Source: an uncultured delta proteobacterium (lineage in GTDB: Bacteria > Desulfobacterota > Desulfobacteria > Desulfobacterales > JAHEIW01). Taken from it: a stretch of 64,000 nucleotides of DNA. The stretch is from assembly GCA_963706575.1 (NCBI GenBank), contig CAVPNL010000006.1, positions 192,001-256,000 on the forward strand. The letters are read 5' to 3'. Every line of letters begins with the position of its first letter. Positions within the stretch are counted from its first letter, which is position 1. Shown in pieces: positions 1-64,000 of the stretch. Position numbers and translations under genes: made by a program. The notes beneath the pieces are model-generated. The model saw only the letters and a list, made by a program, of their open reading frames with translations, was not told the DNA's origin and did no database searches.

Positions 1-1877
1 GCGAGGCCCAGGCGCGCACCACCGAAGATGCACCGTTGACATCGTTCCAGCCGCCGCCGTTGAGGTTGTATTCCAGCTGGAAGGTCTTGTCGTTATCACT
101 GACGCCGGCGGTTTCCTGCACCACAAAACGCACCCGGAAATTTTCATCCACCTTCTGGGTCCAGTTGTTGTCGGCGGCGGCCTTCCAGGTGGCGGTGGTC
201 TCGCTGCCGTTGTCGTTGCGGGCCCGAAACGCGTCCTGGTCATAAGCCGGCGGGGTGGCCAGTGCCACGGTGATTGTGGGGGTCTGGGTGTAGCTGTCCA
301 TGTTTTTGACCCGCAGCAGAATGGTGTCGTCCGCAGACACATCCGCGCTGCGGATTTGCAGGCAGTACTCCAGCTCGACCTCGTCGCTGCCGCTAAAGTC
401 CAGGTTGGTGCTGCCGGCCAGCCCGTCAGCCTCGTCAAAAGCATCATTGTTGGCCCCCACCGGGGTTCCCGAGCCGATCTGCTGGGTGGTGTCGGCCCCG
501 TCGGCCACATTGGGCGAAGCCGTAGCGCGCACCACCGATGAAGACCCGTTGACATCGTTCCAGCCGCCGCCGTTGAGATTGTATTCCAGCTGAAAGGTTT
601 TGTCAGCCGCTGCGCCGTCACCGGTTTCATGCACCACAAAGCGCACGCGGAAATTGGCGTCCACGACCTGGGTCCAGTCGACATCGGTGTCCGCTGACCA
701 GGTGGCGGTGGTCTCGTTGCCGTCGTCGTTGCGGGCGCGGAAACTGTCCTGATCAAATTCCGGAATGCCGTTGACGGTGGCGGTCGGCGTGTTCGAATAG
801 GCATCCAGGCTCTTGACGCGCAGCTGGATGGTGTCATCATTGGCAACATCCACGCTGCGGATCTGGACACAGTACTCGAGCTCGACCTCGTCGCTGCCGC
901 TAAAATCCAAAGAGGCTCCTCCGGCCTGACCGTTGACCTCGTCAAAACCGGCATTGGGGGTCACAAACGTGCCGGAGCCGACTTGCTGGGTGGTGTTTGC
1001 TGCGTCGGCCACATTGGGCGAAGCCCAGGCGCGCACCACCGACGAAGCGGCGTTGACATCGTTCCAGCCGCCGCCGTTGCGGTTGTATTCCAGCTGGAAA
1101 CTCTTGTCGGTCAGCACTGATACCGGCGGTTTCCTGGACCACAAAGCGCACCCGGAAATTTTCATCGACCTTCTGAGTCCAGTTGCTGTCGGCAACGGCC
1201 TTCCAGGTCGCGGCGGTTTCGTCGCCGTCGTCGTTGCGGCCCCGGAAAGATGCCTGGCTAAATGAGGCCACAGAATAGTAAACGGTGACCTGAATCAAAT
1301 CGACCCTGACATCATTAAGACCGCCGGTGCGGTAAATTCTCAACCGAAAATTGGCATCCGAAAAGCCTGCCGCCCCCCAGGTCCAGCCCCAGTCATCGCT
1401 GGACCCGCCCAAATTGTCGGTGGCATCCGTGGTGCCGACAAAAGTGTCGGCTCTGAGCGCGCTCCAGCCGGAGCCGCCGTTTCCGGAAAGGTCAACGGCA
1501 TAGTTGACGGTCTTGTTTTTGCTGCAACTGCCTTCAACATCCACCTGGATACCATTGATCTGGGCGCCGGTCGGCACACCGAAGCCGAACGTCGAGACCA
1601 CCCCGTAATCATTGGTGGTCCCATTGGTTGCTCTCACGTCGTTGCTGGAGTTTAAGTTGGCCACCGTGAAACCGACCCAATTAGAGCCGCTGGAGACCAG
1701 GCCGGTCGCGGTTTTGGCGCCGGTGTCGGCCGCCAGGACCGGTTGAGCAAAAGTCAGCGCAATGCAAACCGGCAGCAGGCAACGCACAATCCACCCCAAA
1801 TAGGCCCACGACCCGAGCGGCCGGGCGCCGGTTTGTCTTCTGGGTGGTGCTGCGTTATGTTTGAAGGTAGATTGCAT
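1..1877 (-). CDS. Large secreted/surface protein with tandem ~170-aa repeats (partial, runs off window start; one frameshift near 1110)
   Basis: Signal-peptide-like N-terminus (LLPVCIALTFAQPVLA). The DNA word gacatcgttccagccgccgccgtt recurs at about 38, 551 and 1055. The repeat translates as FRxRNDDGxETxATW...NFRVRFVV...FQLEYNxNGGGWNDVN...DEVELEYC. Confidence 0.8.
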
Positions 1878-2001
1878 GCTTTGCCTGCGAAGCTCCTTAA
1901 ATCTTCATTATCCTGACGCCGTAAATTGTTTTTTTATCGTTTAAGCCATACGGCTTTTAGCCATATCGAGCTGTCAGAATCCAAGGGTCTGAATTGTAGT
2001 T

Positions 2002-2018
2002 TGCAGGCATCGTGCCAA
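2002..2018 (-). promoter_or_regulatory. Sigma54 (-24/-12) promoter for the repetitive surface protein
   Basis: TTGGCACGATGCCTGCA on the minus strand matches TGGCACG-N4-YTGC. Confidence 0.75.
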
Positions 2019-2286
2019 ACGGGGAAATTTTTTTATTTAATAATTACAGAATAGTTATTTAAGATATTAGCTAAGGCTTGACGTTAAGGCGGGCAAATTT
2101 GTGGATTTTGACCCAAAAGATTGTGGGAAATAACGCAAAATTGGCAGTTTTTTCCATATAAATTCAATTTGTTGGATAGATTTAAGGGTTTACGGCTACA
2201 GGGTCTAAGGCGCACGGGAAAAAAGATTGAAAATATTAAAGAGAACGGTGAAAAGGGGAATGGAGGGCGTATGAATTGATATTGTT

Positions 2287-3177
2287 TTAAGCGGTGCCAA
2301 ATATTTCGTTCGTCGATTTGACCCACGGATTCGTTTACCTCGAGCATGATGCGGCTTAACGCATCCTCATCCAGAGACCAACAATTCCATAACCATATCG
2401 ACTATCGAATCGGGCAGGCTGCCGGTGCCGTTACCATTGCCGTTCATTCGGGTTAAGTTGTCCGCGGCATAAAGGATACATGCGAGTGCGTCGTCGTGGT
2501 CCGGATTTATATGATGATGGTGCCTGATGGCGCTGGTAACTGCTCTGGGGAATTTCCAGCGCTTGCACAATTCAGCTGCGACCTCGGTATGGTCGAATCC
2601 TAAAATCTGTTTTTCGGCCTTGAAATGGGGGTCCGGGCTGTCTCCCAGAAAGTCTTTAAATGCATCATTTCTGCTGAAGATATGCTCGTCAAGAATCAAT
2701 TTGCCCACATCGTGAAAAAGCCCGGCTAAAAAGGCTTCATTGGCCAGAGACGGGCGGATTGCATCTGCGATTTTTCTGGAACCCAGGGCGGTTGACAGTG
2801 AATGCTGCCACAGTTCCCTTGGGTTCATGCTGTAGGCTTCCAGCGCTTTGCCGAAAAGCGTGGACGTACCGGCCGCCATGATAATTTCGGCGATGACGAT
2901 CAAGCCCGAGCATGAGGCTGGCTTGCCTTACGGAACAAACCTTGTTTTTGAGGCTATAATATGCCGAGTTGGCCACATTAAGGATGTTTCGCGTGATTTC
3001 CTGATCGGTTTCAATAATGTCGGAAAGTTCATCGAAACCCGAATTTGGATCTATTAACAGACGTTGCGCTTTCAACACCACCTGAGGCATGGGAAGCAAT
3101 CCGTCCAATTCTTTACAAAGCTTCTTTTTTAACGTGTTGCCATAAAGATGTTGTTTGGGCGTTGTTAGGGTTTGCAT
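2287..3177 (-). CDS. HDOD-domain protein (several frameshifts)
   Basis: ORFs 2737..3177, 2367..2903 and 2084..2347 join into one HDOD protein: LPMPQVV...ILNVANSAYY, LWQHSL, AGLFHDVGKL, GFDHTEV...W.FP...IRHHH. Confidence 0.85.
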
Positions 3178-3236
3178 TTTCCATCACCTTGACCTGATAA
3201 AAGGCGATCTTTGTATTTATCGCTATATAAGGAAAG

Positions 3237-3253
3237 TGCAGGGTTCATGCCAA
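3237..3253 (-). promoter_or_regulatory. Sigma54 promoter for the HDOD gene
   Basis: TTGGCATGAACCCTGCA on the minus strand, about 60 nt upstream of the ATG. Confidence 0.7.
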
Positions 3254-3505
3254 AAACGGATTTAAAAAAAATATACAGCAATATCAGCATGTTGTGTTGA
3301 GGCATGAATAATTGCTGGTTTGTCCGGCAAATCCTTATTTGAGGCATTTAACTCAATATTGTGTGGGAAAACACGCAATCCTATGGGCTGAAGCCCATCA
3401 TATTACGGATTTCAGATTTCGGATTGGGGATTTAACGGACGAGGAAGTGCGGTATGGAAAGCAAAAGAGAAAAGTATCTCTGCGCTCTCTGCGGTGAAAA
3501 AAATC

Positions 3506-4900
3506 TTAGGAGGCGCTTTCGAATTTCTGGCGGCGGTAGCGGAATTTGTCGCGGGTCAGGTTGAGCAACAGGGCGGCTTTGCTCTCGTTGCCGTTGGCCA
3601 GTTTGAGGGCCTCTTCAAAATAGGCTTTTTCAATGCCTTCGATGACGGCGGTAAGGTCGATTCCTGAAGCCGAAACCGGGGGAAGGTTGTGGCCATTGTC
3701 CGGCGGATTGGCGCCTCCGCCCCCATTGGAATCTTCTAAGCCTAAATCCTCCAGCATCAGTTCCGGCCCATCGGAAAGCAAAACCCCGCGCTCGATCAGG
3801 TTTTTGAGCTCGCGTACATTGCCGGGCCAGTCATATTCCTGTAAGGCTGCTTCTGCTTGCGGGGATATACTGCTGAACGATTTTTCAAATTTTTGACTGC
3901 ATTGCACCAGAAAATGTTTGGCCATGGGGATGATATCATCCCGTCGCCGGTTCAGGGACGGAACTTCCAGCTTGACTACCGCAAAGCGGTGATAAAGATC
4001 ATTTCTGAATTTACCCGCTTCCACCAACTCAGATAGGTCGCGGTTGGTGGCAGAGACGATTCTCGTTTTTACCGTCCGTTTTTGGGTCCCGCCGACCCGG
4101 TAGTACTCACCTTCGTCCAAAAACCGCAGCAATTTAACCTGGGCTTCGGCGCTGAGGTCGGCGACTTCATCCAGAAACAGGGTGCCGTCGGCCGCCTTTT
4201 CCACCAGCCCTTGTTTGCCAGAGCGTTCGGCCCCGGTAAATGCGCCTTTCTCATAGCCGAAGAGCTCGCTTTCAATCAGCTCCTGGGGCATGGCGGCACA
4301 ATTGACCGCCACCATGGGTCCTTTAAAATTGGGGCTTTTGTAATGAATGGCCTTGGCAATCAGCTCTTTTCCGGTTCCGGTTTCGCCCAAAATTAAAATG
4401 GGCGTGTCCGGGCTCTGGGCGGCTTTGTCCACCAGCTCCATGACATCCTGAATCGCGTTGCTTTCGCCGATAAAGCAGGGCAAATTTTCCTTGAGGTATT
4501 TTTCATGCAGGGTCTGAATCTCCTTGCGCATGGCAATCGTTTCAAAGGCATTGCGCAAAATGACCAGCAGCGCGTCCATCTGGACCGGTTTGACCACATA
4601 TTCATAAGCACCGTTTTTCATGGCAGACACCACCGTGTGAACATCTTCATAGGCGGTAATCATGACAACGATCACTTCAGGGTGGCGCTCTTTGATAATC
4701 TCAAGCGCTTCGACACCGCTCATGCCCGGCAGCCCGATGTCCAGCAGCACCAGGTCCGGCGCACTTTCATCAATGGCTTTAAGGGCGGACTCGGCCGTAT
4801 CAAAGGCTGCCACCTCATAATTCTTTTTTTTCAAAGCCAGCTTGAGGCCATTCCGGGCCACGGCCTCATCATCGACGATATAGATTGAGTAAGATGTCAT
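3506..4900 (-). CDS. NtrC-family sigma54-dependent response regulator (REC-AAA+-HTH)
   Basis: Receiver domain, GETGTGKE Walker A, ESELFGYEKGAFTGA, WPGNVREL, C-terminal Fis-type HTH. Confidence 0.96.
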   Translation of the reverse strand: MTSYSIYIVDDEAVARNGLKLALKKKNYEVAAFDTAESALKAIDESAPDLVLLDIGLPGMSGVEALEIIKERHPEVIVVMITAYEDVHTVVSAMKNGAYEYVVKPVQMDALLVILRNAFETIAMRKEIQTLHEKYLKENLPCFIGESNAIQDVMELVDKAAQSPDTPILILGETGTGKELIAKAIHYKSPNFKGPMVAVNCAAMPQELIESELFGYEKGAFTGAERSGKQGLVEKAADGTLFLDEVADLSAEAQVKLLRFLDEGEYYRVGGTQKRTVKTRIVSATNRDLSELVEAGKFRNDLYHRFAVVKLEVPSLNRRRDDIIPMAKHFLVQCSQKFEKSFSSISPQAEAALQEYDWPGNVRELKNLIERGVLLSDGPELMLEDLGLEDSNGGGGANPPDNGHNLPPVSASGIDLTAVIEGIEKAYFEEALKLANGNESKAALLLNLTRDKFRYRRQKFESAS

Positions 4901-7167
4901 CGGGCATCGATCCTTCTTTCAATGGGGAGTTCAATCTTAAATTTGGCCCCGCCCCACCGGCTGGTGCCCAGTGAGATGGAGCCGTTGTGATCCGCAATGA
5001 TTCGCTGGGCGATGTTCAACCCGATACCGGAACCATCGTCTTTGGTGGTAAAAAAGGGATCAAATATTTTTTCCCTGAGCTCGGCGGGCACGCCGGGCCC
5101 GGCATCGGCAACCTGAATACAGAGGGTGTTATCTTCGGCGGAAGATTTTATTTCCACCCGTTTGTTGCCGTTGGTCGATTTTTCCATGGCCCTGGCGGCG
5201 TTGGTGATCAGGTTCAGGACCACCTGCTCGATCAGGTGGGGGTCGGCATAGCATTGCGGCAAATTGGGGGCCAGGGATTTCTCGAATTTAATTCCGTTTT
5301 TGCGCATGGTGACCGACGAAAGCTCGATGGCTTCTTCCAGGGATTTGTTAATATTGGTGCGCACCATTTTGGGTGCGCCGGGTTTGGAAAAATCCATGAC
5401 CCGCTTGATGACCGATTCAATTTTGTTGGAGGCCACCTGGATCTGGGTCAAAATCTGGCGGATGACTTCCACGTCTTGCGGGCCCAGCCGGTCGGATTCG
5501 CAGAGATCTTCAATCGTATACAGATAGGTATTGATACCGGTCAGCGGGTTGCGAATTTCATGGGCTATTCCGGCGGCCACGCGCCCCAGGGAAAGCATTT
5601 TATTTTTGATCAGCAGCTGGTGCTCAAGCTGCTTGGCTTCGGTAATATCAACGGCATTTAACAGAAAGGCCTGCCGCCCCTGATACAGGAAGCGGGTGAC
5701 GCGGCACTGGAACCACCGCATTTCGCTTTTGCCGCCGCTGCTGTCCGGGGGGTAAAAACGAAAGTCGGTTTCAACGGTACCCTGCTTGCCGTGATTGATG
5801 CATTCAAGAGCCTGTTCGACTTTCTCGATGTCGTCGGGGTGGACGTAGTCCATAAATTTCAGCAGGTTGGACTCCGTGGCAAGGCTATATATTTTTTTCT
5901 GCTCCGGATTTTCATAAACTACCCGGCCTTTCTGGATAATGGAAAGGCCCACCGGCGAATTTTCTATCAGATCGCGAAACTGCTGCTCGCTTTTGCGCAG
6001 GGCGTCTTCGGTCTGCTTCCTATCGCTGATGTCCGTCCAGGAGCCGACGACTTCAACGGATTTCGCACCATCGTCAAAGAGCAGCCGCAGTTCGTCCCGC
6101 ATCCAGCGATAGCTGCCGTTTTTATGCCGGAAACGGTACTCGAGAACATGGCTGCCCTGATCCACCAGTTTGGCAAACTCTGCTTTAACATATCCCACGT
6201 CATCGGGATGGATGTGATCGATCCAAAAATGACGGTCTTCCCTAAAATTACCGGGATCATAACCGAGCTCGTTTTTGACATTATCGCTGATGAAGGTGGT
6301 GGCGCAGTCACCGGCCGGATTACAGGAGTAGATGACCGCCGGGCTCGAGGTCAGCACATGTTGCAGTCGCTGCTTGGTCTGTTTCAATTCTTCTTCAGCC
6401 TGATGGCGGATGGTAATATCGCGGATGGTGCCGATCATTTTTTTGCGCCCGTCTGATATAAAATTTCCGGCACCAATCTCCGCCGGAAAAGTGGATCCAT
6501 CTTTCTTTTTGAGATGTCGTAATGGGATGGTATCATTGGAAAATGATCCTGAACTCAGACGTTTTATATTTTGCTGGCTTTTCTGTATTTCAGCAGAAAG
6601 ATCTAAAACAATGAGGCTTAAAAATTCTTTTTTTGAATAACCAAAAAGATGCAAGGCGGATTGATTGACATCTTCAATTTGCAAGCTTTCGGCGTCACAC
6701 ACTACCACCGCATCCGATTCACTATCAAATAATTGCCGATAGCGCGCTTCGCTCTCCCGCAGCTTTGCTTCTGCCTGTTTATTCTGGTGCTCCAGTCGTA
6801 TGCGATCCAGAGCATTGTCGATGGTATTGAGCAATTCGGTGGATTCAAAGGGTTTTCTGAGGTAATCATAAGCGCCTTTGCGCAGGGCTTTAAGCGCTGA
6901 TTCCACGCTTATCTCTCCGGTCATGACAATGACCAGAGTTGCCGGATATTCCTGACGGATGAGATCCATAACCTGATAGCCGTCGATGTCCGGCAGCCCG
7001 ATATCCTGCAGAACCAGATCCACCCGGTTTGATTCCAGGCATTGAATTGCCTGTTGACCGCCACTGGCGGTTATGAGCCTCAGATCCTTACGGCGCAACA
7101 GCCGCTTCAGATAGCTGGTAAATCCGGGATCGTCCTCTACGACCAGAATCGTATGCTGAGCAGACAT
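4897..7167 (-). CDS. Hybrid sensor histidine kinase (REC-PAS-PAS-PAS-HisKA-HATPase)
   Basis: N-terminal receiver, PAS/PAC motifs (IHPDD, VHPDD), AHEIRNPL, DPFFTTK..GSGIGL. Overlaps the regulator by 4 nt. Confidence 0.95.
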   Translation of the reverse strand: MSAQHTILVVEDDPGFTSYLKRLLRRKDLRLITASGGQQAIQCLESNRVDLVLQDIGLPDIDGYQVMDLIRQEYPATLVIVMTGEISVESALKALRKGAYDYLRKPFESTELLNTIDNALDRIRLEHQNKQAEAKLRESEARYRQLFDSESDAVVVCDAESLQIEDVNQSALHLFGYSKKEFLSLIVLDLSAEIQKSQQNIKRLSSGSFSNDTIPLRHLKKKDGSTFPAEIGAGNFISDGRKKMIGTIRDITIRHQAEEELKQTKQRLQHVLTSSPAVIYSCNPAGDCATTFISDNVKNELGYDPGNFREDRHFWIDHIHPDDVGYVKAEFAKLVDQGSHVLEYRFRHKNGSYRWMRDELRLLFDDGAKSVEVVGSWTDISDRKQTEDALRKSEQQFRDLIENSPVGLSIIQKGRVVYENPEQKKIYSLATESNLLKFMDYVHPDDIEKVEQALECINHGKQGTVETDFRFYPPDSSGGKSEMRWFQCRVTRFLYQGRQAFLLNAVDITEAKQLEHQLLIKNKMLSLGRVAAGIAHEIRNPLTGINTYLYTIEDLCESDRLGPQDVEVIRQILTQIQVASNKIESVIKRVMDFSKPGAPKMVRTNINKSLEEAIELSSVTMRKNGIKFEKSLAPNLPQCYADPHLIEQVVLNLITNAARAMEKSTNGNKRVEIKSSAEDNTLCIQVADAGPGVPAELREKIFDPFFTTKDDGSGIGLNIAQRIIADHNGSISLGTSRWGGAKFKIELPIERRIDAR

Positions 7168-7287
7168 GAATTATTCCTGTACTTAAGATGAGCTACGAAT
7201 TTTCGTCTGTTTGGGTGGCTCAAAGGCCGGATTGCGCTGCGGCAGCAAGCCGGCAACCCTTTCGGCAGTTTTGCCGGAAAATATATT

Positions 7288-7304
7288 AGCAGGATTCATG
7301 CCAA
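7288..7304 (-). promoter_or_regulatory. Sigma54 promoter for the kinase-regulator operon
   Basis: TTGGCATGAATCCTGCT on the minus strand. Confidence 0.7.
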
Positions 7305-7492
7305 CTGAGAATCTGAGAATTTATCCAAGATAACAAACAGTTGAGTGGAAACCCGCTTAAGGCTGTAAGGCGTTGAATAGGCAAATTCTTCCTGAATCAT
7401 CAATCAAAATCGCCAAAAAAATGAAATTTTAGCTGAAAAAAGCTGACTTGCATGCGTATGAAAATGGGGTGACTTGAATTTGCCATTTATTC

Positions 7493-7521
7493 TTGACAGA
7501 AATCAGCAAGTTGTTTATACG
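7493..7521 (+). promoter_or_regulatory. Putative sigma70 promoter of dsrTMKJOP
   Basis: TTGACA-17 nt-TATACG upstream of dsrT. Confidence 0.45.
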
Positions 7522-7567
7522 TATCCACTTCGGCCTAATCTTCAATAATTTGAGCAGATTTGCTGAC

Positions 7568-7715
7568 TAGAAATGGTTTCAAAACCTCAGATCAGGTTCA
7601 AGGGCAAGGCGTCAGGCCGTACGGGAAAGCGCAGCATACATGGGTATGTGAGCATTTACCGGAGGCCTGCAACGCAGCCATTGGGCCTTAGATGGGGTTT
7701 TTGAAACCATTTCTA
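7568..7715. mobile_element. MITE-like element, family A copy 1
   Basis: Terminal inverted repeats TAGAAATGGTTTCAAAA / TTTTGAAACCATTTCTA. A closely similar inverted copy lies at 23588..23727. Confidence 0.85.
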
Positions 7716-7737
7716 TGCCAGGCCCCCGGGAGCATTT

Positions 7738-8286
7738 ATGGGACACCGTTTGAAGGGACTTATCGAAGAGAACAAAAGCGAAATCATCAAAAACTGGTTT
7801 GAAGCCACCATTCAAACCTATGCGTCCGACACGGCTCAATTTTACAAAGGCCAGAAAGATCAATTCGCCAATCCGGTCGGCAACATCACCGCCAAAGGGG
7901 TCGAATTTTTGCTGGACCAGCTTCTCAACGATTTCGAACCGGATGCCGTCAAAACCTATTTGGACCCCATCATCCGCATCCGTGCCGTACAGGATTTTAC
8001 CCCCTCCCAGGCCACTGCCTTTATTCTCCTGTTAAAAAAGGTCCTCAGGGACCGTTTTTCGAAAAAACTCCAGGATGCCGCCATGGTAACGGAATTATTG
8101 GCGTTTGAATCCAAAATTGATCAATTGTGCCTGATGGCCTTTGATATTTATATGGCCTGTAAAGAAAAAGTTTATCAGATTTCAGCCAACGATATGCGCA
8201 GCCAAGCCTTGAAGGCGTTTAAGCGGGCGGGCTTAATTGCAGATGAGTCGCCGCAGCCAGGTAAAGTTAAAGGCCTTAACCATTAA
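7738..8286 (+). CDS. dsrT: DsrT (RsbRD N-terminal domain protein)
   Basis: W....TY...DQFANPVG...IIRIRAVQDFTPSQA signature, directly upstream of dsrM. Confidence 0.9.
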   Translation: MGHRLKGLIEENKSEIIKNWFEATIQTYASDTAQFYKGQKDQFANPVGNITAKGVEFLLDQLLNDFEPDAVKTYLDPIIRIRAVQDFTPSQATAFILLLKKVLRDRFSKKLQDAAMVTELLAFESKIDQLCLMAFDIYMACKEKVYQISANDMRSQALKAFKRAGLIADESPQPGKVKGLNH

Positions 8287-8356
8287 TTTTTAGGACAGGG
8301 GTTTCCGCCAGACGGGAAAGTCGGTTGTGCGGAGCCTCAGAGTGAGGTGCTTTTCA

Positions 8357-9448
8357 ATGAATCTCAGGTACATCATTCCACTGATTGCCGTAATTGTTCT
8401 ATTTTTACTTTCTTTCCTGGGGGCACAGGTATCGGGACTCCAATATGTGTTCGGCGTCGTCATTCCCTATCTGGCGATTATTACCTTTGTGCTGGGATTT
8501 GCTGCCCGCATAATCGGCTGGTCGCGATCAACGGTGCCTTTCAGCATCCCCACCACCGGTGGTCAGCAGAAGACACTGCCCTGGATCAAGCACGCCCAAT
8601 TTGATTCTCCGGTTTCCAAATGGCAGATTGTGGTGCGGTTGGCGCTGGAAATCCTGACCTTTCGATCGCTGTTTCGCAATACCCGCATGAAATTAAAAGA
8701 AGGCGGACGGATCTCCTACCAGCTTGAGCTTTTTTTGTGGGTCGGGGCCCTGGCCTTTCACTATGCTTTTCTGGTGGTACTGATCCGCCATCTGCGGCTT
8801 TTCATCGAGCCGGTGCCGTTTTGGGTTCAGCTGATCGAAAATGTCGACAGTTTCTTCCGGATCGAGATTATTTATCCGGCCTTTAAATTCGGGCTGCCGG
8901 GTGTTTTTATGTCCGGCATTGTGCTGCTGGCCGCTGTCAGCTTTCTGTTTTTAAGGCGGCTTTTCGTGCCTCAGGTCAAATATATTTCGATCGCATCCGA
9001 CTATTTCCCGCTGTTTCTGATTTTTGGAATCGCTTTCAGCGGCATTTTCATGCGTTATGTGACCAAGGTGGATGTGACCGCCATTAAATCGCTGACCATG
9101 GGCCTGATCACCTTCCGGCCCACCATTCCGGACGGGGTCAGCGCCGTATTTTTCGTGCACATCTTTTTTGTCAGCATCCTGCTGGCCTATTTTCCGTTCA
9201 GCAAACTCATGCATTTAGGCGGTGTTTTCTTGAGCCCGACGCGCAACATGCCCACCGACACCCGTGCCCGCAGGCACATTAATCCCTGGAATTATCCGGT
9301 ACCGGTTCATACCTATGATGAGTATGAAGATGAGTTCCGTGAAAAAATGGTCGAAGTCGGGCTGCCGGTTGAAAAAATGCCGGAATCCGCTACCGCAGAA
9401 GAGCCGGCCTCAGATTCAGAGCCAGAGCAAGAAGAGGAAAAGGAGTAA
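8357..9448 (+). CDS. dsrM: DsrM, membrane b-type cytochrome
   Basis: PFSIPTTGGQQK, FRSLFRNT, RHLRLF, YFPFSKLMH...SPTRN motifs. ATG at 8357 after GAGG. Confidence 0.95.
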   Translation: MNLRYIIPLIAVIVLFLLSFLGAQVSGLQYVFGVVIPYLAIITFVLGFAARIIGWSRSTVPFSIPTTGGQQKTLPWIKHAQFDSPVSKWQIVVRLALEILTFRSLFRNTRMKLKEGGRISYQLELFLWVGALAFHYAFLVVLIRHLRLFIEPVPFWVQLIENVDSFFRIEIIYPAFKFGLPGVFMSGIVLLAAVSFLFLRRLFVPQVKYISIASDYFPLFLIFGIAFSGIFMRYVTKVDVTAIKSLTMGLITFRPTIPDGVSAVFFVHIFFVSILLAYFPFSKLMHLGGVFLSPTRNMPTDTRARRHINPWNYPVPVHTYDEYEDEFREKMVEVGLPVEKMPESATAEEPASDSEPEQEEEKE

Positions 9449-9451
9449 ACT

Positions 9452-11125
9452 ATGGCAGACGAAACACCCAAACCGGAAGAACTCATACAGATTGATCACC
9501 GCCCGCCCAAGACGGATTGGATGGACGTTCCGGTTAATATTCGGAAGGGCATGTACTGTTATGCCTCAAATCCCAAAAGCGTCGAATACGTCGGACTCCC
9601 CAATGCCAGGCCGTGGAATCCCCTGGAAGAGGACTGGAAATTACCGGAAAACTGGCAGGAGATCATTCATAAAGGCTTTAAGGAGCGATTGGGAAAATTT
9701 CGATCCTTTAAAGTCTTCATGGACATTTGCGTGCGCTGCGGGGCCTGCGCCGACAAGTGCCATTATTTTATCGGAACCGGTGATCCCAAAAACATGCCGG
9801 TGCTGCGAGCTGAGCTGCTGCGATCGGTTTACCGCAACGATTTTACGCGCATGGGCAAAATTTTAGGAAAGGTGAACGGCGCCCGGCCCATGACCATCGA
9901 TGTGCTCAAAGAGTGGTGGTACTACCTGTTTCAATGCTCCGAATGCCGGCGCTGTTCGGTGTTTTGCCCTTACGGCATCGATACGGCCGAAATTACCATC
10001 ATGGGCCGGGAATTGTTGAACCTGCTGGGTCTCAATATTGACTGGATTGCCACTCCGGTGGCCAACTGTTACCGCACCGGTAACCATCTGGGCATCCAGC
10101 CCCACGCCTTCAAAGATATGCTCGACTTTTTTGTGGAAGATATCGAAGAGATCACCGATGTCCAGGTCGATTACAGCATTAACAAAAAGGGCGCAGACAT
10201 TCTTTTTATTACCCCCTCGGGTGATGTGTTTGCCGATCCGGGAACCTACACCGCCATGGGGTATCTGATGCTGTTTCATTATTTAAAAGAGAAATACGGA
10301 TTAGACATCACCTGGAGCACCTATGGTTCCGAGGGCGGGAACTTTGGATTTTTTACCTCCCATGAAACCATGAAACGGCTTAACTCCAAAATGTATGCCG
10401 AAGCCAAGCGCCTGGGTGTAAAATGGATCCTGGGGGGAGAATGCGGCCATATGTGGCGGGTGATCAATCAGTACATGGACACCATGAACGGTCCGGCTGA
10501 TTTTCTGGAAGTGCCGGTGTCGCCGATTACCGGAACCCGCTTTGAAAACGCCAGATCAAACAAGATGGTGCACATTGCCGAATTTACCGCCGATTTAATC
10601 AAGCACGGCAAGCTCGAGCTGGATCCCAGCCGCAACGACCACTTAAAAGTGACCTTTCATGATTCCTGTAATCCGGCGCGGGGTATGGGCATTTTTGAAG
10701 AACCTCGTTATGTCATCAATAACGTCTGCAACAATTTTTATGAAATGCCGGTCAATACCATCCGCGAAAATACGTTCTGCTGCGGCAGCGGAGCGGGTCT
10801 CAATGCCGGTGAAGACATGGAACTGCGCATGACCGGCGGCCTGCCGCGGGCCAATGCGGTTAAACACGTTCACGAAAAACACGGCGTCAACATGCTGGCC
10901 TGTATCTGCGCCATCGACCGGGCCGCCCTGCCGCCACTGATGGAATACTGGGTGCCGGAAGTGGATGTTACCGGCCTGCATGAACTGGTGGCCAACGTTC
11001 TAATCATGCCCGGCGAGAATGAGCGGTCCACCGACCTGCGGGGCGAAGACATTCCGGGCCGTGAAGTCGTCGAAGAAGCTGAAGAAGAAACAGAGGGTGA
11101 GTCGGAGGAACAAACGGATGAATAA
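9452..11125 (+). CDS. dsrK: DsrK, HdrD-like Fe-S protein
   Basis: CVRCGACADKC, CSECRRCSVFCPYGID, GECGHMWR, HDSCN, CCGSG. Confidence 0.97.
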   Translation: MADETPKPEELIQIDHRPPKTDWMDVPVNIRKGMYCYASNPKSVEYVGLPNARPWNPLEEDWKLPENWQEIIHKGFKERLGKFRSFKVFMDICVRCGACADKCHYFIGTGDPKNMPVLRAELLRSVYRNDFTRMGKILGKVNGARPMTIDVLKEWWYYLFQCSECRRCSVFCPYGIDTAEITIMGRELLNLLGLNIDWIATPVANCYRTGNHLGIQPHAFKDMLDFFVEDIEEITDVQVDYSINKKGADILFITPSGDVFADPGTYTAMGYLMLFHYLKEKYGLDITWSTYGSEGGNFGFFTSHETMKRLNSKMYAEAKRLGVKWILGGECGHMWRVINQYMDTMNGPADFLEVPVSPITGTRFENARSNKMVHIAEFTADLIKHGKLELDPSRNDHLKVTFHDSCNPARGMGIFEEPRYVINNVCNNFYEMPVNTIRENTFCCGSGAGLNAGEDMELRMTGGLPRANAVKHVHEKHGVNMLACICAIDRAALPPLMEYWVPEVDVTGLHELVANVLIMPGENERSTDLRGEDIPGREVVEEAEEETEGESEEQTDE

Positions 11126-11507
11126 TAAAACGCTGATCATCACGGGATTGGTCATATTTTTGATCATTGTATTGTTTCCCTTCTGGTATATGCGGGGAAA
11201 AGCCGCGCCGATGCCGGAGCCGGTGCTGACGCCCAAGGCCAAAGCGGCCAAAGCGTGTGTGCGCTCCACGGATTATATGAAGGCCGAGCACATGCAGCTG
11301 CTGGATGTGTGGCGGGATGAAGTGGTGCGGCGCAGCAAACGGGTCTATGTCAATCCCCAGGGAAAAGAATTTAACATGAGTTTAAGCAATACCTGCCTGG
11401 ACTGTCATTCCAACAAAGCTGAATTTTGTGACCGCTGTCACAACTATGCTTCGGTCAGGCCCTATTGCTGGAGCTGTCATATCGAGAACCCGAAGGAGAA
11501 ATCATAA
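11118..11507 (+). CDS. dsrJ: DsrJ, triheme cytochrome c
   Basis: N-terminal TM helix, MKAEHMQLLDVWRD, three CxxCH motifs (CLDCH, CDRCH, CWSCH). Confidence 0.95.
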   Translation: MNNKTLIITGLVIFLIIVLFPFWYMRGKAAPMPEPVLTPKAKAAKACVRSTDYMKAEHMQLLDVWRDEVVRRSKRVYVNPQGKEFNMSLSNTCLDCHSNKAEFCDRCHNYASVRPYCWSCHIENPKEKS

Positions 11508-12295
11508 TGGATAGCAGCAGAAGACGCATATTACAATTGCTGGGGGTTTCTGCTTTGGCGCTAACCACCAAGCCGGTTTTGAATGCGTTCGCCAAGGAAG
11601 AGCAGGCTGCCGGGGCTGAGGCCGCTTTTAAAGCCGGCAAAAAAGCGCTGCAGGCCAGACAATGGGCCATGGTCATCGATACCCGCAAGTTTCATTCCGA
11701 AGCGGAACTGGAACCTCTGGTCGAGGCTTGCCACAAGATTCACAATGTTCCTGCTTTGCAAAACAAACGCCATGAAATTAAATGGCTCTGGAGCACCCAC
11801 TACCACAATGCTTTTCCGGGCAAGGCCGCGCGGTTTTTGGCCGAAAAGGTTGAGCACCGCCCCTTTCTGGTTTTGTGCAACCACTGCGAGAACCCGCCCT
11901 GCGTAAGGGCCTGCCCGACGAAAGCCACGTTCAAACGTGAAGCCGACGGCATTGTATTTATGGACTTCCACCGCTGCATCGGATGCCGTTTTTGCATGGC
12001 GGCCTGCCCGTTTGGCGCCCGAAGCTTCAACTACCGCGATCCGCGGCCGTTTATTGCCGAAACCAACAAAGAATTTCCGACCCGCATGAAAGGTGTGGTC
12101 GAAAAATGTAATTTTTGTGCCGAACGACTGGCGGTCGGTAAATTACCGGCCTGTGTGGAGGTTTCCGACGGCGCGCTGGCCTTTGGGGATCTGTACGATC
12201 CGGAGTCGGACGTTCGCAAACTGATTAAAACAAATTACACCATTCGTCGTAAACAGACCCTGGGAACCGAGCCCAGTGTTTACTACATCGTGTGA
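11507..12295 (+). CDS. dsrO: DsrO, Tat-exported Fe-S protein
   Basis: SRRRILQ Tat motif, CNHCENPPCVRACP, CIGCRFCMAACP, VEKCNFC. Confidence 0.95.
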   Translation: MDSSRRRILQLLGVSALALTTKPVLNAFAKEEQAAGAEAAFKAGKKALQARQWAMVIDTRKFHSEAELEPLVEACHKIHNVPALQNKRHEIKWLWSTHYHNAFPGKAARFLAEKVEHRPFLVLCNHCENPPCVRACPTKATFKREADGIVFMDFHRCIGCRFCMAACPFGARSFNYRDPRPFIAETNKEFPTRMKGVVEKCNFCAERLAVGKLPACVEVSDGALAFGDLYDPESDVRKLIKTNYTIRRKQTLGTEPSVYYIV

Positions 12296-12303
12296 GGTGA
12301 ATA

Positions 12304-13461
12304 ATGCTTGAATTAGCGATTAAAGGCGGCAAAAAATATTATGGCTGGATGACCTTTTTAATGGTCATTGTCGGAATCGGATTTCTCATCTATTTAAAAC
12401 AGCTCGATTTCGGGTTGGGGATTACCGGTTTGAGCCGGGATGTGTCCTGGGGATTTTACATTGCCAACTTTACCTTTCTGGTGGGTGTGGCCGCCGGTGG
12501 CGTCATGGTGGTGCTGCCCTATTATCTGCATGATTATAAGGCCTTTGGCAAAGTTACCATCCTGGGCGAGTTTCTGGCCATCGCTTCGGTGGTCATGTGT
12601 GTGACCTTTATCCTTGTTGACCTGGGCCAGCCCATGCGGATTATTAATGTCTTTTTGTATCCGACGCCCAATTCGGTTCTGTTCTGGGACACCATCGTTT
12701 TAAACGGCTATCTGTTTTTAAATATCATCATCGGCTGGAACGTGCTGGAGGCCGAACGCAACGGCGTTCATTACCAAAAATGGTTAAAACCGTTGATCTA
12801 CATTTCGATTCCCTGGGCCGTCAGCATTCACACCGTGACCGCCTACCTTTACTGCGGCCTGCCGGGCAGAGGCTTCTGGATGACCGCCATCCTGGCGCCG
12901 CGCTTTTTGTCTTCCGCATTTGCCGCCGGACCGGCCCTGCTGATTTTATGCTGCCTGATTATTCGGCGGGTGAGCAACTTTGATCCCGGCCGGGAGCAGA
13001 TTCAATCTCTGGCCAAAATCGTGGCCTACGCGATTTGCGTCAATGTGTTTTTCTTTCTGTGTGAAGTATTTGTGGCCTTTTACAGCAATATTCCCGAGCA
13101 CATGGATCACATCAAATACCTGTTTGTAGGGCTGCACGGCCACGGGGCCTATGTGCCCTGGATGTGGGCCTCCATGATTTTGATGCTGATCGGCATTATT
13201 CTGACCGTCAACCCCATCACCCGTAAAAACGAGGGCGTGCTGGCCGTGGCCTGTGTGGTGATCTTTTTAGGAACCTGGATCGATAAGGGACTTGGCATGA
13301 TTGCCGGCGGTTTTACCCCATCGCCGCTGCATGAGATCAATGAATACATTCCCTCGTTGCCGGAAATCGGGATTGCACTCGGGGTCTGGGCCATGGGATT
13401 TCTGGTAATGACCGCGCTGTTTAAGATTGCCGTTTCGGTAAAAGAAGAAGTCCGCGGCTAA
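12304..13461 (+). CDS. dsrP: DsrP, NrfD/PsrC-type membrane protein
   Basis: TGLSRDVSWGFYIANFTFLVGVAA, SIHTVTA, WIDKG; multiple TM helices. Confidence 0.95.
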   Translation: MLELAIKGGKKYYGWMTFLMVIVGIGFLIYLKQLDFGLGITGLSRDVSWGFYIANFTFLVGVAAGGVMVVLPYYLHDYKAFGKVTILGEFLAIASVVMCVTFILVDLGQPMRIINVFLYPTPNSVLFWDTIVLNGYLFLNIIIGWNVLEAERNGVHYQKWLKPLIYISIPWAVSIHTVTAYLYCGLPGRGFWMTAILAPRFLSSAFAAGPALLILCCLIIRRVSNFDPGREQIQSLAKIVAYAICVNVFFFLCEVFVAFYSNIPEHMDHIKYLFVGLHGHGAYVPWMWASMILMLIGIILTVNPITRKNEGVLAVACVVIFLGTWIDKGLGMIAGGFTPSPLHEINEYIPSLPEIGIALGVWAMGFLVMTALFKIAVSVKEEVRG

Positions 13462-13499
13462 GCGTAACGCCGCCGCATTTTTAAAGCGAATTATAGATC

Positions 13500-13528
13500 A
13501 GGGGGTTTTCATTGAAGACCCCCTCTTT
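13500..13528 (+). terminator. Probable intrinsic terminator after dsrP
   Basis: Hairpin AGGGGGTTTTC-ATT-GAAGACCCCCT followed by CTTT. Confidence 0.65.
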
Positions 13529-13701
13529 AATTGGCCAAACATCATTCGAAATTATTGTTTTCCGGCTTTTGCCAATTCGCTTTTAACGATACGTTATTAA
13601 CGAACCGTAAATACTGTAGTACAGGGACACCAAAACGACAGAAGAACTGTGATATTGACCGCATCCCTCTGCCAGGATACCCAGGGGCTGCTGCCAGAAT
13701 T

Positions 13702-14799
13702 TCAAGATAGGCTTTCAACCCATTTCTTAAGCATCGCATCTTGAAATTGAAAAGTACCATTTTTGGCAAGTATTTCTTTTTCAACGAGTGACATTATCGC
13801 TCTTTGAAGGACGGATCCCGAATTAAAGCCGACACGTTGAAGCTGTTCCGCGGCATAGATGCCTTCACCCCCTGTTTCAGCCAGAAGTCGCAAAGCTTTT
13901 TTTTGATTCTGAGTTAGCAGGTCCCAGAGAATTATAAATTGGGCTTTTTGGCTGCTGATGATCGATTTTTCGATTGGATCAAGAACAGCCAAGTCGACAG
14001 CGTCGGAGCGCCACAGGTCAAATAAAAACTGCTGAATATAGATAGGTTGATAATCACATCTTTCAACAATGTCGATGATAATTTCTTTATCAATTTTTAC
14101 ACGTTTCTTTCTGAAAAGCTGTTGCGCCCAATCGATATAATGCTGCAATTCGATATTCTTGAGCGGATAGCTACGGGTCATCTTGTAAAACGCCCGTTTG
14201 GCCGAATCAAACATCTCGATCAGTATATGTTTTTGGCTGCCTGAAAAGATGTAACTGATGTCTCGATGTCCCTGAATAATTTTGCGAAGGCGCTTTTCAA
14301 AACCTTCTTCTGAATATTTTGCCACCTCCTGAAATTCATCGAAAACGACCAACAGTTTCTGTTTCTTGGAATAAGAAACCAAAATGGCGAGCGCCTTTTC
14401 CAGGTATTCCGGCTTCTCTCTTGGATTGATCGATACCGAAAGGGTTGGTAAGTTGGTCACAGGGTCAATGCTTCCAGTTACCTTTAGCCCGGCCATTTGT
14501 TTTAAGACCCGTTCAATTTTGGATTCTATCTGCATAACCCCTGTTAGGACGGCGTCTATAAAATCATTTTCGTCCAGGCTACCATAAAGATCGATATAAA
14601 CCGATTTAACGGTTGGTTTTGCTTTTTTAAGCGTTCGTATCACCTGGTGTACCAGAGAAGTTTTCCCCATGCGTCGATGGGAATACAGCAGGACGTTTTG
14701 CGAATTTTGAGCAAAATAAATTAGGTCTTTTTGCTCTTTTTCTCTGTCACAGAATGCTTCACCGATGACGTAGTCTGAATACGAGAAAGGGTTTTCCAT
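13702..14799 (-). CDS. AAA-family (archaeal-type) ATPase with probable C-terminal wHTH
   Basis: MENPF...FCDREKE, Walker A RRMGKTS, Walker B VVFDEFQ, FSGS. Confidence 0.85.
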   Translation of the reverse strand: MENPFSYSDYVIGEAFCDREKEQKDLIYFAQNSQNVLLYSHRRMGKTSLVHQVIRTLKKAKPTVKSVYIDLYGSLDENDFIDAVLTGVMQIESKIERVLKQMAGLKVTGSIDPVTNLPTLSVSINPREKPEYLEKALAILVSYSKKQKLLVVFDEFQEVAKYSEEGFEKRLRKIIQGHRDISYIFSGSQKHILIEMFDSAKRAFYKMTRSYPLKNIELQHYIDWAQQLFRKKRVKIDKEIIIDIVERCDYQPIYIQQFLFDLWRSDAVDLAVLDPIEKSIISSQKAQFIILWDLLTQNQKKALRLLAETGGEGIYAAEQLQRVGFNSGSVLQRAIMSLVEKEILAKNGTFQFQDAMLKKWVESLS

Positions 14800-14816
14800 A
14801 AAAACCAACCTTTAAT

Positions 14817-14861
14817 TACACATTAAGTGAATACGCAATATGTGTATATACATTATGCGTA
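14817..14861. promoter_or_regulatory. Three tandem 15-bp quasi-palindromes (putative operator)
   Basis: TACACATTAAGTGAA / TACGCAATATGTGTA / TATACATTATGCGTA, just upstream of the ATPase start. Confidence 0.6.
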
Positions 14862-14920
14862 ATTAAGGATATATTCTATTGAATGTATTGTAAAGAGTTA
14901 TTTAAACAATAATTTAGATC

Positions 14921-15535
14921 ATGGGCGTATCGATACATTATCGCGGCCGGGTGGCGGCAATTCAAAATATTAAACACATTTATGATGAGCTGGCCGCAAT
15001 TGCAGACAGAATGAACTGGCCATGCACCCGTCTGGATGAGGACTGGTCTCAAGCGGCTAATGCAACCATTGAAGTTACGGAGCAGAGTTCACAGATCACC
15101 GGGTATCTGCCGCTAAAGGGTATCGCTCTGACGCCTCATCCCCAATGTGAAACATTGCAATTTTTTTTTGATGCTAACGGCCACCTGCGTGATCCTATAA
15201 GCCTGGTGGATAGAAGAGAAGAAGCCCTGAAGCCAGAAGATTACTGGATTTCCGTTAAGACGCAATACGCCGGTCCCGAAACTCACATCTGGATCATCGG
15301 ACTATTAAAATATTTAAAAAAACATCACCTGCCCGATTTAGCGGTTCAAGACGAGGGACAGTACTGGGAAACCGGAAATTTTGAGATTCTTAAAGAGAAA
15401 ATGGATTTCGTTGGCGAAAAGATCGCAGCTGTCAGCGCAGCGCTATCCCGCGTCACCAAAGGCCACATTGAAAGCTATTCGGCCGATGAGCTTGCTTGCA
15501 TAATTGAAGCACTGATTCAGGATCGGTTTGGCTAA
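14921..15535 (+). CDS. Hypothetical protein
   Basis: 204-aa ORF with conserved-looking motifs MGVSIHYRG, KTQYAG...H, DEGQYWET. Confidence 0.75.
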   Translation: MGVSIHYRGRVAAIQNIKHIYDELAAIADRMNWPCTRLDEDWSQAANATIEVTEQSSQITGYLPLKGIALTPHPQCETLQFFFDANGHLRDPISLVDRREEALKPEDYWISVKTQYAGPETHIWIIGLLKYLKKHHLPDLAVQDEGQYWETGNFEILKEKMDFVGEKIAAVSAALSRVTKGHIESYSADELACIIEALIQDRFG

Positions 15536-15539
15536 ATTT

Positions 15540-16028
15540 ATGAGCTTGACATATCGTCTAAAAATTATCGGTTTTGGCTTTATCATCTTCGTTCTCGGAT
15601 GCGCAAATTCGCAGAATTTGCCCGCGCCCGGAAAGATTGGAGAAAAAGAACGCGTCAGGGTAATTACCGGAAAACAGGCTGCTAAGGTGGTAGATAAAAT
15701 GCACGGGCGTTCCGTAGCCACCCATGCCAACGTTATTGCCGAATATGGCCGCGATCCAAAGGATCTTTTGTTTATTTCCAGGTACGGCGATCAAACCCAG
15801 GCGCAGAAAGCGTTTGATCTAATGATTGAAAAAATGGCCGCAGCGAAAAAGGGCCCCTTCTTCCATCTAATGTCGCTGGGTCAATACGACAACAAAGTAT
15901 ATATGACCCTGGGAATGGGGGCGATGCATTATATCTATGTTTCCGGTAATTGCCTGCTGTGGCTGCAAACATATCAGTCTTTTACAGACAAACTGCCCGG
16001 CGGTCTTCTGGAACTCTATCCGATTTGA
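15540..16028 (+). CDS. Putative lipoprotein
   Basis: Hydrophobic N-terminus with VLGC lipobox. Confidence 0.7.
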   Translation: MSLTYRLKIIGFGFIIFVLGCANSQNLPAPGKIGEKERVRVITGKQAAKVVDKMHGRSVATHANVIAEYGRDPKDLLFISRYGDQTQAQKAFDLMIEKMAAAKKGPFFHLMSLGQYDNKVYMTLGMGAMHYIYVSGNCLLWLQTYQSFTDKLPGGLLELYPI

Positions 16029-16042
16029 GCAAGGATGATTCG

Positions 16043-16696
16043 TTATCTTGCCATTTTGGGATTTTTTCTGATTCTCATTTCTATGTCTTTTATTAAATTT
16101 TCACTGCAAATGTAACCAACCTTCGGATGGGTTCCTTTAGCAGCCAATAACGGCACTGATTCGCCAATTTTTTTATGAATCAAACTGTTGGGATCATCGC
16201 GGTCCCCGAAAATCATGGCTTTTGAGGGGCATCCGCTAACGCAAACAGGCGCTTGTCCGGCTTCTATACGATGGACACAGAGCGTGCAGGTGCCGGCTTT
16301 GCCCGGCGGGTGTTGACGGTGGGGTTCCTTTCCTTTTTCGAAGGGCAGCTTCTGGTCTGCAAAATAATCCGCATCCGGATTGATATCGATGGCCCCATAC
16401 GGACAGGCGGAGACACAATCATGACACCCATCACAGGTTTCGTGGTCGATAAGAACAATGCCATCCGGACGCTGGTAGATGGCATCGTTCGGACAGGCGC
16501 CTAAACATGGCGGGTTCTCACAATGCATACAGGCATAGCGCAGATAGGTGATCTCGTCGAGAGTTTCACTTTCCAATTCCAAAATCTTGTTCCACCAGAC
16601 CATCGGTCGGGTCAGATTCTCCTGCTTGCAGGCAATAACACATGTCATGCATCCCGTGCAGCGGTCCAGGTCAACGATAATTCCGTATTTCGCCAT
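16043..16696 (-). CDS. 4Fe-4S dicluster (DmsB-like) subunit
   Basis: DLDRCTGCMTCVIAC, CMHCENPPCLGACP, CDGCHDCVSACPY, CTLC...CVSGCP. Confidence 0.92.
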   Translation of the reverse strand: MAKYGIIVDLDRCTGCMTCVIACKQENLTRPMVWWNKILELESETLDEITYLRYACMHCENPPCLGACPNDAIYQRPDGIVLIDHETCDGCHDCVSACPYGAIDINPDADYFADQKLPFEKGKEPHRQHPPGKAGTCTLCVHRIEAGQAPVCVSGCPSKAMIFGDRDDPNSLIHKKIGESVPLLAAKGTHPKVGYICSENLIKDIEMRIRKNPKMAR

Positions 16697-16714
16697 CACT
16701 TACATTCCTTATTT

Positions 16715-16996
16715 ACTAGAAGCTATCCTAAAATTACATTTAACACCCGATGGTACAGTTTTAAACCTGTAAAAAGTGCTTACAACAGCAAGTGCGCTAA
16801 AGTGACAAGTGACCTAAAGTGACTAAAGTTAAGGAATTCTGTCAATTTTATTAAAAGATGGAGCGTAAGCGACGCCATAACTTTAGTCACTTTAGCTCAT
16901 TTTAGGCATTTTAGGCACTTCTAACTTTAGAACACCTTTTGAACTTTTTTCCGCTGTCTCCCGAGATGAACTGCTAATTTTGAGATAGCTTATAGT
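16715..16996. mobile_element. MITE-like element, family B (internal inverted arrays of 9-10-bp repeats)
   Basis: 22-bp TIRs with 19/22 match (ACTAGAAGCTATCCTAAAATTA versus ACTATAAGCTATCTCAAAATTA). Internal CTAAAGTG/CACTTTAG arrays. Homologous pieces at 38291 and 58822. Confidence 0.8.
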
Positions 16997-17006
16997 GAAG
17001 TGGTTT

Positions 17007-19164
17007 TCATGTTTTAACAACCTGACAGATGATTTCTTTATAAGGTGGAAATCCCGAGATGGGATCGAATTGGCGCGGTATCAATTCATTGACGTTGGCA
17101 TCTTTCCATCCATGTTCGACGCCCACAACACCGGCCGGAACTAAAATGGTAGGTTTGGCCCTTACCGTCATCTGGCCATAGGGCGTTTTTAAAATTACAT
17201 CGTCATCCCTTTCAATATTTCGATTGGCGGCATCCCGGGGGTTGATCGTCAATAGCGCATGCCGTTGCAATTCCAGCAACCAGGGAGCATCTTCACGCCA
17301 CTTGCTGTGCGTAATGTATGGAACTCGAGAGCCGGAGATCAATACAAGCGGATAATCTGGAGTGATCGCCATCGGTTCTTTATATTCGCAGAGTGGCGGA
17401 TATCCGTGTTTTTTCAAAGTAAGTGAAACCGCCTCGATTTTTCCACTGGGCGTTGCAAATCCGGGTTTGCCGTCGGGTCTCATTTTTCCGGTTTCGTATT
17501 TTTTAAACCGTTCAGGGCCCCGGGGCGGAACCGTGACTCCCTTTTCCTGATTGTTTCTCAGGTCATCATACGTTAGTCCCCACATCGCCAGAATATCGTT
17601 GCAGGCCGCTTGCACGTCCCCGTTAAAAAAGATTTCCGGATATCCCAGGCGGGTCCCGATCTCGAGGGCGATTTGCCAGTCTTCTTTGCACTCACCCGGG
17701 GGGTTGATTGGTGTGCGCCCGTAAATTTGTCGGCCGAAAACAGCAAAGGGCGCCAGCCGTTCGAAGTTCATGGCTGCCGGCAGCACAAGATCCACATAGT
17801 CATGGGTCCACGGCCGGTAGAAATAATCGACCGCCATGGCAAATTCGAGGCCGGCGATGGCCTGCTGATATTCGTGGGTCTGCGGCCAGATCATCGTGCT
17901 GAAACCCCAGGCCAGAAAAGCCTTTACCTTTCCGCCCTTTACCCATTCGACCAGATGGTTGGTTTGCACCTCCCAGAATTTTTCGGCCCATGCCGGAAAC
18001 ACTTTGCGATCCAACCGATCCGATTTCATTTCATTAAACTTTTGGCGCATGGAAAATTTAGGCGGCCCGTCAAACCAGGGGGCCATGCCTTCCAGAGGCT
18101 CGGTTGGTTTTGTAATTCCGCCGGGAATGTCGATATAGCCGCAAATGGCCGGGATCATCAATATGGCCCGATGGTTATTGGTGGCGTTGAGATCGTGAAT
18201 GGTCCCCTGGGGACCGAGCAGCATACTCCCGGGGCCGTTGGAAGCATAAAGGCGCGCCGCTTCAATAATTTTTTCAGCAGGGACCCAGCTTATTTTTTCA
18301 ACCCTTTCGGGCGTAAAATCTTTGACATAGTCCTGCAATTCATCGATGCCGTGAATCCAATTCTCGCAGAAAGCCTTGTCATGGAGACTTTCATTAAAAA
18401 TGACGTGCATCATTCCGGCAGCAAGGGCGGCAGTTGTGGCCGGTCGCGGTCTCAAATGGATGTCGGCCAGCGTCTCGGCGGTTGGGGTCTTGCGCGGATC
18501 AACCACAATAAACTTTACGCCGTTTTCTTTAGCGTCCGCCAGTTGGCCGTGGCACATGAAGGGTCGGCCGGAATAGGCCGGGTTGGTTCCCCAGATGAGT
18601 ACAACGCCGGTTTTCTGCGTTGGGAGATTGCCCAGGGTGGGAAATCCATAGGTTAAAAGCTCCGCCAGCAAGGCGGCCCGACGACAGGCTGTTGAGCTCT
18701 CAGTGCCGTAATTGACCGAACCATAAGTGGCCGCCAGACGCTGAACAGCGGCACGGGGTTCCTTGGGGTCGCCGACATAAAAGAACGCTGCCTGGGGACC
18801 GTATTCTTTTTTAATTCGATTCAAATGTCCGACGATAATGTCATAGGCCTCGTCCCAGGAAATTCGGACGAAATCGGGCGTGCAGTGCGCCTTTGGGATT
18901 GACTCGCTTCAGCGGATATTTGAGGCGATTTGGATGATACAGCCGCTGCAGGGTTCCATAGGCCTTGGTACAAAGCGGTGCGGCCGGAAATCCGGGCCAG
19001 GACTCAATGCGGGTGACAATATTTCCGGTTTTAAAAAATTTAATTCCGCAAAATGGCGCCTGGTTACACCCGTCACAGAACGTGTAACCCACAGTTTGTT
19101 CCCCCGCCGATGAATCCTTAATGTCTATCTGATAAGATCTATCGCTTACAGCCATATCTGTCAT
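17007..19164 (-). CDS. Molybdopterin-dependent (DMSO reductase family) oxidoreductase catalytic subunit, cytoplasmic; frameshift near 18890
   Basis: CDGC...CG, LCTKA...HPNRLKYPLKR, WGTNP, VVDPRKT, GFATPSGKIE, INPRDA. No Tat signal. Confidence 0.9.
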
Positions 19165-19316
19165 CTACCTCGAATCACTCATTTGCTGTTGTAAATAGTG
19201 AAGGTCGGTCGGTGTGTCAACGGTAATTATCCCATAAACACGTTTAAATTTTCTTATTGAATACGTTTATTAAAGTCGTTTGCTTTGATGTTGACAAAGT
19301 TTGATATCTGATCTAC

Positions 19317-19333
19317 TGGGGTACAGTACCCCA
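19317..19333. promoter_or_regulatory. Palindrome, candidate GntR operator
   Basis: TGGGGTAC-A-GTACCCCA, just downstream of TTGACA (19291) and upstream of the gntR start. Confidence 0.5.
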
Positions 19334-19360
19334 ATTAATGTTCTCATCCAGGAACCTATC

Positions 19361-20062
19361 ATGGTCGACATTGCCGATGATTTGATAATCGAAGCGCCGG
19401 TGTCCATCCGCCAAAAGGTTTATGATTTCCTCAGAAACCAAATTCTCTCCAACCATATTGCGGCCGGTGATCGTCTGGTCGAAGGCCGTTTGGCAAGGCA
19501 AATTAATGTGTCCCGAACCCCCGTTCGGGAAGCCCTGCATATTTTAGAGATGGAAGGCCTGGTCGAGTCGATTCCCCGGGTCGGTTACCGGGTGAAGGAG
19601 ATGCAATGGGGGGATGTTGAAGAGCTCTGTGAAATCCGGGCGGTCAATGAAATTTTAGCAGCCCGCTGGGCGATGAAGCGAATTGGCCATGAAGAACTGG
19701 CGGCGATGAAGGATAATATTGATTCTGCTGAAGCTGAAATCAAGGCCGGACAGCCGAAATTGTTTGTCGAACGCGATGCCGAATTCCATGAAATGCTGGT
19801 TGCGGCCAGCGGCAGCCAACGGCTGCTGGAATTATGTCAAATGCTGCGGCGCCATATGCTGCGCTACCGGATCGAAAGCATCTATATTGCTGAATCCGGA
19901 CTGAGGGCGGTCAGCGGCCACCGCAGGATTTTAGAGTGCCTTGAAAAAAAAGATGACATTGGAATCGAAGCGGCGATTCGGACGCATCTGGAGCAGTCCA
20001 AGCGTGATATTCACCGCTTTGCATTTGAGATGAAAACAGACACGAATAGTCAGAGGGATTGA
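19361..20062 (+). CDS. GntR-family regulator (FCD domain)
   Basis: VSRTPVREAL HTH; DAEFH...H..I..CL...D...H FCD pattern. Confidence 0.93.
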   Translation: MVDIADDLIIEAPVSIRQKVYDFLRNQILSNHIAAGDRLVEGRLARQINVSRTPVREALHILEMEGLVESIPRVGYRVKEMQWGDVEELCEIRAVNEILAARWAMKRIGHEELAAMKDNIDSAEAEIKAGQPKLFVERDAEFHEMLVAASGSQRLLELCQMLRRHMLRYRIESIYIAESGLRAVSGHRRILECLEKKDDIGIEAAIRTHLEQSKRDIHRFAFEMKTDTNSQRD

Positions 20063-20222
20063 AGAAAGAAAATCTAGTTCCACGGTTTAACCTTGATTGT
20101 CAAATGGTCTATGGCGTTGAAAATTATAATTGCAAAAGGAGGTGAGAAACGTTAAACCCGCAATAGTTGGCTACTATGAATATTTAGATGATCGCTGATA
20201 TTTATCGATGAAAGGAGGAATT

Positions 20223-21233
20223 ATGTCAAAAAAACGCATGTTTTACGTGATTATTGCTTTTGCCGCCGTTTTGGCGCTAAACGTGTCATTATTCCCGACC
20301 CCCGATGTTGCGGCGGAAAAGATCACCATTAAAGCCATTAGCGCCTGGGGCAAAAATCATAGTGGCGTTAAAAAAGATTATCTGCCCTACATCAAGCATG
20401 CCAATGAAATGCTTCAGGCAAAATATCCCGGTGAGGTTGAAATCAAATATATCGGGGGGGCTGAAGTCATTCCAATCCCGGATCAGGCCGAAGCCCTCAG
20501 AAAGGGTCAGGTTGATATGTACTATGGTACGGCAGCCTATTATGTCGGAGTTGTACCGGCCGCAAATACCACCAAGCTGTCTCAACTGACCTCCCAGGAA
20601 GAAAAAGATGTCGGCGCCGATGCCATTTATGATGAAATTCATCGCAAGTTATTAAATGCTACCTATCTGGGCGCCCTCGGCAGTCAGAACCCTTTTCAGC
20701 TTTACACCATTAAGAAGATTACATCACCGGATCAAATAAAAGGTCTGCGCATTCGCACATCGGCCATGTATGTCGATTTTTTAAAAGCGCTGGAGGCCAA
20801 TCCGGTTGCGACCAAACCGGGTGACGTCTATCAGGCACTGGAACGGGGCGTTGTGGATGGGGTCATGTGGCCACTGGACAGTATCAGACCCTGGGGCTGG
20901 CATGAGGTTGCCAAATACGTTACGGGCCCTCCCTTTTATAAGGTGTCTCACCCGCTTCTGATGAATGCCGACAAATGGGATGCACTGCCCAAGAAAATCC
21001 AGGCAGTGCTCATGGAAGCCCTGCGGCTCGAGGTTATTGCCATTGATGCCAGAACCGCCGAGGATATCAACAATGAATACAAAGAGATGAAAAAAGCCGG
21101 CATGCAAATTATTAAATTCTCACCCGCCGACGAGAAAAAATATCTGGATATGGCCTATACGGAAGGGTGGAAGGGTCAGCTCAAGATGGAGTCTGAATAT
21201 ACCCAAAAATTACGTAAACTGTTAACCAAATAA
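20223..21233 (+). CDS. dctP: TRAP transporter substrate-binding protein
   Basis: Signal peptide, KGLRIRT, DVYQALERGVVDG, WHEVAKY. Confidence 0.9.
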   Translation: MSKKRMFYVIIAFAAVLALNVSLFPTPDVAAEKITIKAISAWGKNHSGVKKDYLPYIKHANEMLQAKYPGEVEIKYIGGAEVIPIPDQAEALRKGQVDMYYGTAAYYVGVVPAANTTKLSQLTSQEEKDVGADAIYDEIHRKLLNATYLGALGSQNPFQLYTIKKITSPDQIKGLRIRTSAMYVDFLKALEANPVATKPGDVYQALERGVVDGVMWPLDSIRPWGWHEVAKYVTGPPFYKVSHPLLMNADKWDALPKKIQAVLMEALRLEVIAIDARTAEDINNEYKEMKKAGMQIIKFSPADEKKYLDMAYTEGWKGQLKMESEYTQKLRKLLTK

Positions 21234-21243
21234 GGCGCCAGTC

Positions 21244-21280
21244 GGTGAAATTCCCCGCAAACGCTTCGGGGAATTTCACC
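21244..21280 (+). terminator. Stem-loop between dctP and dctQ (terminator or mRNA stabiliser)
   Basis: 14-bp perfect stem GGTGAAATTCCCCG / CGGGGAATTTCACC. Confidence 0.55.
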
Positions 21281-21367
21281 CGGCAACACTGCCCGCCTGT
21301 CTCGTTTCAGCTTAGCGTCACGCATGGGAATATTTGGCGGGGATTTGAGAACTACTGGGAGAAAGGT

Positions 21368-21883
21368 ATGGCAGCAAGGGATCGTAAACCGCCCAGAAAT
21401 GGTTTTGATCTTATCATCGAGTTTCTGGCTTATTTGGCAGGTATTATCCTTTTGGTGATAACCTTTGCTGTGACCGGTTCGGCTTTGGTGCGGTATCTGG
21501 GTTTCCGGGCGCCCATCTGGACGCTCCAGTATACCGAGTATGGCCTGTTGTGGTTCACCTTCCTGGGTGCCGCCTGGCTTTTGAGAGAAGAGGGCCACAT
21601 CCGGATCGATACTGTTATTTCACGGTTTTATGCCAAGACCCGCCGCAAAGTGGAAATCATCGATGATATTTTAGGATTTATTGTTTCCATCACCATTTTT
21701 TGGTTCGGCACCCTTCACAGCATTGATCTTTATCAACGCGGAATCATGGAAGTAAAAGGCGTAATCGTTCCAAAATTCCCTGTTTTTCTCATTATCCCTT
21801 TAGGGGGTTTGGCCCTTTCCATTCAGTTCGGTCGCAATTTCTTAAAAAAAATCAGATTCAAAACCGACCATGGAGAAAATTGA
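21368..21883 (+). CDS. dctQ: TRAP transporter small permease
   Basis: Four TM segments, FLGAAWLLREEGHIRID. Confidence 0.9.
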   Translation: MAARDRKPPRNGFDLIIEFLAYLAGIILLVITFAVTGSALVRYLGFRAPIWTLQYTEYGLLWFTFLGAAWLLREEGHIRIDTVISRFYAKTRRKVEIIDDILGFIVSITIFWFGTLHSIDLYQRGIMEVKGVIVPKFPVFLIIPLGGLALSIQFGRNFLKKIRFKTDHGEN

Positions 21884-21925
21884 TTGAAAGTTCCTGTTTG
21901 CGTTAATTAAACAGGAGGCACAGAT

Positions 21926-23236
21926 ATGGAGTGGTGGGCGATATTGTCGTTTTTAATCGGGGGCTTGTTATTTTTTCTGGCCATGGGGCTCCCGATTGCT
22001 TTCGCATTCCTCCTGATTAATTTCATCGGGGCTTACGTCTTTATGGGCGGGATGGATGGCGTGAGCCTTTCCGTACAGCAGATATTTTCATCCCTGGTCA
22101 GCTTCTCATTGGCCCCCATCCCTCTTTTTGTTTTCATGGGCGAGTTGATGCTGCATTCCGGCATGGCCAAGCGCACCCTGGATGTGTTTGACAAGTTGAT
22201 CGGAAGACTTCCCGGCCGGCTGAGCCTGATTGTCATCACCGGAGGCGCCCTGTTTTCGACCTTAAGCGGGTCCACCATTGCAAATACAGCCATGCTGGGG
22301 CAGATCATGGTACCCGAAATGCGGCAGCGCGGGTATAAGAATCCGATGATCCTGGGCCCGATCGTCGGGGTCGGCGGGCTGGCGATGCTCATTCCGCCCA
22401 GCGCCCTGGCAGTTGTTTACGCGAGCCTTGCGCAGATATCGGTGGGAAAGGTCCTGATCGCAGGAGCCGTACCCGGTTTTATGCTGGCAGTGTTATATGC
22501 CCTTTATGTATTTGGAAGATCGCACTTAAATCCCTCCATCGCCCCGGCTTATGAAGTAGCGCATCACAAGCTTTCGGAAAAGGTTTCAGAATTTGCGCGA
22601 TACGTCCTGCCGCTGGGGTTTATTTTTTTTCTGGTCCTCGGTTTTATATTTCTCGGTATTGCGACACCCACCGAAGCCGCATCCACAGGTGCGATCGGTA
22701 CGATTATTCTGGCATGCTGTTACAAAAAGTTTAGTTTAGCTGTTTTGAAAAATTCCCTTAAAGGCACCCTGCATGTCTCGGTGATGGCCTTTATGATTAT
22801 TGCGGCGTCCAAGACGTATAGCGCTATTCTCGCTTTTACCGGGAGCACGCTGGGACTAATCAGCCTTATCAACGATATTCAAATGTCGAGAATTGCGATC
22901 CTGATCGGGATGATGCTGATACTGATGATACTGGGCACCTTTATGGAACAGGTATCCATGATGATGATCACAATTCCGATTTACATGCCGATCATTGAAG
23001 GCCTGGGGTATGACCCCATCTGGTTTGCGATCCTGATGCTCCTCAATCTGGAGATGGCCATGTCGACCCCGCCATTCGGGATCCTTCTTTTTGTGATGAA
23101 AGGGTCAGCGCCACCGAATACGAAACTAGGAGAGATATGCCTGGCGGCCGCGCCCTTTCTCGTTTGCGACCTGATCGTCATGATTATCCTGATTGCCTTT
23201 CCAGCCATTGTTTTGTTTTTGCCCGGTCTGATGTAG
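21926..23236 (+). CDS. dctM: TRAP transporter large permease
   Basis: PIPLFVFMGELM, LIPPS, ATPTEA, TPPFG. Confidence 0.93.
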   Translation: MEWWAILSFLIGGLLFFLAMGLPIAFAFLLINFIGAYVFMGGMDGVSLSVQQIFSSLVSFSLAPIPLFVFMGELMLHSGMAKRTLDVFDKLIGRLPGRLSLIVITGGALFSTLSGSTIANTAMLGQIMVPEMRQRGYKNPMILGPIVGVGGLAMLIPPSALAVVYASLAQISVGKVLIAGAVPGFMLAVLYALYVFGRSHLNPSIAPAYEVAHHKLSEKVSEFARYVLPLGFIFFLVLGFIFLGIATPTEAASTGAIGTIILACCYKKFSLAVLKNSLKGTLHVSVMAFMIIAASKTYSAILAFTGSTLGLISLINDIQMSRIAILIGMMLILMILGTFMEQVSMMMITIPIYMPIIEGLGYDPIWFAILMLLNLEMAMSTPPFGILLFVMKGSAPPNTKLGEICLAAAPFLVCDLIVMIILIAFPAIVLFLPGLM

Positions 23237-23247
23237 TAGAACCCATC

Positions 23248-23553
23248 TCAAAAATGTCTTTCGATTCGCTCCAGTTCAGCGTTAATTTTAATGGCCGCTA
23301 TGATAAACCGCAGGTCAATGGCCATGGGCTGATGCAGCGCCAGCACCTTGAGGCACTCTTCTTCGAGCTCGACTTCGGTTTCATCGATTTCGAAGTCTGT
23401 TTGAATAATTTGTTGGGCCAGGTCAGAATCATTGGTATCGATGGCCTTGATGGCCATCTGAACGCGCTCTTCCACCATTGCCCCCAGGGCCAGAATGCGC
23501 TTTTTTATATTTTCCAGCTCCTTTGTGAATTGCTTTCTGATTCGCTTTTCCAT
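23248..23553 (-). pseudogene. phoU: phoU, 3'-truncated (first PhoU repeat only)
   Basis: LALHQPMAIDLRFI...ELERI, then an abrupt switch to a TIR-like sequence. 101 aa, about half the usual length. Confidence 0.85.
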
Positions 23554-23587
23554 TATTATTATCCTTAAGATGCTTCCGGTTGCTATG

Positions 23588-23727
23588 AAGTGGTTTAAAA
23601 CCCCATCTAAGGCCCAATGGCTGCGTTGCAGGCCTCCGGTAAATGCTCACATACCAATGTATGCTGAGAACAACGATTCCCGATCGGCCTGACGTCTTGC
23701 CCTTGATCTGAGGTTTTGAAACCACTT
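23588..23727. mobile_element. MITE-like element, family A copy 2 (inverted)
   Basis: Closely matches the reverse complement of 7568..7715. TIRs AAGTGGTTTAAAA / TTTGAAACCACTT. Confidence 0.85.
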
Positions 23728-23860
23728 AGTGACGAAAAGGTAAACTGTTTTTGTTTGCCAGGCAAGAACAAATTCAAGGGCGCCTGTTTTAATGTGCGTC
23801 CTTTATTCCTGTCTCAAAACAACGACCCTACTCTATTTGTCCCTATTTAAATCCGCAAAA

Positions 23861-23917
23861 TGTTAGATTTTTATTAGCCTAACAAAAAACTAACAAAATC
23901 TTCGCTGAACGCTAACA
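23861..23917. promoter_or_regulatory. Divergent Pho-box-like 11-bp-period repeats
   Basis: CTAACA at 23879, 23890 and 23912 (+). CTAACA/CTAATA at 23861 and 23872 (-). Confidence 0.6.
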
Positions 23918-23975
23918 AACAATTCCTATCCTTTCGTTCCAATAGAGTTTTGCCTGATCGGGGTTCAGCTAAAAA

Positions 23976-25363
23976 ATGTCACCAACAACATTACTATTCA
24001 TTCTTTTGGTCTTATCGACCTGCGGTTATTATGTCGGCCGACGGCGCGCATTTGCCGTTGGCGGTGGTTCGGCCGGGATTAAAAACCTGCACTCACGTCC
24101 GATCTATTATGGATCGCTTCCCGCCTTTTGGGCGGGATTGGTACCTTGCTTCTTTTCGGATTCTGGCTGGCCTTTGAGTCCACCATGATTACCCACATGG
24201 TGATCGCCGATCTGCCGGAAACCCTGCGAAATCTTCCGGCGGCCGAGCTCAATCTGAATGTGAATAAAATTCGAAACCTGGTCAGCGGAAATATTATTGC
24301 CGGTACCGTCGAACCTCATATACAGGCTGCCGCAGATCATTACCGCAGCCTGAAAACGACCAGCAATGCCGCCCTGGCAGTTGTTGCCATATCGATGGCC
24401 ATACTGGGGCTGGTTATCGTCAGGGCCAAAATAACCCCGACGCTGCGGGCGCGCAATCGGGTCGAACAGGTTATCAAAATTATCCTGATTGCCTGTTCCA
24501 CGATCGCCATCTTTACCACCATCGGTATTGTACTGTCGGTGCTGTTTGAATCTATTCGTTTTTTTCAAAAGGTACCGGTTTCCGAATTTCTCTTTGGGCT
24601 TAAATGGAGTCCCCAGACGGCCATCCGCTCAGACCAGGTCGGCTCATCGGGCGCATTTGGCGCTGTTCCGGTATTTACGGGCACTTTATTAATATCCGTC
24701 ATTGCCATGTGTGTTGCCGTACCGATCGGGCTGATGTCTGCGATTTACCTGTCTGAATATGCAAGCAAGAAATTTCGCACAGTGGCCAAACCATTGATTG
24801 AAATCCTGGCCGGCATTCCTACCGTGGTTTATGGATTTTTTGCGGCCCTGACGATCGCCCCCTTTATTCGCGATACCGGAGGACTGCTGGGCCTGGGCGT
24901 GTCTTCAGAAAGCGCCCTGGCAGCCGGCCTTGTGATGGGGATCATGATTATTCCCTTTGTTTCATCCCTATCCGATGATTTTATCAATGCCGTGCCCCAG
25001 GCTTTGCGGGACGGTGCTTACAGCCTGGGCGCTACCCGGTCGGAAACCATCAAGCAGGTTATACTACCGGCGGCGCTGCCCGGAATCGTCGGCGGTATTC
25101 TTCTGGCCGTTTCCCGGGCCATCGGCGAAACCATGATCGTGGTGATGGCTGCCGGTTTGGCGGCCAATTTGACCTTAAATCCATTGAAAACCGTAACGAC
25201 GGTAACGGTCCAGATTGTGACCCTGCTGGTTGGCGACCAGGAGTTTGACAGCGCCAAAACCCTGGCGGCTTTTGCCCTGGGGTTACTGTTGTTTGTGGTA
25301 ACGTTGTTATTGAATATCATCGCCTTGCATGTGGTGCGCAAATATCGAGAGCAATATGAATAA
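23976..25363 (+). CDS. pstC: Phosphate ABC permease PstC (frameshift near 24140)
   Basis: LHSRPIYYG N-terminus, EILAGIPTVVYGFF, SRAIGETM. Confidence 0.93.
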
Positions 25364-26657
25364 TTCCCAAACGCAATTGCCCGGTAGCGGAAAACAAAAA
25401 GAGCGGACCCTTGACATCGTCAACCGGGGACTAAAAAAGCGTTACCGCGCCGAGCGCCGGTTCCGGTTCTATGGTCTACTGGCCATTGTTGCCAGTATGG
25501 TCTTTTTATCCCTTTTATTTATCAGCATCATCGGTAAGGGCTACACGGCCTTTCTGCAGACTTTCATTGAACTGAATGTGTTCTTCGATCCTGAAATCCT
25601 GGACGAGCAAGCTCTGGCAACCGCCGATTATCAGGGTCTGGTAAAAAAATCTTTACGGGACATGTTCCCCGATGCCAAGGGTCGACAGGACAGGCGGATG
25701 CTGTACGGCATTGTCAGCACAGGCGCATCCTTTCAATTAAGGGACATGGTGTTAACCCGTCTGGATATTATCGGCCAGACCTTAAAGATCTGGGTGCCGG
25801 CCGACGATGATGTGGATATGCTGGTCAAGGGGCATTTTGACCGACAGGCCGGCGAAGGCGAACGCCGCTTAAAGGACAAACAGCTGGCCTGGGTCGATCA
25901 GCTGTCGGCCGAAGGCAAAATTAAAAAGAAATTTAATACTACCTTTTTCACCAGCGGGGATTCGCGCGAACCGGAACTGGCCGGCATCTGGGGGGCGGTG
26001 GCCGGTTCATTTTTTACCCTGGTAATCACCCTGCTCCTATCTTTTCCGATCGGTGTGGCTGCCGCAGTATATCTGGAGGAATTTGCCCCTAAAAACCGGT
26101 GGACTGATTTAATTGAAGTCAACATTAATAACCTGGCGGCGGTGCCATCGATTGTATTCGGCTTGCTGGGGCTGGCGGTTTTTCTGAATTTTTTCGGGCT
26201 GCCGCGATCGGCCCCTGTTGTCGGTGGGCTTGTTTTGGCCCTGATGACCCTGCCGGTTATCATTATTGCCAGTCGTTCGGCCTTGACGGCCGTGCCGCCC
26301 TCTATTCGCGAGGCCGCATTGGGCGTGGGAGCGTCCCAAATGCAGATGGTTGCCCATCACGTGCTGCCGCTGGCATTGCCCGGAATGTTGACGGGGACCA
26401 TTATCGGCATGGCACGGGCTTTAGGAGAAACGGCACCGTTGCTAATGATCGGAATGGTGGCGTTTATCGTCGATATCCCGGCCGGATTTACCGATCCCTC
26501 CACCGCATTACCGGTTCAAATATATCTCTGGGCAGACAGCCCGGAGCGCGCTTTTGTGGAGCGAACTTCAGCGGCGATTATGGTCCTACTGGCGTTTTTG
26601 ATCACCATGAATGCGGCGGCTGTAATTTTGAGAAGACGCTACGAGAGGCGCTGGTAG
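25356..26657 (+). CDS. pstA: Phosphate ABC permease PstA
   Basis: YLEEFAP, NINNLAAVPSIVFG, ARALGETAPL. Confidence 0.95.
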   Translation: MNNSQTQLPGSGKQKERTLDIVNRGLKKRYRAERRFRFYGLLAIVASMVFLSLLFISIIGKGYTAFLQTFIELNVFFDPEILDEQALATADYQGLVKKSLRDMFPDAKGRQDRRMLYGIVSTGASFQLRDMVLTRLDIIGQTLKIWVPADDDVDMLVKGHFDRQAGEGERRLKDKQLAWVDQLSAEGKIKKKFNTTFFTSGDSREPELAGIWGAVAGSFFTLVITLLLSFPIGVAAAVYLEEFAPKNRWTDLIEVNINNLAAVPSIVFGLLGLAVFLNFFGLPRSAPVVGGLVLALMTLPVIIIASRSALTAVPPSIREAALGVGASQMQMVAHHVLPLALPGMLTGTIIGMARALGETAPLLMIGMVAFIVDIPAGFTDPSTALPVQIYLWADSPERAFVERTSAAIMVLLAFLITMNAAAVILRRRYERRW

Positions 26658-26685
26658 AATTGGTGGATATAATATCGCCTGGTTT

Positions 26686-26768
26686 ACACCACAAAGGCAC
26701 AAAGTTCACAAAGGATTTAAAAATTGTTTTAATTGATTTTCTTCGTGCCCCTCGTGCCTTTGTGGTTA
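26686..26768. repeat. Inverted arrays of 9-bp repeats
   Basis: (CACAAAGNN)x3, an AT-rich spacer, then CTTCGTGCC CCTCGTGCC TTTGTGGT. Confidence 0.7.
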
Positions 26769-26938
26769 TATTGGTTTCTGGCCGCTGGCAATTCTTTAAG
26801 GCCCAGCACCGGATTTAATTGAATTCGAACAACTTCCTAATATTTTTCTAATGCGCAATGCTTATCTATTACACAAATAATTTTGATGTTTGAATAATTT
26901 TGAGAATTCAACTTTTTGGATTTAAGGAGGAAACACAA

Positions 26939-27992
26939 ATGAAAAAATGCATAGGTTTATTGATTATTGCCGCTTTCCTGGCGATTTCACTTGGACCTGG
27001 CTACGCCGGTTCCGGCAGGGATTACATCAGTGTTGTGGGGTCATCCACAGTTTATCCTTTTGCAACGGTCGTGGCCGAGCAGTTCGGCAAATCCACTTCC
27101 TATAAAACCCCCAAGATCGAATCCACCGGTTCCGGCGGTGGGCTCAAGCTTTTCTGTGCCGGTGTCGGGGTAGAACATCCGGACATTACCAATTCTTCCC
27201 GTCGTATTAAACAATCTGAATTTGAGCGCTGCCAGCAAAACGGTGTCAAGGAAATCTGAGGTTAAAATCGGTTATGACGGCATCGTAATGGCCAACTCAA
27301 AAAAAGCGGCACCGATGAAATTATCCCGTAAAGATATCTTTTTAGCTTTGGCCAAGAATGTTCCGGATCCAAAGGGCGGCGAAAATCTGGTCCCCAATCC
27401 CTATAAAACTTGGAAGGATGTCAATCCTTCTCTTGCGGACAAGGCCATAGAGGTTCTGGGACCACCGCCGACTTCAGGAACCCGGGATGCCTTTGTTGAA
27501 CTGGCCATGGAAGGTGGCGCTAAAAAGTTTGCCTGGATTGCGGCCTTGAAAAAGAAAGATAAAAAGGCCTACAAAGAGATTTGCCATACCATACGCGAAG
27601 ATGGCGCCTATGTTGAGGCCGGTGAAAATGACAACCTGATTGTTCAAAAGCTGGCCGCCAATTCAAATGCCCTCGGCATTTTCGGATTCAGCTTTCTGGA
27701 TCAGAACATGGATAAGATCCAGGGGTCTTATGTGGACAACATTGAGCCGACCTTTGGAAATATTGCCGACGGTAAATATCCGGTATCAAGGCCCCTCTTT
27801 TTCTATGTGAAAAAAGCGCATGTGGACGTGATTCCGGGTATCAAGGAGTATCTGGCTGAATTTTCCAGTGACAAAGCCTGGGGGCCGGAAGGGTATTTAA
27901 GTGAAAAAGGCATGATCCCGATGCCGGATTCAGAACGGACGCAATTTCAAAATTCGGTAACTTCGCTGACGACCCTGACATCCTTGAATTAG
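26939..27992 (+). CDS. pstS: Phosphate-binding protein PstS (frameshift near 27257)
   Basis: Signal peptide, GSSTVYPF, ESTGSGGG, GPPPTSGTRD, YPVSRPLFFY. Confidence 0.93.
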
Positions 27993-28187
27993 CTAAAATA
28001 TTGAGAGTAGACCGGAATAAAACCATTCTGGTTTACTCATTTAAAAAGTTGGCTGTCCGGGCTTTGGGGTGACAATAAATGCTTTACACCTTTGACGTTA
28101 GCCATTAATATTCATTTTCTTGATGCAACAACCAGTGACCAAATGATTTCATTAATTGAGATGGATGAAGCCGGTTTCGTGGGAATT

Positions 28188-29042
28188 ATGCCGGAAGAAA
28201 CGATACAAACGAAAATAAAAAAAGAGGTAAGCCGGGTACTCGTCAGCCGTGAAAATCGCGAGACGGTCGGTGAAATCACCATTGCAGATCCGCGCATGAC
28301 CTGCCGGGACGTCAACGTCTGGTATGGCGAAAAGCATGCCATCAAAAATGTCTCTTTGGATATCGGCCGCAATGAGGTTCTTGCCATGATCGGTCCCTCC
28401 GGCTGCGGCAAATCTACCTTCATACGTTGTCTGAACCGCATGAACGACACCATCGAAAGCTGTCGGATTACTGGCCAGATCGCCCTGGACGGTGTCGAAA
28501 TCTACGATAAATATATAGATGTTGTTCCGCTGCGGGCCCAGGTCGGCATGGTTTTCCAAAAACCGAATCCTTTCCCGAAATCCATCTATGAAAATATCGC
28601 TTATGGACCGCGGATTCACGGCCTGGCAGCCAATAAAGCTGAACTGGGTGAGATCGTTGAAACGTCTTTGATTAAGGCCGGCCTTTGGGACGAGGTAAAA
28701 GACTGGCTCGATCAGCCCGGCACGGGCCTGTCCGGCGGGCAGCAGCAGCGCCTATGCATCGCGCGCACGATTGCGGTCAACCCTGAAGTGATTCTGATGG
28801 ATGAACCCTGCTCGGCTTTGGATCCGATTGCTACCGCTGTTATCGAAGATTTGATCGACGAGTTGCGTAAACAATATACGATTGTGATAGTTACCCATTC
28901 CATGCAGCAGGCTTCACGCGTTTCCCAGCGCACTGCCTACTTTCATCTGGGGGATCTCATTGAAGTGGGCCCCACCGCACAGATTTTTACCAACCCGCGC
29001 CACCAGCTGACTGAAGATTATATCACCGGCCGTTTCGGTTAG
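28188..29042 (+). CDS. pstB: Phosphate ABC ATPase PstB
   Basis: [43 protein letters not shown]. Confidence 0.96.
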
Positions 29043-29087
29043 CCGCGGGGTTTAAGATCAGAAGGAATAAAAAGGGAAAATTTCGTT

Positions 29088-29756
29088 TTATTTTGCAACC
29101 ATGGCCCGCATCATGTCGCCGGCATTTTCGGCGTGGTCGGCGATGGACCCGATAATTTCCGTTAAGCGAATCAAATGAAATACGGCCACGGCATCATCGA
29201 TTGTGTTAAAGATTTTTTCTTTGACGGCATCTTCAAGCTTGTCGGCCTCATGTTCATACTTGCGTAAGGTGCGAATCATATCTTTAACCACTTGCCGCTG
29301 AGTGTCTGAAAAATTTGAAAAGTATTTGTGGGCTTCAACCGCCATTTTGATTAACTCTTCGAGCGGGTCAATTACGGCTTCCACCAGAAGCATAAAATCT
29401 TTTTCCAGCACTTGGGGGATGCCGGCATGCGCCCTGAAAGATAACCAGTCAAGGCTCTCTTCCACGGCATCCAGGACTTTGTCCTGCTCTCTTAAATATC
29501 GGAACAGCTGGAACTTATCCACTGCCAGCAGGGTGCCTTTGGGCAGATGTCCCCGGATGCGGCGCTTGATGGCATCGGCTTCGCTCTCGAGCTTATCAAT
29601 ATCTTTTCTGAACTCTTCGAAATCCTCGCATCTGTCTTCTATGATGCATTCTATGGCCCTTTGAAAAACCCAGGCGCCCTCTTTCACCTTTTCGGCGTGT
29701 TCCTCCAGGCCTTCAAACGGTGAGGCAATAAACATCGACATAAATGGTATCCGCAT
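29088..29756 (-). CDS. DUF47 / PhoU-like Pit accessory protein
   Basis: SPFEGLEEHA, ESEADAIKR, EHEAD, IADHAENAGD. Adjacent to pit. Confidence 0.88.
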   Translation of the reverse strand: MRIPFMSMFIASPFEGLEEHAEKVKEGAWVFQRAIECIIEDRCEDFEEFRKDIDKLESEADAIKRRIRGHLPKGTLLAVDKFQLFRYLREQDKVLDAVEESLDWLSFRAHAGIPQVLEKDFMLLVEAVIDPLEELIKMAVEAHKYFSNFSDTQRQVVKDMIRTLRKYEHEADKLEDAVKEKIFNTIDDAVAVFHLIRLTEIIGSIADHAENAGDMMRAMVAK

Positions 29757-29792
29757 AACGAGCTCCTTATGTTCGTTTTTCCCCCCTTAGGG

Positions 29793-31220
29793 TCATTCAA
29801 AAATCCACCTGAAAATATAGAATAATAGGATGGTCAGACCGGCCCCGACAGGGATGGTCACGATCCAAGAGATCACTATATCCCGAACGGTCCTCAGATT
29901 CAATGCCTCTAAACCTCTTGCCAGGCCGACACCCAACACAGCCCCGACCAGGGTATGGGTGGTTGAAATCGGGATTCCTAATTTACTTGCCAGCACGATG
30001 GTAACCGCTGCGGAAAACTCTGCTGAAAAACCCCTGCTGGGCGTAAGGTCGGTGATGCGCTTGCCCACTGTTTCAATTACCCGCCAGCCCCATGTCGCCA
30101 GGCCGATGATAATACCGATCCCGCCAAGGGCAAGCACCCAGGTGGGCACCGCCGTCTTCATGGCCACAGTGCCGGTTTTGACGATGTTGATAACGGCTGC
30201 AAGCGGGCCGATGGCGTTGGCAACATCATTGGCACCATGGGCAAAGGCAACGAAACCGGCGCTTAAAATTTGCAGATATACAAAAATGCGCTCCACCTTC
30301 TGGTAAGAGACGACTTCCATTTCCGCGTCTGTCTTCTGCTTTACTTCTGCCTTCATTCTGCCGACTCTTTCAAGGATATCTTTCAGTTCCGGCTGCATGT
30401 CGGCACTTGAGCTTTCCAGGGCTTTTTGCAGATTTTTATCTGCCCGGCTCAGGCCAATCGAAAGCGACCAGGAGGGCGGTAAAGTTTCCGCTTCATCGGG
30501 GATTTCCTGGATGTTTTTTAGCAAAAAATGGCTCACCACTGCCGCAACCAGACCGATGCCAGCGGCCATTAAAAGCGCTTGCGTTAAAGGCAAATCCAAA
30601 TGCAGGTTTTTCAACCCCTTAAACACCATTACCAAACTCAGAATTGAAAATACAAAGAAAACCAGGTAGGGGGTGAGTTGTTTGGCTTTTAATACGGGCG
30701 TCTCCGAGTCGAATACCTTCCTTCTGATGAAGCTAAATAAAAAAAACGCAATCGTACCACTGAGCAGCGGTGAAATCACCCAACTTGAAACGATCGCACC
30801 TACCTTGCCCCAGTGAACCGCCGATACACCGCCAACAACCATCCCAAATCCTATAATCGCACCGACAATTGAATGTGTAGTTGAAATGGGCCAGCCATAG
30901 TAAGAGGCGAACTGCAGCCAGGCAGCAGCTGCCAACATGGCGGCCAGCATGCCATATGCCAATAACATCGGTTGGTCATTAAAGCTCTGGGTATCAACAA
31001 TGCCCTTCCGCACCGTTTCGGAAACATGACTTCCCACAAAGAAAGCCCCGGAAAATTCAAGAATAGCCGCCAGGATAACAGCGTTTCTTAGCGTCAGGGC
31101 GCCTGAACCCACCGAAGTGCCCATGGCATTGGCCACGTCGTTGGCGCCCACGCTCCAGGCCATGTAAAACCCGAACAGCAAAGCCAGGGCAAAAACGATC
31201 ATTTCAGCGTTCATTTCCAC
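29793..31220 (-). CDS. pit: Inorganic phosphate transporter (PiT family)
   Basis: Two GANDVAN signatures and two PISTTH motifs. Confidence 0.95.
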   Translation of the reverse strand: MEMNAEMIVFALALLFGFYMAWSVGANDVANAMGTSVGSGALTLRNAVILAAILEFSGAFFVGSHVSETVRKGIVDTQSFNDQPMLLAYGMLAAMLAAAAWLQFASYYGWPISTTHSIVGAIIGFGMVVGGVSAVHWGKVGAIVSSWVISPLLSGTIAFFLFSFIRRKVFDSETPVLKAKQLTPYLVFFVFSILSLVMVFKGLKNLHLDLPLTQALLMAAGIGLVAAVVSHFLLKNIQEIPDEAETLPPSWSLSIGLSRADKNLQKALESSSADMQPELKDILERVGRMKAEVKQKTDAEMEVVSYQKVERIFVYLQILSAGFVAFAHGANDVANAIGPLAAVINIVKTGTVAMKTAVPTWVLALGGIGIIIGLATWGWRVIETVGKRITDLTPSRGFSAEFSAAVTIVLASKLGIPISTTHTLVGAVLGVGLARGLEALNLRTVRDIVISWIVTIPVGAGLTILLFYIFRWIFE

Positions 31221-31242
31221 TTATTTTTTGGTCCTATCCACC

Positions 31243-31338
31243 ATTCTGTAGTCATGGCGCACCCTATGCCGCCTGCATTTTCAGCATGATCGGTGATGGG
31301 GTGATGATTTCCGGCAGCCTTACCAGATGAAATACGGC
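31243..31338 (-). pseudogene. Relic 3' end of a second DUF47 gene
   Basis: gccgtatttcatctgg...ggaaatcatc...ccatcaccgatcatgctgaaaatgcaggcg aligns with the end of the DUF47 gene (AVFHL.RL.EII...DHAENAG). Confidence 0.7.
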
Positions 31339-31661
31339 AAGCGGATTCCGAATTGCACTAAAAACCATAATTTTATTATAATATCAAGGATTTACCATAA
31401 AAATCATGGCAGGATTAATCATGTTGCTGAGAACCAACCAGAGGTTTTGTCATCGTTGAAACTTTGGTTGGCGAGGCAATACCACGTTGGGTGCGGCAAA
31501 TCAATGAAAAAGCTGCGATCCAGGCGAAAAGACCACCGATCCATTTTTATATATATTGTAATCGTTAGAATGATTATGGCTGTTGTTTTATCTGCTGGTG
31601 CATATTTCATCGTTGGAATAAAGACAAGATCACTCGGTGTCGAAATGACCGTGATCGAAGA

Positions 31662-33440
31662 TCATTTGTTATGCGGCAAGTGAATGCTAAAGCGGCTGCC
31701 TTCTCCAAGCTGACTTTCAACCATTACATGACCGCCATGCGCCTGGGCAATGTGTTTGACGATCGCCAGACCCAGACCGGTTCCGCCCATTTTGCGGCTG
31801 CGCGCTTTGTCCACCCGGTAGAAGCGCTCGAAAAGTCGCGGCAGATGCTTTTGAGCAATGCCAATGCCGTGGTCCTGAATGCTGATAATCACCTCGGAAT
31901 TTTGTTGGTGTGATTTCACCAGAACCGTGCTTTGCGGTTCACTGAATTTAAGGGCATTGTCCAGCAGATTCACCACTGCCTGCTCGATGAGGCTGGGATC
32001 AATAATGCCGGTGGTGTCTTTTTCACAATCAAGATCAATACGGATCTTTTTTTCTTCGGCCTTGGGCTGGCACAAATGAATGGCCGCCTGACATACATCA
32101 ACAATTTTAGCCGGTTCAAAGTTAATTTCTTTTTGTTCGTCTTTTTGCTCAATACGTGCCAGTGCCAGCAGATCTTCGACGATGGAATTTAGGCGGTCGA
32201 CATGTTTTTGTATGATTCCCAGAAAGCGGCTGTTTTCTTCAGCTTTATCGACCTTTCCCTGCTGCAAAGTTTCCACAAAGCCTTTAATGGCCGTCAACGG
32301 CGTCCTAATCTCGTGGGAGACATTGGCCACGAGATCGCGCCGCATGTTTTCCAGGCGCCGCAGCTGGGTGACATCGTTAAATACCACGAGGGTGCCTATT
32401 TGCTGCTGGCCGGCATCCAGAAGCGGCGAGCTTTTCACATCGATGACGCGCTCTTCATTCTGATACACGGTGATATCTTCTTCGGCCGGGTTCGGATTGT
32501 TTAAGGCACTCTGGATAAACTGTTGCAGGGCCGGAGATCGAATGACTTCCTGAATACTTTTGCCCTGGCAGGTAGTTGGCTCATTATCAAATAGCTGCGC
32601 GGCGGCTCGGTTGATACTCACGATGCGCTCTTCGCTGTCAACCGCAATCACGCCTTCCAGCATACTGGCAAGAACCGTTTCGAGTTGATTGCGCTGGCTG
32701 ATAATGGTTTCAATACGACTATCCAGCTGGGCTGCCATCTGGTTCATGGCGTCGGCCAGGCCTGCCATTTCTTTGGTGGCAGGGGAGGCCAGCCGGTGAC
32801 TTAAATCGCCGCCGGCAAACTGCTCAGCGCTTTTTTTCATCTGCTCGATGGGCCGACTGATGCGGCGGGAGATGACCCAGCTGATGCCGGCCGCCAGCAA
32901 TGCGATGATGCATCCGCCCAGCGCAATTTTTAGCTGGATAGATCGGATTTCAGTCTGCACTGCGGTTGCCGGCAATGATGTCCGTAACACGGCCACAATT
33001 CCCCGGCCATCTCTGATCGGTACGGCGACATAAAGCATATCCTGCATGAGCGTGTTGCTGAATCGCAAAGATTTGCCGGTTTGGCCGGCCAGCGCGGTGA
33101 TGATTTCCGGCCGGTTGGCATGATTGTCCATCAGGCGCGGTGTTTCACGGGAATCACCGATCACTGACCCGTCTGGCAGGATAACGGTGATACGCGTTGC
33201 CGAAAGTCGCCCCGCTTCTTTGCAGATGGCGTCGATGGCTTCACCGCGCAATGGTGAAAGCAGCTCCTTGATCTGTATGTCCAAAAGAGCGGCTCTGGCT
33301 TTGAGGTCTGTGGCGGTCTGGTCCAGAAAAAATTGGCGCATAGCCTCAGATGCATACCAGCTGACGGCCAGCAGTGAAATCAGCGTGATCAGCAGATAGG
33401 ATGGGAAAAGCTGCCAGAGCAATCTTTTGCGTCTGTTCAT
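31662..33440 (-). CDS. phoR: PhoR-like sensor kinase (HAMP-PAS-HisKA-HATPase)
   Basis: LENMRRDLVANVSHEIRTPL, FERFYRVDKARSR..GGTGLGLAIVKH; located in the phosphate locus. Confidence 0.88.
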   Translation of the reverse strand: MNRRKRLLWQLFPSYLLITLISLLAVSWYASEAMRQFFLDQTATDLKARAALLDIQIKELLSPLRGEAIDAICKEAGRLSATRITVILPDGSVIGDSRETPRLMDNHANRPEIITALAGQTGKSLRFSNTLMQDMLYVAVPIRDGRGIVAVLRTSLPATAVQTEIRSIQLKIALGGCIIALLAAGISWVISRRISRPIEQMKKSAEQFAGGDLSHRLASPATKEMAGLADAMNQMAAQLDSRIETIISQRNQLETVLASMLEGVIAVDSEERIVSINRAAAQLFDNEPTTCQGKSIQEVIRSPALQQFIQSALNNPNPAEEDITVYQNEERVIDVKSSPLLDAGQQQIGTLVVFNDVTQLRRLENMRRDLVANVSHEIRTPLTAIKGFVETLQQGKVDKAEENSRFLGIIQKHVDRLNSIVEDLLALARIEQKDEQKEINFEPAKIVDVCQAAIHLCQPKAEEKKIRIDLDCEKDTTGIIDPSLIEQAVVNLLDNALKFSEPQSTVLVKSHQQNSEVIISIQDHGIGIAQKHLPRLFERFYRVDKARSRKMGGTGLGLAIVKHIAQAHGGHVMVESQLGEGSRFSIHLPHNK

Positions 33441-34129
33441 GGGGTCTCTCTGAACCGATACCCGACACCCCGGACCGTTTCGATATATATGCCATAGGTG
33501 CCGAGTTTTTTGCGCAACCCGACGATTTGGACATCCACACTTCGATCGGTGACAGGATAATCGTTGCCGCGAATCGAATCCACAATATGAGAGCGGGTAA
33601 ATACCCAGCCGGGTCGCTTTGCCAGAAGTAAGAGTACCTGAAATTCGGTGTAAGTTAAATCGATTGGGTTGCCTTTGGCCAGCACGCTGCGCCGGCCGGG
33701 ATTGATTTCCAGGTCATGGATTTTCACGATCGCCATTTCATCTTGCGGTTCTTCCTTATGGCGGCGAAGGGCCGTGCGCACCCGGGCGATCATGACCTTG
33801 GGGCTGAAGGGCTTGGTAATATAGTCATCCGCGCCAAGTTCCAGGCCGGTGACGATATCGGATTCTTCCCCTTTGGCGGTTAACATGATGATCGGAATGC
33901 TGCGGAGTCTGGAATCATTTTTCACGGTTTTGGTAAATGCCAGCCCGTCCATTCCCGGCAGCATCAGATCAAGGACAATTAAATCAAATGTATCCGAACG
34001 TACTTTGCGAAGTGCATCTTCACCCGTCAGGGCTCCGGTGACGTGATACCCCTCGCGCGACAGGTTATAGCGCACCAGTTCGAGGATATCTTCCTCGTCA
34101 TCGACGACCAGAATTTTTTCCTTTGCCAT
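33437..34129 (-). CDS. phoB: PhoB/PhoP-like OmpR-family response regulator
   Basis: LDLMLPGMDG, GLELGADDYITKPFSP, IETVRGVGY. Overlaps phoR by 4 nt. Confidence 0.88.
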   Translation of the reverse strand: MAKEKILVVDDEEDILELVRYNLSREGYHVTGALTGEDALRKVRSDTFDLIVLDLMLPGMDGLAFTKTVKNDSRLRSIPIIMLTAKGEESDIVTGLELGADDYITKPFSPKVMIARVRTALRRHKEEPQDEMAIVKIHDLEINPGRRSVLAKGNPIDLTYTEFQVLLLLAKRPGWVFTRSHIVDSIRGNDYPVTDRSVDVQIVGLRKKLGTYGIYIETVRGVGYRFRETP

Positions 34130-34206
34130 TTTATACTCCAAGATTGTTATCGGGTTGATTAACTCGAAATAACACGTTTTGAATATTCGTATTCGGCCAA
34201 GGAAAT

Positions 34207-34245
34207 TATGAATTTATTGTTATCATAAAGTTAAGATATTGTTAA
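34207..34245 (-). promoter_or_regulatory. Pho-box-like 11-bp-period repeats upstream of phoB
   Basis: Minus strand TTAACA-N5-TTAACT-N5-ATAACA-N5-TTCATA. Confidence 0.6.
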
Positions 34246-34515
34246 ATAATTATTAGGAACTGGTCAAAAAATAGTCGGACACATTTTTTGGTTGAGCCGG
34301 TTGAGCCCGTTGCCCGCTGCGCCCGGTAAAAAAAATAAAATCAGATAGTTTTCCGATTTCAACGGGCAACGGGCCAACGGGACAACCGATATCATTCGAG
34401 TATGAGAGCGTTGAGATACCTACCAAAGAATAACATAGAGCTTGACAAATTTGTGGGCTGCCTTCTCCAGGCTTACTTTCAACCGGAACATGACCGCTCA
34501 ATAATAACTTAGGGC

Positions 34516-34562
34516 TTGACAAATTTTTAGAACGAGATATATTTGAATATATGTTCAGATAT
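34516..34562 (+). promoter_or_regulatory. Sigma70 promoter with ArsR/SmtB-type inverted-repeat operator
   Basis: TTGACA (34516) ... TATATT, overlapped by the inverted repeat ATATTTGAATATATGTTCAGATAT (34539..34562). Confidence 0.7.
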
Positions 34563-34575
34563 TCAAGGAGTGGGT

Positions 34576-34952
34576 ATGGGTTCTATGCAAGAGCCAAATG
34601 TTTAGATGGGGATGACTGCCAGGTGCGGGTGATTCACCTGGATCGGGTGGAACGGGCGCGCAGAGAAACGGTTTCCGGAAAAGAACTGAACCGGCTGTCA
34701 TCGATTTATAAGGTTCTGGGTGATCCCAGCCGCCTGAAGATTGTCATGGCACTGCGAAACGTTGAAATGTGCGTATGCGATCTGGCGGCATTTCTGGGAC
34801 TGACGGAGTCGGCCATATCGCATCAATTGCGCCGCTTCAAAGATCTGGCATTGGTCAAAAGCCGCCGCGAAGGCCAGGTGATCTATTATTCACTGGATGA
34901 TGAGCATGTGGCGGAGCTGTTGAATATAGGACTTGCACATGTCACAGAATAA
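34576..34952 (+). CDS. ArsR/SmtB-family metalloregulator (CadC/SmtB-like; probable frameshift near 34601)
   Basis: EMCVCDLA, SAISHQLR, YYSLDDEHV...HVTE alpha5 site. RBS AAGGAG before ATG 34576. Confidence 0.88.
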
Positions 34953-35096
34953 TTTTTCGATGCCTAAAAAAGGCCTTTTTCCGAAATGCGGCGTTCTCCG
35001 CGGGCTTAATTCGTCAACGTACGATGAGTACGCCTCCTCGCAAACCCTTGTGCGGCCTTGCCTTTCGAAAAAACTCCTTATTTATGCATCGAAAAA
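34953..35096. mobile_element. MITE-like element, family C
   Basis: TIRs TTTTTCGATGCCTAAA / TTTATGCATCGAAAAA; internal CGTAC..GTACG hairpin. Confidence 0.65.
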
Positions 35097-35132
35097 ACTT
35101 TTTTAAAAAAATATTAAAGTAAGGATAAAAAA

Positions 35133-36318
35133 TTGAATTTTATTGTCGATATTTTGCTTGCAAGTTGGAATTTGCTTGTTGATGCTTCGGTTTACATTTT
35201 ATTCGGTTTGCTGGTGGCCGGGCTTTTACGGGTATTTTTAAATCCGAATTCGATTGCCAAACATTTGGGCCAGGGGCGATTTAAATCCGTTATCAAGGCC
35301 GCTTTTTTTGGAATACCGATTCCGTTGTGATCGTGCGGTGTTCTGCCCGCAGCCGTGTCGCTGCGCAAACAGGGAGCCAGCAATGGCGCCACCACCGCTT
35401 TTTTGATTTCAACACCGGAATCCGGCGTGGATTCCATTTCCATTACCTACGCACTGCTGGATCCGATCATGACGGTCGCCCGCCCGTTGGTGGCCTTTGT
35501 GACCGCTGCGGTTGCGGGAATTACGGAAAATCTTTTTGGTTCAAACAACCAAACAGCACGGATTACCCCGGATTTGAGCTGTCCGGTGGATGGCTGCTGC
35601 GACGGACAAAACTGCTCCCCTGAGGAACACCGGCAACATCATAGTTTCTGGGAGAAATTTTCCGCCGGAATGCGTTTTGCCATCGGTGATCTCTGGGAAG
35701 ATCTGGCAGCGTGGTTTCTGATCGGACTCATATTGGCCGGATTGATTACCGTGCTGATCCCGCCGGATATGTTTGGTCAGATATCTGGGAGCCGGCCTTC
35801 CGGCCATGCTGATCATGCTGGCCATCGGCATTCCCTTGTATATTTGCGCGACGGCCTCCACACCGATTGCCGCCGCCCTGATTCTAAAGGGCGTCAGCCC
35901 GGGCGCAGCTCTGGTATTTCTTTTAGCCGGACCGGCGACAAACATGGCGTCTTTGACGGTCCTTACCGGCACGCTGGGCAAGCGGGCCACCGCCATTTAC
36001 CTGGCATCCATAGCGGTATGCGCCGTCTTGTTCGGTTTAATCGTTGACCAGGTTTATGCGTCTTTAGGCATTTCGGCCCAGGCGGTGGTGGGCCAGGCTT
36101 CTGAAATTGTGCCTGAATGGGCCGGTTTGCTCGGTGCCATTGCTATTCTGGGGATGTCAATCAAACCCGTCTGGAGCGCCATCCGGGCGCGCTTCAAACC
36201 GGCAGTGCCGCAGGAAGATGTCGAACATGAATTTAAACCTACCCGTCAAGAACCGCTGCCGGTGATTTCCGATTGTTGCCCGAACTGTGATTCTTCATCC
36301 GATTCAGGGCGATCCTGA
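35133..36318 (+). CDS. SO_0444/ArsP (DUF318)-type permease, probable selenoprotein (TGA 35328..35330); frameshift near 35778
   Basis: GIPIPL-[TGA]-SCGVLPAAVSLRKQGAS...FLISTPESGVDS in one frame. The family motif is PLCSCG. Second half PLYICATASTP, FLLAGPATN. Confidence 0.85.
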
Positions 36319-36344
36319 ACGCATCTACCTTAACTATCGTTTCA

Positions 36345-36533
36345 AATTAGCCACGGACCCGGCTTCGCTCTTGCAAGCTTCGCCGCGGCGGGCCCCACAC
36401 AGACCCACACAAAAATTTTGGCCGAGCCGACATTGCTCGGCCAAAAACTGTCATCCTACAACGCATTAAGTGTATTCCCACGACCATAGTGTCGTCACAA
36501 TATGAAATTGTCCGTGTATGTCCGTGGCTAATT
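36345..36533. repeat. Inverted-repeat-bounded intergenic element
   Basis: AATTAGCCACGGAC / GTCCGTGGCTAATT ends; internal hairpin TTTTGGCCGAGC..GCTCGGCCAAAA. Confidence 0.6.
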
Positions 36534-37349
36534 GAATAATCGCTCTTCACCGCAGAAGACATACAGCCCGGCATCATCATCATCCAATGATGCCAGGGTG
36601 ATGTTGAGGCGGCCAGCCAGTTCTACCGCCAGCGCAGTGGGACGGGAATGGGCCAGGATAATCGGAATGCGCGCCCGGGCGGATTTCTGGACCAATTCAT
36701 AGCTGATACGGGATGAGAGGATGAGAAGCTCGGCCTGGTCGAGCCGGCGCTCCAAAAAGATTTTACCGATGGCCTTGTCGAGGGCATTATGGCGCCCGAC
36801 ATCTTCCGCAACCGCCAATAGTTCCTGGCCGGCACCATAAATCGCCGCGGCATGGGAGGCCAGGGTTTGCGTACGCAGGGGCTGGATATTGGGAAGTGCC
36901 TCCAGGCAGGTCAGGGCTTTTTTCATGTCAATCGATTGGCTGTTCTCCAGCGGTTTAATGATCTGGAAAAGGTCTTCGATCAGCTCCTTGCCGCACAGAC
37001 CGCAGCTGGTCTGACTGATAAAACCCCGTCGATCCATTATATCCGATATTTGTTCACGCCGCGCCGGCGTCAGCGTTATCGTCACCACATTGCTGTCATC
37101 ATCTTCGCAAAATCCGATGGACGTTAAATCATCCGGGGTATCAATGATGCCTTCAGTCAGGCAAAAACCGGCCACATGAGCGAATTCATCACCCGGTGTG
37201 CGCATCACCACGGCATAGGGTTTGCCCTCAATGCGAATTGAAAGCGGCTCTTCTCCCAACAGTTTCTGGTTCGTGGCAGTTTTCGTTCGGTTGTTCCAAT
37301 GAATCAATTTTTGGTTAAAAACTTTATCCAAGTCGACCTCCGTTGCCAT
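36528..37349 (-). CDS. fdhD: FdhD/NarQ formate dehydrogenase accessory sulfurtransferase
   Basis: EEPLSI, MRTPG, TSCGLCG, EDVGRHNALDKAIG, SSRISYELVQK. Confidence 0.95.
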   Translation of the reverse strand: MATEVDLDKVFNQKLIHWNNRTKTATNQKLLGEEPLSIRIEGKPYAVVMRTPGDEFAHVAGFCLTEGIIDTPDDLTSIGFCEDDDSNVVTITLTPARREQISDIMDRRGFISQTSCGLCGKELIEDLFQIIKPLENSQSIDMKKALTCLEALPNIQPLRTQTLASHAAAIYGAGQELLAVAEDVGRHNALDKAIGKIFLERRLDQAELLILSSRISYELVQKSARARIPIILAHSRPTALAVELAGRLNITLASLDDDDAGLYVFCGEERLFN

Positions 37350-37589
37350 GCGGATATGCGGTTCGGGTTTGCAGCGAATGATATTCGCTTTCAGCTCATT
37401 TTCCCCTGCGATCTTTTCAGGCTTGCAGTCTTATGCGGCGCGCGGATATGCCCGCCAGGTTACACACAATATATGACCATTTAATAATATGTCCAATTTG
37501 AAAGAAAATTCAACTTTTTCTTGACAAATTTCTCTAAAAGATTAATATTTCAGAGTTTTAGAACCGAAAAAACAGTTAAGGAGGCCGAT

Positions 37590-38246
37590 TTGATATACGC
37601 AGTAATAACTTCAGGCGGAAAACAATATAAAGTTGAAGAAGGTGAAACCTTAAAGGTTGAAAAGATCCCCGGTACTGTTGGCAGTTCGGTTAAGTTTGAC
37701 CGGGTGTTGATGATTTCTGACGGCGATACGTCCAGTATCGGTCAGCCCGTTTTGGATGATGCGTTGGTTGAAGGGCATATTGTTGAGCAGGGCAAATCCA
37801 AAAAGATTATAGTTTTTAAGTATAAACGTCGCAAACGCTATCGCCGTAAGCAGGGACACCGGCAGCAATATACCGCAATTAAAATAGACAGCATTAAGGC
37901 CAAAGCCATAAAGGCCCGCGAAAAGGTCGAACCCGAAACCGAAACAGAGGCCAAGAAACCGGCAGTTGAAAAAGTGGCGGCCAGGGAAACAGCCGCCGGG
38001 ATTGAGGCTAAAAAACCGGAGGCCCCAAAAGCCGCGGTAAAGAAAAAAGCAGCCAAGAAGCCTGAAGCCAAGGCAGAAACCAAGAAAAAAGAGACAAAGA
38101 AGGCTGTTAAACCCAAAGCCAAGAAAGCAGAAGCCAAATCCAAGGCCAAAAAAGCGACACCCAAGAAGGAGGCCGCCAAGAAAGCCGCAGCTAAAAAGCC
38201 TGCAGCCAAAAAAACAGCGACCAAATCAAAGAAAAAGACCGACTAA
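37590..38246 (+). CDS. rplU: 50S ribosomal protein L21 with long Lys/Ala-rich C-terminal extension
   Basis: YAVITSGGKQYKV...FKYKRRKRYRRKQGHRQQYT. TTG start after AAGGAGG. Confidence 0.95.
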   Translation: MIYAVITSGGKQYKVEEGETLKVEKIPGTVGSSVKFDRVLMISDGDTSSIGQPVLDDALVEGHIVEQGKSKKIIVFKYKRRKRYRRKQGHRQQYTAIKIDSIKAKAIKAREKVEPETETEAKKPAVEKVAARETAAGIEAKKPEAPKAAVKKKAAKKPEAKAETKKKETKKAVKPKAKKAEAKSKAKKATPKKEAAKKAAAKKPAAKKTATKSKKKTD

Positions 38247-38290
38247 TTTATTTGAAATAAGCTTTTATTAAAATGCTTATATCCTTATAA

Positions 38291-38335
38291 TAACTTTAGT
38301 CACTTTAGTTCATTTTAGGCATTTTAGGCACTTCT
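38291..38335. repeat. Partial family B repeat array
   Basis: TAACTTTAGTCACTTTAGTTCATTTTAGGCATTTTAGGCACTTCT, almost identical to 16878..16922. Confidence 0.8.
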
Positions 38336-38411
38336 TCGGCATAAGCGAAAAATTTGGCCATCTTGCCTAATTATAATTTTGATAATTTAGATTTCTAATA
38401 GGAGTATAACC

Positions 38412-38666
38412 ATGGCTCATAAAAAAGCAGCTGGTAGCTCAAAAAATGGACGCGACAGCAATGCCCAACGGCGCGGTGTAAAACGATATGGCGGTGAAAA
38501 AGTAAAAGCTGGTAATATCCTGATACGCCAGGTGGGGACACGGATCCATCCGGGTGACAACGTCGGAATGGGCAAGGATTATACCCTTTTCGCCAAAATT
38601 GACGGTACTGTTGCATATGAGAGGGTCGGCCGTGCGCGCAAACGCGTTAGCGTATACGCCGAGTGA
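38412..38666 (+). CDS. rpmA: 50S ribosomal protein L27
   Basis: [16 protein letters not shown]...GKDYTLFA. Confidence 0.98.
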
Positions 38667-39668
38667 AATTTATTGATGAAGCCATTATCACTGTTGAGTC
38701 CGGTGATGGCGGCCGGGGGTGCGTCAGTTTTCGGCGTGAAAAGCATGTTCCCCGTGGTGGTCCGGACGGCGGTGACGGAGGAAAAGGCGGCGATGTTACT
38801 TTTAAAAGTACATCACGCCGACGTACTCTTTTTCCATTCCAATTAAAGCGCCAGTTTAAAGCCAAAAACGGCGTCCACGGTCAGGGAAAACAAAAAACCG
38901 GAAGAAACGGTAAAGACCTGATCATCGAAATCCCACCCGGCACCCTGGTCAAAGATGCCGATACCAACGAAGTTTTAAAAGATTTTACCGCGGCCGGTGA
39001 ATCTTATACCGTTGTGCCTGGCGGTAGAGGCGGCCGCGGGAATGCCCGTTTTAAAACATCCACCAATCGGGCCCCCCGCTATGCTCAACCCGGTGAAGAA
39101 GGTCAAAACCGTCGGCTTAAACTCGAGCTCAAGCTTTTAGCCGATGTCGGAATTATCGGACTGCCCAATGCCGGCAAATCGACCCTGATCAGCAAGATTT
39201 CCTCCGCTACCCCTAAAATCGGTAATTATCCTTTCACCACCCTGACGCCGACGCTGGGTGTTGTCGAAACCGAGCTGGAGTGATCCTTTTGTCGTTGCCG
39301 ATATCCCCGGCTTAATTGAAGGCGCCCATGAAGGGGCCGGTCTTGGCACCCAGTTTTTGCGGCATATTGAGCGGACCCGGATTTTAATCCATCTCATCGA
39401 TGCCGGAACCATTGACCGGGAACATCCCCTCGATCAATTGAAAACCGTCAACCGGGAAATAGAATCTTTTAATCCGCAGTTGATCCAAAAACCGCAGATC
39501 GTAGTGCTGAATAAAATGGATTTGCCGGGTGCACAAGAGGCGGCAGATGCCTTTGCTGCTGCGCTGGATACAGAATCAGTCGTTTTAATTTCGGCGCTCA
39601 AAAAAAAGGGGATGAAGCGCCTGGTTTCGCGAATAATCGAATTGCTGGATAAACCCGGCGGTGGATAA
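38663..39668 (+). CDS. obgE: GTPase ObgE/CgtA (frameshift near 39272)
   Basis: [48 protein letters not shown]. Follows rplU-rpmA. Confidence 0.95.
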
Positions 39669-39755
39669 CCGGAGTTGGTCTGCCAAAATATAACGATTGG
39701 CAATCCTGTTAACAAGCGTTTGATTTGCGTTTGATTTATATGGTATTGAAATAAC

Positions 39756-40421
39756 ATGCGCATTGGATTATTCGGCGGCACGTTCAACCCCATCCATCGG
39801 GGACATCTCCGGGCTGCGTTAGAAGTTATAAAACGATTCAACCTGGACCAGATCTATTTGATTCCAGCTGCATTGCCTCCCCATAAAACGCCCGGCATGG
39901 TGGCCAAAGTAGATGATCGTCTAAAGATGATCAATCTGGCCATAGCAGATCTTTCCGAGTTAACGGTTTCCGACGTTGAATTAAATCGTCCCGGCCTTTC
40001 TTATACCATTGATACGATTCGACATTTTAAACATACGCTTGCGAAGGACGCTCGAATCTATCTGATTATGGGACTGGATGCATTCCTTGAGATCCATACA
40101 TGGAAATCTCACCAAGACCTGCTAGAACAGATGGCGTTTATCGTAATGGCGCGCCCCGGTCAGGATTATCCGGGCGCTCAACAGGGATGGAGAATCCTGG
40201 AAAGCTATCTTAAATCCACCCTGTCGGCAAATTATCAATTTGATGCGGCACAGGCCTGCTATACGTCAGAAGGAAAGCAGCCGGTTCATATCTGCGACAT
40301 TAAGGCGATGGATATTTCCTCGACGAAAATCCGCGAAAAGGTTAAAAGAAACCAAAGCATTGAAAATCTAGTAACCCCAGAAGTAGCTGATTATATTCGA
40401 CTAAAAGGACTTTATAAATGA
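39756..40421 (+). CDS. nadD: Nicotinate-nucleotide adenylyltransferase
   Basis: GGTFNPIHRGH, PPHK, SYTIDT, ISSTKIR. Confidence 0.95.
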   Translation: MRIGLFGGTFNPIHRGHLRAALEVIKRFNLDQIYLIPAALPPHKTPGMVAKVDDRLKMINLAIADLSELTVSDVELNRPGLSYTIDTIRHFKHTLAKDARIYLIMGLDAFLEIHTWKSHQDLLEQMAFIVMARPGQDYPGAQQGWRILESYLKSTLSANYQFDAAQACYTSEGKQPVHICDIKAMDISSTKIREKVKRNQSIENLVTPEVADYIRLKGLYK

Positions 40422-40774
40422 GCACAGATGCAGTTTCTCCTCTGGGCCTATACATTGAGGCGGCATCGGAAAAAAAAGCGTTAAATTTGATTGTATTAGA
40501 TGTGGGCGACCTCACCTCGATTGCAGATGCATTTATTATCTGCAGCGGGAAGTCCAACCGCCAGGTGAATGCGATTGCTGATTCTATTGTTGCCAAATTA
40601 AAAAAACATAAAATCAAGCCGCTCAGTGTAGAAGGAACCGGCGAGGGTCATTGGGTGTTGCTGGATTACGGTCATGTGGTCATCCACGTTTTCTACGAAC
40701 CAGTTCGAGAATTTTTTGATCTTGAAGGGCTGTGGGCAGATGCCAAACGAATAGAGACCCGCACCTTAAAATAA
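40418..40774 (+). CDS. rsfS: Ribosome silencing factor
   Basis: EKKA, FIICSG, WVLLDYG.VVIHVF...FFDLEGLW. Confidence 0.95.
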   Translation: MSTDAVSPLGLYIEAASEKKALNLIVLDVGDLTSIADAFIICSGKSNRQVNAIADSIVAKLKKHKIKPLSVEGTGEGHWVLLDYGHVVIHVFYEPVREFFDLEGLWADAKRIETRTLK

Positions 40775-40802
40775 TTAGCAGACAGCGATAAAGCCTCCAA
40801 TC

Positions 40803-41354
40803 ATGTCTAAAACCTCAAAACCATATTCAATGATCACCGATTTTGTCACTGGAAAAGAGATTCCCAATATTGGTGCCGAAGAGAATCGGCAACTGGTTGA
40901 GCGATTTTTGGTGAATGAAAAAGGGTTTTCAAAAGAAGATATAGCGGTCGATGTCGATATTGAAATCACCATTGCCGGAGAAACATACCGTTCTCAAATC
41001 GACCTTGTGGTCAGTGTTGAAGATGAATACGGATCCACCCGCTTGATGGCCATCAAATGTGCGGCGGCCTCACTGGGATCCCGGGAAAGAGAAATTTTAG
41101 CGGCCTCGCGGCTGCTTGCCGAAAACCAGATCCCTTTTTCAGTTGCATCCGATGGTAAGACTGCCATTGTTCTGGATACGGTTTCCGGCAAAAAGCTGGG
41201 GGAAGGGCTGAAGGCAATACTTTCAAAAGCGCAAGCACTAGAAAAATTAAAAGAAATAAAACCATTGCCTTTCCCGAAAGAAAAGCGGGAACGCGAAAAA
41301 TTAATATTTCGATCCTTCGACAGTATGAATGTCAATGTGGGCAGGAATTTGTGA
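40803..41354 (+). CDS. HsdR_N-like (PD-(D/E)xK-fold) conserved protein
   Basis: EENRQ...LVNEKGF..EDI...IDLVV...IKC pattern. Confidence 0.6.
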   Translation: MSKTSKPYSMITDFVTGKEIPNIGAEENRQLVERFLVNEKGFSKEDIAVDVDIEITIAGETYRSQIDLVVSVEDEYGSTRLMAIKCAAASLGSREREILAASRLLAENQIPFSVASDGKTAIVLDTVSGKKLGEGLKAILSKAQALEKLKEIKPLPFPKEKREREKLIFRSFDSMNVNVGRNL

Positions 41355-41373
41355 TGTAGAAATGCACTATGCG

Positions 41374-41763
41374 TTATACGCTGGCGCTGTTTATGTGAGC
41401 GTGTTCTGATTTTTGGTGCTGATAGGCTTTAATCACCTTTTTTGCAAACCGAATGTTTTCTTCCTGGCTTCCCTGAAAATTAATGCCGCTTTTAAAATTG
41501 CCCTTTTTATTTTTTACCGAAAATATCACCCGTGCGGCGATTCTGATCAAATTGTTTTTCATATCAACGAAGATCAAATAGATATATTTGGATTGAATCA
41601 TTTGAGCCGTTTCTAACAGTATTCCGTTCTGGCTGATATCCAGGGCTATTCCCATGTTCTGATCCAACTGAATCCCATTCTGATTCACACTATCATAAGA
41701 AATCGGATTGCAGATTTTTATTCTCGGAAATTTTCTTCGATCAAGTTTTTCAAGTAAAAACAT
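41374..41763 (-). CDS. PilZ-domain protein
   Basis: DRRKFPR and DISQNG motifs, C-terminal GINF. Confidence 0.85.
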   Translation of the reverse strand: MFLLEKLDRRKFPRIKICNPISYDSVNQNGIQLDQNMGIALDISQNGILLETAQMIQSKYIYLIFVDMKNNLIRIAARVIFSVKNKKGNFKSGINFQGSQEENIRFAKKVIKAYQHQKSEHAHINSASV

Positions 41764-42383
41764 AACGGTGATACCACTCAGGGTTGATGTTTATCAGGTG
41801 ACCGCAGGTGGTGTTAAAGAGAAAATGGATGAGTGGTGCACGCAGGCGAAAAGGAATGTGCTGACAGCCATTGAGGATGAGCTTGAAATTTAGACCGTTG
41901 CTCAACCTAAAATCCTTTCCTGAAACGCTCATGTCGGAAGATCGGAGGATCAATCTTAGAACAAACCGGTGCGCTTTTCGAAGCGATGAATTCAAGTATT
42001 ATTATCCACACATATGGTCAACCCATACATCTATTTCCGGAAAAAGTTCAAAATTTTGATTACACGCTGGGACCCGAGGTCAGACAATTGTCAGACCAAA
42101 CGGATGCCCTGCTCTTGGTGCGAGGGGTGGATAACATAGCGACTGCGGGACGCAAGGCCGTACAGGCCGGGAGCGTAATTTTAGGCGCACTGGTGGGGGT
42201 TCAGGTAACTCCTATTATGGGCGCTACGGCGGTGAACCTTGCATTAGTGGACGCCAATACGGGTGAAGTTTTGTGGTATCAATTTCCACGCTTCTGCCGG
42301 GGATCACGATTTGCGCGACCCGATAAATACCACTGCCATGGTAATGGATATTCTTAAAGACTTTCCCATTAAAAAAGCGGTGA
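41761..42383 (+). pseudogene. 5'-truncated, frameshifted lipoprotein-like gene
   Basis: Fragments ITVIPLRVDVYQVTAGG..., DALLLVRGVD...ALVDANTGEVLWY in shifting frames. No start or signal peptide. Confidence 0.6.
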
Positions 42384-42389
42384 AATGAT

Positions 42390-43065
42390 TTGATTAAAAG
42401 ATTTTTAACCGTTGTCCTAGTTTTAATGGGGATGATGGCTTGTGCCACAACCCAACTACCCCCTGTTGGAGAGATGGACGCGCTTCAACTTCAGGCAGAT
42501 GAAAAACGAATATGGAATCGATCTAGTGAAGAACAAAGACGACTGAATAACAGCTCTTACATATACGAAGATCCTGTCTTATCCGCGTATGTAAACGAAG
42601 TGGCCCAAAATCTCATTCCACGAGGATATCAAAGGGAAAGGACTTTCCTTTCAAGGTTTGGATTATCCGCAATCCCCTTCTGAACGCATTCGCCTATCCC
42701 AATGGGGCGATTTATGTGCACACCGGTCTTATATCTAAAATGGAAAACGAAGCTCAGCTGGCATGGAATTGGACGGTTTCTGGAAATCGACTCCTCAAAA
42801 TTCCAGAGCGCATTTTTACATGGGCGAGCTATACCGGCAAAGAAACGATGAGGCGGATAGAGAAAAGGCCATAAATGAATATAGTTTGTCCATTACAGTA
42901 TGATCCTTCGAATCCCGCGCCCCATAAAGGCATCGGTCTGATCTACTACAAGCTGGGACGACCCCTGGAAGCAAGGTCAGAATTCGAGAAATACCTGATC
43001 GTTTTCCGGATGCGGACGATGCGGCATATATTGAACAATATATTGAAGCGATGCCTACAAAATAA
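42390..43065 (+). pseudogene. M48 peptidase/TPR lipoprotein with internal deletion
   Basis: Lipobox, then NAFAYPNG.IYVHTGL..MENEAQLA jumping straight to TPR sequence (AHFYMGELY, PHKGIGLIYY). The HExxH region is absent. Confidence 0.7.
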
Positions 43066-43078
43066 CAGGAGGTTGGCA

Positions 43079-43777
43079 TTGAAAATAAAAAGCGGATTTT
43101 ATCTGTTATTTGTCTTTATGCTTTGCGGTTGTGTAGCAACCTGGGTGGCGGTAGGTGGTAACTATAAAACCGACTCTGAAAATTACGCAGTGGAACTGCC
43201 TGAAGGTTGGCGGCAGTATAATCCAGCGAAAGGATAAACTGCTCATTACTAAAGACGGATTTGCGCTTCAGCGGATACAAATCATGAGGTTAAAAATTGA
43301 TACCGAACTGCTGCATACCAAGAAAAAGTTTGAAAAGGGAATGCTTCCGCAAGAGGCGGCAGAAGTGGTTATTGATAATCTACGCTCCAACCCCAACATA
43401 TTGAACCAAAATGTCGTCGAGAATAAACCGGTGCAGATTGGCGGCCATCCCGGGTTTAAAATTGTCTATACTTACCAAAACAAAGGACGGATTAAATAAA
43501 AAAGGTGTTTTTTGCGGCTTGCTGACGACAAACTGGTGGTATGAGATTATTTATGAAGCGCCTGAAAGACATTACTTTGCAAACAGATCTTGCCGCTTTC
43601 GAAAAGGTTATAGAAACCTTCAGGCTGATTAAAGATGCCGCTGCTGAGCCGCGATTCGTCTATGGCGATTGTATCAAAAGATTGGGCTGTCAGACACAAT
43701 GCAAAGGGCTCAAACTGAAATTTATTGCTGATGAGAAATATGGCCGGCGGATTGCAATTGATATTGTAGGGGATTAA
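43079..43777 (+). pseudogene. Frameshifted lipoprotein gene
   Basis: LCGC lipobox, VELPEGW, LLITKDG, IGGHPGFK, YEAPERHY in three or four frames. Confidence 0.6.
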
Positions 43778-43834
43778 TTAAATTTGTTTAATACTTGCCG
43801 ATTCGCAAGAAATGGACTGCTGGTCAGCACTTTT

Positions 43835-44512
43835 TCACTGACCGGCAACCTCTTTTTGACAATGCTTGCAAATTTTAGCCCGCTTTTTGATAATCTCGGC
43901 ACAAAAGGGGCACTCCCGGGTAAAAAATTTTTTGTGAATCTTGCTTACGGCTTCATCGACCTTTTTTTGGAGAATCTGGTTGCCGAATGTTACGTTTCGG
44001 ATGGGCTCGATGGCTTCCAGCTCGCCGATATCCCCTATCATTTCAGCGGCTTTAGCCCTTACACGCACCGGCTCGGTTACATCGAGTAACATCTGCAGAA
44101 CCTGGGGGCCATCTTTGCTGACGTAGCAGTCTGCCAGAATTGAAAATCCTTTTTTAATTGCCTCTTTGAGGGCTTCCTCTTGGGCCAGCACCTGGTCATC
44201 GATGACCTGGCCCCGCCCCCCCATGGGGCTGAATACCGGTATTATTTCGAAAGTTTCCGTTCCCGGATAGTTCATGGACCGATAAGAGGCGGTCTGAGCA
44301 TAGTTTTCTTTCATGTTATCCCACCCCTGCTGGTAACAGGAACAATCGTCGTTAAAGCAGATGTACAAATAAGGGGTTCCCCATCCGAGGCCATCGCCAA
44401 CATTGACCGGAGGGACCTCCCATAAGTTCATTTCTTCACCGCAATGTGGGCAGCTGGGTTTTGGATGGGTAAGGATGCGTTCCAGCACCTGTTCTTTTGT
44501 TTCAAAGGTCAT
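43835..44512 (-). CDS. Zinc-ribbon/HEAT-repeat protein
   Basis: CPHCG, CFNDDC, C-terminal CPFCAE..AKICKHC. Confidence 0.8.
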   Translation of the reverse strand: MTFETKEQVLERILTHPKPSCPHCGEEMNLWEVPPVNVGDGLGWGTPYLYICFNDDCSCYQQGWDNMKENYAQTASYRSMNYPGTETFEIIPVFSPMGGRGQVIDDQVLAQEEALKEAIKKGFSILADCYVSKDGPQVLQMLLDVTEPVRVRAKAAEMIGDIGELEAIEPIRNVTFGNQILQKKVDEAVSKIHKKFFTRECPFCAEIIKKRAKICKHCQKEVAGQ

Positions 44513-44793
44513 TCGTTTAATGTCTCCGAATTATTACAACAAAATGAAAATACGTTCTTGTCTCCGCATGTGCCAACACAGCGCCGGTTTTTTTGCATAG
44601 ATGGGCGTCGTTGGTTGTTAAATTAAGCTCTGTAAACGAATTGTCAACAAATCAGAACTGATTTTAAATCCTGTTGCTTTTTACTTCCGGGTTCAATATG
44701 GTTTCAGCCCAGCTGTGATCCGACATCTTGGTTGACCCGATTCCGTCCGATCGTTATCAGATGTAATCCTGCTAAATTTATAGGTTTATAATC

Positions 44794-45222
44794 ATGACTG
44801 ATTTTAAGGTTGTCTATCGTGAAAAACTGCCGACCCTCGCTGCCTATCATCAGCTGTTTGAGACCACCGGTTGGAATCAAGCCTATCGGGCGGATAAAGA
44901 TGAGCTTTATGAGGCCATTTCATCGAGCTGGTATGGGCTGTCGGCCTATGACAATGATGACCTGGTCGGCTTCGGCCGCATTATTTCCGACGGCGTTTTG
45001 TATGCCTTAATCTGTGATCTGATCGTCAAGCCGTCCTATCAGGGACAGGGTATCGGGAGCACCTTGCTGAATAAATTAATCGTTAGATGTCGCGCACAAC
45101 AAATCCGGGTTATCTGGCTGTTTTCAGCCAAAGGAAAAAGTTCCTTCTATAAAAATTTCGGTTTTGTCGAGCGGCCGACCGATGCACCGGGCATGCAAAT
45201 GCTGACATCCGCGCCAGAGTAG
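44794..45222 (+). CDS. GNAT-family N-acetyltransferase
   Basis: VKPSYQGQGIG, FYKNFGF. Confidence 0.9.
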   Translation: MTDFKVVYREKLPTLAAYHQLFETTGWNQAYRADKDELYEAISSSWYGLSAYDNDDLVGFGRIISDGVLYALICDLIVKPSYQGQGIGSTLLNKLIVRCRAQQIRVIWLFSAKGKSSFYKNFGFVERPTDAPGMQMLTSAPE

Positions 45223-45273
45223 ATATCGATAAAACCATTCTCTTATATTCGATTTAACCCAAGGGAGGCACTG

Positions 45274-45603
45274 ATGCCATACAATGCAGAGATTGATGCC
45301 CGCATCCGAAAGATCGTTACCGGCTGGAAAAATGCTGAAGCAAAAAAAATGTTCGGCGGTGTCTGTCACCTGCTGAACGGGAATATGGTATGCGGTGTTT
45401 ACAAAGATTATCTTATTTTGCGCCTGGGCGAAAAAGCGGCGGCAAAAGCATTGAAGCAATCCCATACCAGGCCCTTTGATATTACCGGAAAACCGATGAA
45501 GGGCTGGGTGATGGTGGATGGTACGGGGTTTAAGACTGACGACAGCCTAAAATCCTGGTTGAAAAAAGCCAAAACCTTTGTCAAAACCTTGCCGCCCAAA
45601 TGA
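45274..45603 (+). CDS. TfoX/Sxy N-terminal domain protein
   Basis: KKMFGG...NGNM, DITGKPMKGWV, TLPPK. Confidence 0.88.
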   Translation: MPYNAEIDARIRKIVTGWKNAEAKKMFGGVCHLLNGNMVCGVYKDYLILRLGEKAAAKALKQSHTRPFDITGKPMKGWVMVDGTGFKTDDSLKSWLKKAKTFVKTLPPK

Positions 45604-46130
45604 ACACGATCGGCCAAATCCCGCAGATTGCCCAACTGCTTAAGGGCTCAAACTATATTGATGTAAAAACGATAGAGGGGCAAACCTCTCTGCGCCAGTT
45701 TATTGCTGCGATGCTGTCTTACTATCCCCGGTGGATCGTATTTCTATACCGTATTCGCACCATCCTCGTTAAACTGCTCGGCCTGGTTAAACATCCGGCG
45801 CCGGAAGCACTCCCCAAACTTGGCCCGCAAGATGTCTCTTTTGTGGTGGGTGAAGCGGTAACCTTTTTCACGGTGCGGCTGGCAGAAGAAAAACGCTTTT
45901 GGGTCGGCGAAACGCCCGAGGATAAGCACCTGAGTGCCTATTTTGGTGTGGTTGTCGAACCCTTGCAAGATCATCGCAAACGCTTTCACGTGGCGACTAT
46001 CGTTTATTACAAACACTGGACCGGACCGGTATATTTTAATTTGATTCGCCCATTTCATCATTTAGTAGTTGGCAGAATGATGCGGGCCGGCGTTCAACAG
46101 GCCCATCGGGGCGAAGCCCCTAATGCGTGA
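45600..46130 (+). CDS. DUF2867-like protein
   Basis: EDKHL...W.G.VYFNLIRPFHHLVV. Confidence 0.75.
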   Translation: MNTIGQIPQIAQLLKGSNYIDVKTIEGQTSLRQFIAAMLSYYPRWIVFLYRIRTILVKLLGLVKHPAPEALPKLGPQDVSFVVGEAVTFFTVRLAEEKRFWVGETPEDKHLSAYFGVVVEPLQDHRKRFHVATIVYYKHWTGPVYFNLIRPFHHLVVGRMMRAGVQQAHRGEAPNA

Positions 46131-47487
46131 TTTTTATCACCACCAAAGTCATATCGTCTTCGAGTTTAACGTCTTTCTGAAAATGCTTTAATGAATTCAG
46201 GATCGCATCCTGGATGTCGTTTGCGGTCTTTGTGGCATTGCGGCGGATAATTTGGTGAATCCGCTCCTTGCTGAACATCTCACCTCCTGGATCGCGAGCT
46301 TCCCAGATGCCGTCTGTGGCGATAAGGATGATTTGTCCCGCTGCGAGTTCTTGTTTCGCTTCCTTGAAATCCGTATCTTCAAAAACTCCCAACGCTAAGT
46401 TGTTGCCGCCATTAAGGTCGCTAAAGGTATCTGTAGCCGGGTCAAAAATCATAGCGGGCTCATGTCCGGCATTTACCCATCGTATGGTTTTATTGGGTCT
46501 TTCGATTTCGGCATAAAACAATGTCATAAAGCGACCCGAGTCTTTGACGTCTTTTGCAAGCTGCCGGTTTACATCTGAAACCACCCGGTCGATGCGGCCG
46601 AAAGCAGAACACCGCTGCCGGATAAGGGCACGTGCAGTCGCCATTAACAGAGCCGAAGGAATGCCGTGGTCCGAGACATCTCCAACGACCACACCGATTT
46701 TTCCCTCCCCGGGGGTTCCGACTTCCAGAAAATCATAATAATCGCCCCCGGTTTCATCACAGTAGATACTTTTTCCGGCGATATCCAGCCCCTCAATTTG
46801 CGGATTTGTTTTTGGCAGCAGATTTTGCTGGACCTCCATAGCCAGTGAAAGTGAATGGCGAACCCGCTGATGCTCTTTGTCCAGGGCGGCCATGGCCTGC
46901 TCTCTGGCGTGAACAAAATACCGCAGGAGAATAAAAACGATTGCAGAAACGCCACCGATGTTCATTACAAATGAAAAAACGACAAGGGTATTCGAAAGCG
47001 CGCCCTGCTGCCAGCCGCTGCCGCAGGGTTGAAGGCCTGAACTAATCATTAGCAGAACATAGGCAATAAACCAGGGGATTGATCGGGTGGTGCCGGCAAA
47101 CATTAAGGCACCGATTGGCGCAAGGATTGACCAGAGAACGACTGCACCGGAAGCGGTAAAGCCTCCGAGACTCCACTGGAGTAAAAAGGGCAGGATTAGA
47201 ATGAGTGTCAGCTGGCTGCGGCAGAAAAATTTATAGTGCTTTGTTTTAAAAAAATACAGCAGGCTTACCGCTGAAATGAAGGAATAGCTTAAGGGAATGC
47301 TCCCCGACACCGGGAGGCCAAAAAGTAAATATCCAAAGCCCCAGACGATCCCCGCGATAGTGTAGATAACTGCCAAAAATATCAGAACGGCTTTGCGTAC
47401 CCGTTCTTCTTCGGTGTCCGTTGTGAAGCTGCCCGCTTTTGAGAGGCGCTCGATCCAGAAATCAATTAAGTTTATTAATTTATCCAA
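46120..47487 (-). CDS. Membrane-bound SpoIIE/PP2C-type phosphatase
   Basis: N-terminal TM region, GGDYYDF, GDVSDHGIPSAL, TDGIWE, DDMT. Confidence 0.9.
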   Translation of the reverse strand: MDKLINLIDFWIERLSKAGSFTTDTEEERVRKAVLIFLAVIYTIAGIVWGFGYLLFGLPVSGSIPLSYSFISAVSLLYFFKTKHYKFFCRSQLTLILILPFLLQWSLGGFTASGAVVLWSILAPIGALMFAGTTRSIPWFIAYVLLMISSGLQPCGSGWQQGALSNTLVVFSFVMNIGGVSAIVFILLRYFVHAREQAMAALDKEHQRVRHSLSLAMEVQQNLLPKTNPQIEGLDIAGKSIYCDETGGDYYDFLEVGTPGEGKIGVVVGDVSDHGIPSALLMATARALIRQRCSAFGRIDRVVSDVNRQLAKDVKDSGRFMTLFYAEIERPNKTIRWVNAGHEPAMIFDPATDTFSDLNGGNNLALGVFEDTDFKEAKQELAAGQIILIATDGIWEARDPGGEMFSKERIHQIIRRNATKTANDIQDAILNSLKHFQKDVKLEDDMTLVVIKITH

Positions 47488-47631
47488 AGCGCTGATTAAT
47501 TCTCCTGTTTCTGCAATACCATTCCAGTTCCTAACTTTTTCGATATAAACATAGATCCTCGGGCCACAAAATTTGTATCGAACCGCAATTTTGAAAAAGG
47601 TTACATTGTTTATTTGTAGATTTTTCCAGAT

Positions 47632-48834
47632 TCAGAACACGGGCATGGGCATCTGGCCCCAGTAGTTTCGCGGTGCCGTGGATTCAACATTCTGCACTTT
47701 TCCATTGGCGGTATCCACATCCACCCGTAGCAAGGGTAAGTGTTTGACCGTGAAGGCCAGTGCTTCGTTGCCTGAAGCGTACTCCCCGTTTGGCCAGGTC
47801 AGTTGAGAGAAAATCAGCCGCATGGTGCCATCCCCCGTTGCGCCCATCATCTCATCGTGACCGCGGCGACTTAAAAATGGAAAAATAAACCCGATTACAG
47901 CGCCAAACGACCGCCGGGACCGCATGCGCATAACGGACATATCAGGCTGGGCAAAAAGAGCTTGCATCATGTATTGTTTGGGCATGATATGTACCATGAA
48001 TCCTTTTTGCCCCTGCTGTTGTAATTTTTCGATAGCGGCGGCAACAGCTCTGTCCTGAAAGGCGAAATCGATAATACTTTGCATCGATTCATCGGTCTGG
48101 GGCATTATCGAAACCGCCGTTAGCTTTTTTTCAGGAATATATAGTATGGATGTTTTGGAAATTGTATAACCGTGCAGACCAAACGCCCCCGCAGTAAACA
48201 ACACCAGGCAGACCCAATAAGCCAGCCCCAGCGCCAGCTTTTTCGAACGGATCCAACCGAACAGAGAGCGAAAAATTTTAGCGCCCGGCTCACCCGGGAG
48301 AAACATGGCCGTGTGCTCCATGTACGCGCGGTAGCTTTCCCCATGCTTTGCCAGCATACGCTGTTCCTCATACCGCGCCAGCAGATAGTAGACAAATAAC
48401 ATACTGACATACAGGATCAGGATAAAAAAGCGCGGCCAGAACAGGAGCAGGCCCAATCCGGCGATGGCGAGAAACAGATACTGAGGATGGCGAATCCATC
48501 GATACAGAATTCCGGTCACCACACCTTTGCGGCGAAACTTGGCCGCGTAAACCTGGAAAGCGCCGATCAAAAATGCTAGAATTCCAAGGGAGAACAGGGT
48601 TCGACCAAAACCGTTGACAAAATTGAGAAGACTGCTTTTGGAGACGACGGCATGGGGTAAGAAAAAGCCGGTCAGCCAGGCAGTGGCCGGAAAAGCATAG
48701 AGCGCGTTAAGTAACGGGCCATACCCGGCATAGAAATAGGCCGCAAAGGGGCTGATCATGATGATGATTTCGAGCCCGATTAACAAATAAAAAATCACGA
48801 CAGAAGTGCGAACAACTTTTCCTTGCAAACTCAT
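47632..48834 (-). CDS. Isoprenylcysteine carboxyl methyltransferase-like membrane protein with C-terminal extension
   Basis: GILYRWIRHPQY...EEQRM...Y..Y...FLP motif. Confidence 0.8.
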   Translation of the reverse strand: MSLQGKVVRTSVVIFYLLIGLEIIIMISPFAAYFYAGYGPLLNALYAFPATAWLTGFFLPHAVVSKSSLLNFVNGFGRTLFSLGILAFLIGAFQVYAAKFRRKGVVTGILYRWIRHPQYLFLAIAGLGLLLFWPRFFILILYVSMLFVYYLLARYEEQRMLAKHGESYRAYMEHTAMFLPGEPGAKIFRSLFGWIRSKKLALGLAYWVCLVLFTAGAFGLHGYTISKTSILYIPEKKLTAVSIMPQTDESMQSIIDFAFQDRAVAAAIEKLQQQGQKGFMVHIMPKQYMMQALFAQPDMSVMRMRSRRSFGAVIGFIFPFLSRRGHDEMMGATGDGTMRLIFSQLTWPNGEYASGNEALAFTVKHLPLLRVDVDTANGKVQNVESTAPRNYWGQMPMPVF

Positions 48835-48894
48835 GAGATCATTTGCTTCCTTTTTTTTTAGTTGAGGGGTCGGGGAGTTTTTTATTCAAAGCGT

Positions 48895-48967
48895 GTCATT
48901 CCCGCGCAGGCGGGAATCCAGAAATGTTCTGCTGAAAAAGCTGGATTCCCGCCTGCGCGGGAATGAC
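48895..48967. repeat. Paired dRS3-like palindromic repeat
   Basis: Perfect 27-bp inverted repeat GTCATTCCCGCGCAGGCGGGAATCCAG. Each arm contains ATTCCC-N8-GGGAAT. Confidence 0.85.
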
Positions 48968-49014
48968 GGGAAAAACTCCCCAACTGCTCATTTATTTAGC
49001 TTGTCTAATGTGGT

Positions 49015-49761
49015 TTATTTTCCAGCACGGATTAATACCCCTTCTGTAGCTGGTGAGCTGTTGAAACCCGTTTTTTTGACCAGTTCAGCATTCACAAAGC
49101 CGGCCCTTTGAAGCATTGCCAGGAAATCCTTTCCCGGTATAGCCCCGCCCTCTCATTGAGCCCAACTCTTAATTATTTTATCTTTTTCCTCGGGCAGCTC
49201 GCCAATGAGAATTTCGTCTGCCACCATCAGGCGGCCGCCGGGTTTTAAAACGCGGTAGATCTCACCAAAAGCCCTGGCTTTGTCGGGGACAAGGTTTAGG
49301 GCCCCATTTGATGTGACAACGTCAAAGTCTTCGTCTGCAAACGGCAAATTTTCAGCAGATCCTTCCTTAAAGACAACATTTTTTAAATCAGTCTTTGAAA
49401 GATTCTTTTTCGCCCGTTTAAGCATCGCCGGTGTTAAATCGACCCCTACCACTTTTCCCGTTGGCCCTGTCATCATCGCGGAAAAGAGCGTATCGACGCC
49501 GGCGCCACAGCCCACATCCAGTACCTCATCCCCTTTATCGACGGACCCCAATGTGAATGGATTGCCCACCCCGCAATATGAAGCGGCAACTTCCGCGGGT
49601 AACGCCTGCAGGAGTTCAGGATCATATTTTAGAGTTTTAAGTCCCTCATGGCCCGTGGGATAGCGAAACAGGCCATCCGGATTTTCAGCGGCCTTCGAAT
49701 ATGTTTTCCAAATCGTTTTTTGAATCCATTTTTTATCTTTAACCGTAAATTGAGTTTCCAT
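49015..49761 (-). CDS. ArsM-like SAM methyltransferase, probable selenoprotein (TGA 49153..49155)
   Basis: YCGVGNP, LDVGCGAGVD, EIYRVLKPGG. KSWAQ-[TGA]-EGGAIPG...AGF continues 45 codons to TAA, matching the ArsM WxxC..GA motif. Hairpin CCGGGAAA-GGA-TTTCCTGG 15 nt downstream. Confidence 0.88.
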
Positions 49762-49788
49762 GCATCCACCCTCTTTTGCAAAGACGAT

Positions 49789-50052
49789 TTACTGAAGGCC
49801 TGCCCGGATAGCCGCTTCCAGTTTTCTTTTGGAAATGTCCGTCCCTTCGACGACAATTTCATCCCCTACCATTATCGCAGGCGCAACCGGCAGATCAAGC
49901 TCGAAATATTCGTCGGTCATATATTCATCTTTTGGTTTTTCGATCGTTATCATCTCGATGTCGTATTTGGCACCCAGCCTGGGCATCATTTTTTTAAAGT
50001 GCTTTCAGGGCTTCCCATTGGGCAGGTTCATGAAAAATCTGACCTTCAACAT
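49789..50052 (-). CDS. Small thioredoxin-fold probable selenoprotein (NxPxGxxU; TGA 50005..50007)
   Basis: AAGGAGG RBS then MLKVRFFMNLPNGKP-[TGA]-KHFKKMMP..., in frame with ORF 49789..49989 (LPVAPAIMVGDE). Confidence 0.82.
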
Positions 50053-50088
50053 GAAATCCTCCTTTTTGAAAAAGTGTTAATTTCTTAA

Positions 50089-51828
50089 TTATTCAGTTTT
50101 CCTAATTTCTGCCATTCGCACTAGAAATTGATCGGCCGGCAAAAAATCAACCAGGCGCAGATCGCGTCGTTCCTTTCCCCAACTGTCCAAAAAGATAACC
50201 GTGGGGACACCTTTAACGTTAAATTGACGCAATAAATCTTCATAGACCGGATTGCCTTTTCGGGTGAGGTCAATCTTTATCATGCTAAAATCTGTTTTAG
50301 CCTGTTTGACGATTTCAGGATTATGAAAAGTGACTTCATCCAGTTCGCGACAGGGAGCACACCAGTCGGCATAAAAATCAAGGATCACCGGCTTTTTCAA
50401 TCTCTGGGCATCCACCAGTAACGGTTCCGAGTAGGGCTGCCAGGCGACACCGGGACCGTGCATCACCCATGAACCAATAAGGGCCGTGGCGATGATCAGT
50501 CCGGTTATGGCTGTACCGGTTCTAAGCCACTCGAATCCCCGAAACTCGGCCCGGCTCCGATCTATCCAGCCCAGGTGTAATGCTGCTGCCAAAGCCACGG
50601 CGGACAGTAAGAACACTTTTACGGTACCGGGTAATAACGGCTGAATAAAATAAGCGGCCATGCCCACCAGAATCCAGCCCAAAAGTTTTTTTACCCACAG
50701 CATCCACTCACCGGAGCGGGGAAGTTTGCGCAGCTGTCCTGAAAACAGGGCCAGGAAAAAAAGAGGCAGACCCAGACCGAGGCTCAATGTAAAGAAGATT
50801 AAAAATCCGATCCAGATGCTTCCGATAGTGGCGACCCAGGTCAGCAGACCCAGGATAAACGGGCCGATGCACGCGGAGGCCACCACGCCTAATGTCATTC
50901 CCATAAACAGGCTGCCAAAGTAGCCGGAATAGGATTTTGACGCGGCCTGTGACAAACTGTATGGGAGTCGCATTTCCCAGAGTCCAAAGAGACTGGTGGC
51001 AAAGAAAATGAGTACGGCGGCCACCAGGACGAGCACGACGGGGTGTTGCAGTAAACTTCCAAGCATCCCGCCGCTCAAGGCCGCAATCACCCCGAGCACC
51101 GAGTTGGTGATCGCGAGTCCTCCGATATAACAGGTCCCGTGGATCAACAATCTTCTCTGGTTTTGACCACTTCTACCGCCGAAATAGGAAACCGTAATCG
51201 GGATTAAAGGGTAAATACACGGTGTCAGGTTCAGGGCGATTCCGCCGGCAAAGATTCCCAGAAGTGTCCATATCATCGCCCAGCCCTCTAAGGGCCGTGA
51301 CTGCTGGGGCGCAAGCGATGTTTCAGAAAGCCCGGCCGGAGAGCTGACAACGGGCAAATTCTTTGCGTGCCACTGCGGATAGCCCATGGGATCGCGAAAG
51401 ATATTTTTATAACCCAGTGTTACGGCCACCCGGGCCGCCGAGTCACTGCGGACTCATGCCAGCCCCGCTCAGTAAAACACGATGAAACGATTTTTGTCCG
51501 GCCCCAGAAATTTCTCAAGGGCGCCTTTATTTCGCCAGCGCGACAACCAGGTCGGCTCCATGGGGAAATTAAGGGCGCCATTGATGTGCCCGGTGCGGTA
51601 TTCCCATTCCTGACGGGTGTCCACCAGGAGTACCGTTTCAGGGTCTTTTTGATAGCGGTCCCATAATGCATCGGTGTCAATAATCCGGTAGCCGCCCTGC
51701 TGGGCCTCGGCCAGCACATCGTTCCAGGTTGCCGCCTTGGGGGTGACCACCCGGTTGGTGTGCCAAAGGTAACCGGCAGTAATGGTTATGGCGACTAAAA
51801 CGAAAACAGTTTTTTTAATTGCACTCAT
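50089..51828 (-). CDS. Rhodanese-DsbD(beta-gamma) fusion with two probable Sec (TGA 51469..51471 and 51454..51456)
   Basis: Rhodanese (VDTRQEWEYRTGHINGA), then IVFY-[TGA]-AGLA-[TGA]-VRSDSAA...LGY...GYPQW, in frame with the DsbD ORF (LTPCIYP, SACIGP, DFYADWCAPC). Confidence 0.85.
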
Positions 51829-51919
51829 CTTGCCTATTGTCCGGTTGTCGATTCTGAAAAATAATTTATAATATTTTTTGGTAGTACTCCTGGCCAACCG
51901 CCATAAGGCGACATCGGAG

Positions 51920-52597
51920 CTATGCCTCTTTACCTACAGAAATTGGAAACCCCAGGGCTCGCAAGTCCTGGATTCCCTCTTCGAGCCGCACTGCCTGAAA
52001 ACCCCTTGAACGAAGCATCTCCACGGCCTGGATCGAAAGCACGCAGTATGGACCCCGGCAGTATGCCACGATTTCCTGATCGCGAGGCAAATCCAACAGG
52101 CGCAGTTGCAGCTCTTTAAGCGGGATGGAGATGGCCCCGGGGATGTGTCCGGCGTTGTATTCTTCCACCGGGCGGACATCCAGAACCGTGACTGCTCCTT
52201 TCCCAACCAGCTCCAGAAGCGATTTGCGATCAACCGGTTCCATACCCTCTCTTCCCTCCAGAAAGCGACGCTTGATTTGTTCCACCTCCGCCAGTCTGCT
52301 TTCGGCCAGAACCCGCATGGTGAGGAAAAACTCGCAGACCTTTTGATCGGCAAGACGGTAGTGAACAAATAGCCCCTCTTTTTCGGCCTCCACCAGGCGG
52401 GCTGTCCGCAGAACCTGCAGATGCTGGGAGGCATTTGCGACCGTCAAGCCGGATTCTTTGGCCAAAACCTCGACAGTTCGCGGGCCCTGGCACAGCAGAT
52501 CCAACAGCTCCAGTCGTTTCGGACTGGAAACCGCTTTTCCGATTCGTGCAAACTGCTCATAAATTGCATCTTTAAACACACGATTTGGATTTTTCAT
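51920..52597 (-). CDS. ArsR-family regulator fused to rhodanese
   Basis: ANASQHLQVL HTH plus DVRP.EEYNAGHIPGA, YCRGPYC. Confidence 0.93.
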   Translation of the reverse strand: MKNPNRVFKDAIYEQFARIGKAVSSPKRLELLDLLCQGPRTVEVLAKESGLTVANASQHLQVLRTARLVEAEKEGLFVHYRLADQKVCEFFLTMRVLAESRLAEVEQIKRRFLEGREGMEPVDRKSLLELVGKGAVTVLDVRPVEEYNAGHIPGAISIPLKELQLRLLDLPRDQEIVAYCRGPYCVLSIQAVEMLRSRGFQAVRLEEGIQDLRALGFPISVGKEA

Positions 52598-52612
52598 TTC
52601 ATTCCTCTTTAG

Positions 52613-52660
52613 TATTCAATAGATTAATTGAATATTAAAATAAACCGATTCCTTTGTCAA
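52613..52660 (-). promoter_or_regulatory. Sigma70 promoter and ArsR operator of the arsR-rhodanese operon
   Basis: TTGACA-17 nt-TAATAT on the minus strand, overlapping the palindrome TATTCAAT-N6-ATTGAATA (52613..52634). Confidence 0.75.
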
Positions 52661-52780
52661 GAAAAAGGCGACTTAGGTTAAAAAATGTTGGGTCAAAGAC
52701 CTATCGGAAAGATTTCGACCCATAGAGGAAAATCGTGTAGGCGGAAAAGATCTTACCATCAAATGCAATTTATGGAGAAT

Positions 52781-53346
52781 TTAAAGGCTGGAATTCTGAT
52801 ACATTTTGAGGATTTCTACTTCGCGTGAAAGCCTTATCATGGTGTTCGAAAGTGCGTTAATCAGGCCGTCACCCGTACGAAAATGCTCCTTGTCAGCCCA
52901 GCTATCTTTTAATTGATGCATCCAGCTGTTGGGTGCAGGCGGTACCTTATTCCAGCCGGCATACGGAGCATAAAATAGATAAATATCCCAGGCAACGTGC
53001 CCGTCCCACCCAATACTCTTTGCGATCTCTTTTCCAACAATTTGATCTTGATCGTAAAAATGCCGGAATCTTTTATCACTTAAATACTTAACAGATGGAA
53101 GTGCGGCTTCTATAGAATCATTATCAAGTATTGGAATCCAAACAATTGAAGCAGCGATATCCGCATCCGGAAATTTTGTGATAATTGTCTCGTGTACCGC
53201 CCGGGCACCCTGGTCGCGTCACAATGGACAAGTCGGCGAGAGTAAGGCCAGAAATCGTATTTTCTCCTATTGTTATTAAATTGGTCTTTGAGCGGGTCTA
53301 AAAAGCTGTTCAGCGTTACTATATTGTTTGATTGGTTGATCTCCAT
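52781..53346 (-). CDS. Thioredoxin-fold CxxU probable selenoprotein (TGA 53219..53221; 1-nt frameshift near 53268)
   Basis: RFLALLSPTCPL-[TGA]-RDQGARAV...IVWIPIL...VAWDIYLFY...WMHQL, open for 145 codons after the TGA. Mostly missing from the ORF track. Confidence 0.8.
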
Positions 53347-53375
53347 TAAACTGGGTCCTTACTTTAAATCTTTTT

Positions 53376-53891
53376 TCAACGAATCATATTAAAAGAAATT
53401 TTACCATTCAGTTTATCCACCACCTGGCGGACGTCAGCCAAACATCACCTGCCTTTCGGATTCTTGTTGGCGCAATCGCAAGCACCGGCCTTCTTCTCTG
53501 CTGCGATTTTTTCAATGATCAACGATCGCCCATTTTTGATGAAATCCTGTTCGATATCATTTACGGTATATCCAAAACAGTAACATATTAGATCATCTAA
53601 CTTATAATCTAAATTCTCAGGAGGTTTATCGGAAATATCAGTCGAAGGTGTTTTGTCATTGGTTTTCAGATTCGCAACATACCCGACTTTAAGCAATGTT
53701 TGACAGATTTTCTCTACTGAAACTGTGGATTTGTCATACGATACGATAGCTTTTTTTTCCGGATAACTTGCAAAAGCCTTTTTAACTCCTGGCAGCTCTT
53801 CCAGAGCGCTTACCACTTTGGGCTCTCAGCCCATTCAGGTCATACCCTGTACCTCTAATTCAATCTCATGGGTTCCGTCTGTTGTCTTCAT
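53376..53891 (-). CDS. HMA domain plus Cys-rich (CopZ/BFD-like) domain protein with three probable Sec (TGA 53835, 53826, 53445)
   Basis: LEVQGMT-[TGA]-MG-[TGA]-EPKVVSALEELPGV matches GMTCxxC. ICYCF...CDCANKNPKGR-[TGA]-CLADV matches NPxGxCC. Confidence 0.88.
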
Positions 53892-54078
53892 ATTTGGTGC
53901 TCTCAAGGCTAATTATTTGGCTTTCAAGATTTATACAAAAAGGTTATAATCTACCGTTTAAAAGGTCAATTCCAAAACTTAATCGACTTCCTTATATCAA
54001 ATATCTGCCTTAATATGCTTGCCACCTTCTAAATCGTTATAGACCTGATATGATGGTCCGGCTTGCGCACTATTAGTA

Positions 54079-54555
54079 CTAGTGCGGAGAAATCAGACGG
54101 CCAAAGCAGCTTCTGCGATTGCCTTCAAATAGAAAAATCTGCATACCGAAGACGAAATAAATGACATCCCGCACCAGCGTCAATTCGGGAGAGCTGGCAT
54201 ATCCGCTCTGTCCGGTGGAAAAACACCCGCAATCAAATTCATGGCCACGGATCAGATTGATGGCCAACACAGTGACAAAAGCCAGAAGCAGGGCGTTAAT
54301 GATAATGGCCGCCGAGCGTGGATAAAGACCGATGATTAAGGCGAATCCGGCAACGAGTTCCAGAAAGGGGATGACGATAGCAATCAGGTTGATGAACATT
54401 GCCGGAAAAAGATCATATCCGTATACGATTTTGGCAAAATCCGCGGGTGAAATAATTTTATGCAAACTGGCATAAATAAAGGTGATGCCAAGAATCCAGC
54501 GTCCCGCCAGCTCGATCCAGCTGTTGTTTTTTATGAATTGTGCCCGATTATTCAA
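54079..54555 (-). CDS. MauE/DoxX-family redox membrane protein
   Basis: FIYASLHKI, PFLELVAG, RGHEFDCGCF, LVRD. Confidence 0.88.
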   Translation of the reverse strand: MNNRAQFIKNNSWIELAGRWILGITFIYASLHKIISPADFAKIVYGYDLFPAMFINLIAIVIPFLELVAGFALIIGLYPRSAAIIINALLLAFVTVLAINLIRGHEFDCGCFSTGQSGYASSPELTLVRDVIYFVFGMQIFLFEGNRRSCFGRLISPH

Positions 54556-55042
54556 TTGGATACCCTTCGGCTTCCCAGCCCGGAAATCCGTCAATAAAAA
54601 TCCGCACATTGGTGAATCCAAGGTCTGAAAGAAGCTGGGCCAGCTTGTGGCTATCTTCACAAGTTCTGCCGGAACAATAGGTCACAATGGGCTGTTCGGG
54701 TGGATAGCGGTTGAGGAAGGACTCGATCCGCTTTTCAAATTGGCCTACCGGCAGCGATACGGCTCCCGGGATATGGCCGTTTCCGTAATGGTTTTGCGAA
54801 CGGGCGTCTACAAAAAGAACGTCACCTTTATCAAATAGGGTTTTGGCCCGGGCGACGCTGTCAATTTCTGCTGGCTTTCCCTCTGCAATTCCGCCGGGGC
54901 TGGCGGTAATCACGCCTTCGGCGATATCCCACTGTCCCACCAGGGCAATACCCCTTGGCGAAAGCGTGTTAACCGCCAGGGCCAGGGCCAGCGAAACGCC
55001 CACCAGGATGATGATTTCCTTGATTGTTTTGCGAATAACCAT
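54548..55042 (-). CDS. Membrane-anchored rhodanese-domain protein
   Basis: N-terminal TM, VDAR...GHIPGA, TYCSGRTCEDS, GFPGW. Confidence 0.9.
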   Translation of the reverse strand: MVIRKTIKEIIILVGVSLALALAVNTLSPRGIALVGQWDIAEGVITASPGGIAEGKPAEIDSVARAKTLFDKGDVLFVDARSQNHYGNGHIPGAVSLPVGQFEKRIESFLNRYPPEQPIVTYCSGRTCEDSHKLAQLLSDLGFTNVRIFIDGFPGWEAEGYPIE

Positions 55043-55197
55043 CTATCTGATCCAGGTTCAGTATGATTAAAACGGCCAGAGATAATCCGCTAATCTACAA
55101 TTATAACTCCTGAAATGTTCGGTATCAATATTTTCTATTGCGTTTGCATGCCAAGTTGCCACCGGTCGAAACGGGCCAACGGTGCAACTCGCTAACC

Positions 55198-56058
55198 CTA
55201 TTTTATGAAGGTGCCGTTTTTAATCTCCTCCAATGTCTGTTCAATTTCTTCCTGGGTATTCATGACAAACGGCCCCCAGCGTGCGATGGGCTCGTTTAAA
55301 GGTTTGCCTGAAACCAGCAAAAACCGAACACCCGGTTCCGCTGCCCGCACGGATGCCTGATCACCGTCCCCAAATACAATCAGACGGGGATGAGGAATCG
55401 GTTTGCCGGGTTTTGCGTCGCCGGTTTCAAATACGCCCTCGCCCTCAAAAATATATGCAAAGGCAGCGTGATCCCTTGCGATGGCATGGGAAAACGCTCC
55501 ATTAGGTGGAATCGAGATATCCAGGTAGGTGGGTTCGGCCACGATCTCTTTTACGGGGCCGTGTACACCGTCCACCTCACCGGCGATAACACGGATTTTT
55601 ACGCCATCTTCATGCTGGATTTCCGGTATTTGATCAGACGTAATATTCTGATAGCGCGGGCTTGTCATTTTAAGTTTGGCAGGCAGGTTCACCCACAGCT
55701 GAAAACCGACCATTTCGTCCTCATGGGGCTGGGGCATTTCCTCATGCATAATACCGCGACCGGATGTCATCCATTGAACGTCGCCGTCGGTTATGCTTCC
55801 CGAATTGCCGATGCTGTCCTTATGGTTCACATGTCCGCTGATCATATAGGTTACGGTTTCAATTCCCCGATGGGGATGCATGGGAAATCCCTTCATGTAA
55901 TCGGCAGGATCCTTGGATCCGAAATGATCAAACAGTAAAAAAGGATCGACATGATCCAATGTATTGGTAGCAATACTTCTGATGAGTCTTACCCCGGCAC
56001 CTTCCATTACGGCTTGCGGTTCAATTATCTCTTGAACTTTTCGGGTTTGATTGGTCAT
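55198..56058 (-). CDS. Pirin family protein
   Basis: DPFLLFDH, GFPMHPHRGIETVTY, WMTSGRGIMHEE, FQLWVNLP, GPFVMN. Confidence 0.95.
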   Translation of the reverse strand: MTNQTRKVQEIIEPQAVMEGAGVRLIRSIATNTLDHVDPFLLFDHFGSKDPADYMKGFPMHPHRGIETVTYMISGHVNHKDSIGNSGSITDGDVQWMTSGRGIMHEEMPQPHEDEMVGFQLWVNLPAKLKMTSPRYQNITSDQIPEIQHEDGVKIRVIAGEVDGVHGPVKEIVAEPTYLDISIPPNGAFSHAIARDHAAFAYIFEGEGVFETGDAKPGKPIPHPRLIVFGDGDQASVRAAEPGVRFLLVSGKPLNEPIARWGPFVMNTQEEIEQTLEEIKNGTFIK

Positions 56059-56080
56059 AATTATTACCTTAATTTGCATT

Positions 56081-56158
56081 GTGGGAGCGGCTTCCAGTCG
56101 CGAATACAAGAGCAAATATCACCGTGTTCTGGATATCGCGGCTGAAAGCCGCTCCCAC
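56081..56158. repeat. REP doublet (REPIN-like)
   Basis: GTGGGAGCGGCTTCCAGTCGCGA ... TCGCGGCTGAAAGCCGCTCCCAC. Second copy at 63325. Confidence 0.8.
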
Positions 56159-56210
56159 GTTTGTGAGGAAACCTGTTAAACAATTAAGTCCTTATTTTCT
56201 TAAGTCCTCC

Positions 56211-56822
56211 TTAATTTACCAATTTGGATGCAATGCCGGCCACGTGTTTGCCCTGAAAGCGTGCAGCTTCCAATTCGTTCTCGCTGGGCATTCTGGAGCC
56301 GTCACCTCCGGCAATTGTCGATGCTCCGTATGGGGACCCGCCGGTAATTTCATCTATTCGCATTTGACCCTGAAAGGAATAAGGCAGACCGACTACCACA
56401 AAACCGTGATGAAGCAGGGTGACATGAAACGTAAGAATGGTGGATTCCTGCCCGCCGTGCTGGGTGGCGGTGCTGGTAAAAACGCTGCCGACTTTGCCCA
56501 CCAGGGAACCATTTGCCCACAGCTGTCCGGTGGCATCTAAAAACTGGCGCATTTGCCCGCACATATTGCCGAAACGGGTTGGGGTGCCGAAAATAACTGC
56601 ATCGGCTTTGGCCAGATCATCCACCGCCGCCTCCGCTATCTGTGAAAATGCTTTTTGGGCGTCAACCGCTCCCATTTTTTCCAGAACCTCCTGCGGCAGC
56701 GTTTCGGGTACTCGTCGAATTTCAACTTCAGCGCCGGCAACGGTTTTTACGCCTTCGGCGACGGCTTGCGCCATTTTATACACATGTCCATATGTCGAAT
56801 AGAAAACGATTAGTACTTTCAT
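56211..56822 (-). CDS. wrbA: NAD(P)H:quinone oxidoreductase WrbA
   Basis: [29 protein letters not shown]. Confidence 0.95.
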
Positions 56823-56845
56823 GTTCAAATCCTCCTCTATAAAAT

Positions 56846-57298
56846 TTATGATTCCCCGCTGAGGCCCAGTTTTTTGCACAATCGCCCTAGCGCATCCTGT
56901 TCGGCCGCCGTCAGCACCCCCAAATCTTCAGCGATCACGGCGGCATGCGGGGGAAATATTTTGTTGATGAGGTGGTATCCCTTATCGGTCAGATGAACGA
57001 TAAAAAACCGGCGGTCGGTTTCACTGCGCTTGCGCCTTACCAGTCCGCTTTTTTCGAGGTTGTCGATCACCATTGTAATATTGCCGCTGCTTCTAAGGAT
57101 TTTTTGCCCGATTTCCCTCTGGGACAGGGGGCCTAATTGATACAGCGCCTCGAGCACGGCAAACTGACTGATGGTCAGGCCCGTCGAAGACAGATGCCGG
57201 TGGGTGCGGGCGGTCACCGATTCTGCCGCTCTCATCAGCTTTACATATGTCCTTAATGCCCGGGTTTCCGCTTTGTTCCCCCGATATCGGCCCCTCAT
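56846..57298 (-). CDS. MarR-family regulator (MhqR-like)
   Basis: [26 protein letters not shown]...DRR...LT. Upstream of wrbA and pirin. Confidence 0.9.
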
Positions 57299-57386
57299 AA
57301 TTACCTCAACATTAATTAGTTTAATATTAAAATAATTTGGTTTCATTTATTTGTCAAGTGCATTACCAAATTAGTGGGAACCGAAC

Positions 57387-57402
57387 ATTATCAAATGGTA
57401 AT
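57387..57402. promoter_or_regulatory. Response-regulator box ATTATCAWATGRTAAT (copy 1; others at 59072 and 61398)
   Basis: The same 16-bp near-palindrome lies upstream of three adjacent transcription units. Confidence 0.7.
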
Positions 57403-57583
57403 GTTTGGGTAAGTTTGACATAATTTAGTTTTGATAATTAATTTGATTTAACTTTGCTAATTGCTAAGATTAGGCTGATATACGGGTCACATTGATAATT
57501 ATGGAATATATGAGGAACAAGTGGATTTCGTAAATTTCACCATAGCCTAGCATAGTTCTTTCAGCGCTCACGCCGTTTACCGA

Positions 57584-58825
57584 ATGAGATTTCACACACC
57601 ACATTACTTAAAAGAAAAAGCAAAATTTTCAAAACCGATAAAACAGGTTTCGAGGGGTTTTGTATTCTTTGCCATTGTTGTTTTTATTTTATGGCCGGTT
57701 CTTTCGGCAAAGGCTGAAAACAATGAAGGAGACCACGAAGCCAAACAGCGGCTAAAGCAAATTGAAGAAATAGAAGAAAAAGAGGAAGAAGAGGAAAGGG
57801 TAGGCACTTTAAATCCAATCATTCAAGAAATTTTCGGTGAAAAGGTCAGGCTCAATGGCGTCGTCGAGCTTAACTATGAATATCTTGACGTGGAGGATAT
57901 TGGTGACGAAAATAGTGACAGCAGTTCTGATTTTTTTATGAGCACGGCGGAACTTGCACTCCGGGTTTTTTTTAACGAATGGAGCAAGGCCAGAATCGTG
58001 GTCACGGCAGAGGATGTCGGCAAGCAAGGTGAAGACGGCAAAATACGTCTGGATGAGGCCATCGCCACCCTGAAAAGCCTGCATGTACCCTTGTACTTGA
58101 TCGGGGGTAAAACCGTGATGCCGTTCGGCGTTTTCGAAGACCACCTGATCGAAGGCACGCTTGCCGAAGATTTGTATGAGATCGATGAGTGGGGGGCCAC
58201 CATCGGCTATAATCCCGATTTTTACGGGCTGGACATCTCCTTTTCGGTCTACCGAAATCCGCAGGTCATGCGTAATCTGGAAGATTTCGACACGCATGAT
58301 TTCAGCACCGCACCCAAAAATGAAGATAAATTCAGGTCCTATATCGCCAATATCTCGCTTGAGCCGATTGAAGACACCCTGATCCTGAGCGCTTATTACG
58401 ATAGCGAACCCGGCGATGGCAGACGCAACCAGACCATCGGCGGGGCGTTTACCGTAAATTATTGGAAGTTCACCCTGGATGCTGAATATATCACCGCTCT
58501 AGCGCGGGAGAAGGGAGAAAACGAAGAGGAGAACAAAGAAAGCGCCGGGGTTGTGGGGCTTGCTTTTGAACCGCTGGAATCTTTGCAGCTGGCAACGCGC
58601 TATGCCGTTTTCAGTGATGACAACCCTGGAGATCAGGACGAAGTTTTGGATTACCGTATCGTTGCCGGATTCAACTACTCACTTTTAGAGTTGGTCGACG
58701 TCTCCTTTTTAACCGATGCCACGATTTTCTTTGAATACCGATATTCTAAATATGAAAAAGAAACCGGCAGTGAGGCCACTAACTCACAAAATATGTTTCA
58801 GTTTCAGTTGGTCCTGGGATTCTAG
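57584..58825 (+). CDS. Outer-membrane beta-barrel porin (LbtU-like)
   Basis: Signal peptide, acidic coiled segment, LDEA, GK..MPFGVF, C-terminal Phe. Confidence 0.75.
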   Translation: MRFHTPHYLKEKAKFSKPIKQVSRGFVFFAIVVFILWPVLSAKAENNEGDHEAKQRLKQIEEIEEKEEEEERVGTLNPIIQEIFGEKVRLNGVVELNYEYLDVEDIGDENSDSSSDFFMSTAELALRVFFNEWSKARIVVTAEDVGKQGEDGKIRLDEAIATLKSLHVPLYLIGGKTVMPFGVFEDHLIEGTLAEDLYEIDEWGATIGYNPDFYGLDISFSVYRNPQVMRNLEDFDTHDFSTAPKNEDKFRSYIANISLEPIEDTLILSAYYDSEPGDGRRNQTIGGAFTVNYWKFTLDAEYITALAREKGENEEENKESAGVVGLAFEPLESLQLATRYAVFSDDNPGDQDEVLDYRIVAGFNYSLLELVDVSFLTDATIFFEYRYSKYEKETGSEATNSQNMFQFQLVLGF

Positions 58826-59063
58826 AACCCATCTCAATCCGTCTGGAGGACTAACGCCCGGTTGCAAAGTTTTAAACCTATGACAAGTGCTTATAACAAC
58901 AAGTGAGCTAAAATTAAAAATGAGCTAAAATGCCTAAAGTTATGGTGTCGCTCGCGCAGCGCAGGCGCTTGCGCCGCGTGGCGCTCCATCTTTTAATTTT
59001 AATATGATAGAATACCTCAACTTTAGGCATTTTAGCTCATTTTAGTCACTTTAGGCACTTCTA
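58822..59063. mobile_element. Family B element, copy with inverted core (right TIR not seen)
   Basis: CTAGAACCCATCTCAA start; shared flank TAACRCCCG..AGTTTTAAACCT..AAGTGCTTAYAACA; inverted 9-10-bp arrays. Confidence 0.75.
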
Positions 59064-59140
59064 AATCAGATATTATCATATGGTAATCTGAAGATAATCT
59101 TATCATAATTTTTTTATGATACACTATTTAAAATAATGCC

Positions 59141-59818
59141 ATGCGATTATTATTAGTAGAAGACGACATCAAGATTGCTCAATTTGTGGTGAACGGACTC
59201 AAGGAGGCCGGTTTTGCGGTTGATCACGCCGCAAATGGCGAGGACGGACTGCACCTGGCGTTGACCGAGCCCTATGATATTGCTGTTGTGGATCTGATGT
59301 TACCCAAGGTCGACGGCCTGACACTCATCGAAGAGGTCCGCCGAAACGACATCAATACCCCGGTTCTGATTTTAAGCGCCAAAAGATCGGTTGATGATCG
59401 GGTCAAGGGTCTCAAAACAGGCAGTGATGATTATCTGGTCAAACCGTTTGCCTTCGCCGAGCTGCTGGCCCGGGTCCAGGCCCTCATTCGTCGGTCAACC
59501 CACGTCACCGCTCCGTCCGAGCTTAAGGTCGCTGATCTGACGTTAGACTTGAATTCGCGTAAGGTTTTCAGGGCCGACGAGGAAATTATGCTGCAGCCGC
59601 TCGAATTTTCCCTGCTCGAATATCTGATGCGCAACGCCGGTCGGGTCGTTTCCAAAACCATGATCATGGAACATGTCTGGGATTATAACTTCAGCCCCCA
59701 GACGAATGTTGTCGAAGCCCGCATATGTTATCTGCGGGATAAGATTGATAAGAATTTTGTTAGAAAGCTGATCCATACGGTTCGGGGTGTCGGATATGTT
59801 CTTAAGGAAGCTTCATAA
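59141..59818 (+). CDS. CusR/CopR-like OmpR-family response regulator
   Basis: DLMLPKVDG, DDYLVKPFAFAELLAR, VWDYNF...TNVVE, IHTVRGVGY. Confidence 0.9.
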   Translation: MRLLLVEDDIKIAQFVVNGLKEAGFAVDHAANGEDGLHLALTEPYDIAVVDLMLPKVDGLTLIEEVRRNDINTPVLILSAKRSVDDRVKGLKTGSDDYLVKPFAFAELLARVQALIRRSTHVTAPSELKVADLTLDLNSRKVFRADEEIMLQPLEFSLLEYLMRNAGRVVSKTMIMEHVWDYNFSPQTNVVEARICYLRDKIDKNFVRKLIHTVRGVGYVLKEAS

Positions 59819-61195
59819 TTTTAAAAATTCGCTGTTATTTCGCTTAACGATTCTGTATGCGGTGGCATTTACCGTCCTGTCAACCATCGGTTTTCTGATT
59901 TTTTATTACCGTATTTATGCCGTCACCATGGAGGGTCTGGATCTTGAGTTACTGGATAAAACTCGAAAGTACGCGGACCTGACGAAAGAAGTCGGTCTGG
60001 AAGGCGTCCTGCCTGAAATTGCGGATGAGACTGAATCTGAAGACCCGCAAGAAGACTTTTACCGTCTTTTCAATTTCAAAGGGGATATTCTTTTCACCAC
60101 CGATATGTCCTTCTGGGGGGTCATTGACAGGAAGGACATTCTGTTAAAAATGCAAAATGAAGGCTTGAGTTATGCATTCCAAACGCAGACCTTCGAGGAG
60201 CGCGATGATAAGGCCCGCATGATAACGGCAATTGTCGGCCCGGATACCGTGTTGCAGATCGGAGAGAGCCTTGAAGAAGTCGATGAATATTTGGATATTT
60301 TTCTCGAATTGGTTTCCATCCTGGTTATCAGTTTAATTATCGTGTCGACGATCATTGGATGGTTGCTGGCAAGGCGGGCTACAATTGACATGCAAGAAGT
60401 CGCTGAAACCGCAGAAGAAATAGCAAACGGTTCCTATGACAGGCGCGTGCAGGTCAAAGGCCGGTACAGGGAGATCGAACGGCTGAGCGCCGCGTTTAAC
60501 AGCATGCTGGACCGTATTCAGAGTTTGCTGAATTCCATGAAAGAAATTAACGATAATATCGCCCACGACCTCAGAAGTCCCCTGGCCAGAATTCGCGGCA
60601 TCGCCGAAATGAGTCTGCTCAAAGAAAAATCCATTGACGCATACAAAGACATGGCCGCCAGCACCATTGAAGAATGCGATACTCTGATTGGTATGATCAA
60701 TACCATGCTGGACATCACGGAAGCTGAAGCCGGTGTCAACGGCGTTGAGGCTGAAGAATTTGAACTGGTCACCCTTATCCGCGAGGCCTGTGAACTTTTT
60801 CGCCCAATAACTGAGGAGAAAAAAATAAATTTGAAAACCGATCTGCCCGAATCCCTGACGGTAATGGGCAACAAAAAAAAGATGCAACGGATCGTGACCA
60901 ATCTGCTGGAAAATGCCATAAAATACACCCCCGCAGACGGAACCATTGCTGTTTCCGCCGCAGCGCAAAACGGCGAGCTTCGAATCGAATTTGAAGACAC
61001 GGGGATGGGTATTTCAGAAAGCGACCTGCCCCACATCTTCGAGCGCTTTTATCGCTGTGATCGCAGCCGATCCCAGGGCGGCGTAGGCTGGGCCTCAGCC
61101 TGGTCAAAGCCTATACCGAATCCTTAAACGGCACGATTCAGGTCGAGAGCACCCTGAATCAGGGCAGCCGCTTTGCGCTCAGATTTGTTCGTTGA
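59796..61195 (+). CDS. CusS-like sensor histidine kinase (frameshift near 61089)
   Basis: Two TM helices, HAMP, IAHDLRSPL, NAIKY, FERFYR. GLGLSLVK continues in the shifted frame to TGA at 61195. Confidence 0.88.
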
Positions 61196-61551
61196 GCCTT
61201 CAATCCCGATGAAACCGCTCATGAGATTCCCCAGCTTCACTCATGCCGGTACAAATCTGATCCGGGTCATTGCGAGAAATCATAAGAGCATGAAACTGCT
61301 CTGGATTTCCGGGTCAGGCCAGAAATGCCAAACAAGACTAACACCTGCCATCATTTTCTCCCCAGTAATCGAACGGATCTCCATTTTCTTACGCCACATT
61401 ATCAAATGATAATTTCTGGAATAATCTTCCGGTAAAATTTGTTGTTTATACTCGGAAGCCAGAGTCGGAAGTCAATTTTCGATGGACTCCTGGAAATAAT
61501 TCCTTGAGTCTAAGACTCGACAACGGATTTCTGCAGCGCCGAGGTATTCTG

Positions 61552-62107
61552 ATGAATTCCAACCGGTTCATTAAACATCGTTCCTTCTGGATATTGTGCG
61601 GCATTCTCTATCTTATCAATCGGATTGACAGCTGTTCAAGGAGCTGAAATCAGCGATCTGGTGATGAACACCTCCCAGGGCTATCTGATGTTAAGCGTTA
61701 AAATCAGCGATGTGATCGCTGGTGATGTCAACGCCTCCGCGGCCGATGCATTATCCGCTACCATCATTTTTTCGATTGCCCTGTATGAGGTCAAACCCTT
61801 GTGGTTCGATAAAAAAATGGCGCACCACACCGCAACCAATACCATTATGCACGAGCCCGAAAAAAATGAATACCGCCTGCTGCGCTCCTGGGACAACGGG
61901 CCGCCGCCGGTGGTGGACTCTTTAAGTCAGGCACGGCTTTTGATGACTGAAGTCAACAACCTGAAATTGATGCCGCTGGCAGGTCTTGAAAAGGGCCGCA
62001 ATTACCAGATCCAGGTACAGGCTGTCTGCCAGGATAAAAACGCTTTTGTTTTCAGCCCGTCGGGCTGCTTCAAAACCGACTGGCACACCGTGGATTTTAC
62101 TTTTTAA
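61552..62107 (+). CDS. DUF4390-like exported protein (frameshift in the signal region)
   Basis: WFDK, C-terminal FKTDWHTVDFTF. Start ATG 61552 is out of frame with ORF 61625. Confidence 0.6.
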
Positions 62108-62218
62108 GCGATCGATTCGGCCGGCTAACGGTAGCCTGCCCGACCACTGAGAAGTCATCATTAACCCGGGCGCTTTTTGAATATGAAGCGTCCACAAACA
62201 TCACACATGGAGGAAATT

Positions 62219-63002
62219 ATGTTATCAACAAAGGTTAGAGAAAAATCAGGTGGAAAGTTGATATCCATGCGATTGTTGACCATCATTCTGTTAACAGCAG
62301 TCGCTGTATTCTTCACGATGGGCGAATCTGCGTTAGCAAAGGGATGGAAGAAAAAAGCTGAGGAACTCGACAACTGTCAACGTGTTCATCGAGTATAACT
62401 CGACAGATGAGGATAATGGCCTCCAATTCTTCTGGGATTCCGATGGTTTCACACGGATGATGGTCTTTAATGCAAGCGGGAAAAAGGTTCTGGACATCGA
62501 AACCAAAAAAAACGTAAGAGACCAGGGCCTTACCGAAGTGGCTATCGAGAGCGTCGAGCCGGATGAAAGCGATCAGACACAGGAAGAGTTCTTTGCTCGT
62601 TTTCCAGAAGGAACCTACAAATTTTGGGGCAGATCGATTGAAGGTAGCTGGCTGTACGGCGAGGCTGAATTTACCCACGAGCTTGCGAATCCGGTTGCCA
62701 TAAATCTTTCGGATTGGCCGACCATCATGTGGACGCCGAATGGAGGTGCAGATGTAGTCGGTTACGAGGTCGTCGTCGAGATGGTGGTCAAGGAGGTCGT
62801 TGAGGACGGCGAGGAACGCGTATTCAAGCAAACCACAACGCTCCCGGAATTCGTAGAACAATTAACGGTTTCAGATGAATTCGTCCGCTTGATTGGGTTC
62901 TATGAAGGAAGTGAAGATTGGCAAGTGGAGGAGTTGAAGGTTGAGATCTTAGCGGATGAGGAAAGCGGAAACAGGACGATCACCGAGGCAGACGTGGACT
63001 AG
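62219..63002 (+). CDS. Secreted acidic hypothetical protein (frameshift near 62375)
   Basis: GGAGG RBS, signal peptide ending ALA, then FIEYNSTDED...ESVEP...FFARFPEGTY. Confidence 0.7.
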
Positions 63003-63038
63003 GTAATTCGGGCCAAGCATTAATTGGATTTGATCAAC

Positions 63039-63088
63039 GGGCTCCATTCGCAACTTACTGTTCAGTATTTCTTGGGCGAATGGAGCCC
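63039..63088. terminator. Stem-loop downstream of the secreted protein
   Basis: GGGCTCCATTCGC / GCGAATGGAGCCC, 13-bp stem. Confidence 0.5.
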
Positions 63089-63218
63089 CTCTTACCATAT
63101 GCCGCTGAAAGCTCAGCGCGGAACCGTTTAAGAAAAACGGAGCGTGTAACCATTGAAATTATACAGAAGCAGAAAGCGGAATTTCAAATTTTAATTTAAT
63201 AGATTAATGTGTTCAAAA

Positions 63219-63396
63219 GTAGGACGGGCCTCTGTGCCCGCCTCAATTTTATCATTGCAGGGGTCGTTCCTACACCGTTTTAGGTACTTCCTGTCAAATA
63301 TAAAGGAACCAGACAAATTTTACTGTGGGAGCGGCATCTTGCCGCGATCAATCGTGCAATGCGCAAGGACGAATCGCGGCTGGAAGCCGCTCCCAC
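63219..63396. repeat. GTAG- and GTGG-type REP doublets
   Basis: GTAGGACGGGCCTCTGTGCCCG..CCTAC (63219..63273) and GTGGGAGCGGC...GCCGCTCCCAC (63325..63396). Confidence 0.7.
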
Positions 63397-63429
63397 AATC
63401 CAGTCCCACAATCTGCCGGCTTCCTTTAT

Positions 63430-64000
63430 TCAGATCCCCTTCAAATATTCCCGGATCATCAATGCGGCGCTGCCGCCTTCGCCGGCGGCGCTGACGACCT
63501 GCTTGGTGCTTTTGTCGCGCACATCACCGGCGGCAAAAATTCCGGGTATGCTGGTTTCCAGCAGCAGGGGGTCGCGCTTCTCAAAGCCGGCCTGGCCGCT
63601 TTTCCTCGTGCAAGAGGGCATGGCCGGTGACGACAAACCCCCATTCGTCGAGCAGAATGCCGCTGTCGGCCAGAAACCCGGTGTTGGGCACCAGGCCGAT
63701 AAAAATAAAAACCCCGTCCACCGGCATTTCCTGCTCTTCATCGGTCTGATTGTTGTGGACCCGCAGCCGGTTGAGCTTTGCATCTTTTCCCATAAATTCC
63801 TTGACTTCGGTGTGCCAGCGCACCTCAATTTGCGGATGGCTGAGGACCTTTTCCTGAATGATTTGCGTCGCCTTGAATTCGCCGCCGCGCACCAGAATCG
63901 TGACCTGTTCGGCGAATTTGGTCAGCAGCAGGCTTTCTTCGGTGGCGCTGTTGCCGCCGCCGACCACCGCCACCTGTTTGCCTTTGTAAAAGGGTCCGTC
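63430..64000 (-). CDS. trxB: Thioredoxin reductase, 3' part (frameshift near 63595)
   Basis: VVGGGNSATEE, DGVFIFIG, TSIPGIFAAGDVR...QVVSAAGEG. Confidence 0.9.

Follow-up and report, generated by a model that had tools for sequence, protein, structure and literature searches.

Judging from sequence comparisons, the eight in-frame TGA codons spread across five adjoining genes in our 64-kb window (the whole stretch of DNA that we analyzed) are conserved selenocysteine (Sec) codons with downstream SECIS-like hairpins. We consider it probable that these genes make up a true selenoprotein island, that the bacterium decodes Sec, and that the island is a mosaic arranged around a form of the published Tso operon that lacks TsoA. 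All of the island genes lie on the minus strand, as do the other features described here. Under translation table 11 the selenoprotein frames are interrupted, and they are joined when TGA is read through. The original prediction had placed eight such codons here, and each was found in position, with TGA kept at the aligned sites in relatives; the pattern is far beyond chance. Its claim that read-through yields full-length proteins held for the other frames but not for the gene with the CPL-U motif, which is frameshifted near 53264-53269. The proposed domain assignments (methyltransferase, HMA, DsbD, rhodanese, ArsR, and MauE) were upheld by Pfam and NCBIfam profile matches, and we infer the functions of the island proteins from these sequences.

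One of the Sec-containing proteins, TsoB (50089-51828), matched NCBIfam NF045694 at 1007 bits (cut-off, 805), along with the Pfam models DsbD_TM, Rhodanese, and Thioredoxin. It consists of an N-terminal anchor, a rhodanese domain, a DsbD-type membrane core, and a C-terminal thioredoxin domain (WCAPC), with an N-terminal hydrophobic stretch and eight hydrophobic segments in the core. Its two UGAs (51469-51471 and 51454-51456) lie in the U-x4-U loop of the rhodanese domain (Y-U-AGLA-U), and both sites are TGA in 30 of 30 loci. TsoC (49789-50052; 87 aa; NCBIfam NF045708, 143.6 bits against a cut-off of 45) has its UGA at 50005-50007 within the motif NLPNGKP-U, also TGA in 30/30 loci, and it directly follows TsoB in all 15 loci examined.

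A 2026 review, citing Haft & Tolstoy 2025, describes Tso as a "three selenoprotein operon" and notes unrelated genes for selenoproteins next to it. Given that TsoB and TsoC exceed curated NCBIfam cut-offs and that the operon is described there, the earlier statement that no such operon was known is not supported. Since the cluster has at its core a form of Tso, published in 2025, the prediction for the most part rediscovers, correctly, a known system and adds some details; selenoproteins of the ArsM, HMA UxxU, and CopZ/BFD GxUC types had been catalogued as well. Among the new details is the gene content of the operon. TsoA, one of the three genes that give the published operon its name, was found neither in this genome (91.8% complete) nor in four further genomes of the genus, and it lies upstream of TsoB in 3 of the 15 loci. 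In place of TsoR, this variant carries an ArsR-rhodanese regulator whose operator is conserved.

The regulator gene, the palindromic operator, and the predicted MauE/DoxX, Cys-type rhodanese, and PEMT/ICMT-like genes are all present. The regulator (51920-52597) fuses an ArsR/SmtB helix-turn-helix (HTH) domain (Pfam HTH_5, 42 bits) to a rhodanese domain (59.9 bits; loop YCRGPYC), and its gene lies directly upstream of TsoB in 8/15 loci. The protein is likely to be both repressor and sensor. The core unit is arsR-rhodanese, tsoB, tsoC, and the Sec methyltransferase gene, behind a sigma-70-like promoter (TTGACA-17-TAATAT; 52632-52660; consensus scan) that overlaps a conserved palindrome. This predicted operator, TATTCAAT-N6-ATTGAATA (52613-52634), occurs as one exact copy within the window, and it stands upstream of relatives' arsR-rhodanese genes in exact form in 5 of 8 cases and in degenerate form in 3. 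A terminator-like stem with a T-run (48945-48964), a pattern match only, within a longer palindromic repeat likely marks the 3' end of the unit. Beyond this palindrome lies the PEMT/ICMT-like membrane methyltransferase gene (47632-48834; Pfam PEMT, 33.4 bits). None of the 20 related loci that we fetched contains a homologue, and the gene, previously counted as a cluster member, is probably a neighbor outside the system.

Upstream of the core are a rhodanese-MauE pair and an inserted HMA-BFD/CxxU pair. The first comprises a membrane-anchored Cys-type rhodanese (54548-55042; 164 aa; loop YCSGRTC; Pfam Rhodanese, 69.9 bits) with one N-terminal hydrophobic segment, and a MauE/DoxX membrane protein (54079-54556; Pfam MauE, 91.6 bits, and DoxX, 39.1 bits) with four. 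The MauE start, a putative TTG at 54556 overlapping the rhodanese stop, was assigned from the sequence and from the point where relatives begin aligning. A sigma-70-like promoter, TTGATA-17-TATAAT (55100-55128; 11/12 in a consensus scan, a pattern match only), precedes the rhodanese gene.

The HMA-BFD gene (53376-53891; 171 aa) joins an HMA domain (GMT-U-MG-U; Pfam HMA, 45.8 bits) to a BFD/CopZ-N-terminal-like domain (GR-U-C), and this fusion into one three-Sec protein is new. Scores fell below the cut-offs for Pfam Fer2_BFD (18.9 bits; cut-off, 26) and for NCBIfam UxxU_metal_bind (62 bits; 95) and CopZ_Nterm_CC (52.8 bits; 100). Both HMA Sec residues (53835-53837 and 53826-53828) align with the cysteines of the GMTCxxC motif in Cu-ATPase and CopA domains of solved structure, and the BFD-like GxUC site (53445-53447) is TGA in 30/30 loci. 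One relative (L041) keeps all three TGAs, and another (L044) has CxxC in the HMA domain plus U.

The neighboring thioredoxin-fold CxxU gene (52781-53346; SPTCPL-U), with its UGA at 53219-53221, is TGA at this site in 7 of 8 CPL-U loci. Its first ~30 codons (from ATG 53346) are in one frame and the remainder, from 53266, in another, while its relatives run in a single frame of 174 to 184 aa; read-through alone fails to restore the gene because of this frameshift in the assembly. Among the 40 of 571 differences listed, related-strain metagenome contigs restore the frame at 53264-53269 by one additional nucleotide behind 53264 (one X1 contig) or by two fewer at 53268 (one X1 and one X2 contig). 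The protein matched no Pfam or NCBIfam model even at E<=10. An AF2 model of a same-genus homologue (pLDDT, 92.1) retrieved TlpA/ResA/DsbE-type thioredoxins in Foldseek at a TM of about 0.5, and Cys occupies the U site (CxxC) in 65 of the 150 database representatives listed. The gene is a member of a large family of thioredoxin-fold CxxC/CxxU/UxxU proteins that has no Pfam or NCBIfam model, which is a further new detail.

Do all nine genes between 47632 and 55042 work as one system that uses selenium to bind, reduce, and methylate a single soft metal(loid)? They are co-oriented and tightly spaced, and a CxGxxC/UxGxxU loop is common to the three rhodanese domains. Moreover, on one contig (C444 of genome G041) TsoA adjoins a BFD gene and a gene for a Sec methyltransferase, and in two loci the BFD gene is either directly beside a Sec methyltransferase (L165) or close to one (L161), co-locations that mean these selenoprotein families recur together. 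We nevertheless think such a single pathway unlikely, given the modular synteny. The neighborhood is conserved for TsoB-TsoC, and the BFD gene adjoins the CxxU gene in 5/8 loci, but neither the ICMT-like gene nor the HMA-BFD/CxxU pair is constant: the pair is absent from both same-genus loci fetched (L150 and L151), which keep the rest, including the upstream rhodanese-MauE pair. The Sec methyltransferase lies near TsoC, within 3 kb downstream, in 4 of the 15 TsoB loci. The cluster also has at least two promoter-like sites, with the terminator-like element ahead of the ICMT-like gene.

A narrower alternative is a dedicated arsenic-resistance operon, in which an ArsR repressor senses As(III) and ArsM methylates it. 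The ArsR/SmtB HTH is consistent with this, as is the stand-alone, ArsM-related SAM methyltransferase (49015-49761; Pfam Methyltransf_31, 121.9 bits), whose closest solved relatives are arsenite methyltransferases (5evj, E 1.1e-25). The review also places an ArsM selenoprotein under the heading "experimentally verified." The methyltransferase UGA (49153-49155; WAQ-U-EGGA) aligns with a Cys of 5evj; the codon is TGA in 16/16 loci, whereas 14/14 more distant homologues have Cys there. However, the protein scored 206.6 bits against NF008823 (cut-off, 263) and matched the NCBIfam Sec-ArsM fusion models at positions 1-248 only, below their cut-offs. One canonical As-binding cysteine of ArsM, the SNC cysteine present in 14/14 Cys forms and in solved ArsM, is Gly in 16/16 Sec forms, a new observation, and their N-terminal Cys is shifted by two residues. 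The label "ArsM" is therefore not one that we retain. The regulator's best specific NCBIfam matches, to TsoR (47.8 bits; cut-off, 115), CmtR, and BigR, all fell below cut-off, and reading the sequence by eye we saw no CxC pair in its HTH part. Nor did we notice an arsB, acr3, or arsC gene in the cluster. Taken together, an arsenic operon is quite improbable.

If the TGAs were normal stops, breaks in pseudogenes, or errors of sequencing, and the fragments were what is expressed, the broken table 11 frames would be accounted for, and one of the five genes truly is frameshifted in the assembly. This reading is already contradicted by the data, and we give it very little credence: the same codon is TGA in up to 30/30 independent genomes, hairpins are conserved, and the genome has a complete set of Sec machinery. 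In same-order relatives TGA is kept at the aligned codon and the reading frame is conserved on both sides, at 47-90% identity. The earlier proposal that Cys or UGA would occupy these positions in homologues was correct on both counts, with Cys in the more distant ones, and Cys-bearing homologues exist for most of the selenoprotein families.

The hairpins foreseen behind most UGAs are conserved and lie 10-20 nt behind seven of them; the first TsoB UGA is 30 nt from the main TsoB hairpin (51422-51438), which is 15 nt past the second. Six pairs of that hairpin are kept in 29-30 of 30 sequences, two with compensatory, synonymous changes (GC23/AU5 and CG27/UA3), and a weaker proximal hairpin spans 51445-51468. 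The methyltransferase hairpin (49119-49137; eight pairs; 15 nt past the UGA) has four pairs that vary in type (e.g., GC11/AU2/UA1). Cys-type methyltransferases, serving as a control, have no positioned hairpin; for the best downstream hairpin, the mean over 16 Sec forms is -10.8 kcal/mol, versus -6.6 over 14 Cys forms. Behind the BFD-domain UGA (53416-53431; 13 nt), the RNAalifold consensus of 29 distinct sequences keeps its pairs in 28-29 (one pair CG26/UG2/UA1), and behind the CPL-U UGA (53194-53208; 10 nt) all five pairs are kept in 7/7, one being compensatory (UA6/CG1). A candidate SECIS hairpin for both HMA UGAs (53790-53815; -8.8 kcal/mol; 10 nt past the second and 19 nt past the first) is conserved in L041, and in a proximal one enclosing the second UGA a G-C pair is exchanged for C-G when L040 is compared with L041, each from two sequences only. 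The short TsoC hairpin (49972-49984; five pairs; 20 nt past the UGA), with three inner pairs invariant in 30/30 and the outer pair kept in 22/30, is the weakest in the island. Since the hairpins sit in coding sequence, constraint on the proteins accounts for some of their conservation.

The predicted Sec-decoding capacity is borne out by the genome, which holds tRNA-Sec (anticodon tca), selA (521 bits), selB, and selD, the last with an in-frame TGA of its own. A genome-wide change of code by which UGA would mean Trp or Gly (codes 4/25), as public gene calls that read W in the CxxU family might suggest (51 CxxW and 3 WxxW among 55 motif-bearing proteins, of 120 listed), is scarcely credible beside this machinery, given that the aligned residue in homologues is Cys, neither Trp nor Gly, and that TGA also terminates genes, such as HMA-BFD at 53376-53378, where our control stop codon has no hairpin.

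For the island as a mosaic of selenoprotein genes, we propose a mechanistic chain (regulator, TsoB relay, and cytoplasmic partners) that we hold tentatively, with clearly less than even confidence in the whole. The ArsR-rhodanese protein would repress at the palindrome until a soft electrophile modifies either its CxGxxC rhodanese domain or a Cys in its HTH part; candidate electrophiles are thiophilic metal(loid)s and reactive forms of sulfur, selenium, or tellurium. TsoB would act like DsbD, with a rhodanese domain in place of the alpha domain, passing electrons from cytoplasmic thioredoxin through a two-Cys membrane core to the outward-facing thioredoxin (WCAPC) and then the outward-facing rhodanese, whose U-x4-U loop might cycle between diselenide and diselenol as substrate is reduced or captured outside the cytoplasm. 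Within the cytoplasm, TsoC and the CxxU protein may serve as selenol redox partners, HMA-BFD could chelate thiophilic species, and the methyltransferase would methylate a substrate held between Cys63 and Sec203. Cooperation among the modules is our conjecture; the synteny itself indicates that the island is a mosaic of separable modules rather than a single proven pathway.

Under translation table 11, all five genes of the island, which lie on the minus strand, were fragmentary, and TGA read-through joined the pieces of every gene except the one with the CPL-U motif. Four full-length frames resulted: a methyltransferase of 248 aa (49015-49761; TGA 49153-49155, WAQ-U); TsoC, of 87 aa (49789-50052; TGA 50005-50007, GKP-U); TsoB, a rhodanese-DsbD-thioredoxin fusion of 579 aa (50089-51828; TGAs 51469-51471 and 51454-51456, Y-U-AGLA-U); and a 171-aa protein with an HMA and a BFD-like domain (53376-53891; TGAs 53835-53837, 53826-53828 and 53445-53447), the gene's own stop codon likewise being TGA. 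The original prediction that read-through restores full length thus stood for these four genes and failed for the fifth, a thioredoxin-fold gene (52781-53346; TGA 53219-53221, CPL-U) that is frameshifted. Pfam bore out the domains it had named: Methyltransf_31, DsbD_TM with Rhodanese and Thioredoxin, HTH_5 with Rhodanese (the ArsR-rhodanese regulator, 51920-52597), HMA, MauE/DoxX, Rhodanese, and the PEMT/ICMT domain of an ICMT-like membrane methyltransferase (47632-48834).

The frame of the fifth gene opens only 15 codons ahead of its TGA, behind a TAG, and the expected N-terminus (ATG 53346, MEINQSNNIVTLNSFLDPLKDQFNNN) is in a different frame. Seven homologues are each encoded in a single read-through frame of 174-184 aa, and the one from the same genus reads ...RFNHNKEKIRFLALLSPTCPLU. 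At the frameshift site (53264-53269, minus strand), metagenome contigs of related strains had either one more base behind 53264 (one contig of run X1) or two fewer at 53268 (one contig each of runs X1 and X2), and each of these changes yields one frame again. Given these frame-restoring contigs, we conclude that the break is either strain-specific or an assembly error. Four metagenome runs from four studies held 39-50% of the region's sampled words, and none of the 40 differences listed, of 571, fell on a TGA site.

The machinery for selenocysteine (Sec) is present in the genome, with a tRNA-Sec (anticodon tca), selA (521 bits), selB and selD, the last with an in-frame TGA of its own. Another selD-like gene (G000:C3:438965-439886, listed as loci L004 and L005) also has an in-frame TGA; its match is divided between profile positions 3-198 and 204-310, in separate open frames, which points to a frameshift or to a gene split in two. 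We searched 201 genomes of the same order with each protein in six frames, and examined the best 30 loci returned per protein (8 for the fifth gene). Across these loci the homologues held TGA or Cys at the aligned sites, in keeping with the proposed reading of the TGAs as Sec. Both TsoB sites, the TsoC codon and the BFD-like codon kept TGA in 30/30 best loci, while the methyltransferase had TGA in the 16/16 closest loci and Cys in the next 14/14. The HMA site, covered by three loci, read UxxU in two and CxxC in one (L044), and the fifth gene kept TGA in 7/8 loci, the eighth having U first in the motif and Cys second. Further Cys counterparts of the fifth protein were a database relative, P0101, and 65 of the best 150 representatives of its family; in the loci examined, neither TsoC nor the TsoB loop had a Cys form.

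The original prediction had placed a short hairpin behind most of the UGA codons, and RNAalifold recovered one 3' of each from aligned homologues (two sequences only for HMA). The TsoB hairpin, 15 nt past the second UGA and 30 nt past the first, has six pairs, each present in 29-30 of 30 sequences; two of the pairs change on both sides, synonymously (GC23/AU5; CG27/UA3), and a weaker proximal hairpin surrounds the second UGA. Eight pairs form in the methyltransferase hairpin, several with two to four pair types; the BFD-like hairpin has five pairs kept in 28-29 of 29, and that of the fifth gene has five kept in 7/7, with one compensatory change. The TsoC hairpin is short, with three invariant inner pairs and an outer pair kept in 22/30, and the proximal HMA hairpin shows a G-C to C-G swap between the sole two sequences comparable. 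As the hairpins are in coding sequence, constraint on the encoded protein accounts for part of this conservation. Compensatory synonymous changes are stronger evidence for SECIS elements than plain conservation, and compensatory changes occur in the conserved hairpins of TsoB, the methyltransferase, the BFD-like domain and the fifth gene. As a control, the best downstream hairpin averaged -10.8 kcal/mol at a fixed place in the 16 Sec methyltransferases, against -6.6 kcal/mol, at scattered places, in the 14 Cys forms. As a second control, no hairpin followed the genuine TGA stop that ends the HMA-BFD gene. With conserved TGAs, hairpins and Sec machinery, this is to all appearances, on comparative sequence grounds, a real selenoprotein island, and the observation that there is one here was both correct and careful.

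The window has 72 listed TGA-joined frames, nine of which, picked by eye, were run against NCBIfam. In those of HDIG, L27, PhoU and a molybdopterin oxidoreductase, the family match does not extend across the TGA, which makes these TGAs look like ordinary stops and not Sec codons. The molybdopterin oxidoreductase (16977-19124, minus strand) is formate-dehydrogenase-alpha-like (236.7 bits, below cut-off); its match begins at profile position 62, just after the upstream TGA, and its N-terminus may be missing or in another frame.

The core of the island is a known system, Tso, published in 2025. TsoB passes NF045694 (1007 bits; cut-off 805), and TsoC, encoded 36 nt downstream with the motif NLPNGKPU, passes NF045708 (143.6 bits; cut-off 45). 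According to the excerpted text of a 2026 review (PMC13188914), the Tso "three selenoprotein operon" consists of TsoR-TsoA-TsoB-TsoC and was described by Haft & Tolstoy 2025 (mSystems 10:e0141724); the claim that no operon of this kind had been described is therefore out of date. The same excerpts list TsoA (LULAxC), TsoB (UxxxxU), TsoC (GxxU), a UxxU metal-binding protein and a CopZ-family GxUC protein, put ArsM (UxxG) under an "experimentally verified" heading, and state that Tso operons have unrelated selenoprotein genes beside them. The window agrees with that account in having TsoB (a UxxxxU rhodanese/DsbD fusion) and TsoC (GxxU) adjacent, with other selenoprotein genes beside them. However, no TsoA was found, the regulator is an ArsR-rhodanese fusion, with an extra rhodanese domain, that scores below the cut-off of TsoR, a short ArsR/SmtB regulator (NF045707; 47.8 bits against 115), and its TsoC reads NLPxGxxU instead of the eponymous NEPxGxxU, as in 7 other of 30 loci. 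Among these loci (L100-L129), the window is one of 8/30 with NLPNGKPU, and the remaining 22 have EPNG..U.

TsoA (NF045695) had no match in the window's genome, which is 91.8% complete, and was found in 0/5 genomes of the genus, this one included. The search itself works, because 24/201 genomes of the order were above cut-off, usually with TsoA just upstream of tsoB. TsoX (NF045809) and TsoY (NF047643) had no match in the genome either, a weak null, as the control genomes likewise had none. Some relatives have a second partial TsoC or two TsoB-TsoC loci (L167, G157:C67, 6583-6702; G141, contigs C38 and C192).

TsoB matches DsbD_TM above the Pfam cut-off (143 bits); over residues 199-598 it matches PRK00293 (DsbD) below that model's own cut-off (259.5 bits; cut-off 330). 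Like DsbD and ScsB, it has two conserved Cys in its membrane core (LTPCIYP, ASACIGP) and ends in a thioredoxin domain that carries WCAPC. Unlike DsbD, whose N-terminal alpha domain is immunoglobulin-like, it has a two-Sec rhodanese domain in place of the alpha domain. An N-terminal hydrophobic stretch follows two lysines, and the core has eight hydrophobic segments.

The methyltransferase has a class I SAM-dependent fold (Methyltransf_31, 121.9 bits, and others), and its best PDB sequence matches are solved ArsM structures. It shares the SAM-binding fold of ArsM (5evj, 8xt7, 4fr0), and its Sec (UxxG) aligns with the last conserved Cys of ArsM, as seen in 5evj. In ArsM, As(III) is bound by cysteines at the GCGNP, SNC and C-x-x-GA positions. 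The SNC cysteine (of SNCVINL) is Cys in the solved ArsM structures and in 14/14 Cys forms but Gly in 16/16 Sec forms, and the Sec forms have YCGVGNP (14/16) or FAGTGNP (2/16) in place of GCGNP, with the first Cys shifted two residues. The enzyme was also below every curated cut-off: it scored 206.6 bits against NF008823 (arsenite methyltransferase; cut-off 263) and 321-380 bits against the Sec-ArsM fusion models NF041536, NF041537 and NF047649, matching only their positions 1-248. Unlike those fusions, it is stand-alone and has no AhpD, DUF2284 or UXPK-star tail. With Gly at the SNC position and a score below the NF008823 cut-off, an identity as ArsM is not supported. The sequences argue for a distinct subfamily with a thiol/selenol site rebuilt around one Sec, which would best be called ArsM-related, not ArsM.

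In the HMA-BFD protein, the HMA domain is above its Pfam cut-off (45.8 bits; cut-off 24.8), and in alignments with solved Cu-ATPase and CopA domains U-x-x-U falls on the cysteines of GMTCxxC. The motif resembles the GMTxxxx of HMA chaperones (CopZ, MerP, Cu-ATPase N-termini), with both metal-binding positions as Sec. The same fusion occurs in L041 and, with CxxC, in L044; its HMA-first order is opposite to that of Archaeoglobus CopZ. The BFD-like part was below cut-off for Fer2_BFD (18.9 bits; 26), CopZ_Nterm_CC (52.8; 100) and CopZ_Nterm_CU (22.8; 190) and had no sequence match among solved structures, and the HMA part was below cut-off for NF041115, the UxxU "metal-binding (seleno)protein". 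GxUC is the motif of the "(2Fe-2S)-binding protein, CopZ family, form 1" in the table of PMC13188914, as excerpted, and the window has it in a C-terminal Cys-rich domain. Whereas the catalogued UxxU and GxUC selenoproteins have one domain, here the two are fused into a three-Sec protein that scores below the equivalog cut-offs.

The fifth protein had no Pfam or NCBIfam match at E<=10, and the one NCBIfam match of P0101 was to an unrelated model (E 0.093). An AlphaFold2 model of the same-genus homologue (38-sequence alignment; pLDDT 92.1, pTM 0.89) loosely resembles TlpA/ResA/DsbE/CcmG-type thioredoxins (TM ~0.5), and its CxxC-type motif lies where helix 1 begins. In contrast to those proteins, the family has no detectable sequence-family membership and no evident signal peptide, its motif is SPT[C/U]xx[U/C], and its gene is often beside a BFD-like GxUC selenoprotein gene, which adjoins it in 5/8 loci. 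Among 120 database relatives listed, 51 had CxxW, 3 WxxW and 1 CxxC, the other 65 being mostly fragments that start past the TGA; the W at the motif probably reflects TGA read as Trp by gene callers. Their only name is "hypothetical protein." A profile search of 1.84 billion representatives found 2016 at E<=0.001, the best 150 of which comprised 65 of LLSPTCxxC type, 5 W forms and 80 without a regular-expression match. Neither NCBIfam release 20 nor a literature search by motif words mentioned the family as a selenoprotein, the 10 literature matches listed being unrelated; the BSepDB supplement contained none of its sequence words, but says little here, as it lacked "TsoB" too. We tentatively entertain the possibility that this is a selenoprotein family outside current catalogues, with ~2,000 representatives and closest relatives mostly with Sec, which forms a two-selenoprotein module with the BFD-like GxUC protein and was recruited to a TsoA-less Tso to make a Sec-only relay from outward reduction by TsoB to cytoplasmic chelation and methylation.

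We compared 20 related regions with the window proteins by tblastn, and counted 15 TsoB loci, one of them in the window. In all 15, TsoC comes after TsoB. Directly before TsoB stands a full-length ArsR-rhodanese gene in 8/15, TsoA with a short ArsR in 3/15, and neither ArsR-rhodanese nor TsoA in 4/15, one of these being cut by a contig end. Two same-genus loci have the order rhodanese, MauE, ArsR-rhodanese, TsoB, TsoC, with the Sec methyltransferase next in one; over all loci that enzyme is within 3 kb of TsoC in 4/15. Of the regions compared, only the window has the HMA-BFD and fifth genes inserted with MauE on one side and the regulator on the other, and a fragmentary same-genus contig (L162) hints at the same insertion. 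The ICMT-like gene, found in 0/20 related loci, is set off in the window by a terminator-like stem that is part of a palindromic repeat. This repeat (48893-48975, arms containing GGGAATCCAG and CTGGATTCCC), which separates the ICMT-like gene from the Sec methyltransferase, holds the stem and spurious ORFs on both strands, and looks like an interspersed repeat element. Elsewhere, TsoA stands beside a Sec methyltransferase and away from TsoB (L163, G041:C444, 5086-6282 and 9469-9687), and a Sec methyltransferase has a BFD-like GxUC gene as its immediate neighbour (L165, G003:C181, 2320-3307). The selenoprotein genes recombine in several arrangements. Conservation of the neighbourhood was partial, holding for TsoB-TsoC in every locus and for the upstream ArsR-rhodanese gene in 8/15, and not for the ICMT-like gene or the HMA-BFD/fifth insertion. 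Such modular synteny makes the island a mosaic and argues against a fixed unit of nine genes.

The regulator had been credited with its own operator. A promoter-like TTGACA-17-TAATAT (52632-52660) overlaps a perfect palindrome, TATTCAAT-N6-ATTGAATA (52613-52634), which occurs without mismatch once in the 64-kb window and is exact in 5/8 upstream regions of orthologous regulators and degenerate in 3/8. A conserved palindrome over the promoter supports that claim.

In DsbD, both soluble domains are outside the cytoplasm, and the N-terminal stretch and eight core segments of TsoB would likewise place its two soluble domains there. The DsbD-type conduit would then end in the rhodanese, whose U-x4-U loop could cycle between diselenide and diselenol; its substrate, outside the cytoplasm, would be thiophilic or a chalcogen. 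The regulator, which has this loop in the form CxGxxC, would sense a related modification. No export signal is evident in TsoC, the HMA-BFD protein, the CxxU thioredoxin-fold protein or the methyltransferase, and these four would work in the cytoplasm. We infer that this is the likeliest working of the system.

Excerpts of the BSepDB paper give 39-63 selenoprotein genes for selenoprotein-rich relatives, which makes a five-gene island notable but not exceptional. What the locus adds to the known core is modest: its variant architecture, the fusion with three Sec, the rebuilt site of the methyltransferase, and a fifth family for which there is no model. Standard gene callers would split or truncate all five genes, and public entries for the fifth family are either fragments or carry Trp where Sec is encoded. 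For work on Tso, the variant provides several points of attack: a defined promoter with its operator, a presumed sensor whose unusual two-Cys rhodanese loop is the one that TsoB has with two Sec, and a methyltransferase subfamily whose active site appears rebuilt around one Sec.

Follow-up and report, generated by a model that had tools for sequence, protein, structure and literature searches.

A predicted rhodanese–DsbD fusion selenoprotein of the TsoB family with two selenocysteines in one active-site loop

The analyses presented here concern a gene, tsoB, in the window (the whole 64-kb stretch of DNA that was analysed), together with the genes that surround it (Table 1). On the minus strand, translation from 51828 to 50089 with TGA as selenocysteine (Sec, U) gives a tsoB frame of 579 residues and a stop, and the only in-frame stops within it are the TGA codons 120 (51471–51469) and 125 (51456–51454). 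Under translation table 11 the frame is broken into an ORF of 142 aa, which ends at the first TGA, and an ORF of 446 aa, which starts at GTG 51429. An earlier note on this DNA had described a single frame with two TGA codons in a rhodanese active-site loop, and both the translation and the Pfam matches bear this out. The motifs it named, LTPCIYP (C204), SACIGP (C320) and WCAPC (C490/C493), are all found in the translation, and the N-terminal TM anchor it proposed coincides with a hydrophobic peak at residues 3–21; the anchor pattern M..KK..L.L.AV.LT.G.LW..NR is kept in orthologues.

Table 1. Positions in the window of tsoB, its predicted parts and the adjoining genes
Feature	Position	Strand	Remarks
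tsoB	50089..51828	(-)	Rhodanese/DsbD fusion-like selenoprotein gene; translated with TGA=U
N-terminal hydrophobic signal anchor (predicted), residues ~3–24	51757..51822	(-)	Hydropathy peak 3–21; model helix 3–24
Rhodanese domain, residues 54–155	51364..51669	(-)	Pfam PF00581, E 4e-13; both Sec codons inside
UGA 1, predicted Sec120	51469..51471	(-)	Catalytic-cysteine position of the rhodanese loop
UGA 2, predicted Sec125	51454..51456	(-)	Inside the 2-residue insertion of the active-site loop
Hairpin 1, candidate SECIS for Sec120	51440..51455	(-)	GAGUC-CGCAGU-GACUC; 5-bp stem, 6-nt loop
Hairpin 2, candidate SECIS for Sec125	51422..51438	(-)	GCGGCC-CGGGU-GGCCGU; 6-bp stem, CGGGU loop
DsbD beta-like membrane domain, 8 helices, residues ~184–457	50458..51279	(-)	PF02683, E 1e-41
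C-terminal thioredoxin (DsbD gamma-like) domain with WCAPC	50122..50442	(-)	Pfam thioredoxin families, residues 463–569
tsoC, 87 codons	49789..50052	(-)	36 nt downstream of tsoB; TGA 50007–50005 (NLPNGKPU)
ArsR-family regulator + CRGPYC rhodanese fusion	51920..52597	(-)	Directly upstream of tsoB; Pfam HTH_5 + Rhodanese

The rhodanese match covers profile positions 4–101 of 102, so the domain appears to run through both TGA codons. In an AlphaFold2 model built from a 30-row alignment (mean pLDDT 69, pTM 0.50) this domain has pLDDT values mostly of 74–93, and its Foldseek matches are the rhodaneses 6mxv, 3nhv, 2hhg and 3gk5, as well as Sud (1qxn) and GlpE (1gmx). In HMMER alignments the solved rhodaneses 6mxv (both domains), 3d1p and 2hhg lack counterparts of A124 and U125, a gap of 2 residues; the TsoB loop is thus two residues longer than in those sulfurtransferases, with the second Sec lying in the insertion, and TsoB does not have the standard-length active-site loop of a rhodanese sulfurtransferase.

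Behind the rhodanese lies a hydrophobic block (184–457 by hydropathy) in which we read eight helices, residues 186–398 of which match the Pfam DsbD_TM family. It carries C204 (51219–51217) and C320 (50871–50869), and its core resembles CcdA (5vkv), the nearest solved relative both by sequence and by fold. The best solved relatives of the thioredoxin domain, with C490 (50361–50359) and C493 (50352–50350), are the C-terminal domains of DsbD proteins (4ip1, E 4.1e-17; 2fwe; 1vrs). All 30 aligned sequences keep positions C120, C125, C204, C320, C490 and C493 unchanged. On the full DsbD profile NF001419 the protein scores 259.8 bits, below the cut-off of 330, with profile positions 1–158 unmatched; only positions 159–572 align, on residues 176–575, in agreement with the earlier claim that the rhodanese occupies the place of the DsbD alpha domain.

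The two in-frame UGA codons almost certainly encode two selenocysteines, as judged from homologues, conservation, the gene content of the genome and RNA structure. In alignment, UGA 1 stands opposite Cys in the relatives P0066 and P0077 and in a paralogous rhodanese of the window (54548–55042), whose C-SGRT-C aligns with U-AGLA-U as the earlier note had it; UGA 2 stands opposite Cys in P0066 and P0077. The loop reads FYUAGLAUVRS in the window, FYCTGQTCVRS in P0066 and FYCAGPDCVRS in P0077. These two are the only full-length proteins (578 aa, 62–63% identity) among the best 120 database relatives, and the other 118 are ‘DsbD’ calls of 393–453 aa with 68–77% query coverage; such short calls are the expected product of stop-at-TGA gene calling on a Sec gene. 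Both UGAs are invariant in all 37 aligned loci. A search of 61 genomes, comprising relatives and the window's own, gave 18 matches with two TGA codons, that of the own genome included, down to 59% identity, and U....U is present in all 19 related loci examined. Further, a 401-genome phylum sample contains 30 matches over the cut-off of the NCBIfam model NF045694, in 26 genomes, all 30 with two TGA codons, and no Cys-form TsoB was found among these matches. Retention of the UGA pair in 19/19 loci and in 30/30 phylum-sample matches is more than chance.

The genome also carries the machinery for Sec insertion, all components scoring over their cut-offs (tRNA-Sec 75.2 bits, SelB 376.5, SelA 604.8, SelD 380.3), and its SelD gene itself contains an in-frame TGA. 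The usual computational marks of a bacterial selenoprotein are found: Cys homologues at the UGA sites, downstream stem-loops and tRNA-Sec with SelA, SelB and SelD.

The hairpins proposed earlier (in DNA letters GAGTC-CGCAGT-GACTC and GCGGCC-CGGGT-GGCCGT) are present as described, hairpin 1 starting 13 nt after UGA 1 and hairpin 2 starting 15 nt after UGA 2; the 5′ arm of hairpin 1 takes in the GA of UGA 2. Across the 37 aligned loci, 98.5% of the cells in the two stems are paired, compared with 20.9–62.4% when the 3′ partners are slid by 1–3 columns. Hairpin 2 is paired in 99.5% of cells (n=37) and shows compensatory changes at pair 66–78 (GC 31, AU 5, CG 1) and pair 69–75 (CG 35, UA 2), so that all 8 cells changed on both sides fall in these 2 pairs. 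Both the covariation score and the count of doubly changed cells were reached by none of 500 shuffles, a result to be read with the caveat that sequences related to one another may outscore every shuffle even where no structure exists. Hairpin 1 is paired in 97.3% of cells (n=37); one of its pairs is mismatched in 4 of the 37 sequences and a second in 1. It shows no covariation in this alignment, since first and second codon positions dictate its partners. At its stem codons GTC and GAC the third-position entropy is 0, compared with 0.3–0.74 in the stems of hairpin 2, 0.8–1.1 in the loop and spacer codons and mostly 0.9–1.9 in the flanks. In a single-sequence fold of 51400–51480 (81 nt) the MFE was −26.5 kcal/mol (z −0.83), which does not exceed shuffled sequences in stability. 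We take the hairpins for a tandem pair of SECIS-like elements, each UGA having its own, as pairing, spacing and codon constraint suggest; alternatively, hairpin 2 may serve both UGA codons. An extended lower stem around hairpin 1 (GGGCUG/CGGCCC) was also considered and rejected: it is 91.7% paired with zero changes on both sides, has mismatches in 7 of 18 sequences at one pair, and competes with hairpin 2.

The earlier note had implied that such a protein was new, and in this respect it does not stand: the family is already curated as TsoB (NF045694) and listed in print. The window protein scores 1007.2 bits on that model, for which the cut-off is 805 bits, with residues 6–575 aligned to positions 2–571 of 572, and the genome DNA scores 995 bits with two TGA codons; the Cys-type P0066 and P0077 also exceed the cut-off (929 and 913 bits). 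A table in a 2026 review (PMC13188914) lists TsoB with the motif UxxxxU and 2 Sec, and in the same review ‘Tso (three selenoprotein operon)’ denotes adjacent, unrelated selenoprotein genes, the description being credited there to Haft & Tolstoy 2025. The two-Sec protein found here is therefore TsoB, a family named in 2025, and its detection is a rediscovery. The window protein resembles the family in UxxxxU, in the chain of rhodanese, DsbD membrane and thioredoxin domains, and in having TsoC as the product of the next gene. A literature search by title and abstract for a periplasmic DsbD–rhodanese fusion returned nothing on such a fusion. We regard the TsoB identity and the two-Sec reading of the gene, as predicted from its sequence, as very nearly certain.

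The neighbourhood departs from the canonical operon tsoR–tsoA–tsoB–tsoC in that TsoA was not found and an ArsR–rhodanese fusion occupies the TsoR place. TsoC itself scores 143.6 bits on NF045708 (cut-off 45) and carries NLPNGKPU where the canonical motif is NEPNGKPU (NEPxGxxU); in Pfam it has a sub-threshold match to Thioredoxin_3 only (E 0.078). Of 36 other TsoB loci, 27 have a TsoC relative no more than 1.5 kb away, and several of those without one are cut off by the end of a contig. The TsoA model NF045695 has zero matches in the window's own genome (91.8% complete), the TsoA motif LULAxC is absent from every frame of the window, and a search of 24 same-family genomes gave no TsoA either; as a positive control, the same search gave 211 bits beside TsoB in another genome (G043). 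LULAxC precedes TsoB in 17 of 19 loci of the phylum sample compared with 0 of 18 loci of the window's lineage. The Pfam matches of TsoA are sub-threshold and to winged-helix families (E 0.003–0.2, in one of two sequences).

The ArsR–rhodanese regulator, which sits where canonical loci have tsoR and tsoA, scores 47.8 bits on the ArsR/SmtB-type TsoR model NF045707 against a cut-off of 115, whereas five of six regulators tested from canonical loci score 154–170 and one scores 114. Homologues with more than 73% identity to the ArsR–rhodanese protein adjoin TsoB in the window's lineage. On the same strand there are also genes for an HMA protein with GMTUMGU (UxxU) and a BFD-like tail, an ArsM-like methyltransferase with UEGGA, a membrane methyltransferase, and a Cys-type rhodanese (54548–55042, CxGxxC) that overlaps a MauE/DoxX membrane-protein gene. 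Altogether the stretch from 49015 to 53891 holds six Sec codons, in four genes.

In E. coli DsbD both ends of the beta-domain membrane block lie in the periplasm. The loops TM1–2, TM3–4, TM5–6 and TM7–8 of TsoB contain 2–5 Lys/Arg each and the alternate loops 0–1, and this positive-inside pattern suggests that both ends of its block are likewise periplasmic. We infer from the analogy that the rhodanese and thioredoxin domains share one compartment, the periplasm. The AlphaFold model gives no support for a contact between them since its scores are mediocre (pLDDT 41–67 in the thioredoxin domain).

We suggest the following relay. The N-terminal signal anchor would place the rhodanese domain in the periplasm and, with the K/R-rich loops of the eight-helix domain in the cytoplasm, the C-terminal thioredoxin domain would be periplasmic too. 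Electrons from a cytoplasmic thiol donor would pass to C204/C320 in the membrane, from there to C490/C493 of the thioredoxin domain, and on to a U120–U125 selenenyl-selenide in the enlarged rhodanese loop. Sec120, at the catalytic position, would be the attacking residue and its substrate a small chalcogen or metalloid anion, for which polysulfide or persulfide sulfur and species of Se, Te or As are candidates; the adduct would then be resolved by Sec125 and the U/U pair reduced again through the relay. The earlier proposal, in which a periplasmic selenol/diselenide rhodanese receives reducing power and would act on polysulfide, S0 or selenium species, fits this topology and is plausible. Two points count against the relay. 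The redox potential of a diselenide is lower than that of a CxxC disulfide, so reduction of U/U by the gamma-like domain would be uphill; and no signal peptide is visible by eye in TsoC or in TsoA of other lineages. On balance we give the relay, modelled on DsbD, even chances, and any particular TsoB substrate a smaller chance than that; the candidate substrates are guesses prompted by the ArsR-type regulators and by the metal/metalloid genes close by.

Three other explanations have to be weighed, two of which concern how the gene is read. The locus might hold two separate genes, for a truncated rhodanese of 119 residues and for a DsbD protein starting at GTG 51429, much as 118 of the 120 best relatives are called as ‘DsbD’ proteins of 393–453 aa. 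Calls of that length are, however, what stop-at-TGA gene calling would yield; the rhodanese profile continues past both TGAs to its end, the frame is open and conserved over the junction in all loci, and GTG 51429 sits within the loop of hairpin 2. Moreover, the earlier note had named consistently separate genes among orthologues as the observation that would speak against a fusion, and the Cys-type orthologues P0066 and P0077 proved to be fused proteins of 578 aa. Two genes are thus extremely improbable, and to judge by its sequence tsoB is one gene for one fused protein. A pseudogene reading is ruled out, the frame being intact and conserved; real remnants of tsoB do exist elsewhere, one with an internal deletion (G034) and one split over two frames (G416). 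Alternatively, a single UGA might be decoded as Sec and the other be read by a near-cognate tRNA or frequently terminate translation, so that the main product would not be U/U. That hairpin 1 is short (5 bp) and without covariation, and that UGA 2 lies inside its stem, would suit such a product; yet neither UGA varies in the 37 loci and each stands opposite Cys in the Cys forms, the third position of the stem codons GTC and GAC shows zero entropy beside variable loop codons, and the two hairpins are spaced alike (13 and 15 nt). We consider one-Sec decoding very unlikely, if less remote than a pair of genes.

The remaining explanation accepts the two-Sec fusion and concerns its function. The rhodanese may be a chalcogen carrier, binding sulfane sulfur or selenium at Sec120, in the form of a selenopersulfide or perselenide, and handing it on, with no reduction of an external substrate; the DsbD and thioredoxin part would then only reset or protect the loop, or release the bound atom. 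Sulfurtransferase-type rhodaneses share the fold and are the nearest solved relatives, among them Sud (1qxn), which transfers polysulfide sulfur, and GlpE (1gmx), and the gene clusters with those of two more CxGxxC rhodaneses (51920–52597 and 54548–55042); both points would suit a carrier. In contrast, the active-site loop of TsoB exceeds that of the aligned sulfurtransferases by 2 residues, and its second Sec, kept in 37 of 37 loci, resembles a resolving residue, for which a simple carrier would have no need. We therefore hold a carrier function to be somewhat unlikely, and the locus as a whole to be probably best explained by a two-Sec protein of a known family with the electron relay proposed above.

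Considering the local gene content, a broader and more doubtful possibility is that the Tso system has been rebuilt in this lineage: TsoR and TsoA would be gone, with an ArsR–rhodanese in their stead and the operon set within a Sec island. The TsoB conduit would end in a diselenide and reduce a metalloid or chalcogen species in the periplasm, as the first step of a Sec-based methylation or detoxification route, and the three CxGxxC/UxGxxU rhodaneses might act as sensor, carrier and reductase of one ligand.

Among known systems, E. coli-type DsbD shares with TsoB the beta-like eight-helix domain with one Cys per half and the gamma-like CxxC, and differs in its immunoglobulin-like alpha domain, which TsoB lacks and in place of which it has a signal-anchored, predicted two-Sec rhodanese. 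ScsB, too, has a different N-terminal periplasmic domain on the DsbD scaffold; in TsoB the exchanged domain would be a selenoprotein rhodanese. The single-domain rhodaneses GlpE, PspE and Sud share with TsoB the fold and the catalytic position after the central strand, as do the single-Sec rhodanese selenoproteins (forms 1–4 in the review table, PMC13188914). Compared with all of these, the TsoB loop has two additional residues with the second Sec in the insertion, and the domain comes attached to a membrane electron conduit of its own.

Finally, recognizing TsoB corrects the annotation of this locus and flags three further Sec genes close by, and the fused Cys forms, together with the two hairpins, are a concrete basis for expression and trapping experiments. 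What the window adds to the known family is a local operon variant only; with respect to the published TsoB listing, as far as the review table gives it, this TsoA- and TsoR-less operon form with an ArsR–rhodanese regulator, the loop insertion that bears the second Sec and the comparative support for two tandem SECIS-like hairpins may each go further. Few bacterial proteins have two selenocysteines in a single active-site loop, and TsoB is one of them; among the entries listed in that table it is also the only DsbD-type conduit that ends in a selenoprotein domain.

Several genes flanking tsoB in the window also carry in-frame TGA codons that may be read as Sec. The window tsoC has a single one (50007-50005), within the motif NLPNGKPU, and its product contains no Cys; no signal peptide was seen in it by eye, and a Pfam search gave only a sub-threshold hint of Thioredoxin_3 (E 0.078). 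In some canonical loci (L057, L060 and L064), a second TsoC-like gene with NEPCGLTU or NDPCGLTU lies directly 3' of tsoB, with the NEPNGKPU gene located beyond it. The TGA of the ArsM-like gene is codon 203 (49155-49153, context SWAQ-U-EGGA). Since its matches to the double-selenoprotein models NF041537 (380 bits) and NF041536 (377 bits) are both below cut-off and only the methyltransferase part of either model aligned, this gene is a single-domain, single-Sec form. Both TGAs of the heavy-metal-associated protein gene (53837-53835 and 53828-53826) fall within the metal site, which is followed by a Cys-rich, BFD/CopZ_Nterm-like tail; the protein reaches 61.9 against the model NF041115 ('UxxU metal-binding (seleno)protein'), under that model's cut-off of 95, and gene calling with table 11 recovers the last 123 residues only. 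The Cys-type rhodanese overlaps the MauE/DoxX ORF by 113 nt, and the real start of that ORF may lie further in than the GTG. Of the 36 other loci, 6 have a MauE homologue in the vicinity of TsoB.

Coordinates of the features described
Feature	Location	Strand	Basis or remark
ArsM-like SAM methyltransferase, 248 residues	window 49015-49761	-	NF041537, NF041536 partial matches
tsoC, 87 codons	window 49789-50052	-	NF045708 143.6 bits (cut-off 45)
Heavy-metal-associated protein, 148 residues	window 53445-53891	-	metal site GMT-U-MG-U
MauE/DoxX-family membrane protein ORF	window 54079-54660	-	GTG start
Membrane-anchored Cys-type rhodanese	window 54548-55042	-	YCSGRTC
169-aa ORF, tsoB/tsoC interval	L053:3241-3750	+	ORF reading
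TsoB remnant	L039 (G034:C63)		
TsoB remnant	G416:C14:444866-446519		
Rhodanese-like frames with in-frame TGA	G000 (own genome):C5:300414-300990; C12:216025-216309; C4:552713-552895		weak TsoB-model matches
Two selD loci	G000:C5:349796-350719; C3:438965-439886		profile search of own genome

In the canonical loci L053-L069, TsoA measures 126-151 residues (four loci with a delimitable frame), and the ORFs share ...LVHL-U-LAEC.GEGVDPT.MC...; no signal peptide was seen by eye in these proteins, and the C-terminal stretch gave sub-threshold winged-helix matches (Pfam) in one of two sequences tested. The position of TsoA in these loci is occupied, in the window lineage, by the DNA-binding ArsR-rhodanese fusion. 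By eye, the additional ORF of L053 looks like a glycine-cleavage H/lipoyl-type protein (...DPYGQGWLFQIK...); the tsoB-tsoC gap of the window, at 36 nt, leaves no room for a GcvH-type gene.

Two other genomes hold remnants of TsoB. G034 has an internal deletion that joins the rhodanese part directly to the last part of the thioredoxin domain (...UVRSDSAAREFVMIKVDL...), and in G416 the gene is spread over two overlapping frames. Within the window's own genome, one selD locus is full-length with one TGA and the other is divided between a pair of neighbouring matches, of which one contains a single TGA. A profile search of the same genome's DNA with the TsoB model also returned, as weak matches, three rhodanese-like frames with in-frame TGA, which are possibly additional rhodanese selenoproteins of this organism.

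Follow-up and report, generated by a model that had tools for sequence, protein, structure and literature searches.

Haft and Tolstoy are said to have defined the Tso system, and several double selenoproteins, in 2025 (mSystems). Two kinds of small metal-handling domain are already predicted selenoprotein families: the UxxU metal-binding proteins (NF041115), and CopZ-family form 1, with its GxUC motif. Among the 119 prokaryotic selenoprotein families and subfamilies of a 2026 review (PMC13188914), the vast majority have a single selenocysteine (Sec) and a small subset two or three; in the parts of its tables covered here, the sole three-Sec family is an ArsM/AhpD fusion. The gene described below, found in a 64,000-nucleotide stretch of DNA (the window) from an uncultured member of the Desulfobacterales, would stand beside it as a second type of three-Sec architecture, one that combines two metal-handling families of selenoproteins.

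Three conserved in-frame UGA codons

The gene, its three internal UGA codons and two candidate SECIS elements are located as follows:

53891..53379, plus TGA stop at 53378..53376, minus strand: coding sequence of the three-Sec gene, a 171-codon frame by translation; homologs share the start Met.
53835..53837, minus strand: UGA19 (putative Sec19), first position of GMT-U-xx-U; TGA in 47/47 complete two-domain copies.
53826..53828, minus strand: UGA22 (putative Sec22), second position of GMT-U-xx-U; TGA in 45/47 complete copies.
53445..53447, minus strand: UGA149 (putative Sec149), in NPKGR-U-C; TGA in 109/109 loci with the CxC..KNP motif.
53790..53815, minus strand: hairpin A, candidate SECIS for UGA19 and UGA22; 5-bp upper stem GCUCU/AGAGC, loop GGA, lower stem with a 3-nt bulge.
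53415..53432, minus strand: hairpin B, candidate SECIS for UGA149; GUCCGCC-AGGU-GGUGGAU, 7-bp stem.

Minus-strand translation of 53376-53891 puts TGA at codons 19, 22 and 149 and the TGA stop at codon 172, bearing out the 171-aa frame of the preliminary description, which had given no strand; a plus-strand reading of the same interval was rejected, the frame there being closed. The translated motifs are GMT-U-MG-U, ICYCF, ACDC and NPKGR-U-C. All three sites are TGA in 45 of the 47 complete two-domain copies (43 two-domain DNA copies, 42 of them TGA/TGA/TGA, and four more, three of them TGA/TGA/TGA). The other two have Cys at position 22, giving natural Sec/Cys pairs with UxxC variants (TGT in locus L091, a Cys codon in L050), and homolog P0256 has the CxxC counterpart, GMTCTGC. 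The preliminary description had the first two TGAs replacing both Cys of a GMTCxxC loop and the third replacing the first Cys of a CC pair. Both assignments hold: U19 and U22 fall on CxxC in alignment to ATP7B and CopA, U149-C150 falls on a Cys pair in a profile alignment described below, and Cys-type homologs have Cys at every UGA position, including “NPxGxCC” forms of the third site (P0197, P0142, P0152, P0161, P0195, P0198, P0256).

Conservation before, between and after the TGAs holds across copies down to ~45-50% identity. Beyond 53445, where poor conservation would have counted against the reading, C150, L151, D153, V154, V157 and V158 vary little or not at all in the alignments. Sense codons, the other concern raised, did not appear in contigs from two DNA runs and two RNA-library runs, which keep the TGAs: UGA19 is intact in those of DNA runs X1 and X2 and of RNA-library run X15, and UGA149 in those of X1, X2 and RNA-library run X16, the RNA-library contigs covering parts of the gene and showing neither transcription level nor strand. 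The read variants checked near UGA149 (53439, 53442, 53457) are at third-codon positions. The terminal TGA, with the next in-frame stop 3 codons past it, has no hairpin downstream (-2.9 kcal/mol, z +0.75). The three in-frame UGAs are real, and their conservation is far above chance.

Public annotation gives a different picture of the gene. Most databases carry just a 123-aa fragment, the ORF between the second and third TGA; this truncation by gene callers amounts to systematic mis-annotation. W stands at all three sites in 8/8 full-length database homologs, all gene-called under a TGA=W code (code 4).

Both hairpins named in the preliminary description (GCTCT-GGA-AGAGC and TCCGCC-AGGT-GGTGGA) are present, hairpin A at a permitted distance from UGA19 and UGA22 and hairpin B from UGA149. 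Both satisfy the published bSECIS model in loop, stem, spacing and energy (rules applied by hand, from section 5 of PMC13188914 as far as covered), and both covary. Hairpin A (-8.8 kcal/mol, stems of 5+5 bp) has its loop start 32 nt past UGA19 and 23 nt past UGA22. Hairpin B (-10.5 kcal/mol including a flanking pair) has the loop AGGU starting 19 nt past UGA149. The core of hairpin A pairs in 135/135 cells and hairpin B in 91.9% of cells, percentages that are inflated because the hairpins sit in conserved coding sequence. Covariation in hairpin A is confined to a single pair, which switches between C-G (17), U-A (9) and U-G (1), the nine U-A cases possibly going back to one ancestral change; in hairpin B, double-sided changes occur in 4/7 pairs, and its score was reached by 0/500 shuffles. 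Single-sequence folding was not significant, with z-scores of -1.72 (11/200 shuffles as good) and -1.23 (23/200).

Two further structures were set aside. An extension of the lower stem of hairpin A is not a conserved element, pairs 34-52 and 35-51 being mostly unpaired. A small hairpin that contains UGA22 (columns 11-16 of the alignment against 20-25) is paired in 82% of cells and was not counted as a SECIS, because one of its pairs is unpaired in 17/27 sequences and it lies too near UGA19 for the bSECIS model. An Rfam search of 52700-54000 at E <= 10 gave only chance-level matches to gut-2 and a picornavirus IRES.

The host genome encodes tRNA-Sec (RF01852, 75.2 bits), SelB (TIGR00475, 376.5), SelA (TIGR00474, 604.8) and SelD (TIGR00476, 380.3), all over their cut-offs. 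Judged by sequence, this would be a genuine selenoprotein gene, with Sec decoding at all three codons.

An HMA domain joined to a Cys-rich domain

The predicted protein has two domains and no signal peptide, with the HMA domain first and the Cys-rich domain second:

53667..53873, minus strand: HMA domain, residues 7-75 (Pfam PF00403, E 8.4e-12, 45.7 bits vs a cut-off of 24.8).
53595..53666, minus strand: linker, residues 76-99, variable; pLDDT < 50 for residues 79-93, low conservation in alignments.
53385..53594, minus strand: BFD-like/CopZ-NT-type domain, residues 100-169, with C103-x-C105 ... C138-D-C140 ... NPxGx-U149-C150.

The Pfam score, the fold and the GMT-U-MG-U loop all place the first half among HMA domains. 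Its AF2 model has pLDDT 88-94 and secondary structure E-H-E-E-H-E, and every structure that Foldseek retrieved with the whole model was an HMA one, MerP 1OSD among them (TM 0.94, rmsd 0.8 A). The loop belongs to the Cu/Hg type. The MerTP, CopZ and MerP models of NCBIfam give similar scores, those of the CopZ-type models being 46-50 bits on this part.

For the second half, in which C103, C105, C138, C140, U149 and C150 are invariant (82 sequences), the nearest matches are partial ones. NCBIfam CopZ_Nterm_CC (NF047645) scores 52.8 bits on the C-terminal domain, vs a cut-off of 100, and covers only model positions 83-137 of 138; CopZ_Nterm_CU (NF045877) scores 22.7 vs 190 bits, over positions 99-158 of 161. 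A profile search reaches the CopZ-NT domain of Archaeoglobus fulgidus, 2HU9 (E 7.6e-6), with U149 aligned to Cys118 and U149-C150 to “NPSGRCC.” The profile was needed because single-sequence phmmer against the PDB found no relevant match for the C-terminal part, just spurious beta-2-microglobulin hits, the remaining hits being HMA domains. In structure, Bfd came first in the wide VIA-align comparison (Z 5.7 and 5.1, next row 4.6, all below the tool’s caution level of 8), and 4E6K matches with rmsd 2.0 A over 53/57 residues of the C-terminal-domain model. Foldseek with the same model found nothing at E <= 0.001 (best E 0.5, Bfd E 1.6-2.0), and the match to Pfam PF04324, Fer2_BFD, falls short of the gathering score (18.8 vs 26 bits, E 0.0021).

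The preliminary description had likened this domain to the Fe-S/Zn domain of archaeal-type CopZ. The likeness stands for the [2Fe-2S] (BFD-like) half, through the 2HU9 alignment, and fails for the other: the Zn-ribbon half is absent, and the 24-residue linker contains no CPxC...C..C Zn-ribbon. C103, C105, C138 and C140 align, weakly (E 0.23), with the four Cys of the CxC and CxxC motifs of Bfd, which we take to be its cluster ligands; a Sec-ligated cluster is not required. Going by these sequence comparisons, the four Cys would most likely hold a [2Fe-2S] cluster, with the vicinal Sec149-Cys150 beside them.

A Sec-rich neighborhood and possible functions

The genes downstream of the three-Sec gene, on the same strand, include:

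52781..53346, minus strand: partner gene, ~175 aa, with LLSPT-C-P-L-U; Sec TGA at 53219-53221; a 1-nt frame break near 53267-53275 in the assembly.
51920..52597, minus strand: ArsR/SmtB-type HTH plus rhodanese, TsoR-like (NF033788, 72 bits, cut-off 55; TsoR NF045707, 47.8 vs 115; Pfam HTH_5 and Rhodanese).
50089..51897, minus strand: TsoB, a rhodanese/DsbD fusion-like selenoprotein with U-AGLA-U and 2 TGA (NF045694, 1007 bits vs 805).
49795..50049, minus strand: TsoC selenoprotein, 1 TGA (NF045708, 135.8 bits vs 45; G000:C6:241795-242049).
49015..49761, minus strand: ArsM-like SAM methyltransferase with Sec in Q-U-EGG (UxxG) (NF041537, 380 bits, and NF008823, 206.6 bits, both below cut-offs).

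The three-Sec gene thus heads a Sec-rich cluster comprising the CxxU partner, TsoB, TsoC and the Sec ArsM-like methyltransferase, with TsoB and TsoC, both above their cut-offs, within 4 kb. No match to TsoA was found in the genome (91.8% complete), a negative that says little because the same search was positive in no control genome. The partner has no Pfam or NCBIfam match; its TGA is kept in 13/13 intact copies, three of the 13 have UPGU, and Cys forms exist. The UxxG motif of the methyltransferase is listed for Sec arsenite methyltransferase in the covered parts of PMC13188914, and ArsM-type methyltransferases lie nearby in loci L026, L107, L109 and L111 as well as in the window. Outside close relatives the context is heterogeneous: among 46 loci, many of them short, the partner adjoins the two-domain gene in 17, TsoB in two and an ArsM-type gene in four. 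In this genome, the presence of TsoB, TsoC and a Sec ArsM-like methyltransferase in one cluster regulated by ArsR suggests metal(loid) detoxification or methylation.

We infer that the protein serves as a cytoplasmic carrier of thiophilic metal(loid)s and includes a redox module; the identity of the metal, the Fe-S content and the roles of the partners are likewise inferred. The reading that seems probable is a Sec-decoded carrier in which a bis-selenolate HMA domain is combined with an Fe-S/Sec-Cys module. The ribosome would read UGA19, UGA22 and UGA149 as Sec, with hairpin A at a permitted distance from the first two and hairpin B serving the third, and would terminate at the final UGA, which lacks a hairpin. 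The GMT-U-xx-U bis-selenolate would then capture a thiophilic metal(loid) very tightly, the likeliest substrates being of the Hg(II)/As(III) type, followed by Cu(I). The Fe-S and Sec-Cys module may donate an electron or act as a second site of hand-over, allowing the ion to be reduced or transferred and keeping the selenols in reduced form, with the conserved thioredoxin-like CxxU/UxxU partner probably recycling oxidized Se-Se or Se-S bonds.

A bolder version of this scheme, which we regard as doubtful but worth stating, is that the three-Sec protein and its CxxU/UxxU partner form an undescribed selenoprotein pair, the partner representing a new selenoprotein family, for selenolate “catch-and-release” of Hg(II), methyl-Hg precursors or As(III): the [2Fe-2S]/Sec-Cys module, recharged by the partner, would drive release to the Sec ArsM-type methyltransferase or the Tso system, and one SECIS would decode two UGAs 9 nt apart.

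Other explanations differ in what they make of the frame itself or of the selenols. It is very unlikely that no single protein is made from the whole frame, the frame being either a decaying pseudogene or a source of the 123-aa ORF alone, with UGA as stop. Such a reading could draw on the databases that report that fragment alone, the weak z-scores of the hairpins and the frame break in the neighboring partner gene of this assembly; against it are the conservation of TGAs and flanking residues among distant copies, the Cys/Sec pairs at all sites, the covarying hairpins, the complete Sec machinery and the fact that the fragment is without both functional motifs. That TGA stands for a standard amino acid (Trp or Gly), with no Sec at all, is exceedingly improbable: some public gene calls do show W at the TGAs, but TGA is an ordinary stop here, ending 7/23 open frames of >= 300 codons in the window and the three-Sec gene as well, it aligns with Cys, not Trp or Gly, in homologs, and tRNA-Sec, SelA, SelB and SelD are all in the genome.

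Granting Sec, the protein could be a copper chaperone and Cu(II) reductase like A. fulgidus CopZ, its Fe-S domain reducing Cu(II) and its HMA domain binding Cu(I) for delivery to a CopA-type P1B-ATPase, with selenolates in place of thiolates. The two domain types are the same, the NPxGxCC motif aligns, CopZ-type models score on the HMA part as noted above, and P1B-ATPases are encoded in the genome. We nevertheless think this unlikely: the two domains come in the opposite order, without the Zn-ribbon half; no P-type ATPase was found among 51 neighboring ORFs of 15 loci; the gene has for neighbors ArsM-like methyltransferases, TsoB/TsoC, rhodaneses and an ArsR-type regulator; sulfidic sediments should contain little Cu(II); and a separate, Cys-type CopZ is already encoded beside a P1B-ATPase ~700 kb away, which argues that the three-Sec protein is not the housekeeping copper chaperone. 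Also quite unlikely, in our estimate, is a redox relay without a metal, in which the UxxU and UC pairs would cycle between selenol and diselenide or selenenylsulfide, shuttling electrons or S/Se species among the CxxU partner, the rhodaneses and the DsbD-like TsoB. Its neighbors are indeed mostly of thiol-redox or sulfur-transfer type (two rhodaneses, MauE/DoxX, the rhodanese-DsbD-thioredoxin protein TsoB, the Trx-like CxxU/UxxU partner), and most prokaryotic selenoproteins are thought to be redox-active according to the part of the review text covered. However, in all the solved relatives found, an HMA fold with such a GMTCxxC-type loop serves as a metal site; Cys-type counterparts of the C-terminal domain occur joined to MerT-like and HMA modules; and the regulators belong to the ArsR/SmtB class of metalloregulators.

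The gene is also a compact natural system in which to ask several questions: how one bacterial SECIS could serve two UGAs 9 nt apart; how a bis-selenolate HMA site compares with a bis-thiolate one in affinity, redox potential and release; and whether a vicinal Sec-Cys acts as a ligand of a neighboring [2Fe-2S] cluster or in hand-over. The host, whose genome encodes HgcA, belongs to the Desulfobacterales, a lineage of importance in the sedimentary cycles of mercury and arsenic; a carrier of metal(loid)s that uses Sec and lies beside ArsM-like and Tso genes could therefore be relevant to methylation chemistry in the environment.

Comparison with known systems

The HMA half is closest to NF041115 (UxxU_metal_bind), its best NCBIfam match (residues 7-77 on model positions 3-73 of 74), with the same fold and both metal-loop Cys replaced by Sec. 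That family, however, is a stand-alone one of ~74 aa, whereas the three-Sec protein adds a second Sec domain and scores 62 bits vs a cut-off of 95: its HMA half would work like this family without being a member by the curated cut-off. MerP, NmerA and bacterial CopZ (1OSD, 1AFI, 2KT2, 1CPZ) share a near-identical HMA fold and a GMTCxxC-type loop, but have Cys where the three-Sec protein has Sec; the latter has an extra domain and lacks a signal peptide. MerP is periplasmic.

For the C-terminal half, the CopZ-family GxUC selenoproteins have the same GxUC motif and CxC...CxC...NPxGxUC pattern, here fused behind an HMA(UxxU) domain; stand-alone GxUC copies of 60-85 aa with TGA are very common in the host’s order. 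Bfd (4E6K, 6E6Q; Fer2_BFD) is the best structural match of the C-terminal model and its CxC/CxxC Cys align, but it has neither the NPxGxUC extension nor the long helix at the C terminus, and the sequence similarity is weak.

Proteins with both domains are also known. A. fulgidus CopZ (2HU9) likewise combines an Fe-S Cys-rich domain with HMA, and its CYC, one Cys and NPSGRCC align with C103/C105, C140 and U149-C150, respectively. Unlike it, the three-Sec protein is bacterial, has the HMA domain first, lacks the Zn-ribbon sub-domain, and has the extra Cys C138 and Sec at three ligand positions; with HMA at residues 7-75, the Cys-rich domain at 100-169 and only 2HU9 residues 73-122 aligning, it is not an archaeal-type CopZ. 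The MerT/CopZ fusion-like proteins (NF045683) and the Cys-type proteins P0142, P0152, P0161, P0195 and P0198 also join an NPxGxCC domain to HMA. These, with their order of Zn-ribbon, CopZ-NT, MerT-like TM and HMA in the Cys-type proteins, are membrane proteins of 337-500 aa with a CC-motif TM segment, whereas the three-Sec protein is soluble, has Sec at three sites and scores 24 bits vs the NF045683 cut-off of 375. A split form exists as well, in locus L055, where an HMA gene is directly followed by a UC-domain gene, in keeping with a functional link between the two domains. The HMA(UxxU)+GxUC fusion reaches no NCBIfam cut-off, is absent from the selenoprotein tables as far as these were covered (PMC13188914), and appears to be undescribed: what is new about it is the fusion and its context, not UxxU or GxUC themselves.

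Reading frame and conservation of the TGA codons

The gene is almost certainly a genuine selenoprotein gene with three selenocysteine (Sec, U) codons. The preliminary description had placed it correctly at 53376..53891; its strand is minus (the plus-strand frame there is closed), and the three in-frame TGAs are, as described, codons 19, 22 and 149 (UGA19, UGA22 and UGA149; plus-strand 53835-7, 53826-8 and 53445-7). With TGA read as U, 53891..53376 translates as MKTTDGTHEIELEVQGMT-U-MG-U-EPKV ... ICYCF ... ACDC-ANKNPKGR-U-CLADVRQVVDKL ... MIR, then a TGA stop, while table 11 yields a single called ORF of 123 aa, bounded by the second and third TGA. The gene's own stop, the TGA at 53376..53378, is followed by an A-rich stretch and, three codons on, a TAA; with three Sec UGAs and a terminal UGA, the ribosome must therefore tell three Sec from one stop within 520 nt. 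TGA is an ordinary stop in this genome: of the window's 23 open frames that run to 300 codons or more, it ends 7, and it also ends the three-Sec gene.

Sense codons in reads, named beforehand as an outcome that would refute the reading, were not seen: contigs from two DNA runs cross all three TGAs with no alternative letter, and RNA-library contigs from one study leave them unchanged (run X15 over UGA19 and UGA22, run X16 over UGA149). The variants checked just after UGA149 (53439, 53442, 53457) are, by arithmetic, at third-codon positions; run depth reaches down to about 53366, with none below.

Protein databases hold 128 relatives, which among the 120 listed are mostly 118-125-aa fragments corresponding to the exact stretch from the second to the third TGA. 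All eight full-length entries among the matches listed have W at the three TGA positions, evidently the product of gene calling with TGA=W. Species-representative genomes yielded 22 loci when scanned: four two-domain loci, each with three TGAs, 17 stand-alone C-terminal domains, each with TGA at the UC site, and one unrelated HMA gene. With 80 more loci from a metagenome scan, TGA/TGA/TGA is found at the DNA level in 42 of 43 two-domain copies, window included (the other, L091, is TGA/TGT/TGA), these copies being not all independent (34 distinct protein sequences among those taken). Five extra copies lie outside the initial motif pattern: three have three TGAs (L078, L108, L113), one is UxxC (L050) and one is cut off at a contig end (L115). 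Wherever the CxC..KNP motif occurs, in 109 loci, the UC position is TGA. When 401 genomes of this order were surveyed with TGA read through, full-length three-TGA matches appeared in four, including the source genome (G000, G085, G332, G278), and stand-alone C-terminal domains with one TGA numbered well over 100 among the matches listed.

Recoding machinery and SECIS-like hairpins

The Sec machinery is encoded in the source genome (91.8% complete): tRNA-Sec (75.2 bits), SelB (376.5), SelA (604.8) and SelD (380.3). The SelD matches, at G000:C5:349796-350719 and G000:C3:438965-439886, carry an in-frame TGA, so that SelD is probably itself a selenoprotein; the second copy, on contig C3, is apparently split into two frames.

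Both hairpins of the preliminary description are present and fit, in loop, stem, spacing and MFE, the bacterial SECIS model as given in PMC13188914 (stem 4-16 bp; UGA-to-loop 16-37 nt; MFE <= -7.5 kcal/mol):

53790..53815, minus strand: hairpin A; loop GGA, upper stem 5 bp, lower stem 5 bp with a bulge, -8.8 kcal/mol
53415..53432, minus strand: hairpin B; loop AGGU, stem 7 bp, -10.5 kcal/mol, loop starting 19 nt past UGA149

The loop of hairpin A starts 23 nt past UGA22 and 32 nt past UGA19, so that this one hairpin is within range of both. Its 5-bp core is paired in 135 of 135 cells (27 distinct sequences), with one pair varying as C-G (17), U-A (9) or U-G (1); the switch goes together with a Glu/Gly change, balanced on the opposite arm by a synonymous one, and this single covarying pair may stem from one ancestral event. 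Hairpin B is paired in 91.9% of cells (85 distinct sequences), with double-sided changes in four of seven pairs, a covariation reached in 0 of 500 shuffles; slid controls pair at most 64.5%. Synergistaceae copies have a hairpin of unrelated sequence at the equivalent place. A weak point for the SECIS case is that both hairpins lie inside conserved coding sequence; their single-sequence folding z-scores are unremarkable (-1.72 for A, -1.23 for B), and neither has an Rfam match. Folding found no hairpin past the terminal TGA (-2.9 kcal/mol, z +0.75).

Domains and their cysteine counterparts

Residues 7-75 form an HMA domain (Pfam 45.7 bits vs a cut-off of 24.8), modelled by AF2 at a pLDDT around 90 with the expected strand-helix-strand-strand-helix-strand order; the model's best structural match is MerP (1OSD; TM 0.94, rmsd 0.8 A). 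As proposed, the first two TGAs take the place of both Cys of the HMA CxxC, an exact fit in alignment to ATP7B and CopA domains. The protein has no signal peptide, its first strand beginning at residue 7, and residues 76-99 are a variable linker of low model confidence.

The Cys-rich domain (residues 100-169) keeps C103, C105, C138, C140, U149 and C150 without exception across 82 aligned sequences. Its proposed resemblance to archaeal CopZ is borne out by a profile match to CopZ-NT of Archaeoglobus fulgidus (2HU9; E 7.6e-6), which sets CYC on Cys75/Cys77, C140 on Cys109 and U149-C150 on Cys118-Cys119 of 'NPSGRCC', the third TGA thus falling on the first Cys of the CC pair. Bfd is matched more weakly (E 0.23), the Cys of its CxC and CxxC, which we take to be its cluster ligands, lying on C103, C105, C138 and C140. 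Fold matches to 2HU9 and Bfd are modest but consistent: when the domain is modelled by itself (pLDDT 86.8) they are the top Foldseek rows, at E 0.5-2 only, and in an independent search, comparing structures all against all, Bfd comes first (Z 5.7, rmsd 2.0 A over 53 of 57 residues; Z 4.6 for the next unrelated match).

Cys-type homologs, which the preliminary description had suggested aligning, exist in several kinds. An exhaustive HMMER search, in which multi-HMA proteins dominate (5239 matches at E <= 0.001), includes P0256, with the same domain order (HMA(GMTCTGC), then ...CYCF...NPSGKCCLG); P0197, a protein of 69 aa in which the stand-alone C-terminal domain has Cys (NPSGHCCLG); and membrane proteins of 337-500 aa (P0142, P0152, P0161, P0195, P0198) that combine a Zn-ribbon, CYCF...NPxGxCCLG, a MerT-like CC transmembrane segment and GMTCEGC HMA domains. 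Two small stand-alone-domain homologs, P0162 ('KGKRCL') and P0262 ('KRRRCI'), have Arg at the Sec149 position, consistent with a single-base change of TGA to CGA or AGA. Other loci vary in architecture: L055 (G147:C47) is split, with a stand-alone ...KGRUC gene directly after the TAA stop of a Cys-type HMA gene (GMTCSLC; N-terminus hydrophobic); L057 (G321:C606) retains only the HMA remnant 'EIELEIQGMT' fused to the C-terminal domain; and in L051 (G300:C25) the HMA N-terminus is degraded.

Neighborhood, possible role and known systems

Around the three-Sec gene, in transcription order (Tso names are those of NCBIfam):

minus strand: MarR-type regulator
minus strand: WrbA
minus strand: pirin
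minus strand: membrane-anchored rhodanese
minus strand: MauE/DoxX membrane protein, directly before the three-Sec gene
52781..53346, minus strand: partner, about 175 aa, thioredoxin-like (LLSPT-C-P-L-U), directly after the three-Sec gene
49015..52597, minus strand: dense Sec cluster, made up of the next four genes
minus strand: ArsR-type regulator fused to rhodanese, TsoR-like (47.8 vs 115)
minus strand: TsoB, FY-U-AGLA-U-VRS, two Sec (1007 bits vs 805)
minus strand: TsoC, one Sec (TGA) (135.8 bits vs 45)
minus strand: ArsM-like methyltransferase, Q-U-EGG, one Sec

From the three-Sec gene to the ArsM-like gene there are eight Sec codons within about 4.9 kb. Of the neighbors, the partner is kept most consistently: it adjoins the three-Sec gene in 17 of 46 loci of the two-domain type, a set that includes many too short to tell. 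Its second redox position is TGA in 13 of 13 intact copies (UPGU in three), and distant homologs have Cys forms (CTEC, CKEC); copies outside the window include L027:3516-4043 and L085:3011-3550. It has no Pfam or NCBIfam match at E <= 1, and its 141 database relatives are all unnamed ('hypothetical') and without a Pfam domain. A 1-nt frame break at about 53267-53275, between '...DQFNNN' and 'EKIRFLALLSPTCPLU', where homologs are continuous, may be either a genuine frameshift or a fault of the assembly.

Outside the window, TsoB and the ArsR-rhodanese gene accompany the three-Sec gene in the two closest relatives only, and ArsM-type methyltransferases also lie near the gene in L026, L107, L109 and L111. 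The ArsM-like protein stops at the end of the methyltransferase domain and matches the ArsM/AhpD and ArsM/DUF2284 fusion models over positions 1-248 only. TsoA was not found in the source genome (91.8% complete), the same search being without a match in control genomes too. A separate ORF at 43778..44512 (minus) has zinc-ribbon motifs, a weakly DUF2284-like C-terminus and, near its end, an in-frame TGA ('...EVAGQ-U-KSADQQ...') that is either a stop or a Sec codon. Elsewhere in the source genome, HgcA scores above its cut-off (447.8 vs 275 bits; G000:C24:15398-16375), making the organism a likely mercury methylator.

What is solid is the three-Sec architecture: HMA(UxxU) joined to a domain of BFD-like/CopZ-NT type that has a vicinal Sec-Cys pair. 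We lean, with some reserve, toward a protein that carries a thiophilic metal(loid) in the cytoplasm: its bis-selenolate loop would bind the ion, a probable [2Fe-2S] cluster (four Cys are on hand for it without Sec) and the adjacent Sec-Cys pair would supply an electron, a second site for hand-over, or both, and the CxxU/UxxU partner would keep the selenols reduced. The main rival, a Cu(II)-reductase chaperone like that of A. fulgidus, seems unlikely, and a purely redox role slightly more so. Against copper export stand the ArsR-type regulator and the ArsM-like and Tso genes of the neighborhood, the MerT-like fusions of the Cys homologs, and canonical copper genes encoded separately: a Cys-type CopZ adjoining a P1B-ATPase (G000:C6:961232-964932, the ATPase matches in three frame pieces), besides a second P1B-ATPase (G000:C15:212618-214876). 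On these grounds Hg/As-type chemistry is tentatively favored over housekeeping copper export. Among 51 neighboring ORFs at 15 loci, there is no P-type ATPase or MerA-type protein. The preliminary observation is confirmed and its interpretation, a putative selenolate metal trap coupled to a possible Fe-S site, supported.

Each half of the protein is an already-known predicted selenoprotein family, the best NCBIfam matches all being below cut-off: NF041115 ('UxxU_metal_bind, metal-binding (seleno)protein', 62 bits vs 95), NF047645 ('CopZ_Nterm_CC', 52.8 vs 100) and NF045877 ('Csac_0668 family 2Fe-2S (seleno)protein', 22.7 vs 190). CopZ is not mentioned in the BSepDB paper, and the HMA(UxxU)+GxUC fusion has no entry in those parts of the selenoprotein literature that were searched; an earlier description is possible, likeliest in Haft & Tolstoy 2025. 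Compared with CopZ-NT, the protein has the Fe-S half alone and lacks the Zn-ribbon half. What appears to be new, judging from sequence, is the fusion of two listed selenoprotein families into a rare three-Sec protein, together with its conserved partner, a candidate selenoprotein that has no family model.
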